From IMG/VR virus record IMGVR_UViG_3300020048_000013: a stretch of 20,000 nt of DNA, one strand, 5' to 3'. The DNA is from an uncultured virus (IMG/VR IMGVR_UViG_3300020048_000013). Lineage: Duplodnaviria > Heunggongvirae > Uroviricota > Caudoviricetes. This document shows positions 1 to 20,000 of the stretch, one piece after another. A program made the translations under genes and the position numbers. The notes under the pieces were generated by a model. It was given only the letters and a program-made list of their open reading frames with translations. It did no database searches and was not told the DNA's origin. Position 1 is the first letter of the stretch, and each line of letters begins with the position of its first letter.

Positions 1-14
1 TTCTTACTTTCATT

Positions 15-659
15 TTATTCTCCTTTATTAAAATATAGTAATGTAGGGCTATCTTTTTTGATATCATCTTTCTTCATAATCTTTCCTGTTCTTTCTTCCC
101 ACAGTTTACGAAAAGTTATTTCATCAAATTTTTTTGTTATGATATGATGACCGTTTACTGTAGGAACTACACACAAAATCTTGTCTCCCTGTTCTGTTGG
201 TCGAACATCTTTTAAAATAGTTACTAAATTATTAGAAAAATTAATAAATTCTACGGCATCACTATCATCAAAATCAATTATCCACTTTTCTTTTTTCTCA
301 TTATGATATTTACCACAAATAGAATCCCAAGCTCCTTTGTTGCCTTCATAGTTCTCTGTTTCAATGTTTTTAGCAACAGCAGATATAAGTTTCATAGAGC
401 ATTTTTCAAAGCTTCTTTTATTCAGCCAAAAATATACTCTGGCGTGTGTAGCATTAGCAACTCTTATAATATCCTCTTTTTTCTTATCGAACGCATCCAA
501 AGATTTTATGTAGTAATTTCTCACTGGAACATTATTACAATCAGTAGTCCAATCACCATGGTCATCTTTCTTTCGTCTGAATAAAGTAACAAAATAAAAA
601 TCATCTTTGCTTTCGAAATTTAAAAGAGTTCTTACTGTATCAAAATTATCAACTTTCAT
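15..659 (-). CDS. Phage-type hypothetical protein, possibly archaeo-eukaryotic primase (AEP)-like fold
   Basis: 214-aa ORF. KWIIDFDD (hhhDhD) and PTVNGHHIIT (T/SxxGhH) resemble AEP motifs I and II. Function is inferred. Confidence 0.5.
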   Translation of the reverse strand: MKVDNFDTVRTLLNFESKDDFYFVTLFRRKKDDHGDWTTDCNNVPVRNYYIKSLDAFDKKKEDIIRVANATHARVYFWLNKRSFEKCSMKLISAVAKNIETENYEGNKGAWDSICGKYHNEKKEKWIIDFDDSDAVEFINFSNNLVTILKDVRPTEQGDKILCVVPTVNGHHIITKKFDEITFRKLWEERTGKIMKKDDIKKDSPTLLYFNKGE

Positions 660-660
660 T

Positions 661-915
661 TTATCCCCACCATTTTTTATTCAAATATTTAAAAATATCT
701 CCGCCAAACACTGCAATCATAACTTCTTCGTATACATATTGATTATCATCGTCGTCTGGTTCTTCCGAATCTATGATATCTTGTGCTAACTTCTTGACAT
801 TACTCCAATCAATATCTGCTTTCATTTCTGGTTTTCTCATCTTTGACAATTCTTCATATTTTTTACATTCTTTTTCAGTAGCAAATACTTTTCCATCTTA
901 TGCAACATATTTCAT
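661..915 (-). pseudogene. Small phage protein interrupted by an in-frame TAA at codon 6 (nonsense mutation or sequence error)
   Basis: GGAGA RBS, then ATG at 913-915 overlapping the upstream stop (ATGA). Reads MKYVA*DGKVFATEKECKKYEELSKMRK..., in frame with the 661..849 ORF. TAA is at 898-900. Confidence 0.6.
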
Positions 916-1100
916 GTTATCTCCTTTTCTAATATTATTTCAAAATGATATCTCACGTATCCACGACCATCAAATTCATTACATAAATCTTGTTTTAAAT
1001 TTACCAATCTCCAACCTTTATGACCCTCAGTATTTAAAAAACCTGACATTTCAGGAATAGATAATGTTTTAATTACATATACATACTCATATTTTTTCAT
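912..1100 (-). CDS. DUF4177-like small protein
   Basis: MKKYEYVYV...LNTEGHKGWRLV matches the DUF4177 pattern (yEYk...Ln..G.eGWeLV) as recalled. Confidence 0.55.
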   Translation of the reverse strand: MKKYEYVYVIKTLSIPEMSGFLNTEGHKGWRLVNLKQDLCNEFDGRGYVRYHFEIILEKEIT

Positions 1101-1510
1101 TTATCTTCCTTTTCTAACAAATATTGATGATTATCTATTTCACACTCTACTTCCATATCTTTCATCCACGATTTTTTGACTCCTTTCATAACATAATGCG
1201 AAGATTTTATCGTGGGTCTAAAGTTGTTATCATACATATGAACAGCAATAATTAAAGAAATCATAAAATCTAAATTTCTTTTTTCAATTTTCTTCATATT
1301 ACCTTGTATCAGAATCCATTCATTATAACACGAAAATTGTTTGGGTTTTAAAATTATATCTGCATATGTTTTTGTGCTATCTTTTTTTACAATTTTATCG
1401 TATCTGTTTTCAATTACTGAAGCAACTGCAAGTTTTCCTGTAATAGATTCATGCAACGCTTCACTAAATATTGTGAATGCAATGAGTAATATTTGAAATA
1501 TTGCCATCAT
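1097..1510 (-). CDS. SleB-like cell wall hydrolase (Hydrolase_2 family)
   Basis: Motifs TIFSEA..ES..GKLAVASVIENR, IILKPKQFSCYN and C-terminal IDNHQY. Confidence 0.8.
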   Translation of the reverse strand: MMAIFQILLIAFTIFSEALHESITGKLAVASVIENRYDKIVKKDSTKTYADIILKPKQFSCYNEWILIQGNMKKIEKRNLDFMISLIIAVHMYDNNFRPTIKSSHYVMKGVKKSWMKDMEVECEIDNHQYLLEKEDK

Positions 1511-1533
1511 AAATCCTCAATTTTAATAAATTT

Positions 1534-2193
1534 TTACCACACCCATTCGTCGCCGCGTCTTGTATTTCCTAATATCTTTTTCTTTAGATTATCGAGTTCA
1601 CGAATAATCCCATCTTTTTGAAGTTTGAGTGTTTCATTTTCTTCTCTAAGTTTTTTAACTTCCGAATTATCATTCATTAATCCGAATGTTGTATTAATTC
1701 CATTTTTAAATATTGCCCATTTTGAGATATATTTATTTAATTCTAATCTTAAAGTTGATATAGTATCGTTTGCTTCTTTCAATCTTTTTTCTAATATTTC
1801 GATTGTTCCGAGTTTGGTACATTCGCCCATGAGACGTGACATAACATATTTTTGCTGTTCTCTTACTTTCCCAGAGCAAATTAATTGAAGTTCTTCTTCA
1901 AAAATATTACTGAGTAAGTAGCTGTGACGTTCGTTAATAATCTGATATTTAATATCATTCATTTCAGATGCTTGACATCTAGAAATACAATAGTCTTGAT
2001 TTTTGTAACGAACCATATCACCCCTTTCGTATTTAGGAATTCTTGTCAAATCTTTAAATAATACATAAATTCGTTCGCCATCTAACCTATCTACTACAGC
2101 CATCACACGATTTAGAACATACACATAACTAAATGATGATATAATTCCCTCAATACTTCCACATTTAACTTTGTCGCCTTTTTTGAAATTCAT
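1534..2193 (-). CDS. Hypothetical protein with two N-terminal KOW/SH3-like repeats and a C-terminal coiled coil
   Basis: FKKGDKVKC and YERGDMVRY repeats, heptad-rich C-terminus, GGAGAGA RBS and promoter upstream. Confidence 0.6.
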   Translation of the reverse strand: MNFKKGDKVKCGSIEGIISSFSYVYVLNRVMAVVDRLDGERIYVLFKDLTRIPKYERGDMVRYKNQDYCISRCQASEMNDIKYQIINERHSYLLSNIFEEELQLICSGKVREQQKYVMSRLMGECTKLGTIEILEKRLKEANDTISTLRLELNKYISKWAIFKNGINTTFGLMNDNSEVKKLREENETLKLQKDGIIRELDNLKKKILGNTRRGDEWVW

Positions 2194-2221
2194 TTTATCT
2201 CTCCTTTTTTAATTTTAAGTA

Positions 2222-2250
2222 AATATAAACAAAAAAAGGGCTAATGTCAA
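2222..2250 (-). promoter_or_regulatory. sigma70-type promoter embedded in a terminator hairpin
   Basis: Minus strand TTGACA (2250-2245), 17-nt spacer, TATATT (2227-2222). Confidence 0.75.
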
Positions 2251-2260
2251 GCCCTTTTTT
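2231..2260 (-). terminator. Intrinsic terminator after the PilX-like gene
   Basis: AAAAAAGGGCT-TGACATT-AGCCCTTTTTTT inverted repeat with a U-tract, 17 nt after the stop at 2278. Confidence 0.7.
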
Positions 2261-2277
2261 AAGTATTTTAAACATTT

Positions 2278-4056
2278 TTATTTTCTTATGACATCATTCC
2301 AATCATTTATCTTACCAAAAGTTGTAGTTGACCATCTATGATTTCTATTCAAACCATTTGGATCTTCGTTTGGATGATCTCCTGGACCACTACCACACAT
2401 TGGTGGCAAAGGCTCGTCGGGTCTTAAATATCTTTGGTCTTGAACAAAAGTCTTAGGCCACTTCTGTGCAGTATCACTTGGACCACTCATAATTTCCTGT
2501 TGGTTGAGAACCATTGTCGGTCCGATATTGATTAAATTCAAATTAGTTCCACCGACACCTTTGGCACTCAACTCACCAAATTTTGTTATATATGCCGTAG
2601 TAGAAAATATAAGTTTTTCATTCGGGAAGTAAATGGGCGGAACTGTTTTAACAAATTCTGCTTCTGTCATTCCTAAACAAGCTATTACAGCAAGGTGACC
2701 TTTTGGGTCATAAGTAATCATATCTTGCCAAATTTTAGTCAATAAAGCAAATGTTGGTTTCTCTAACAGTGAAGTAAATTGTGAATTTAAATAATTCTTT
2801 GTTGCTTCCATTTCATATAGATAAAAATTATCTGTTATTAAAACTTGGTCTTTTTCTGTTACTAAAGTAAAATCATTAGCAGAAACCCCTTGTAAGCTTA
2901 CTGTTCCATATTTTGCAGATACAGCTATGCCTTTATAAGCCCCTGAATAATCACCTATCTCAATAGTTTTAATAAGAGAAGATCCATTATATAATTTGGC
3001 TCTGGTTCTTGCTTGTCCACTTACAAAATAAGTTTCAATTTTTACTCCTACTGCACTACCAACAGCAAATTCCGAACCAATAAAATATGTTTTGTTCTGA
3101 GCTCCGTATTTAACAACATCTTCCCAAGTCCACACTACATTATCAAGGTTGAGTTCTTTTACATTCTTTTCATATCCGCCAAGCAATGAAGTGTTTGCTA
3201 AAGTCACTGCTTCTGCTTGATTAGAAACCTTTGCGGAATTTATACCCAATCCCAAACCATAATCATGAGTAGGGTTGAATAAATTACCATCATTTTTATA
3301 CCAAGAAGTTTGGTCTGCTGCAGATTTAATTTTTCCGTAGAATACAGGTCCTATTTTACCCGAACCAGTAATATAATCAAAATGAACTAATCCATTAAAG
3401 TAACATTGACCATATCTCGTGTCTTGTTCGTTAAATCTTCCTTTAACACCATGAAATCCTGCTCCTGCTAAGGTAGCGTTAATCAATTCGGAATTAATAA
3501 ACGGTTCGAGTTCGCCTTCGAGTAAATAATTATAAACATTCGACAAGCAAATATTAACTGATTGTCCTGTCTTATTATCCTTTGCATATGAATCTAAAAT
3601 CCAAACCGCTTGAGTAGGGAAGCCTTTTCGAGCCCCTTTGTAACGAGCATTATACAATGTATAATCTTCTGTATTCAATTCCAATATTTCGTTTTCTGTA
3701 TTTCCGAATAACAGAGTTGAAGGGTGTAAGTAAACTATATCATTTACTGCCATGTTCTCGCTTTTTGGAAACAGAGATGTGGAAAATTGTTTACTTGTTT
3801 CGTCGTAAGTTTCATTCCCCACTATATAAGGAACGTCGAATCTTTTTCTTGTGCTGTCACTTTGGTTTACCCACCATCTTACATTATAATTAGAAGCACT
3901 TTCTGCCATCCAATATAATTTCAGATTGTCGATATTAGTACTTGTTGCTCTTTGAGTATTTCCTACAAGTGCAAGAAATCCCATCGCCATAATCAATAGC
4001 ACTACGCTAATCATTATCGCCATAATCAAAGAAAAACCTTTTTGCTTTTTCTTCAT
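2278..4056 (-). CDS. PilX/GspK-like large minor pilin (prepilin-type N-terminus, DUF4900-like C-terminal region)
   Basis: Class III signal MKKKQKG|FSLIMAIMISVVLLIMAMGFLALV lacks E5, as is typical of PilX/GspK. It is followed by KLYWMAESA (PilX-N y..AEsg pattern). The C-terminus has FVQDQRYLRPDEPLPP (y.yD.R....PP pattern). Confidence 0.7.
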   Translation of the reverse strand: MKKKQKGFSLIMAIMISVVLLIMAMGFLALVGNTQRATSTNIDNLKLYWMAESASNYNVRWWVNQSDSTRKRFDVPYIVGNETYDETSKQFSTSLFPKSENMAVNDIVYLHPSTLLFGNTENEILELNTEDYTLYNARYKGARKGFPTQAVWILDSYAKDNKTGQSVNICLSNVYNYLLEGELEPFINSELINATLAGAGFHGVKGRFNEQDTRYGQCYFNGLVHFDYITGSGKIGPVFYGKIKSAADQTSWYKNDGNLFNPTHDYGLGLGINSAKVSNQAEAVTLANTSLLGGYEKNVKELNLDNVVWTWEDVVKYGAQNKTYFIGSEFAVGSAVGVKIETYFVSGQARTRAKLYNGSSLIKTIEIGDYSGAYKGIAVSAKYGTVSLQGVSANDFTLVTEKDQVLITDNFYLYEMEATKNYLNSQFTSLLEKPTFALLTKIWQDMITYDPKGHLAVIACLGMTEAEFVKTVPPIYFPNEKLIFSTTAYITKFGELSAKGVGGTNLNLINIGPTMVLNQQEIMSGPSDTAQKWPKTFVQDQRYLRPDEPLPPMCGSGPGDHPNEDPNGLNRNHRWSTTTFGKINDWNDVIRK

Positions 4057-4073
4057 AATTTCACCTCATTTAG

Positions 4074-4367
4074 TTAGTTAATCATATCTAATGCTTTTTT
4101 ATACTCCATATTATCTGGGTATAATTTTATTAAATTTTCTATTGCTGATATAATCATATTATATGTTTTTTCATTTCTCATACCCCTACCAACAATAGTA
4201 TAAGTAAATCCGTTTATTATTTCTTGTGCTGATAAGTTATAATCATTCACTTCTTTTAGTTCTGCCACTGTCGGATTTCTGTATGTGGTTCCTCTAAAAA
4301 TGGTTGGTTTGCTTTCCAAATTTTCTTTTATGAAACTTTCTTTGTAATCTTCAAATATATCTGTCAT
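4074..4367 (-). CDS. Hypothetical protein
   Basis: 97-aa ORF with AAGGAGA RBS. Confidence 0.65.
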   Translation of the reverse strand: MTDIFEDYKESFIKENLESKPTIFRGTTYRNPTVAELKEVNDYNLSAQEIINGFTYTIVGRGMRNEKTYNMIISAIENLIKLYPDNMEYKKALDMIN

Positions 4368-4384
4368 TATTTAATCTCCTTTAT

Positions 4385-4516
4385 TTACCATCTTAAATTT
4401 TCCCAACTACCCAAAAGAAATATAAACCAAACACCTACAACAGCAAGAGCTAAAATTACAAGACCACCGATAATTCCGAAAGTCCATAACAACCAAACAG
4501 GTATAATAATAGTCAT
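4385..4516 (-). CDS. Small single-TM membrane protein (not in the ORF track)
   Basis: MTIIIPVWLLWTFGIIGGLVILALAVVGVWFIFLLGSWENLRW*. The ATG overlaps the upstream stop (ATGA). Confidence 0.6.
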   Translation of the reverse strand: MTIIIPVWLLWTFGIIGGLVILALAVVGVWFIFLLGSWENLRW

Positions 4517-4773
4517 TTTACATCCTTATATTTTTCTATAAATTTGTAAATATCATCAATTGTTTCGACATTTTCAGAAATCCTCCAATAAGGATCTTCG
4601 TTGGTAGGTGTTTTGTGGGTATAAATAATTTTCCAATCATCTTCAGGTAAATACACAAATCTTTTACCATCCACTACCTTTGTAAAACTTTCGTTTATAT
4701 CCTGCATACTTGACGGATCAACCGAATGTTTTGTTGAATACTCCCATCCCTCTTTTTTTAATCGTTCTCTCAT
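4513..4773 (-). CDS. Hypothetical protein
   Basis: 86-aa ORF, tightly packed with its neighbours, AAGGA RBS. Confidence 0.65.
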   Translation of the reverse strand: MRERLKKEGWEYSTKHSVDPSSMQDINESFTKVVDGKRFVYLPEDDWKIIYTHKTPTNEDPYWRISENVETIDDIYKFIEKYKDVK

Positions 4774-5385
4774 TTAGTCAGTATCCTTTTTTATATAATG
4801 ATAATTCTCATAATCCTGTAATCTTTTTATATATTTCATGGATTCTCCGCATTTACCACAAACTTCACCCATCTTATCACTATCGGAATGTTCATATACA
4901 TACCTACACTCGTCACAATTTTCAATTTGTTTATTGACAATTTCTATTACTTTATTTTTCTCTATTTTAACACCTTTTACTACATAAGCAAAAAATATAT
5001 CAGAATCATATCCGCTTTTTCCTCTTAGGTCACCGACCCAAACAACTTGCTCTCAGAAATATGTAATATGCGAATACCCCATTTCCTTTGCTTCTTTTAT
5101 CAAACCATTAAAAATTGCTTGTCTGTCGGATTTAGGCAAGGAATACCAACCATACTCTTTTTTAAAATCTTTAACGAAACCGTCTATCGTTTTATGTTCA
5201 TCTTTATTATGATAACTATAAACATCATCATATATAATAGGAGGGCTGATTGTTCTTACAGCACACATCTTTTCTCCTATAGCCCAATAAGGTTTTCCGT
5301 CTATATACCCACAAGGTTTTTCCAACTCTATAATATCTTCTGAAAATTCATAATCTTTAAGATATATTTCTACTTGTTCGCTCAT
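4774..5385 (-). CDS. Hypothetical protein with an internal in-frame TGA (5053-5055) and a C-terminal CxxC...CxxC zinc ribbon
   Basis: The 110-aa track ORF continues in frame past TGA for 92 codons (EQVVWVGDLRGKSGYDSDIFFAYVV...CDEC...CGKC...KKDTD) to TAA at 4774-4776, which abuts the next ATG. Confidence 0.6.
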
Positions 5386-5403
5386 TTTCCATCCCTTTTA
5401 TTT

Positions 5404-5901
5404 TTACCATATTATGCCGTCTGGGTTTGTTCTGCAATAGAAGGCATTAGTTATATTCGGAATTGTTAATGTTCCACTTGGGTCAATCATAGAAATTGAT
5501 AAATCTATTTCGACCTTATGATATGCTCCTGTTATACTTGTTTTAAACGCGTCATTTATATTGTTTATTTCAAAAGCCTCTGCCCCAATTAGTAAGAAGT
5601 CATTTGAATTTCCATTAGCCGACAATCGCATTATCTTTTCGTTTTGAATAGTCCATTTAGTTATGGTTTTATCTGCATTAAGAATTGATAAGGAAGAGCC
5701 ATCAGATTCCAATTTAGCCCCGCCTTTAACATCTCTACCAATATCCATCATAAGTCTCTGAACATTTGAAGATAACATTGCTTTTCTTGTACTGTCTGAA
5801 CTAATACTGTTTGAATTAGCAATAACATTAACTATTCCCAAACCAAGAAAACCAACAATCAATGCTACGACCATAACCTCAATTAGTGTAAATCCTTTCA
5901 T
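5404..5901 (-). CDS. PilW/GspJ-like minor pilin (prepilin N-terminal cleavage/methylation motif)
   Basis: MKG|FTLIEVMVVALIVGFLGLGI, followed by the helix VQRLMMDIGRDVKGG (PilW/GspJ l..i.rDlr.a pattern). Confidence 0.75.
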   Translation of the reverse strand: MKGFTLIEVMVVALIVGFLGLGIVNVIANSNSISSDSTRKAMLSSNVQRLMMDIGRDVKGGAKLESDGSSLSILNADKTITKWTIQNEKIMRLSANGNSNDFLLIGAEAFEINNINDAFKTSITGAYHKVEIDLSISMIDPSGTLTIPNITNAFYCRTNPDGIIW

Positions 5902-6158
5902 TTTTTCACCATATCGTTAAGTATTGTAGATATAATTTTAATATACTTTCTTTCAGGGAATTTTTTGTTGGTGTCGTTTCCAATATTCCAATGTGAACGA
6001 GCAGTCATCAATAAACTTTTTTCTATATCCAATCTATCATTTTCTATATCTTCTACGGATATATTACCCTTAGATATCTGTCTTTTGAAATAATGATAAT
6101 CGTCATCATCAACACCATTAATGATACTTTCATATATTTCGTTTAATCCTTTTTTCAT
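5898..6158 (-). CDS. Hypothetical protein
   Basis: 86-aa ORF with ATGA overlaps at both ends. Confidence 0.65.
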   Translation of the reverse strand: MKKGLNEIYESIINGVDDDDYHYFKRQISKGNISVEDIENDRLDIEKSLLMTARSHWNIGNDTNKKFPERKYIKIISTILNDMVKK

Positions 6159-6508
6159 TTAAAAACTTCCTCTGGGTCTTCTAAACTATTCGTTCCGTCA
6201 AAAATACAACCTTCTGCTAAAAACTTCTCTATAAAATCATCTGGGGATTGTCCAGGATTTAATGTATGAACAATAAATCCGTTTTCTTCTGTAATTAATG
6301 AATCTTTTTCAGAAACAGCACCATTATATTTTGAACCATATTCCCCAGTAATCTTTTTAGTAACTGGGTCGACATCGCCCCAAGTTCTTTCAGTATAATT
6401 ACTTATGGTTTCAATATAATAATTCTTTCCCGTCTTCAAATCTTTAACAATACATCTTCCAGTTTCGTCTGTATTTGTTAAAAATTGTTTATTGAAGTTT
6501 TTATTCAC
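6155..6508 (-). CDS. Hypothetical protein (resembles a conserved large-phage family of unknown function)
   Basis: 117-aa ORF with DETGR...TGK.YYIE...WGDVDP.T...KY.G...DSLITEENGF. Family resemblance is from memory only. Confidence 0.6.
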   Translation of the reverse strand: MNKNFNKQFLTNTDETGRCIVKDLKTGKNYYIETISNYTERTWGDVDPVTKKITGEYGSKYNGAVSEKDSLITEENGFIVHTLNPGQSPDDFIEKFLAEGCIFDGTNSLEDPEEVFK

Positions 6509-6511
6509 TTC

Positions 6512-6922
6512 TTACTCCGTATCATTAGTGAAAGTTCTTGCTTTCAATTCATTTTTTCCGTTCACTTCTATCCATTCTACAGTTGCTTCAATTTCTGTCG
6601 TTGGAGTGGTTGGTGTCGGGTGTAATAGTCTTGTTGCTCTAAATGTCAACAAATATTCTCTCGATTGATTTTCTGCTAAATATTTTGTTATAACTTTAGG
6701 AGTTGTTGAATAAGGAATAACAAAATCCAACAATGCTGTTGCTGTTGATAGTCTTTGAATTTCCTCGAAGTGTTCGTTTATTATTAGTGATGCGTTTGTC
6801 AAATTAGAATTATGAATCTGTAATCTTTGACAATAAACAAACGACATTAACATCCCTGTTATTGTGATTACTAATATCAGGGATGTTACGAGTACTTCTA
6901 TTAATGTAAATGCTTTCTTCAT
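6512..6922 (-). CDS. PilV/GspI-like minor pilin (prepilin N-terminal cleavage/methylation motif)
   Basis: MKKA|FTLIEVLVTSLILVITITGML, then ASLIINEHFEEIQ and C-terminal EIEATVEW (PilV-like v.V.V.W strand). Confidence 0.75.
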   Translation of the reverse strand: MKKAFTLIEVLVTSLILVITITGMLMSFVYCQRLQIHNSNLTNASLIINEHFEEIQRLSTATALLDFVIPYSTTPKVITKYLAENQSREYLLTFRATRLLHPTPTTPTTEIEATVEWIEVNGKNELKARTFTNDTE

Positions 6923-6930
6923 ACTATTAT

Positions 6931-7371
6931 TTATAAAATAAATTTAAAGTTGACATTTGATTTTATATGACTAAAAAGAAATTTTCCGTCATTCTGTAGA
7001 GGAATTTCTAACGTAAAAACATACTTAGGAATATCTTCTTTACTCTTTACTGTCAAATTAGTAATCATGACTTTTATAAACTGTGCTTCGCAATAAGGAA
7101 CATTTTCCGATTCTATTTCAGAAAACATGACACTTGTGTTTATCGTTGTCTGATCACCAAAATCTACACTTAAAAATGGCATTGGTTGAATATTTAATAA
7201 TGTAGATGCTATTGCAGAATTAAATTCTGTTAAAGAATCATAATCAATATCATCAGATTCTAATTTAACTTTATAAATTTCGAATCTTTCTTTTTCTCCA
7301 CTACCATTAGTTTCTATTTTAGCACCAGCAGATACCGATGTTATTTTTCCTGTAAACATTTTATTAAACAT
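6931..7371 (-). CDS. Hypothetical protein
   Basis: 146-aa ORF overlapping the upstream gene by 8 nt. Confidence 0.65.
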   Translation of the reverse strand: MFNKMFTGKITSVSAGAKIETNGSGEKERFEIYKVKLESDDIDYDSLTEFNSAIASTLLNIQPMPFLSVDFGDQTTINTSVMFSEIESENVPYCEAQFIKVMITNLTVKSKEDIPKYVFTLEIPLQNDGKFLFSHIKSNVNFKFIL

Positions 7372-8472
7372 TATATTTCTCCAATTCTTCTTTACTGTTT
7401 TTTACTTTAAGATAAGATGATGCATTAGTAATACTATCCAACACTTCCATTTCTTTTTTAAATGGATTTAATATAATAGTCGGCATTATTCCAGACGAAT
7501 CATTGAATCCCAGTTGTCTTGTATATGGATCAGCGACCTTATAACTAGAAGGTCTAATTGCAACTCTTCTCTTGCCTTTCCAATTAAATAATTCCCAGGC
7601 ATCTTCATGATTATGAGCAACAATTACAATATCAGAATCATAAACACCATTTCTCAACAATTGTTTTGCACAATTTGTTAAATTTATGTTACTTTGATGT
7701 GAATATTTGTGTCTCATATAAAGCTCATAAGATACTCCAGAAGGAAATTCGAAAGTTATGAGATATTGATGACTACAATAATGCACTTTATTATCCTTCA
7801 CCAAATTTCCAACAATATCTATTCCAGAAACTTGTTTAGATCTCAAATCATGATTTCCGCCAACAACAGCAAGAATTTTTTCTGCCGTCATTGTATTAAT
7901 CCAATGAGTTAATAATGCAGTTTGTTCTTTTGGACTTGTCGTNNNNNNNNNNTCGTAGCATTAATAACTGCTTCCTGCATCTTAGAATTGATAAAATTAT
8001 CTATCAAATCTCCAGCATGAATTACTCCCAAATAATCGCTATTTCTGATAGCTTCAGCATCAATTCTCATTTTTTCATAATCACAACCTTCTCCGCCGAT
8101 ATGAGAATCTGATAGAACTACGATTCCAAAAAACTCATCGTATGGTAATTTCACAACAAGCTTATCATCTTTTTTCCAATCATCGATATATAATTTAGAT
8201 CGATATTCCATCTGTCTCCAAAATTCTTCTCTTTCTTCTTCTAAAACTTCGTCGGGTTTAATATTGTCTATAAAAGTAATAGGCAATCTTTTTGACTGAT
8301 TATTAATTCTCACATTATGTGACAATTTATTATCTTTTATACAACATCTGACTGATTCGGCAGTCGTTCCCAATTCCCTTGCTATTTTTTCATATTGTCC
8401 GTTTAATCCTAGGACCAATGGATTTTCTTTCAAATAATTCATCAATCTAATTTTCAAATCACCTTTTGCCAT
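7364..8472 (-). CDS. N-terminal HTH plus calcineurin-like metallophosphoesterase (one gene, split by the scaffold gap at 7943-7952)
   Basis: HTH-like YEKIARELGTTAESVRCCIK; phosphoesterase motifs SDSHIG, GDLID, GGNHD, RH and AHNH. TCGT is duplicated on both sides of the N-run, and collapsing it gives the in-frame junction INATTSPKEQTALLTHWINTMTAEK. Confidence 0.75.
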
Positions 8473-8506
8473 GCGTACTCCTTTTTTAATTATACTTATA
8501 AAAATA

Positions 8507-8545
8507 AAAACCCCAAAACATAATTTTTATGAAATTTGGGGTTTT
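8507..8545 (-). terminator. Inverted repeat / probable terminator after the SPFH gene
   Basis: AAAACCCCAAA...TTTGGGGTTTT arms (inner CATAA/TTATG), followed by a U-rich tract on the minus strand. Confidence 0.55.
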
Positions 8546-8554
8546 GTGTAAAAA

Positions 8555-9824
8555 TTATTTACTCAACTTTTCCGTAATTCCAAGAAGCATGTTGATGCCA
8601 ATTGCATCCATAACACTGTTACTTCCGCCTTTACCATCTCCGCCACCCATAACAATAGTAGGAACTTTAACTTTTGCTAACTCTGCAGCCACACCAACTT
8701 TGGTCTTATAATCCCATTCTGCTCTTTCTTGTGGAGNNNNNNNNNNATCTACTTGCTTCGGAATCAGCTTGTCCTCTGAAAATTGTAGCTTTCTTTTCTT
8801 CTTCTGCTTGTTTAGCTTGTAACTGAGCAACTTTATATTCCTGTTCAGCTTTTATAACTCCAACTTCATATACTTTCTGAGCATCAGTAACTTCTTTAAC
8901 TTTTTCAACCTCTCTTGTATATTTTGCAGTAGCCACATTCGCTTTACCTTGTTCTTCTGCTGTGATAGCATCCTGTTTAGCTCTTAATGCTGACTGTTTT
9001 GCAAGTTCTGTTTTCATTGCTTCATTCTTTCTTGCTGCAATTTGTTTTTTAACTTCATCATCAAAATCAGGTATATCAATTACACATTCCGCAACTTCAC
9101 AACCAAGTTCCTGTAATCTTGTCGGAACTCTTTTTGCTGTTCCATCTTCATTATATACAATAACAGTAACACTCTGTTCTACCATTTCGCCTGTTGCTAT
9201 ATTTTCAACTTTAACAACTTCTTTCTTAGTTACATAAATACCATTTCTTAATTGGTCATCAACTGATTGCTGAAATAATGCGACATTTGTATAAGCATCC
9301 TGTGCTGTTCTTAAATTGGCGGATAGTTTAATAGCATTGTTTACAATAGGAACTACACCACTTCTAATAAAATGCTCATAACCACCTTCATAATCTCTTT
9401 TTAAAACCAAACATCCTTCAGTAGTTGTGGGCAATTTAACCCTAACAAGACCCGATATTTTAGCAATAGAACCATCATTAAATATAACATCTACTGGAAC
9501 CGCGCCTTCACCAACATCAGCAATATCACCAGCACCGAATCTCAAAGTAGCCACATTTCTATAAGTATCAATAGTACCAAATCCTTGAATATACAATCCT
9601 GGATTGTGTCTCACAGACATAGTTCCCGACCAAGCCGCCTGTTTAATCTGAAAATGCCCCGCTTTATTAGTTTCCCATATTTTACCCGAAAATATTACTA
9701 ACATTATCAGTCCTATAGCAACAACACCCATAAGAACAGATTTTTTGATTGATAGTTTCGACCAATCGAATTTATTATATTTGTTAACTGTGTCGTCTGA
9801 TTCTTCTTCTCTATTGAATCCCAT
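8555..9824 (-). CDS. SPFH / band-7 / prohibitin-domain membrane protein (one gene, split by the scaffold gap at 8737-8746)
   Basis: N-terminal TM, SPFH core (PVDVIFNDGSIAKISGLVRVKLP), Ala/Glu/Lys coiled coil. The C-terminus PQERAEWDYKTKVGVAAELAKVKVPTIVMGGG resumes after the gap. Confidence 0.8.
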
Positions 9825-9825
9825 T

Positions 9826-10068
9826 TTAATTCTCCTTTTTATTAAATTTTTCTTCTTTCAGTTTATCCAATTTGTAATTAGCTTGTGCTAATTGTTTTGG
9901 GTCAATTTCATCTAATTTTTCTTTCAGTTCTACTAGTTTGTGATAATCTTCTAATGTTTTATCAACCAAGTCTGAAAGTTCGTCTTTCTTTTCTTTTTTA
10001 TCTGATACTGTAAGCATGTATATGATAATAAATGCTACTATAATCATTGTAAAATATGCAAATGGCAT
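9826..10068 (-). CDS. Small N-terminal-TM coiled-coil protein upstream of the SPFH gene
   Basis: 80 aa, hydrophobic N-terminus and charged helical tail. Confidence 0.65.
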   Translation of the reverse strand: MPFAYFTMIIVAFIIIYMLTVSDKKEKKDELSDLVDKTLEDYHKLVELKEKLDEIDPKQLAQANYKLDKLKEEKFNKKEN

Positions 10069-10457
10069 TATTTCACCTCTTCTTTTTTAGTTTCATCTTT
10101 AAATTCTTCCATAATATCTATAACATCTTGTTTAAGAATGTCGTGAATATCTTTTACTCCTGTCTTTAAACTATCAACTCGGTCATAAGTGACATTTTGA
10201 GCTACTACCATTGTTATTAAAGTTTTTCTATCTGGCATTAGTGTGGCTATTGTAATACTAATGATAAACATCAAAGAAACGACCCATCTCGTTAATATAG
10301 AAGGTTTTTCAGAATAATCAAATCCTCCCGAAATATTCATAATACCATATATAACAATCGCACAACCCAACAAGAAAGCGAGTATTGTAAACAAACCGCC
10401 GATATTTGGGATAACATTAATCCAGTAAACCAACCAAGGACTTATAATAGGTGTCAT
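10068..10457 (-). CDS. Hypothetical membrane protein (2-3 TM)
   Basis: MTPIISPWLVYWINVI...; second TM followed by MPDRKTLITMVVAQNVTYD. Confidence 0.7.
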   Translation of the reverse strand: MTPIISPWLVYWINVIPNIGGLFTILAFLLGCAIVIYGIMNISGGFDYSEKPSILTRWVVSLMFIISITIATLMPDRKTLITMVVAQNVTYDRVDSLKTGVKDIHDILKQDVIDIMEEFKDETKKEEVK

Positions 10458-10756
10458 TTTGTTTCTCCTTTATTTTTTCCCGATTTTTTGACTTTAGTGT
10501 TTGTTTTAAATGCTTTATCGAGTCTTTCACGAACTTCTGCTTCAGTCATTTCTTTTGATATCATTGACGAACCTGATAGTTCTGTTACCAATATCCCCCT
10601 TCCTTTTGTCAAAACTCCGACAGTCGATCCTCTTACTACTTTCTTCCACAACATTTTTGAGCAAAAACTCCATCCAGTATTGCTATTTACCATCATGTTT
10701 GCTCTTTCATCAGGAACTCTTTTAATTTCTCCTGTTTCATTCGATATACACTTCAT
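10454..10756 (-). CDS. Hypothetical protein
   Basis: 100 aa with GGAGG RBS; N-terminus MKCI...GEIKRVPDERA..MV...GWSFCSK..WK. Confidence 0.65.
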   Translation of the reverse strand: MKCISNETGEIKRVPDERANMMVNSNTGWSFCSKMLWKKVVRGSTVGVLTKGRGILVTELSGSSMISKEMTEAEVRERLDKAFKTNTKVKKSGKNKGETK

Positions 10757-10773
10757 AGGTGTTTCCTCCGTGT

Positions 10774-10833
10774 TTTTATTTCTCTCCGTTAATAATAAAA
10801 CCCCTACTCAGGGAGAGAGTCCTTTCGGGGTTC
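10774..10833 (-). other. Structured intergenic RNA element / terminator with a loop-E-like internal loop
   Basis: GAACCCC-GAA-AGG-ACUCUCUC-CCU-G-AGUA-GGGGUUUU. The loop is complementary to a downstream GAGAGA at 10781-10786. Confidence 0.45.
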
Positions 10834-10838
10834 AAAAA

Positions 10839-12260
10839 TTATTGTAATCTTTCTGTAATGACATCATACATTTTATCGTTAAGAGCATTCATCATGATAC
10901 TTACTGGTGTAAATTCTTCTGCTCCTTTCAATATCGATTTTAATGTTGATGCATCGCCACCGCTAACTAATGCTACATCTTTAGTGGTTGAGTTTACAGG
11001 AACATTTCCGATTCTTCCGTTAACATTCCAAAAAACTACTTTAGGAACTTTATATCCAGCATTTTGATAATCCATTTTGAATTTATCATATGCTGTTAAA
11101 GTACAGTGACCATCAAATTCCATATCGGAGATTATTAACAGCATTGTTGGCATATCACTTTCTGATATGTTATTTTCGACGGCTTTTGTTAACACCATTC
11201 TGAAAACAGCATCCAAATCTGTGTTATTGCTAATGAAACCAACACTTCTTAGTTGACGAAATCTTTCTGTCACACTTCCCTGTATATATTGCATTTTTGG
11301 CTTTCCTGAGAATGTCACAAATGCATCTTTAAAAATCGATTTGTTTCTTTCTGATATATAAACCCCAAGAGATACTGACATCGCCATTGGCAAACCGTCG
11401 TTGGAATTCATACTATCACTAACATCACAGATAGGAAGTATTCTTTCGTTAGAATCAGTCATATAATCAGGCAAACAAGACCATTGTGCGTCTATGGAAT
11501 TAGTATCTGCTCCTCTCATAAAGCTTCTATATATATCATAAGGAAATATATCTTTAGCTTTTATCATTTTTATACCTTGTTTAACTGCAGTTTTTGCAAT
11601 TTCGATAAAAGACTTAAATCTTCCTTCGTCGTTTCTATACCACGCAGTACGATATTTATTAAAAGCTACTCCTGGTATTTGGCTATAATTGATATCAGAC
11701 CATTTTTTTGCACACATTAATTGTTCTACTGTTTTAGAACCGTCTGCAATAATTTTTCTATATTTAGATGCGCTCATGCCAGTGTAGTTAAGAAACTTTA
11801 ATCTGAAACCATTATATGTTTTGTTGGTTCTAGGCAACCATTTACACAAAAGTCCATTACTCATGTTGCGTGATACCAAATTATAAACTTGTGGTGTTTG
11901 GATGTGAAACAAACTATCCCATCTATTAAATTCTGGAACTAGGTCAAAAAGCTTATAAAACACTTCTTGGTCTTTGTTGTGTATCCAATTTAAAGCTATA
12001 CGGAAAAATCTTCTTTCTCCTTTTCCGCCTCTAATATTTCCACCATGAAAAATTGCTTTGAGTGTCAGTAAACTATCTTCTACCCAAGATCTTTCAATCA
12101 TAGCTTCTATATCAGAAACCGACATTGTTCTAGATGCACCAAGAATAAAATAAAGGTCTAAAACACCATTCAACGAAGTCGAATTTGTAAGACCGCCATT
12201 AGCTGTTAATGCGTCTTTTTGTCTTGCTACATTTACTAATACTGATTTGCTTTGTGCCAT
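10839..12260 (-). CDS. DUF2828-type protein (Ro60/TROVE-related helical domain plus vWA domain)
   Basis: Motifs TANGGLTNSTS...LDLYF, RGGKGERRFFR, LLCKWLPR, VEQLMCAKKWSDINYSQIP, MIDAS-like CDVSDSM, NTDLDAVF, IISDMEFD and GYKVPKVVFWNV. Confidence 0.8.
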   Translation of the reverse strand: MAQSKSVLVNVARQKDALTANGGLTNSTSLNGVLDLYFILGASRTMSVSDIEAMIERSWVEDSLLTLKAIFHGGNIRGGKGERRFFRIALNWIHNKDQEVFYKLFDLVPEFNRWDSLFHIQTPQVYNLVSRNMSNGLLCKWLPRTNKTYNGFRLKFLNYTGMSASKYRKIIADGSKTVEQLMCAKKWSDINYSQIPGVAFNKYRTAWYRNDEGRFKSFIEIAKTAVKQGIKMIKAKDIFPYDIYRSFMRGADTNSIDAQWSCLPDYMTDSNERILPICDVSDSMNSNDGLPMAMSVSLGVYISERNKSIFKDAFVTFSGKPKMQYIQGSVTERFRQLRSVGFISNNTDLDAVFRMVLTKAVENNISESDMPTMLLIISDMEFDGHCTLTAYDKFKMDYQNAGYKVPKVVFWNVNGRIGNVPVNSTTKDVALVSGGDASTLKSILKGAEEFTPVSIMMNALNDKMYDVITERLQ

Positions 12261-12285
12261 GATTTTCTCCTTTTTTTAATTTTTC

Positions 12286-12337
12286 AGTCTGCTATTTTTT
12301 CCATAAAAGGGAATTTTATTTTTGCTGTAAGCAGACT
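12286..12337 (-). ncRNA. Candidate small structured RNA / 5' leader with a tRNA-Lys(UUU)-like anticodon loop
   Basis: An 8-bp stem AGUCUGCU/AGCAGACU encloses UACAGCAAAAAUAAAA-UUCC-CUUUUAU-GGAA-AAAAU. Confidence 0.6.
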
Positions 12338-12345
12338 ATCTTTTG

Positions 12346-12463
12346 TTCGGGGAGACGGACTCGAACCGCCGACCTACTCCTTATAATGGAATTTTGTTTT
12401 TGCTGTGTGTATTCATTCTCTAAATACATTTTTTAGTTACTCTACCAACTGAGCTATCCCCGA
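12346..12463 (-). tRNA. tRNA-like RNA (anticodon UAU, Ile-type) with a 45-nt insertion in or before the 5' anticodon strand; no encoded CCA
   Basis: Acceptor UCGGGGA/UCCCCGA, U8A9, D arm GCUC-AGUUGGUA-GAGU, anticodon loop AUUAUAA, variable loop AGGUC, T arm GGCGG-UUCGAGU-CCGUC, discriminator A. Confidence 0.8.
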
Positions 12464-12493
12464 ATTTATGTCATATTTGAAAGAACAGGTTGT

Positions 12494-12522
12494 AATATAC
12501 ACTAATTAAAATCAAATGTCAA
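12494..12522 (-). promoter_or_regulatory. sigma70-type promoter for the tRNA-like RNA / Ro-like unit
   Basis: TTGACA (12522-12517), 17 nt, TATATT (12499-12494). Confidence 0.75.
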
Positions 12523-12525
12523 GTA

Positions 12526-13182
12526 TTATTTTAAAAATAATTCAGGATTGTGTACATCTATTTTATATTTTACTACTAAATGAGTTAAAGTTTCTGATTC
12601 AGATAGGTTCATAATTTCAAATTCCACATTTCTAAAAAATTTCTCAAAATCTGTGTATAAATTCAAATTTGGAATTTTTGTCAGATTGATAACATATGAT
12701 ATATTACCATGATTACGATAATCCATTTTGAAATTACCATCAGAATTTTCGCATAAAGCTTTTGCTTTTTCTCTCAACTCTTTAATTTTCGAATTTAGTT
12801 CTGGTATCCCGAATTTATTATCGAATTCTGCTCTTTCTTTTTCAATTGATATTTTTTCTGCTTCCGCTTTTTTTATTTTTGATTTTCTGAACAAAATATC
12901 ATCATTCATATACTCTCCAGAACTATATTTTATAGTCAAGTCGGATAGTAATTCACTATTTTTACATTCTCTATGTTCCAAACTACGGACTGTTTCTATA
13001 TTATTTCTTCTGATTTCATAGAGTTTATTATCTAATCCACCAATATCATAGCTAATGCTATTAAATTCCGTAATAAAATCTTTATGAAGTTCTTCAAAAT
13101 CTTTAATCAATTTTTGATATACGAAATTGAAGTTTTTTTGCAATTCTTTTTTACATTTTTCTAATATTGTATATTTTTCCAT
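12526..13182 (-). CDS. Hypothetical coiled-coil protein
   Basis: 218 aa, K/E-rich helices, AAGGAGA RBS. Confidence 0.7.
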   Translation of the reverse strand: MEKYTILEKCKKELQKNFNFVYQKLIKDFEELHKDFITEFNSISYDIGGLDNKLYEIRRNNIETVRSLEHRECKNSELLSDLTIKYSSGEYMNDDILFRKSKIKKAEAEKISIEKERAEFDNKFGIPELNSKIKELREKAKALCENSDGNFKMDYRNHGNISYVINLTKIPNLNLYTDFEKFFRNVEFEIMNLSESETLTHLVVKYKIDVHNPELFLK

Positions 13183-13194
13183 TTTATTTCTCCT

Positions 13195-13692
13195 TTAATT
13201 TATTTGTTTGCCTTCAACAGTCATTCTCCAATCACCAAAAGTTCCGCATAGTATGAAAGAACCAAATCTAAATTTATCAACTATGTTTGTTCCTATCTTC
13301 ACAGATTCGTAAAATTGTTTACTAACAGGTAATTGAAATGTTATTGCATTTAGAGCATCTTTAGCATGAGTTTCCAAACTCAAAGAAAAATGCGACTGTT
13401 TTAACTTCAATGTTAATATGTAATTCGGAACTCTTCCTGTTTCATATATTTTCATCTCTTTGATTTTAATATCGAGATCTTTTATTAACATCATCTTTGT
13501 CGATATTGCATTTTCGGTTTGTGATAATTTTTTCTCGATTTTATTAATTTCAGAATTAAGTATCATTCTTTTGTGACCGAGCTCAATTATGTCGGTTTTA
13601 ATATCTTCCGATGTTTCTGAACATGAAGATAAAATATATAGAAACGATAAACAATTAACAACTACCCACATAACCAATAAAAATTTTTTCAT
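13195..13692 (-). CDS. Putative lipoprotein with coiled coil
   Basis: Start re-assigned to MKKFLLV (GGAGAGA RBS). Signal peptide ends in the lipobox-like LSSC. Confidence 0.6.
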   Translation of the reverse strand: MKKFLLVMWVVVNCLSFLYILSSCSETSEDIKTDIIELGHKRMILNSEINKIEKKLSQTENAISTKMMLIKDLDIKIKEMKIYETGRVPNYILTLKLKQSHFSLSLETHAKDALNAITFQLPVSKQFYESVKIGTNIVDKFRFGSFILCGTFGDWRMTVEGKQIN

Positions 13693-13703
13693 TTTTCTCT
13701 CCT

Positions 13704-14015
13704 TTATTTTATCCAACCTGCAATTTTGCATAGTAACCATTTTGGAACTATGATTAGGTTTTCTTTAATTTCACAATGTTTTTTACTATAATGTTGAATT
13801 GCTCCTCCTGACATTTCAAGTAACCAAGATTTATTAGTTTCTGCAACTATTTTTTTAAATTCATATTGAGAATACTCCGACCATATATTTTTAGTAATAT
13901 CCCCGTTGATTATTTTTTCTTTTGGAGTCTTCTTTATATAATAGGTTCTTTTGGTGTGGCAACTATACCAATCACCTATATTATTATCAATAAGTTCTTG
14001 AGCATATTCACTCAT
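13704..14015 (-). CDS. Hypothetical protein
   Basis: 103-aa ORF with GAGG RBS. Confidence 0.6.
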   Translation of the reverse strand: MSEYAQELIDNNIGDWYSCHTKRTYYIKKTPKEKIINGDITKNIWSEYSQYEFKKIVAETNKSWLLEMSGGAIQHYSKKHCEIKENLIIVPKWLLCKIAGWIK

Positions 14016-14100
14016 TTTTTTCCTCGCTTCTACCGGTTAACCACCCCAATATAAAACCCAAAATTAGAATAACTAACAATTTGATTAAAAAATAATCCAT
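14008..14100 (-). CDS. Very small TM peptide (not in the ORF track)
   Basis: GGAGAGA RBS, then MDYFLIKLLVILILGFILGWLTGRSEEKNE*. Confidence 0.5.
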   Translation of the reverse strand: MDYFLIKLLVILILGFILGWLTGRSEEKNE

Positions 14101-14120
14101 TTTTCTCTCCTTTTTAATTT

Positions 14121-14471
14121 TTATTTTATAAATTGTGTTTCTCTTACAACATCATCTACAAACCAATCGAAAAGTAGTGTTTCATTCCAATATTTATCTA
14201 CTGCCAAGTCCATGTTAAATTTTGCAATATCTTTTGTAATAGCGACTCTCTCATATTCTGATACAGTTCTCGATGCATCATAAGTGGACTGTAGTGCTTC
14301 TCTTTCTTGTAAATATGTTGCAGTATTTAAACGAACACTTACTAAACCCAAAAACAGAAATATCGTAGCTATAGACCCAATACAAGTAGCCAGTAAGGAT
14401 AATTCGCAATTAATTCTTTTCAAAATCCATCCTGTTAAGAATGTCGATGCCAAACTAAATAATACTATCAT
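14121..14471 (-). CDS. Hypothetical membrane protein (2 TM)
   Basis: Two hydrophobic N-terminal segments, GAGG RBS. Confidence 0.65.
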   Translation of the reverse strand: MIVLFSLASTFLTGWILKRINCELSLLATCIGSIATIFLFLGLVSVRLNTATYLQEREALQSTYDASRTVSEYERVAITKDIAKFNMDLAVDKYWNETLLFDWFVDDVVRETQFIK

Positions 14472-14472
14472 T

Positions 14473-14826
14473 TTAGTTACCTCTCTTAAATTTACTATAT
14501 TCGCTGGTGTAGAAATATTTGAATGAACTCTCTCGTTGAGATGTCACTTCTTCATAAAAAGTTCCTCTAAAAAAACATTTATATTTGTATTGAACATAAC
14601 CTTCTTTCTTATTCAGAATTGTTATTGTGTCTGATGGTGTCTTTTCGATAAATGGGTTTGGGTCGGGTTCGGAAATAAAAACATCCCCGACATTAATGAT
14701 TTCGTTTTTGTCTTGTTTTGGTGTATCTGTATTCTGCTTGTTAATCATCTTGGTATTCACATAAATTATAATTATGATAGCCATGATGATGATTAGGGCG
14801 ATGATTGATACTTTTCCGTTTTTCAT
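14473..14826 (-). CDS. Hypothetical N-terminally anchored membrane protein
   Basis: Start re-assigned to MKNGKV (GGAGAGA RBS, promoter upstream). Ile-rich TM. Confidence 0.65.
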   Translation of the reverse strand: MKNGKVSIIALIIIMAIIIIIYVNTKMINKQNTDTPKQDKNEIINVGDVFISEPDPNPFIEKTPSDTITILNKKEGYVQYKYKCFFRGTFYEEVTSQRESSFKYFYTSEYSKFKRGN

Positions 14827-14852
14827 TTTTCTCTCCTTTTTAATTTTCTTGT

Positions 14853-14881
14853 AATTTAACATTAATTTTATTGAATGTCAA
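14853..14881 (-). promoter_or_regulatory. sigma70-type promoter with extended -10
   Basis: TTGACA (14881-14876), 17-nt spacer ending in TGT, TAAATT (14858-14853). Confidence 0.6.
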
Positions 14882-15357
14882 GTCTTTTTTTTCAATTTTT
14901 TCGACCATTCATATAATATCTTCGCATTATCTATAATTTCGTATAGCAAAGTGTGGCTATGTTTATTACAATCAAATTCTTTTCTTATTGTAATAAAATC
15001 AGAATCTTCTGACTTTTCTATATTATATCCATCAGGAACATTTGATAATTTAACAGGCTTCTCGAATGCTATGTAACAATCAATATTTAAATTTTTTTGA
15101 TATTTGGAATATACATGATTATAAACCAAAACATCCGAAGGTTTAATATGACCAGAACAACAATATAAAGTTTTATATCCTTTTTTGTTTAATAATGATA
15201 TAGTTGGTGCTAATAATTCATCACATTCGAATAATTGTCCTTTACATCCCTTTCTGAAACAATATAAATCTGGATTATGCAATCTTTCATAACCGTCTTT
15301 AAATTTCAAAAGAACTCCTACATTATAAATTCTAAAACACTTACTACATATCTGCAT
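14878..15357 (-). CDS. Zn-binding phage protein with a Tyw3/Taw3-like motif
   Basis: CxxC...C....C N-terminus, then CDELLAPTISLLNKKGYKTLYCCSGH. Confidence 0.5.
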   Translation of the reverse strand: MQICSKCFRIYNVGVLLKFKDGYERLHNPDLYCFRKGCKGQLFECDELLAPTISLLNKKGYKTLYCCSGHIKPSDVLVYNHVYSKYQKNLNIDCYIAFEKPVKLSNVPDGYNIEKSEDSDFITIRKEFDCNKHSHTLLYEIIDNAKILYEWSKKLKKKT

Positions 15358-15894
15358 TTACTTTCCATTTTTATTTTTTAAAATTTTAAATACTTCTGTC
15401 ATGCTGGAGACTGTTTGATATTCGTTCCAATATTTTTTATTCCAAGGTCTTTTCATGAGAAATTTAGTTTTACATTTCGACGATTTAATATGATCAATAC
15501 AATCATCTACTATAATATCTCCTTTAACCCAACTTTTATCATCAGTAAATACAACACTATCATAATTGATATTATGCTTTAATAACCATCCCAAAGTATA
15601 TAATTCTGTTCCTCTAAATTGTTTCGTGACAATTCTTATATGATATCCCAAATCTTTAATATCCTGAACTGCTTTGGATGAGTTTTTAAATGATTTTGAA
15701 TTGAGAAAAACTTCTTTAGCAAATTCACAAAAATATTGCTTAATGTCTTTTATTTCTGTAAGTACTGTTCTCATATCATATTCAGTTATGTCATTTTTAG
15801 TAAAGCTGGTGCCATAAAAACTATTATAAATTTTTAAAACTTCATTTACCATATCTCTCAAAACTTCGTCTACATCCACCAAAATTGTTTTCAT
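15358..15894 (-). CDS. 5'(3')-deoxyribonucleotidase (NT5C-type HAD phosphatase)
   Basis: HAD motif I ILVDVDEVLRD, motif II IVTK, motifs III/IV DKSWVKGDIIVDD, and C-terminal RPWN. Confidence 0.85.
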   Translation of the reverse strand: MKTILVDVDEVLRDMVNEVLKIYNSFYGTSFTKNDITEYDMRTVLTEIKDIKQYFCEFAKEVFLNSKSFKNSSKAVQDIKDLGYHIRIVTKQFRGTELYTLGWLLKHNINYDSVVFTDDKSWVKGDIIVDDCIDHIKSSKCKTKFLMKRPWNKKYWNEYQTVSSMTEVFKILKNKNGK

Positions 15895-15906
15895 TTTATC
15901 TCCTTT

Positions 15907-16218
15907 TTAAGTTACTATATATAAACAAAATGATATAAATGCAAGTAATCCCAAAAGAATGATTATAATTGGCATGACCCTAACAGCTTCATAATTTGGA
16001 CATTCTCCATTTATATTATTATCAATATCACCAAACGAAATGATTTGTCCAGTATATTCATTGCGTTTCGTTAAACAACAAAAATTTAAATCGCCATCTT
16101 TATGCCTACAATACTTACAATAAACTTTCTTTGGTTGTTCTGGTTCGCTTTTATTCTCTTTAAGTATGACTGGTGGTCTTACTATTACAAGATTAGGGTC
16201 TATTTTTGGTTCTTTCAT
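15907..16218 (-). CDS. Cys-rich (Zn-finger-like) protein with C-terminal TM; paralog of 19106..19408
   Basis: KVYCKYC...C...NEYTG...NINGECPNY plus hydrophobic tail. Start is probably MKEPK (GAGG RBS). Confidence 0.6.
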   Translation of the reverse strand: MKEPKIDPNLVIVRPPVILKENKSEPEQPKKVYCKYCRHKDGDLNFCCLTKRNEYTGQIISFGDIDNNINGECPNYEAVRVMPIIIILLGLLAFISFCLYIVT

Positions 16219-16219
16219 T

Positions 16220-16420
16220 TTATTCCTCATGTCCAATATTATACCTGATTATGCCCAATACCCATATTATAATGACGAGCAATGCTATAACAGTCGCTTC
16301 AAATCCAAAAACATTATAAGTACTTATGGCTAACAACAGAATTATGAATCCTGATATGTTTGCAAATAATCCCGTTCCGTTATAATCTTTTGCTGTTTTT
16401 TCTTTTTTCATTTCTGACAT
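16220..16420 (-). CDS. Small membrane protein (2 TM)
   Basis: 66 aa, GGAGAGA RBS. Confidence 0.6.
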   Translation of the reverse strand: MSEMKKEKTAKDYNGTGLFANISGFIILLLAISTYNVFGFEATVIALLVIIIWVLGIIRYNIGHEE

Positions 16421-16433
16421 TTTTCTCTCCTTT

Positions 16434-16559
16434 TTATAAATCTACAAACAATAAAATTAATAATATCAACAACACTCTCGGATCTCCTGTAAAATATACA
16501 GCAAATCCCACCAGAGCAAAAAATCCTAAATATATTAACGCTCTTCCTAAATATTTCAT
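16434..16559 (-). CDS. Small membrane protein (not in the ORF track)
   Basis: MKYLGRALIYLGFFALVGFAVYFTGDPRVLLILLILLFVDL*, with ATGA overlap. Confidence 0.55.
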   Translation of the reverse strand: MKYLGRALIYLGFFALVGFAVYFTGDPRVLLILLILLFVDL

Positions 16560-16918
16560 TTTATCACATGCTCCCTTTTGTTTAATTCATCTTTAACCAA
16601 TTTCATTAACTCCACGAAGAATAGGTCATCTACTGAATGATAATCATAATCCGACTCTGAATTACATCTGAAATATGAACCTCTTTTGGCTTTGTAAAAA
16701 GTCAATAATCGTTTGGTGTTCAGCTTTTGATAACCATGTTCAAACTGTTGTTTTGCTCTATTTTCAGCTTCTATAACAGATTTCAAATATGATTTTTCCT
16801 CAACCAAATCCTTTTTTAACTGCTCAATCATTTTATTGAGGTTTTTTTGTGCATCTAACAAATCTTTTAATTCTTTGGTCTTTCTTGCTATTGTTAATTG
16901 TGTATTCTCTTTATCCAT
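16556..16918 (-). CDS. Hypothetical coiled-coil protein
   Basis: Start re-assigned to MDKENTQ (GGAGAGA RBS). Confidence 0.6.
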   Translation of the reverse strand: MDKENTQLTIARKTKELKDLLDAQKNLNKMIEQLKKDLVEEKSYLKSVIEAENRAKQQFEHGYQKLNTKRLLTFYKAKRGSYFRCNSESDYDYHSVDDLFFVELMKLVKDELNKREHVIK

Positions 16919-16928
16919 TTTTCTCTCC

Positions 16929-17555
16929 TTATAATACCATTTTTTCGATTTCTTCACGAACTCTTTCGGCAATTGTATTAACATATGCGCAAGTGAACAT
17001 TGTTCTTACTGCTTTCAAATCTTTTTTAGCAGGAGCAAATCCTTTACCAATAAAACGATAAAATCTAAAAATGCGCAAATAATCTTCCTGAATTCTATCC
17101 TCTGCTTTCCCTACAAATCTTAGAGTTTTTGTTTTAATATCATCTAACCCTTTTCCTGTCGGATCAACAAATTCCCCATTATCAAGTTTATAATAGATAG
17201 CGTTGATAGTAAAATCCCTTCTCTGAGCATCTTCAAAAATTGTTCCCACAGATACCGAATCGGGTCTCCTGCCATCAGAAGTTTTGGCATCGGATCTAAA
17301 ATTAGCAATTTCATATTGAACTCCATCTTTTGCAATATTCAATACCAGGAAGTTTTCTCCTGTTCTACTCACAGCCCATCCTGCTGTTGTAAATATCTCA
17401 TCAAGTTTATCATAGGGAATATCAGTAACGAAATCATAATCTTTCGGTATTTTACCAATTAGACTATCTCTAACACAACCACCAACAAGATAACTCTCTG
17501 TCGAATATGTAGTAAGTATCATTCTTATTTGTAGTAATTGTTGTTCTAGTTTCAT
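16929..17555 (-). CDS. Short class II tRNA nucleotidyltransferase (CCA-adding enzyme / poly(A) polymerase head and neck)
   Basis: YLVGGCVRD, DYDF, EIANFRSD...GRRP, DAQRRDFTINA, RFVG, and the templating motif EDYLRIFR. Confidence 0.85.
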   Translation of the reverse strand: MKLEQQLLQIRMILTTYSTESYLVGGCVRDSLIGKIPKDYDFVTDIPYDKLDEIFTTAGWAVSRTGENFLVLNIAKDGVQYEIANFRSDAKTSDGRRPDSVSVGTIFEDAQRRDFTINAIYYKLDNGEFVDPTGKGLDDIKTKTLRFVGKAEDRIQEDYLRIFRFYRFIGKGFAPAKKDLKAVRTMFTCAYVNTIAERVREEIEKMVL

Positions 17556-17564
17556 CTTCTCTCC

Positions 17565-17738
17565 TTATTTAACTAAATAATCTACCAAATAACCAAACGC
17601 AAACGTCACCTCAGTGAATGAAATCACTTGCCAAATCATCCAAAAGAAATAAATAATAAATTTATCCCGAACATATGCATCATATGCTTCATCTAATCGC
17701 AACCCAAATAAAGGAACCCAAAGTTTCCAGTTTTTCAT
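17565..17738 (-). CDS. Small membrane protein (not in the ORF track)
   Basis: MKNWKLWVPLFGLRLDEAYDAYVRDKFIIYFFWMIWQVISFTEVTFAFGYLVDYLVK*, with ATGA overlap. Confidence 0.55.
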   Translation of the reverse strand: MKNWKLWVPLFGLRLDEAYDAYVRDKFIIYFFWMIWQVISFTEVTFAFGYLVDYLVK

Positions 17739-17944
17739 TTTTTCACCTTTATTTCTATAATTTCCATTATCTTTTGCATATTTTTACCGCTATACTTTTT
17801 TATAACTATTTTTAAGTTATCTCCAGGCATAACAAAAACAGGATAATCTTCATAATCAAAAGTATCACAAACCACGATTAAGTGCGTAGCCCCATTTTTT
17901 CTCCCTCTTTCTACCCATTGATTTACTTCGTTTTGTGTAGTCAT
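17735..17944 (-). CDS. Small phage-type hypothetical protein
   Basis: MTTQNEVNQW...GATHLIVVCDTFDYEDYPVFVMPG. Start re-assigned to the ATG after AAGGA. Confidence 0.65.
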   Translation of the reverse strand: MTTQNEVNQWVERGRKNGATHLIVVCDTFDYEDYPVFVMPGDNLKIVIKKYSGKNMQKIMEIIEIKVKK

Positions 17945-17957
17945 TTTTCTATCCTTT

Positions 17958-18476
17958 TTAAATTCCAAAATGTTCGTTTAATTTTTCTTTAAAAAATTCT
18001 TTTGATACTAAATCAACTTCACTATTTTCAAAAGTTCTCTTTAAATCTTCGGCAGATTTATTCAATGTATATAATATCGGATATGGAAATCTCGCACCAA
18101 TCCCGACTTTATTCAACACCTGTTCTATTAATCTATCATTACTCAATAAACTTTCACGAGAGTCTTTTGGTATGATTATTGTTACTTTATATCCGCCTTC
18201 ACACCTATTTCTATAATCAAGATCACAATTTTTAACAACTTTAATATATTGTTTATTAGAACATCCAAATTTGGATTCCAAAGACCAATATCCTTCAAAA
18301 TTTACAACATCTCGAAAGGTTCTCTGTAAATTTTTAGTAGCTTTTTCTAATTCTATTTGTTTTTTTAAATATTCGTCTTTAGCAATTTTTAAAGCTTCTG
18401 CTTGATTAACTACTATTTCTTCTCGAATTTCTTCTCGAATTTCTTCGGGTTTTTCGGTTCTCCAAAATTTTAACAT
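17958..18476 (-). CDS. Hypothetical protein
   Basis: 172 aa, GGAGG RBS. Confidence 0.65.
   Translation of the reverse strand: MLKFWRTEKPEEIREEIREEIVVNQAEALKIAKDEYLKKQIELEKATKNLQRTFRDVVNFEGYWSLESKFGCSNKQYIKVVKNCDLDYRNRCEGGYKVTIIIPKDSRESLLSNDRLIEQVLNKVGIGARFPYPILYTLNKSAEDLKRTFENSEVDLVSKEFFKEKLNEHFGI
18415..18446. repeat. 12-nt in-frame tandem repeat (about 2.7 copies, encoding EEIR)
   Basis: ATTTCTTCTCGA x2 plus ATTTCTTC. Confidence 0.8.
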
Positions 18477-18620
18477 TTATCCCTCCAATTTATCATTTAG
18501 TGTAGTTATTAATGCATTTAAATAATATGGAACATAAACCAAAAATCTAACTATCGCAGTCACCAACACAATCGGACTAAGTACAACAGCCCACCCAAAT
18601 TGCATATTACTTATTTTCAT
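18477..18620 (-). CDS. Small TM protein (not in the ORF track)
   Basis: GGAGAGA RBS, then MKISNMQFGWAVVLSPIVLVTAIVRFLVYVPYYLNALITTLNDKLEG*. The stop abuts the next ATG. Confidence 0.55.
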   Translation of the reverse strand: MKISNMQFGWAVVLSPIVLVTAIVRFLVYVPYYLNALITTLNDKLEG

Positions 18621-18870
18621 TTTCTCTCCTTTTTAAAATTAATTCAATTTCTTCAAGTTTAGATTCGTCTGTGGTCGATATTCTATTGATAATATCATAT
18701 CTTCTTTGTGTCATTCCCCATCCACTGCTACAATCGTAATCTATAGAATGTAACATTTTTTCGTATGCTCGTTGAACCGCATTCCTCAGAGGACTATCGG
18801 CACCCATTGGCAATTTATCTCTTGTGGTAGGTCCTATTACACACATCCAATATTCTCTTTCGTTATTCAT
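18607..18870 (-). CDS. Hypothetical protein
   Basis: 87 aa, GGAGAGA RBS. Confidence 0.65.
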   Translation of the reverse strand: MNNEREYWMCVIGPTTRDKLPMGADSPLRNAVQRAYEKMLHSIDYDCSSGWGMTQRRYDIINRISTTDESKLEEIELILKRRENENK

Positions 18871-19096
18871 TTTTATCTCTCCATTTTTTACAATTTTTCA
18901 TCCATCCCATAAATAAATCCGTAACATTTTTATTACATTTACTAATACCTTTACCAACACATGGTTTTAAATGTTTGCATGTAAGACATCCTTTATTCAA
19001 TGCATTAAATCCACAGTGTTTTTCGTGTTCTATAATTTCTTTTTCGCTACCACATTCATCACAATTTGAACATTGAAAATAATCAACTTTTCTCAT
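18863..19096 (-). CDS. Small Cys/His-rich zinc-finger-like protein
   Basis: YFQCSNC...EHEKHC...CLTCKH...C...C. Confidence 0.6.
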   Translation of the reverse strand: MRKVDYFQCSNCDECGSEKEIIEHEKHCGFNALNKGCLTCKHLKPCVGKGISKCNKNVTDLFMGWMKNCKKWRDKNE

Positions 19097-19105
19097 TTTT
19101 CTCTC

Positions 19106-19408
19106 CTATTTATACAAAATCATAGTTATTAAATATAAAGCAAAAGAAATCCAAAATACAATGTAAATGTCTCTTTTTTTAATACCAAAAAAGGTATACA
19201 TGTCTGTTTCTAAAATTCCGTCTTCAACTTCCTTTTGCTTTTCCTTATAATTGGGACATTCGCCATTCTTGTTATCAGAGTATTCACCATGAACTATATT
19301 TTCTTTTACTCCATTGTATGGATTTATATTATAATTTTTCCACCCACAGTATATGAATTTTCTATCTCTATTAAACTCACACTTATCACAAAACACTTTT
19401 TCTTTCAT
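19106..19408 (-). CDS. Cys-rich (Zn-finger-like) protein with C-terminal TM; paralog of 15907..16218
   Basis: KVFCDKC...C...NPYNG...NKNGECPNY plus hydrophobic tail. Confidence 0.6.
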   Translation of the reverse strand: MKEKVFCDKCEFNRDRKFIYCGWKNYNINPYNGVKENIVHGEYSDNKNGECPNYKEKQKEVEDGILETDMYTFFGIKKRDIYIVFWISFALYLITMILYK

Positions 19409-19417
19409 TTTTCTCTC

Positions 19418-19630
19418 CTATATTATTTCAAAATCTCCAATCTTGCACTCGAAACTCGTATTCCATTCTTCACTGTAAATGATATAATCTGTTTTAACTT
19501 TCCCTGTTCTTTTTGATGAAGTTGTTAATATATCAAAAACTACACCTTCCGCTTGAACATAACTATACAATTGCTCTTTATACCTCGGAGAATCTTTTCT
19601 TATTTTTACTTTAGTTCCAATTTCTATCAT
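19418..19630 (-). CDS. Small KOW/SH3-like hypothetical protein
   Basis: MIEIGTKVKIRKDS...GVV...DFEII. Confidence 0.55.
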   Translation of the reverse strand: MIEIGTKVKIRKDSPRYKEQLYSYVQAEGVVFDILTTSSKRTGKVKTDYIIYSEEWNTSFECKIGDFEII

Positions 19631-19848
19631 TTTTTCTCTCCTCCGTTAATCCATCTCCCAAGTTTCAATTCACACCAATCATGCCATTCATCCTTTTCAT
19701 CTTTATAACCATTAAAAGTCACACAGATCTGACTATCGTTTCCATAATAACCACATTGGACTTCTTCAATTTCGAGTTCTGCACTGTATTTTTTCAACAG
19801 TTCTTTCAACTCTTTTTCAAACTCTTTTTTTCTATCTTCCGCAGTCAT
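19627..19848 (-). CDS. Hypothetical protein
   Basis: 73 aa, GGAGAGA RBS, directly downstream of a promoter. Confidence 0.65.
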   Translation of the reverse strand: MTAEDRKKEFEKELKELLKKYSAELEIEEVQCGYYGNDSQICVTFNGYKDEKDEWHDWCELKLGRWINGGEKK

Positions 19849-19877
19849 TCCGTCTCTCCTTTTTAAATTCTAATGGT

Positions 19878-19906
19878 AATATAAACAAAAAAAGTTCTCA
19901 TGTCAA
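19878..19906 (-). promoter_or_regulatory. sigma70-type promoter embedded in a terminator hairpin
   Basis: TTGACA (19906-19901), 17 nt, TATATT (19883-19878). Confidence 0.75.
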
Positions 19907-19913
19907 GAACTTT
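19887..19913 (-). terminator. Intrinsic terminator after the tRNA-Ser
   Basis: AAAGTTCT-TGACATG-AGAACTTT followed by TTTT. Confidence 0.65.
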
Positions 19914-19925
19914 CTTTATTTTTAG

Positions 19926-20000
19926 CGGAAGGTGGGAGATTCGAACTCGACCAAGGCTTTTTACACCCGACAGTTTTCAGGACTGCTTTCCATACCCATT
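19926..20000 (-). tRNA. tRNA-Ser(UGA), 5' end outside the window; atypical C33 and weak T-stem; no encoded CCA
   Basis: Anticodon arm GCAGU-CCUGAAA-ACUGU, long variable arm, T-loop UUCGAAU, 3' acceptor ACCUUCC with discriminator G. Confidence 0.7.

Follow-up and report, generated by a model that had tools for sequence, protein, structure and literature searches.

Background

Phages block pili by small inhibitors or swap one pilus subunit. In the F10-like phages of Pseudomonas aeruginosa, a prophage FimU (P-FimU) replaces the host minor pilin, enters the pilus and blocks tip-binding phages, and virulent phages also carry pilin-like genes (PMC12952977). As described in that report, P-FimU and the PilA-like proteins are encoded by single genes, for an H-class minor pilin or for a major pilin. 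In the GspI-J-K and XcpV-W-X pseudopilus tip complexes of type II secretion (PDB 3CI0, 5VTM) and in PilV-W-X of type IVa pili, the order is small, middle, large, and the top subunit lacks Glu5. The competence pilus of Thermus thermophilus has ComZ (PDB 6QVI, 6QVF), a large prepilin-type cap made up of a GspK-related pilin domain and a solenoid like those of ice-binding proteins, which is encoded with small minor pilins (PilA2, PilA1 and PilA3) and for which a tip position has been argued (PMC6561018).

The locus described here lies in a 20-kb stretch of DNA (the window) from a contig of 197 kb. Like the P-FimU and PilA-like genes, it would place a structural component of the host pilus on a phage, but that component is a putative complete cap-and-primer set of three genes, and it is found on a ~200-kb phage of an uncultured phylum.

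Arrangement of the minor pilin genes

Three prepilin-type ORFs were present on the minus strand, in both the sequence and its translations, where the sequence-only reading had placed them (Table 1). All three proteins carried the prepilin signature: a short basic leader ending in Gly or Ala (-1), a hydrophobic residue at +1, Glu5 except in the tip subunit, and then a hydrophobic helix of ~20 residues. There were no other prepilin-type N-termini in any frame of the window among ORFs of at least 25 aa. Each of the three had conserved homologs, whose order was kept in the 16-19 related loci with enough sequence; the trio is far beyond chance. The proposal that these genes form a minor pilin set in canonical I/J/K order was borne out by the motifs, the predicted folds and the gene order in related loci.

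The tight overlaps described earlier are real, with 4-base gene overlaps at 5898-5901 and 6155-6158, and the interleaved ORFs are not pilins. One of these, the 86-aa ORF that overlaps the W-like gene, was 95% identical to an ORF at the same position in a related contig, L010 (4644-4898). The ORFs in the W-like/cap interval had no Pfam or PHROG match and no blastp counterpart in L010 or in a second related contig, L001. In each of the three phage-like loci, the metallophosphoesterase was the conserved neighbor upstream of the trio, its homologs lying at 2458-3531 in L010 and at 4028-5347 in L001. At the other end of the cassette, the terminator-like hairpin lay 18 bases past the stop codon of the cap pilin gene. 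Domain searches of the window found no assembly ATPase, platform protein, prepilin peptidase, secretin or major pilin, in agreement with the sequence-only reading.

Table 1. Features of the minor pilin locus in the window
Feature	Position	Strand	Remarks
Metallophosphoesterase (phrog_7339)	7364..8472	-	frame broken by 10-N mask at 7943-7952
V-like small minor pilin	6512..6922	-	136 aa; GspI/PilV position
Two small non-pilin ORFs, V-like/W-like interval	5898..6508	-	6155-6508 (117 aa), 5898-6158 (86 aa)
W-like minor pilin	5404..5901	-	165 aa; predicted GspJ/XcpW fold class
Four small co-oriented non-pilin ORFs, W-like/cap interval	4074..5385	-	5053-5385 (110 aa), 4513-4773 (86 aa), 4385-4516 (43 aa, hydrophobic), 4074-4367 (97 aa)
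Predicted ComZ-type cap pilin	2278..4056	-	592 aa; beta-solenoid insert at ~181-546
Terminator-like hairpin	2232..2260	-	11-bp stem then T run; consensus match only

Predicted structures of the three proteins

The largest protein begins with Lys-Gly followed by FSLIM, that is, with Gly at -1, Phe at +1 and Met rather than Glu at position 5. Thirty homologs were found, and K6 and G7 were invariant across 25 cap homologs. The AF2 model (pLDDT 84, pTM 0.73) had a helix at 6-63 plus a sheet, and its best Foldseek match was ComZ (6qvi, E 1.7e-5; VIA Z 13.5, rmsd 11.3 over 339 residues). The pilin domain resembled GspK at Z 6.2 and XcpX at Z 5.4 (VIA), and the solenoid matched ice-binding proteins at Z 12.3-12.7, with an rmsd of ~3 A over 183-195 residues. 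A terminal strand (574-582) comes after the solenoid insert, which is the topology of ComZ. The large protein is thus modeled as a cap pilin of the ComZ type, with a beta-solenoid set into the pilin domain. The likeness is one of predicted fold, as sequence identity to ComZ was ~9-10% and there was no sequence-level match, and it extends to the company of small minor pilins; the present set differs also in its location on a phage.

The sequence-only reading had called this protein PilX/GspK-like, an identity that did not hold up. The GspK model NF037980 gave a weak match (14.3 bits, E 0.022) to the N-terminal 51 residues only, far from the cut-off of 130, and there was neither an N_methyl match nor a match to any Pfam family at E<=0.01, PilX_N included. 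The insert of GspK is helical, whereas that of the cap is a beta-solenoid. Membership in the classical PilX_N/DUF4900 or GspK families was ruled out by the profile scores together with the ComZ-like model.

The W-like protein starts with MK, has Gly at -1 and continues with FTLIE (Phe at +1, Glu at +5), and it passed both N_methyl (22.6 bits, cut-off 21.2) and TIGR02532 (21.0 bits, cut-off 16.3). Its AF2 model (pLDDT 82.5) had a helix at 6-59 plus a sheet, so that the lollipop fold, a long N-terminal helix on an antiparallel sheet, was seen in both the W-like and the cap models. The best fold match was again a Thermus pilin, TTHA1219 (5g23, Z 9.6), followed by XcpW (Z 8.9, rmsd 2.7 over 107 aligned residues), GspJ (Z 7.9) and EpsJ (Z 7.8), and unrelated proteins began at Z <=5.9. 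All five top matches were minor (pseudo)pilins, and three of the five were GspJ homologs (XcpW, GspJ and EpsJ). As modeled, the W-like protein has the fold of the J class of minor pseudopilins (GspJ/XcpW), although its score against the GspJ equivalog TIGR01711 was 15.8 bits and did not reach the cut-off of 64.85.

The V-like protein has the leader MKK and Ala at -1, then FTLIE (Phe at +1, Glu at +5). It fell short of N_methyl (PF07963; 17.6 bits, cut-off 21.2) and of TIGR02532 (15.3 bits, cut-off 16.3), whereas cellular V and W homologs scored 25.8-35 bits on N_methyl. Of the profile matches anticipated earlier, then, N_methyl was above its cut-off for the W-like protein and below it for the V-like protein, and PilX_N was obtained for none. 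The V-like protein aligned with 15 homologs at 31-63% identity, and its profile matches among PDB sequences were confined to the helix. The PilV equivalog TIGR02523 gave 14.3-20.4 bits against a cut-off of 52.2, with the V-like protein at 14.3 and an N-terminal match only, so all three members of the set miss the equivalog cut-offs that mark GspK, GspJ and PilV.

Modeling the three proteins together, as had been suggested, yielded a predicted heterotrimer that outscored the controls (ipSAE 0.82 with the V-like protein scored as partner, best control 0.33). Contacts agreed between runs at 84% or more, and partner pLDDT was at least 80, with the V-like protein at 80-82 within the complex. Of 157 solved complexes, 116 attained the mark used for such predictions, as did 2 of 215 mismatched pairs. 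In the predicted geometry the small subunit touches both of the others, as in GspIJK and XcpVWX; the size of the V-like protein, its first position in the operon and these contacts fit the GspI/PilV class. Binding of a small partner pilin, besides DNA, is a trait of ComZ-type caps; an interface of the cap with the V-like and W-like proteins is predicted here. The prediction resembles solved GspIJK-type complexes, and the pass may reflect that likeness. The set shares with GspIJK and PilVWX the small-middle-large order, the predicted GspJ fold of the middle subunit (Z 7.9-8.9) and the top subunit without Glu5, but differs in that it is found with neither an H-class (FimU/GspH) nor a PilY1 gene.

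Cellular relatives of the phage genes

A compact form of the trio cassette was found as a chromosomal locus in Delongbacteria-like bacteria, on contigs as long as 901 kb with housekeeping genes, between conserved neighbors: a NIDO-like protein upstream, and GAF and DUF1385 downstream. Six of the eight genome matches were to Candidatus Delongbacteria. Among five Delongbacteria genomes, T2SSE-family ATPases and prepilin peptidase were present in all five and secretin in four, one locus read PilT-PilB-PilC-like, and each genome had only 3-7 N_methyl pilins. The family is narrow, with 96 representative clusters at E<=1e-3 among 1.84 billion and cellular homologs confined to it; these were 33-52% identical to the phage set. 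Because the same cassette is a conserved locus in Delongbacteria-like genomes with full pilus machinery, the phage set is host-derived, and the cassette is clearly cellular in origin. The ~200-kb phage lineage probably infects Delongbacteria-like bacteria.

The phylogeny against host pilins that had been suggested placed two phage lineages apart, which indicates that exchange occurred more than once. The phage cap copies retained 45-52 of the 53 columns that were invariant in 14 cellular rows. In the small pilins, Ala was found at -1 in five of the six phage proteins and in none of the 25 cellular ones, this Gly being otherwise invariant. Identity in the cap solenoid was 0.39 between phage and cell and 0.37 among cells; the phage cap is thus no more divergent than cellular caps are from one another, and there is no specific sign of epitope escape.

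Proposed role of the set

The reading that we prefer, with a probability of about 0.45, is that ~200-kb phages carry a type IV pilus tip and priming complex that derives from the host and is competent for assembly; the host would assemble it, giving tip replacement of the exclusion type. During infection, all three prepilins would enter the inner membrane, and the host prepilin peptidase would cleave each one after its residue at -1 (Gly or Ala). The proteins would join through their globular domains and N-terminal helices to form a heterotrimer, topped by the cap that lacks Glu5, and the host PilB/PilC machine would extend the major pilin below it; new pili would therefore bear the phage-encoded tip and not that of the host. 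Processing and assembly by host machinery, with pili gaining a phage-encoded tip, is the most likely fate of the set. The purpose, by analogy with P-FimU, is probably superinfection exclusion, extended to the whole tip: pili would still work, and the epitope for tip-binding phages, the phage's own kin included, would be removed. It is possible, though doubtful, that the set has gone further and become a full, working viral tip, swapped with the host more than once, that takes over pilus binding and in which the change from Gly to Ala in the two small subunits, seen in both phage lineages, is adaptive. If so, altered processing kinetics might, for example, let the phage set outcompete its host counterpart at the assembly platform or outlast it there.

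The near-complete retention of positions invariant in cells, and the carriage of an entire set rather than one component, would also suit an auxiliary role, in which the phage, by supplying a priming complex that is rate-limiting, keeps pilus activity going or raises it during a long infection once host gene expression has fallen, with a gain through adhesion, motility or, for nucleotide supply, DNA uptake. In Vibrio cholerae, overexpression of minor pilins sharply raises pilus dynamics, which the discussion of that report ties to faster DNA uptake (PMC13249403); ComZ binds DNA (PMC6561018); and the window also encodes the nucleotide-metabolism genes NT5C and a phosphoesterase. Set against this, extra pili would expose the infected cell to more pilus-dependent phages, and we regard such a boost as somewhat unlikely.

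The Ala at -1 raises another possibility, that the phage pilins jam the system by occupying the peptidase and platform while priming poorly, so that piliation collapses, leaving competitors that depend on pili unable to adsorb. Phage proteins that shut off pili are known, for example Aqs1 and PlzR. However, Ala at -1 is described as an accepted residue for prepilin cleavage (PMC3244431), and a jammer needs neither three intact, conserved proteins nor a confidently predicted, native-like trimer, which makes jamming improbable.

Phage context of the cassette

No capsid, portal or terminase genes were found in the 20-kb window, and the trio family is otherwise cellular, so it might be asked whether the contig is a cellular, plasmid or symbiont fragment with the trio as its own minor pilins. 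Because of this absence, the viral nature of the contig rests on context. Twelve of the 32 ORFs in the window had PHROG matches, an endolysin among them, and the ORFs are dense, small and on a single strand. The best matches of neighboring genes were uncultured huge or jumbo phages. The region is phage-like, as first proposed. L001, a relative, comes from IMG/VR (CheckV completeness 12% for 26 kb) and carries a phage replication module, and the window has neither housekeeping genes nor pilus machinery. A non-viral contig is very improbable.

The earlier view that the trio was assimilated rather than being a chimeric fragment is supported by several observations. GC3 was 0.24-0.26 in the trio and 0.21 in other phage genes, as compared with 0.40-0.48 in 12 of the 14 copies at other loci with cellular or unclear context; GC3 in the trio is fully ameliorated to the phage value. 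Logan contigs spanned every checked junction between pilin and phage ORFs at 99% identity or more (for example 2169-2603, 3906-4302, 4779-5909, 6369-6786 and 6585-7008). Of the checks proposed for a viral contig, sequence continuity was supported at the junctions checked, but terminase and capsid genes were not found in the 20-kb window. The arrangement recurs at the same site in L010 and L001, making three diverged contigs in all, and the trio copies of the window and L010 are all intact at 59-63% identity. The trio is embedded in phage DNA and is not misassembled. A host fragment that was captured recently as passenger DNA, or misjoined in assembly, and that plays no part in the phage would account for genes that are clearly host-derived, but is scarcely credible given the ameliorated GC3, the phage ORFs interleaved with the pilin genes, the bridged junctions and the retention of the cassette at one site in diverged contigs.

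Implications

A complete phage-borne pilus tip set was not found in the literature searched. The statement that no phage tip-complex set has been described stands for the complete set, but single components, P-FimU and PilA-like proteins, have already been published (PMC12952977). With the host-assembled phage tip that we favor, the known swap of one pilus part would be extended to the whole tip, in the form of a three-protein starter-and-cap set.

The tip of the filament governs phage adsorption, adhesion and DNA uptake. If a large phage does carry a complete, conserved cap-and-primer set, viruses are able to redefine the working end of a filament made by the host. If the phage tip does take over binding, the phage would decide what host pili bind, be it other phages, surfaces or DNA, and the set would represent a new class of host-takeover module in which the whole filament-priming complex is replaced, rather than one subunit being swapped or an inhibitor made. 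The phage and host versions of this three-protein complex form a natural paired data set for asking how tip complexes remain compatible with an assembly machine. The trio also provides a gene-based host link between a ~200-kb phage lineage and Candidatus Delongbacteria, a phylum of which no member has been cultured.

Sequence identity and predicted complex of the three proteins

The three pilin-like ORFs of the minus-strand trio were present exactly as the sequence-only reading gave them. A terminator-like hairpin lies downstream of the last gene. In the Pfam and TIGRFAM models of the prepilin motif, the middle (W-like) protein of 165 aa scored above the cut-offs, and the small (V-like) protein of 136 aa fell slightly below. 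Assignment of the large protein (the cap) to PilX/GspK retained a weak N-terminal GspK-like match and failed at the GspK equivalog model; none of the trio proteins matched the equivalog models GspK, GspJ or PilV. Regular-expression matching across the six frames of the window turned up no further prepilin-type N-terminus among ORFs of at least 25 aa, and matches of the three query profiles to PDB sequences were confined to the N-terminal pilin helix.

The AlphaFold2 model of the cap, built from a 25-row alignment, was confident (pLDDT 84, pTM 0.73). The only significant Foldseek matches (E ≤ 0.001) were three chains of a single entry, Thermus thermophilus ComZ, with a best E of 1.7e-5, and ComZ also ranked first in an all-against-representatives search (Z 13.5). 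After it came ice-binding beta-solenoids, matching residues 181-546 (Z 12.3-12.7, rmsd about 3 Å), and the rest of the model matched pilins and GspK/XcpX (Z 5.4-6.2). The phage cap thus shows both likenesses reported for ComZ, a pilin domain resembling GspK and a solenoid resembling ice-binding proteins, an architecture argued in that report to be compatible with a pilus tip position only (PMC6561018). The five best matches of the 165-aa model (pLDDT 82.5) were all minor pilins or pseudopilins, namely a Thermus type IV-like pilin (Z 9.6), XcpW (8.9), GspJ (7.9), EpsJ (7.8) and S. sanguinis PilB (7.7), and unrelated rows reached at most Z 5.9.

The proposed association of the three proteins was borne out in prediction. 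With the three chains modeled from their alignments and the small protein as the scored partner, the heterotrimer reached 0.82 versus 0.33 for the best control, with at least 84% contact agreement between runs and a partner pLDDT of at least 80. In the predicted trimer the small protein contacts both partners. The mark used was attained by 116 of 157 solved complexes, compared with 2 of 215 mismatched pairs; solved complexes of this kind exist, and the pass may reflect that likeness. Because the folds and predicted complex are I/J/K-like while the equivalog models were not matched, these models suggest that the trio would work like an I/J/K set outside those sequence families.

Viral context of the window

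All sizeable ORFs in the window were on the minus strand and densely packed, with frequent 4-base overlaps and a GC content of 30.9%. PHROG matches were found for 12 of the 32 ORFs scanned.

Features of the window around the pilin trio
Feature	Coordinates	Strand	Remarks
Endolysin-type cell-wall hydrolase	1097-1510	-	PHROG match
Cap, 592 aa	2278-4056	-	
Small ORF	4074-4367	-	
43-aa ORF	4385-4516	-	Strongly hydrophobic
W-like, 165 aa	5404-5901	-	
86-aa ORF	5898-6158	-	
V-like, 136 aa	6512-6922	-	
146-aa ORF	6931-7371	-	No Pfam or PHROG match
Phosphoesterase	7364-8472	-	PHROG match; 10-N mask inside
10-N mask, phosphoesterase gene	7943-7952		
SPFH protein	8706-9824	-	PHROG match
10-N mask, SPFH gene end	8737-8746		
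TROVE/DUF2828 'RNA-binding protein'	10839-12260	-	PHROG match
tRNA nucleotidyltransferase	16929-17555	-	PHROG match
tRNA gene 3' part (by eye)	~19925-20000	-	Cut by window end

In tblastn searches the nearest relatives of the TROVE-like protein were uncultured huge phages (43% identity to LR756501, 735 kb), followed by jumbo Vibrio phages; for the SPFH protein LR756500 (462 kb) came first and crAss-like phages next. The parent contig is 197,135 bp according to its protein database record. Context thus assigns the window strongly to a virus, and a non-viral contig is very improbable. The whole window had no megablast match among 50,697 phage records, an exact 36-base stretch of it was not found among viral contigs, and a single-protein scan of viral contigs gave four pattern matches and no relatives. 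ARAGORN reported no tRNA genes in the window. A sigma-70-like promoter scan was uninformative (46 sites versus 41.0 ± 7.1 expected). The phosphoesterase appears split into 7364-7891 and 7909-8472, perhaps through the mask; in two further phage-like contigs, L010 and L001, its counterpart is a single gene (357 and 439 aa, respectively).

Retention of the cassette in phages

The trio adjoins the phosphoesterase gene in L010 and L001 as well. L010 (14.5 kb, 30% GC) carries SPFH, nucleotidyltransferase, endolysin and phrog_14949 homologs that are 72-90% identical to those of the window, and L001, from IMG/VR, has genes for polymerase, primase and nuclease (CheckV completeness 12% for 26 kb). Third-position GC of the window trio (0.24-0.26) lay near that of other window genes (0.21 ± 0.03), and values of 0.40-0.48 were found in 12 of 14 cap genes from other loci of cellular or unclear context. 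Continuity of the assembly held: Logan contigs from two runs of one study, which may be the source sample, spanned every pilin/phage-ORF junction checked and covered 30 of 30 window bins at 99% identity or more. In run X3 16 of 30 bins were covered, the uncovered parts counting as no evidence. A run from a second study held a 90-99% relative of portions of the cap and V-like genes, with loose ends at the borders of inserted small ORFs, a weak indication from single contigs. Fourteen cellular rows share 53 invariant columns, of which the phage caps retained 45-52. The phage copies of the trio are therefore embedded and maintained, and passenger DNA or an assembly chimera is the least credible account of them. 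An unusually divergent phage cap head was considered and rejected, as solenoid identity was 0.39 phage-to-cell versus 0.37 cell-to-cell.

Alanine occupied position -1 in three of three V-like and two of three W-like phage proteins, rows that represent two or three lineages only, and in none of 13 V-like and 12 W-like cellular proteins. Alanine is an accepted prepilin cleavage residue at this position (PMC3244431), so it need not prevent processing.

Small ORFs lie among the pilin genes. The 86-aa ORF that lies between the V-like and W-like genes shares 95% identity with its counterpart in L010 (4644-4898), and the flanking pilins are 61-63% identical, which suggests that this ORF spread recently or that the pilins changed faster. 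A similar N-terminal motif (..DIFEDYK..) was seen by eye in the small ORF at 4074-4367 and in L010 at 3874-4227 and 4916-5164, around pilin genes; no blastp match at E ≤ 1e-4 connected these ORFs. The 43-aa ORF, flanked by small ORFs, may encode a small membrane protein.

Cellular origin and exchange of the cassette

A word-indexed search returned 30 cap homologs, and the cap profile found 96 sequences at E ≤ 1e-3 and 22 at E ≤ 1e-30 among 1.84 billion representatives, indicating a narrow family. Loci from three collections had the same small-middle-large cassette wherever sequence sufficed. Most were cellular, on contigs of up to 495 and 901 kb with 40-46% GC and housekeeping and signaling genes nearby, and their neighbors were conserved: GAF and DUF1385 genes downstream, with NIDO-like and CarboxypepD_reg genes upstream on the opposite strand. 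The eight genome matches comprised six Candidatus Delongbacteria, one UBP11 and one Bacteroidia. Among five cassette genomes, all encoded T2SSE-family ATPases and prepilin peptidase and four a secretin, with just three to seven N_methyl pilins per genome. One host-like locus had the order PilT-family, PilB-like ATPase with receiver and c-di-GMP-binding domains, and PilC/GspF-like platform. Judging from these loci and machinery genes, the cellular trio is predicted to prime assembly of a type IVa-like pilus and form its tip, the motor genes lying at a separate locus.

Several further features of cellular loci were observed. In L022 a PilB-like ATPase (1486-3633, minus strand) has a fused N-terminal receiver domain and an MshE-type c-di-GMP-binding motif. 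Some Delongbacteria-like genomes have paired pilin cassettes side by side (L008, 5447-8609 and 8992-11836; L020, 2642-4449 and 6680-9455), and the third protein of the second L008 trio is 713 aa. Matches of 27-32 nt to the window in genomes G002, G003 and G005 were rejected as CRISPR spacers, since no repeat arrays occurred at the five stretches examined; the best short match was a shared start-region motif. The 146-aa ORF immediately upstream of the V-like gene has homologs in two Delongbacteria-like genomes (49-55% amino acid identity) in a conserved chromosomal setting, beside release-factor-like and radical-SAM-like genes recognized by eye only. It has no counterpart in L010 or L001, and an Atlas search gave only sub-threshold leads; the phage may have acquired it from the host independently of the trio, which would give an extra host link.

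A quick maximum-likelihood tree was inferred for 36 cap proteins, leaving out database homologs identical to loci, two rows shorter than 550 aa and partial loci L015-L018. The window clustered with L010 and database homologs P0002 (encoded on a 214-kb contig), P0003, P0005 and P0006 (support 100), and L001 with P0015 fell inside a different clade, alongside L011, which has a cellular neighborhood. A constraint uniting all eight, a group chosen after the tree was seen, was rejected (p-AU 0.008), and both small-protein trees likewise parted L001 from the window and L010. These split phage lineages indicate that the cassette was exchanged with cells more than once. The cassette site is identical in both lineages, and repeated exchange perhaps took place via replacement at this fixed site.

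Possible function in the phage

Single pilus components on phages have already been published (PMC12952977). A complete three-gene cap-and-primer set on a phage was not found in the literature searched. Table S3 of that paper, which covers phage pilin-like proteins, might list more phage pilin genes. In tblastn with cap and W-like queries against 50,697 phage records there was no match to either and no complete set.

Of the roles considered for that set, it is doubtful, though conceivable, that it sustains or boosts pilus activity, a role in line with the increased pilus dynamics reported on minor-pilin overexpression in Vibrio cholerae (PMC13249403). Dominant-negative jamming of the pilus, raised by the sequence-only reading, seems unlikely. 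The favored reading, to which we give a probability of about 0.45, is by analogy with prophage FimU (PMC12952977): the phage trio would be an assembly-competent replacement for the pilus tip that uses the peptidase and motor of the host, and its pay-off would be superinfection exclusion.

Follow-up and report, generated by a model that had tools for sequence, protein, structure and literature searches.

The 118 nt RNA encoded at positions 12346..12463 of the window, the whole 20 000 nt stretch of viral DNA analysed here, is probably a chimera (we put the chance at roughly 60%) that joins a whole tRNA to a recognition module for a Ro60-like protein: a Y-RNA-like partner in normal tRNA topology. 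The preliminary description of this DNA had offered two possibilities, a tRNA with a protein-binding appendage (a Y RNA/tRNA hybrid) or a non-canonical intron. Of these, the former is favoured by the Ro60 fold predicted for the product of the next gene, by the co-occurrence of that gene with interrupted tRNAs in viral records, and by the presence of the inserted module in stand-alone RNAs. The second has been weakened.

The interrupted tRNA and its neighbouring gene

The tRNA is encoded on the minus strand, with its 5′ end at 12463 and its 3′ end at 12346. The Rfam tRNA model RF00005 matched it at 45.5 bits (gathering score 29; E 5.6e-7 with the whole window searched), and the alignment spanned the full model (1-71), with 56 nt in the anticodon arm skipped by cmscan. 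Acceptor, D, anticodon and T arms are all represented, with pairing of 7/7, 4/4 and 5/5, in agreement with the preliminary description of a tRNA at this position with every arm intact. There is no contiguous 5 bp anticodon stem with a 7 nt loop; as first described, 45 extra nt lie between the D arm and the anticodon loop, here placed between positions 29 and 30. The expectation that standard finders may miss such a tRNA proved half right, because ARAGORN made no tRNA calls in the window while RF00005 matches from end to end.

By direct reading of the sequence, the 5′ part (12435..12463; columns 1-28 of our alignment A3) comprises the 5′ strand of the acceptor stem (UCGGGGA/UCCCCGA), the D arm (GCUC/GAGU), A26 and the anticodon-stem positions 27-29 (ACU). 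The inner anticodon stem-loop (12376..12389), also seen in the covariation, consists of CC, the loop AUUAUAA and GGAGU, with the anticodon UAU at 12385..12383 and A32, U33 and A37 as loop flanks. The 3′ part (12346..12375), assigned from RF00005, sequence reading and covariation, contains the variable loop AGGUC, the T arm GGCGG/CCGUC, the 3′ strand of the acceptor stem and a discriminator A. CCA is not encoded; this feature and A32 had already been recognized.

Sequence reading and folding divide the 45 nt insert (12390..12434) into an A6 linker, a hairpin, the dinucleotide CA, the motif CAGCAA and an A-rich linker. The hairpin (12408..12428), defined by fold and covariation, has 8 bp (UGUAUUUA / UGAAUACA) and a 5 nt loop; the 7 bp helix UGUAUUU/GAAUACA proposed earlier is present, and RNAfold extends it by one A-U pair. 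The CAGCAA motif (12400..12405) is single-stranded and lies 2 nt past the hairpin, and its invariance in A3 is not independent, since the motif anchored the search pattern. RNAfold of the 118 nt RNA gave a cloverleaf with the insert hairpin and the local AUUCC/GGAGU pairing that had been claimed for the unspliced RNA (minimum free energy −32.3 kcal/mol; z −3.52; 0/200 shuffles as good). The insert folded alone had a z score of −5.42, again with 0/200 shuffles as good.

The neighbouring gene (10839..12260, minus strand), preceded directly by the ribosome-binding site AAGGAG, encodes a 473 aa protein with DUF2828 (PF11443, 6.3e-26) and vWA-like DUF7788 (PF25043, 1.2e-41) domains, which also matches phrog_850, ‘RNA-binding protein’, at 2.1e-109. 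Its AlphaFold2 model had a pLDDT of 90.2, and the top 12 Foldseek matches in the PDB were all Ro60/TROVE structures (512-584 columns; E 2.3e-7 to 4.2e-5; TM 0.47-0.61), although identity to solved Ro60 proteins is just 11-14%. On this model, the DUF2828 protein has the Ro60 ring and vWA fold, yet its Pfam families are DUF2828 and DUF7788 and not TROVE. Residues D279, S281, S283, T347 and D379, invariant in 40 homologues, are presumably a MIDAS site.

Proteins of this type were found in 700 of 50,697 phage records, and their carriers include Felix O1-like coliphages, Listeria and Staphylococcus phages, and mycobacteriophages, in which the protein is annotated as ‘Ro-like RNA binding protein’. 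A search for loci with the single protein returned five loci only (37-38% identity), and the motif was absent from the approximately 600 nt just upstream of the gene in those five. Longer (fused) DUF2828 homologues were not found in the search, which is weak evidence, and the DUF2828 clusters returned by the Protein Atlas were viral only, a result that gives no view of eukaryotic members.

Two further features of the window may belong to the same system. A putative sigma-70-like promoter (TTGACA, 17 nt, TATATT; 12494..12522, minus strand) lies about 30 nt before the 5′ end of the tRNA; it matches the consensus at 11 of 12 positions and is the best of seven sites in 11900-12900, against a shuffle mean of 5.0. 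A 208 aa ORF (16929..17555, minus strand) encodes the head domain of a CCA-adding tRNA nucleotidyltransferase (PF01743, 9.8e-32; phrog_2244, 4.9e-47), and could be linked to a tRNA gene that does not encode CCA.

Interrupted tRNAs in viral contigs

A search of viral contigs with the pattern GGTAGAG..CAGCAA..GGTTCRA gave at least 119 matches in at least 115 loci, and so supplied the relatives with the same insert that the preliminary description had proposed to look for. The type of D arm, the CAGCAA motif and the T loop were fixed by this pattern, and conservation of those letters is by construction. An earlier pattern (CACAGCAAAA..GGTTCRA) had returned mostly chance matches, with true relatives, judged by eye, in about ten of 120 loci. 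The matches listed, together with the window, L001 and L133, made up 101 distinct sequences. Our own model, R1, gives ordinary tRNAs 25-55 bits, and the cut-off for interrupted tRNAs was set at approximately 98 bits or more; the window RNA scored 109.6 bits, a match by construction as it is in the seed, and a huge-phage copy at 62.3 bits was accepted after reading its sequence.

Across the family, the insertion point lies in the anticodon stem, mostly at 28/29 or 29/30. The insert hairpin has 7-9 bp of free sequence and is followed 1-3 nt later by the single-stranded CAGCAA; a hairpin of at least 6 bp was found in 75% of 77 sequences versus 12.6% of shuffles, and these 77 sequences contain 56 distinct insert stems. 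In a MAFFT alignment of 28 sequences, which was not fitted to structure, 94.2% of cells were paired, compared with 63.4% in shuffles (0/500 reached 94.2%) and 37-43% when the partners were slid, and cells with double changes numbered 240 versus 71. Both-side changes occurred in all eight pairs of the insert hairpin (helix 4), and in each pair of helices 3 and 5 in the region of the inner anticodon stem-loop, which were 98.2% and 100% paired. Covariation persists in the two outer pairs scored (27-28 with 42-43) as well as in the two inner ones (30-31 with 39-40), which indicates a three-way junction of tRNA body, short anticodon stem-loop and insert. Because homologous interrupted tRNAs are widespread and covarying, the feature in the window is more than a chance arrangement.

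These data leave very little room for the view that the gene is a functionless tRNA pseudogene, disrupted by an insertion that was random or mobile (MITE-like); we regard this reading as largely refuted. It would account for the lack of an ARAGORN call, and in one genome the same ACG|GC..GCCGU cassette occurs in tRNA bodies with different D arms, which could suggest movement. However, the decayed arms in homologues that had been named as the sign of a pseudogene are not the rule: 80 of the 101 distinct pattern-matching sequences are tRNA-like, with acceptor pairing of at least 6/7 and T-stem pairing of at least 4/5. Compensatory variation is strong in every helix, including that of the insert, and these RNAs show a close, strand-specific link to a single protein family.

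The covariation also bears on the possibility that the 45 nt constitute a new type of protein-dependent tRNA intron at 29/30, whose exons would be ligated (for example, by RtcB) into a working tRNA-Ile(UAU), in which case the Ro60-like protein would assist splicing or serve as a chaperone, and the free-standing CAGCAA RNAs would be related substrates or regulators. We judge this unlikely, although several observations point towards it. As in known tRNA introns, extra sequence occupies the anticodon arm of an intact tRNA gene and the exon halves restore a 5 bp stem; excision of the 45 nt does give the perfect ACUCC/GGAGU noticed at the outset. In the huge-phage homologue, pairing is seen in the ‘spliced’ register alone (ACG+GC with GCCGU), and the local unspliced AACGC fails. 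The 7 nt anticodon loop is canonical, having U33 and a purine in position 37, in 57 of the 67 loop-bearing members, with diverse and sensible anticodons, as is also expected of an intron-bearing functional tRNA gene, and the genes lie within tRNA arrays. Lastly, a gene for an RtcB-like ligase (translation read by eye) lies beside the DUF2828 gene in LR756501, and a gene annotated as ‘tRNA-splicing ligase’ occupies the same position in Listeria phage LP-048.

Against an intron, a retained three-way junction fits the covariation equally well, and the module is kept in small stand-alone RNAs, where splicing could yield no tRNA. The anticodon loop is absent altogether from 8 of 77 family members. 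In the L214 lineage, a GCU loop of the Ser type sits on a body whose variable loop is 5 nt in place of the long variable arm, with an ordinary tRNA(GCU) nearby, and in a 735 kb phage ordinary tRNAs share the anticodons of both interrupted tRNAs (UCU and CAU); along with the missing loops, these cases are also evidence against any role in decoding. The tRNA introns of bacteria are group I introns, which are hundreds of nt long, have a catalytic core built from paired regions and interrupt the anticodon loop, whilst the insert is far too short for group I, holds one hairpin and is located in the stem; no Rfam intron family matched, and a group I intron was rejected. Archaeal and eukaryal tRNA introns are marked by a bulge-helix-bulge, including those at non-canonical positions. 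No such structure exists here, because the A-run and AAAAUU at the ends of the insert cannot form a 4 bp helix flanked by bulges, and none of the 36 ORFs scanned matched an endonuclease family in the 20 kb window, which is part of a genome; an archaeal-type spliced intron was rejected on both counts. Unlike tRNA introns, the module also occurs outside tRNAs.

tRNA-Ile(UAU) is itself rare. It is very improbable that the window RNA is a decoding tRNA of this kind that keeps its extra arm, with the appendage serving only to modulate stability, modification or recognition. All of the arms, U33, A37 and the discriminator A are in place, and the unspliced AUUCC/GGAGU stem can form. However, this local stem is not conserved and fails in L001, the anticodon loop is missing from some members, and an arm of 45 nt that projects midway along the anticodon stem would be expected to collide with the ribosomal A site.

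A homologue of the DUF2828 protein was encoded in 44 of 50 viral records with an interrupted tRNA, a count that includes related contigs (98 distinct sequences among the 119 matches listed, with one lineage contributing about ten) and so overstates the number of independent events. All 15 records that were at least 90% complete encoded the homologue, and the six records without it were 7-68% complete. For 39 of 56 interrupted tRNAs the gene lay within the flanks (up to 3 kb), always on the same strand (39/39), with the tRNA upstream of the gene in 33 cases and downstream in six. Among the best 80 DUF2828 loci, a full interrupted tRNA was found within 3 kb in L133 only, so the protein is not dependent on this form of RNA. 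A survey of 148 ORFs in 38 loci found heterogeneous neighbours and no constant effector or partner gene beside DUF2828: RNase HII occurred in seven loci, and Band_7, HAD_SAK_2, cREC_REC, HAD_PNKP, PolyA_pol and others were single cases. An SPFH/Band_7 gene of uncertain membership (8706..9824, minus strand; PF01145, 1.1e-6) lies downstream in the same orientation in the window; L133, which is the other DUF2828 locus to carry an interrupted tRNA, likewise has a Band_7 gene after its DUF2828 gene.

Free-standing and permuted CAGCAA RNAs

The ‘shared ACAGCAA motif’ noted previously has a second copy at 12328..12322, inside a neighbouring stem-closed RNA. This free-standing, Class I-like stem+CUUACAGCAA RNA of about 52 nt (12285..12337, minus strand; RF01414 and fold) begins 8 nt downstream of the interrupted tRNA, directly before the DUF2828 gene. 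Its 8 bp terminal stem encloses the motif, the hairpin CC-CUUUUAU-GG and an A-run, its 3′ end is CUG, and its fold has a z score of −3.39. CAGCAA recurs independently upstream of DUF2828 genes, and in 85 DUF2828 loci we counted 112 short stem+CAGCAA units on the gene strand versus 12 on the opposite strand, with at least one unit in 55 loci. Only these short units and their strand asymmetry are counted as evidence, because the false-positive rate of our long-span regex scanner is real (142 matches, versus 53 in shuffles and 35 on the wrong strand). The insert of the window tRNA is the closed-hairpin form of these small RNAs that flank DUF2828/vWA genes.

Units adjoin the DUF2828-type gene in Escherichia coli phage EC6, Mycobacterium phage Rumpelstiltskin, Listeria phage LP-048 and Bacillus phage Tsamsa, and in three of these four phages a permuted tRNA-like form is present, in which a T arm, a closed acceptor and a D arm make up an RNA adjoining the DUF2828/vWA gene. 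In L014, L049 and L121 the 3′ half of the tRNA precedes the 5′ half, and a short linker, in which CCA is sometimes encoded, closes the acceptor. Circularly permuted tRNA genes of the red alga Cyanidioschyzon, and two-piece or permuted tmRNA, give rise to a decoding tRNA or tmRNA after processing. The CAGCAA family resembles the Cyanidioschyzon genes in placing the 3′ half first; in contrast to both systems, its flanks form the CAGCAA stem and there is no sign of circularization. Anticodon loops were found in 13 of 94 free-standing units, against 0.8 expected.

The position of the units raises the possibility that the two CAGCAA elements of the window serve mainly as operators acting in cis within the DUF2828 mRNA leader, through which the protein autoregulates, with the tRNA body supplying only processing sites or stability. 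The small unit in the window ends 24 nt before the DUF2828 start codon with no terminator between them, a CUGCAAAAACAAAAC stretch lies just 5′ of the start codon in the huge phage, and the 33 of 39 linked interrupted tRNAs that lie upstream on the same strand are also consistent with such a role. We nevertheless consider it improbable as the main function: units also occur downstream of the gene in EC6, Rumpelstiltskin and many viral loci, as do six of the 39 interrupted tRNAs, the interrupted tRNAs of LR756501 are approximately 135 kb away from the gene, and covarying full tRNA arms would be needless. An operator role could coexist with the chimera that we favour.

Comparison with known systems and biological meaning

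The closest parallel to a tRNA–Ro60-module chimera is found in the YrlA Y RNAs, which Chen et al. (2014, PMC4201824) describe as tRNA mimics encoded beside Ro60, with that of M. smegmatis being cut by RNase P and receiving CCA. Phage phiLo similarly combines Ro60 with Yrl1/2 (PMC12135203). As in these systems, small RNAs lie beside a gene for a protein with the (here predicted) Ro60 fold, often several in a row. Like YrlA, they combine a putative protein-binding helix and a short conserved single-stranded motif by one strand with a tRNA-like domain (a D arm, a T arm and an acceptor), from which the module exits at an anticodon-stem position; the tRNA-like effector domain of the window RNA is a full tRNA body. 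There are also differences. The protein is DUF2828+DUF7788 and not Pfam TROVE, and the motif is CAGCAA, whereas that of YrlA is GNCGAAN0-1G/CGAA (PMC4201824). The topology of the window RNA is inverted, with an open acceptor and a putative binding helix closed by a loop inside the tRNA, whilst the YrlA stem is formed by the 5′ and 3′ ends; the window RNA also keeps a real 7 nt anticodon loop. The phages in Table S2 of Chen et al. (Bacillus phage G, CcrColossus and Bxz1-like mycobacteriophages, with a 552 aa Ro) are not DUF2828 phages. The Rfam families that reached their gathering score were tRNA and tmRNA, with no others.

The free-standing units resemble the Class I RNAs of Dictyostelium (Rfam RF01414), which have roughly 50-60 nt, a short stem joining the ends, a motif ending in CAGCAA straight after the 5′ strand, a variable middle, an A-rich 3′ part and a terminal CUG(U). 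The unit at 12285..12337 has the short terminal stem (8 bp) with the motif following its 5′ strand, and it carries CUUACAGCAA exactly, the last 10 positions of the 11 nt Class I motif; the published Fragrep search pattern is GTTGRCCTTACAGCAA ... GTCAACTG (PMC5054030). RF01414 aligned to this unit over the full model (1-56) at 32.5 bits, below the gathering score of 41.5, with E 1.1e-4 to 2.3e-4 for the short stretches searched. Five of 17 DUF2828 loci searched had a match at E≤1, all phage matches (27.4-36.1 bits) remained below 41.5, and none was found at E≤1 in EC6, Rumpelstiltskin, LP-048 or Tsamsa. The phage RNAs also differ in context, with a putative bacterial sigma-70-like promoter in place of the DUSE some 60 nt upstream in dictyostelids (PMC7919456), and the known binder of Class I RNAs is the RRM protein CIBP/Rnp1A, unlike the DUF2828 protein. 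Class I RNAs were not found outside Dictyostelia by Kjellin et al. (2021, PMC7919456), and the resemblance could be convergent.

A further parallel comes from a coliphage. We take Bas63, which is Felix O1-like, to be a Felixounavirus and its protein gp130 to be a DUF2828 protein. According to the PhageMaP preprint, gp130 is a Ro60-like protein that counters the Ppl defence, the tRNA cluster of the phage directly follows its gene, Y RNAs are guessed by the authors to be among these ‘tRNAs’, and no RNA partner is identified there (10.1101/2024.10.10.617714). Felixounavirus EC6 has its DUF2828 gene in the corresponding position, followed by three CAGCAA units at about 12107-12875 of the EC6 record; these are of the open and permuted kinds, unlike the interrupted normal tRNA of the window.

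Our favoured chimera suggests the following model. The protein gene would be transcribed from one promoter together with both RNAs, the tRNA chimera and the small Class I-like one. The tRNA ends would be trimmed by RNase P and RNase Z, and the 3′ end possibly finished by a CCA-adding enzyme, such as the phage one encoded 4.5 kb away. The Ro60-like protein would bind the hairpin+CAGCAA module, as Ro60 binds the stem of Y RNAs, and the insert would stay in a mature RNA that does not decode. The tRNA body with its displayed anticodon loop would then be the effector module; by analogy, it may bring tRNA-recognizing host factors to the protein (anticodon nucleases, or other enzymes of defence or repair directed at tRNA), or may act as a decoy for them.

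A wider and rather speculative proposal, which we think doubtful, is that helix+CAGCAA is a cross-kingdom mark of RNAs that partner Ro60-paralogue (DUF2828/vWA) proteins. The eukaryotic branch would consist of the Dictyostelium Class I RNAs, with the uncharacterized Class I pull-down protein DDB_G0281243 as a candidate partner. Phages would attach the module to bare anticodon stem-loops or permuted tRNA mimics, or insert it into whole tRNAs, and so build anticodon-displaying ribonucleoproteins that bait or neutralize tRNA-directed defences.

A printed description of phage CAGCAA RNAs was not found in a search whose scope excluded most subscription journals and bioRxiv supplements. If our reading is true, a Ro60-like family as widespread among phages as this one gains an RNA partner. 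One likely DUF2828-family member has been reported as an anti-defence factor (10.1101/2024.10.10.617714). Many ‘tRNA’ genes of phages go unseen by standard finders, since their anticodon stem is divided by a conserved module. The same ribonucleoprotein design in three circular permutations would be a natural experiment on the use of tRNA shapes by Ro60-type proteins, the displayed anticodon loops would offer a testable link to anticodon-nuclease defences, and the shared stem+CUUACAGCAA signature would make the function of Dictyostelium Class I RNAs directly testable.

The interrupted tRNA and its surroundings

The presence of an interrupted tRNA is confirmed. It is encoded by the minus strand, with its 5′ end at 12463 and its 3′ end at 12346, and is spanned as a whole by the Rfam tRNA model (E 5.6e-7; 45.5 bits, above the gathering score of 29), which leaves out 56 nt inside the anticodon arm; ARAGORN called zero tRNAs in the entire window. 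As read from the minus-strand sequence, a 7 bp acceptor stem is followed by the D stem GCUC/GAGU with loop AGUUGGUA, by A26, and by ACU at positions 27–29, directly before the 45 nt insert (12434..12390). Beyond the insert are CC, the 7 nt loop AUUAUAA (U33, anticodon UAU, A37) and GGAGU, then the variable loop AGGUC, the T arm GGCGG/CCGUC with loop UUCGAGU, and a 3′ end that has A as its discriminator and does not encode CCA. RNAfold folded this into a cloverleaf with an 8 bp insert hairpin; the z-score was −3.52 for the complete RNA and −5.42 for its insert, neither of them equalled by any of 200 shuffles. Because this reading and this fold agree with it, the preliminary description of the tRNA is correct in content; only its strand had to be changed, to minus.

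A strong candidate sigma-70-like promoter (TTGACA, 17 nt, TATATT; 11 of 12 consensus matches) lies approximately 30 nt upstream of the tRNA, and no terminator-like site was found downstream of it. Starting 8 nt past the tRNA on the same strand is a 52 nt RNA (12337..12285), its ends joined by an 8 bp stem, in which the 5′ stem strand, CUUACAGCAA, a short CC-CUUUUAU-GG hairpin and a run of A follow one another. This small RNA gave a full-length match, at 32.5 bits and below threshold, to the Rfam model of Dictyostelium Class I RNA, and it has the features published for that family: a terminal stem, a motif of the CCUUACAGCAA type and CUG(U) at the end. Sub-threshold Class I matches were also seen in four of the nine first DUF2828 loci and one of eight further chosen loci, with none in phages EC6, Rumpelstiltskin, LP-048 or Tsamsa; tRNA and tmRNA were the only Rfam families reported at gathering thresholds across 15 related loci and the window. 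Outside Dictyostelia, Kjellin et al. detected no Class I RNA (PMC7919456). A Class I RNA pull-down yielded four proteins, one of which, DDB_G0281243, is without known function.

The gene at 12260..10839 (minus) begins 24 nt beyond the 52 nt RNA. Its 473 aa product has DUF2828 and DUF7788 domain matches, and also matches phrog_850 ‘RNA-binding protein’. In an AlphaFold2 model made with 40 homologs (pLDDT 90.2), the predicted fold had only Ro60/TROVE proteins as its best 12 PDB matches, among them the Ro60 proteins of frog, human, Deinococcus and Thermus phage phiLo, in structural alignments of 512–584 columns at 11–14% identity.

The remainder of the window resembles phage accessory DNA (26–35% G+C, larger ORFs nearly all on one strand), and its ORFs include a cell-wall hydrolase, an SPFH protein, a 5′-nucleotidase and a CCA-adding enzyme head domain. 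The last (16929-17555, minus, 208 aa) has the head domain only and is overlapped by a 142 aa minus-strand ORF (16556-16984) for which family searches gave no match; the enzyme may be split, or present in minimal form. Minus-strand ORFs 7364-7891 and 7909-8472 correspond to the C-terminal (profile 106–260) and N-terminal (19–96) parts of phrog_7339 ‘DNA repair exonuclease’, a split or frameshifted metallophosphoesterase gene. At approximately 8735-8775, a short N run in the 3′ end of the SPFH/Band_7 ORF, which two overlapping translations render as XXXX, represents either masking or a gap in the assembly. An N-terminal methylation motif of the prokaryotic, pilin-like type (PF07963, E 7.5e-5) was found in ORF 5404-5901 (minus, 165 aa), unusual for a phage accessory region.

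Interrupted tRNAs as a family

The preliminary description proposed looking for other tRNAs that carry the insert, and such relatives are present. The sole nucleotide match among phage records was a 118 nt homolog inside a tRNA array of the 735 kb phage LR756501, with an insert of equal length, anticodon UCU, and pairing in the bridged register only (ACG+GC with GCCGU). A second interrupted tRNA of this phage has another D arm and a CAU loop; the module is therefore not bound to one tRNA body. A pattern composed of D arm, CAGCAA and T loop matched at least 119 times in at least 115 viral contigs, and 32 of its 120 matches in bacterial genome assemblies were genuine, mostly in contigs of Lachnospiraceae metagenome bins.

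The matches listed, together with the window and the relatives L001 and L133, comprise 101 distinct sequences, 80 of which have at least 6/7 acceptor-stem and 4/5 T-stem pairs, and 77 of these 80 also have at least 4/5 anticodon-stem pairs. Within this set of 77, the break falls after three stem nucleotides in 38 members and after two in 24, and the module replaces the entire anticodon loop in eight. The insert hairpin is unconstrained in sequence (56 distinct stems) and is followed after 1–3 nt by CAGCAA, the constancy of which is not independent, being part of the search pattern. When 28 diverse members were aligned with MAFFT, 94.2% of the helix cells paired, vs 63.4% in shuffles (0 of 500 reached 94.2%) and 37–43% with slid partners, with changes on both sides in both split anticodon-stem halves and in all eight insert-hairpin pairs.

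Several other tRNAs were observed in these genomes. A 122 nt tRNA at L044:964-1085 (minus; RF00005, 55.1 bits) has an anticodon-arm insert of approximately 49 nt without CAGCAA and represents another type of interrupted tRNA in phages, on a contig that has CAGCAA units too. The second match of locus L239 (oriented 3109-3227) is an interrupted tRNA with loop CUUUAAA, whose anticodon UUA would decode the ochre stop. At 690585-690738 and 204243-204333, LR756501.1 encodes two CUA-anticodon tRNAs (‘Pyl’ per ARAGORN) and one tRNA with an 8 nt anticodon loop read as ‘TTAC’, hinting at stop-codon or frameshift suppression. In the same phage, a gene situated two ORFs upstream of the one for the DUF2828 protein (L002:3100-4140, minus-strand reading) looks RtcB-like by eye, with an HGAGR-type motif in translation.

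Free-standing units and the link to the DUF2828 protein

In viral contigs, DUF2828 homologs have arrays of units located upstream or downstream, and these units share one form: a stem, 1–3 nt, CAGCAA, a variable part, the other stem strand and G(U/A). Strictly defined (7 bp or more in the stem, no longer than 90 nt), at least one unit was present in 55 of 85 DUF2828 loci, with 112 units on the gene strand vs 12 on the other. Units are also found in E. coli phage EC6, Bacillus phage Tsamsa, Mycobacterium phage Rumpelstiltskin, where the protein is annotated ‘Ro-like RNA binding protein’, and Listeria phage LP-048, which has an RtcB-like ligase nearby. LP-048 also has a ROOL RNA match 1 kb upstream of its DUF2828 gene (L325:1421-1972; 90 bits, gathering score 99.1), and a freshwater-1 RNA match (74.3 bits, gathering score 72) lies in a viral-contig tRNA array at L173:1916-1977.

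The converse test, from interrupted tRNA to presence of the DUF2828 protein, holds: 44 of the 50 viral records containing an interrupted tRNA encode a homolog, including 15/15 that are at least 90% complete, and the six records without one are 7–68% complete. A DUF2828 gene lies inside the flanks of up to 3 kb of 39 of 56 interrupted tRNAs, all 39 on the same strand and 33 upstream of the gene. Both sets of counts are inflated by related contigs. Among the best 80 DUF2828 loci, only L133 has a full interrupted tRNA, and the interrupted form is thus a minority variant.

EC6, Rumpelstiltskin and Tsamsa each have one unit inside which lies a permuted tRNA mimic consisting of a T arm, a closed acceptor-like stem and a D arm, a layout equal to that of YrlA; the window RNA is this architecture opened at the acceptor and closed at the putative protein-binding helix. 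At L121:100-450, the third of three successive CAGCAA-type units is likewise a permuted mimic, whose anticodon loop is CUA (amber) and whose acceptor linker encodes CCA. The variable regions of free-standing units resemble an anticodon stem-loop (7 nt loop, U at position 2, purine at position 6) in 13 of 94 cases vs 0.8 expected, which fits display rather than decoding.

A probable retained module and its relation to Y RNAs

We consider it probable, at roughly 60%, that the insert is a retained module for putative binding by the Ro60-like protein, because of signs against decoding and the anticodon look-alikes in units. That it is an intron, as the preliminary description also envisaged, seems unlikely, even though 57 of 67 loops are canonical among the matches listed plus the window, L001 and L133, the exon halves restore the stem in every case, and RtcB-like genes are near in two phages. 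Against decoding, eight of the 77 members in the same set are without an anticodon loop, and one lineage combines a GCU loop with a body whose variable loop is 5 nt, beside an ordinary tRNA(GCU). Bacterial tRNA-Ser requires a long variable arm. Both interrupted tRNAs of LR756501 share anticodons with ordinary tRNAs of that phage, and 16 of the 57 canonical loops duplicate an ordinary tRNA in the flanks, approximately 10 of these 16 being one lineage. Such evidence argues against decoding, and therefore against a need for splicing.

The retained-module reading can be compared with known Ro60 systems. YrlA-type Y RNAs are described in PMC4201824 as tRNA mimics encoded next to Ro60, one of which is cleaved by RNase P and has CCA added to it; the motif given there is GNCGAAN0-1G and the protein TROVE, whereas the window family has CAGCAA and DUF2828/DUF7788, and the phages of its Table S2 differ from those of the window family. 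ROT/TROVE proteins that have a tRNA-like partner are mentioned in a survey of jumbo phages (PMC7824862), and the phiLo study describes two Yrl RNAs that have CGAA as their motif (PMC12135203). The Ro60-like protein of coliphage Bas63 is reported to counter Ppl defence, and its gene is directly upstream of a tRNA cluster, some genes of which the authors guess to be Y RNAs, with no RNA named (preprint 10.1101/2024.10.10.617714).

Overall, the earlier suggestion of a Y-RNA/tRNA hybrid is supported by the module lying beside DUF2828 (Ro60-fold) genes and by interrupted tRNAs tracking the DUF2828 protein. The window feature is a variant of the Ro60/Y-RNA kind, with predicted binding, processing and function, and is new relative to Y RNAs in its separate protein family, its separate RNA motif and a topology undescribed for Y RNAs. 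It is a member of a large family that standard annotation misses.
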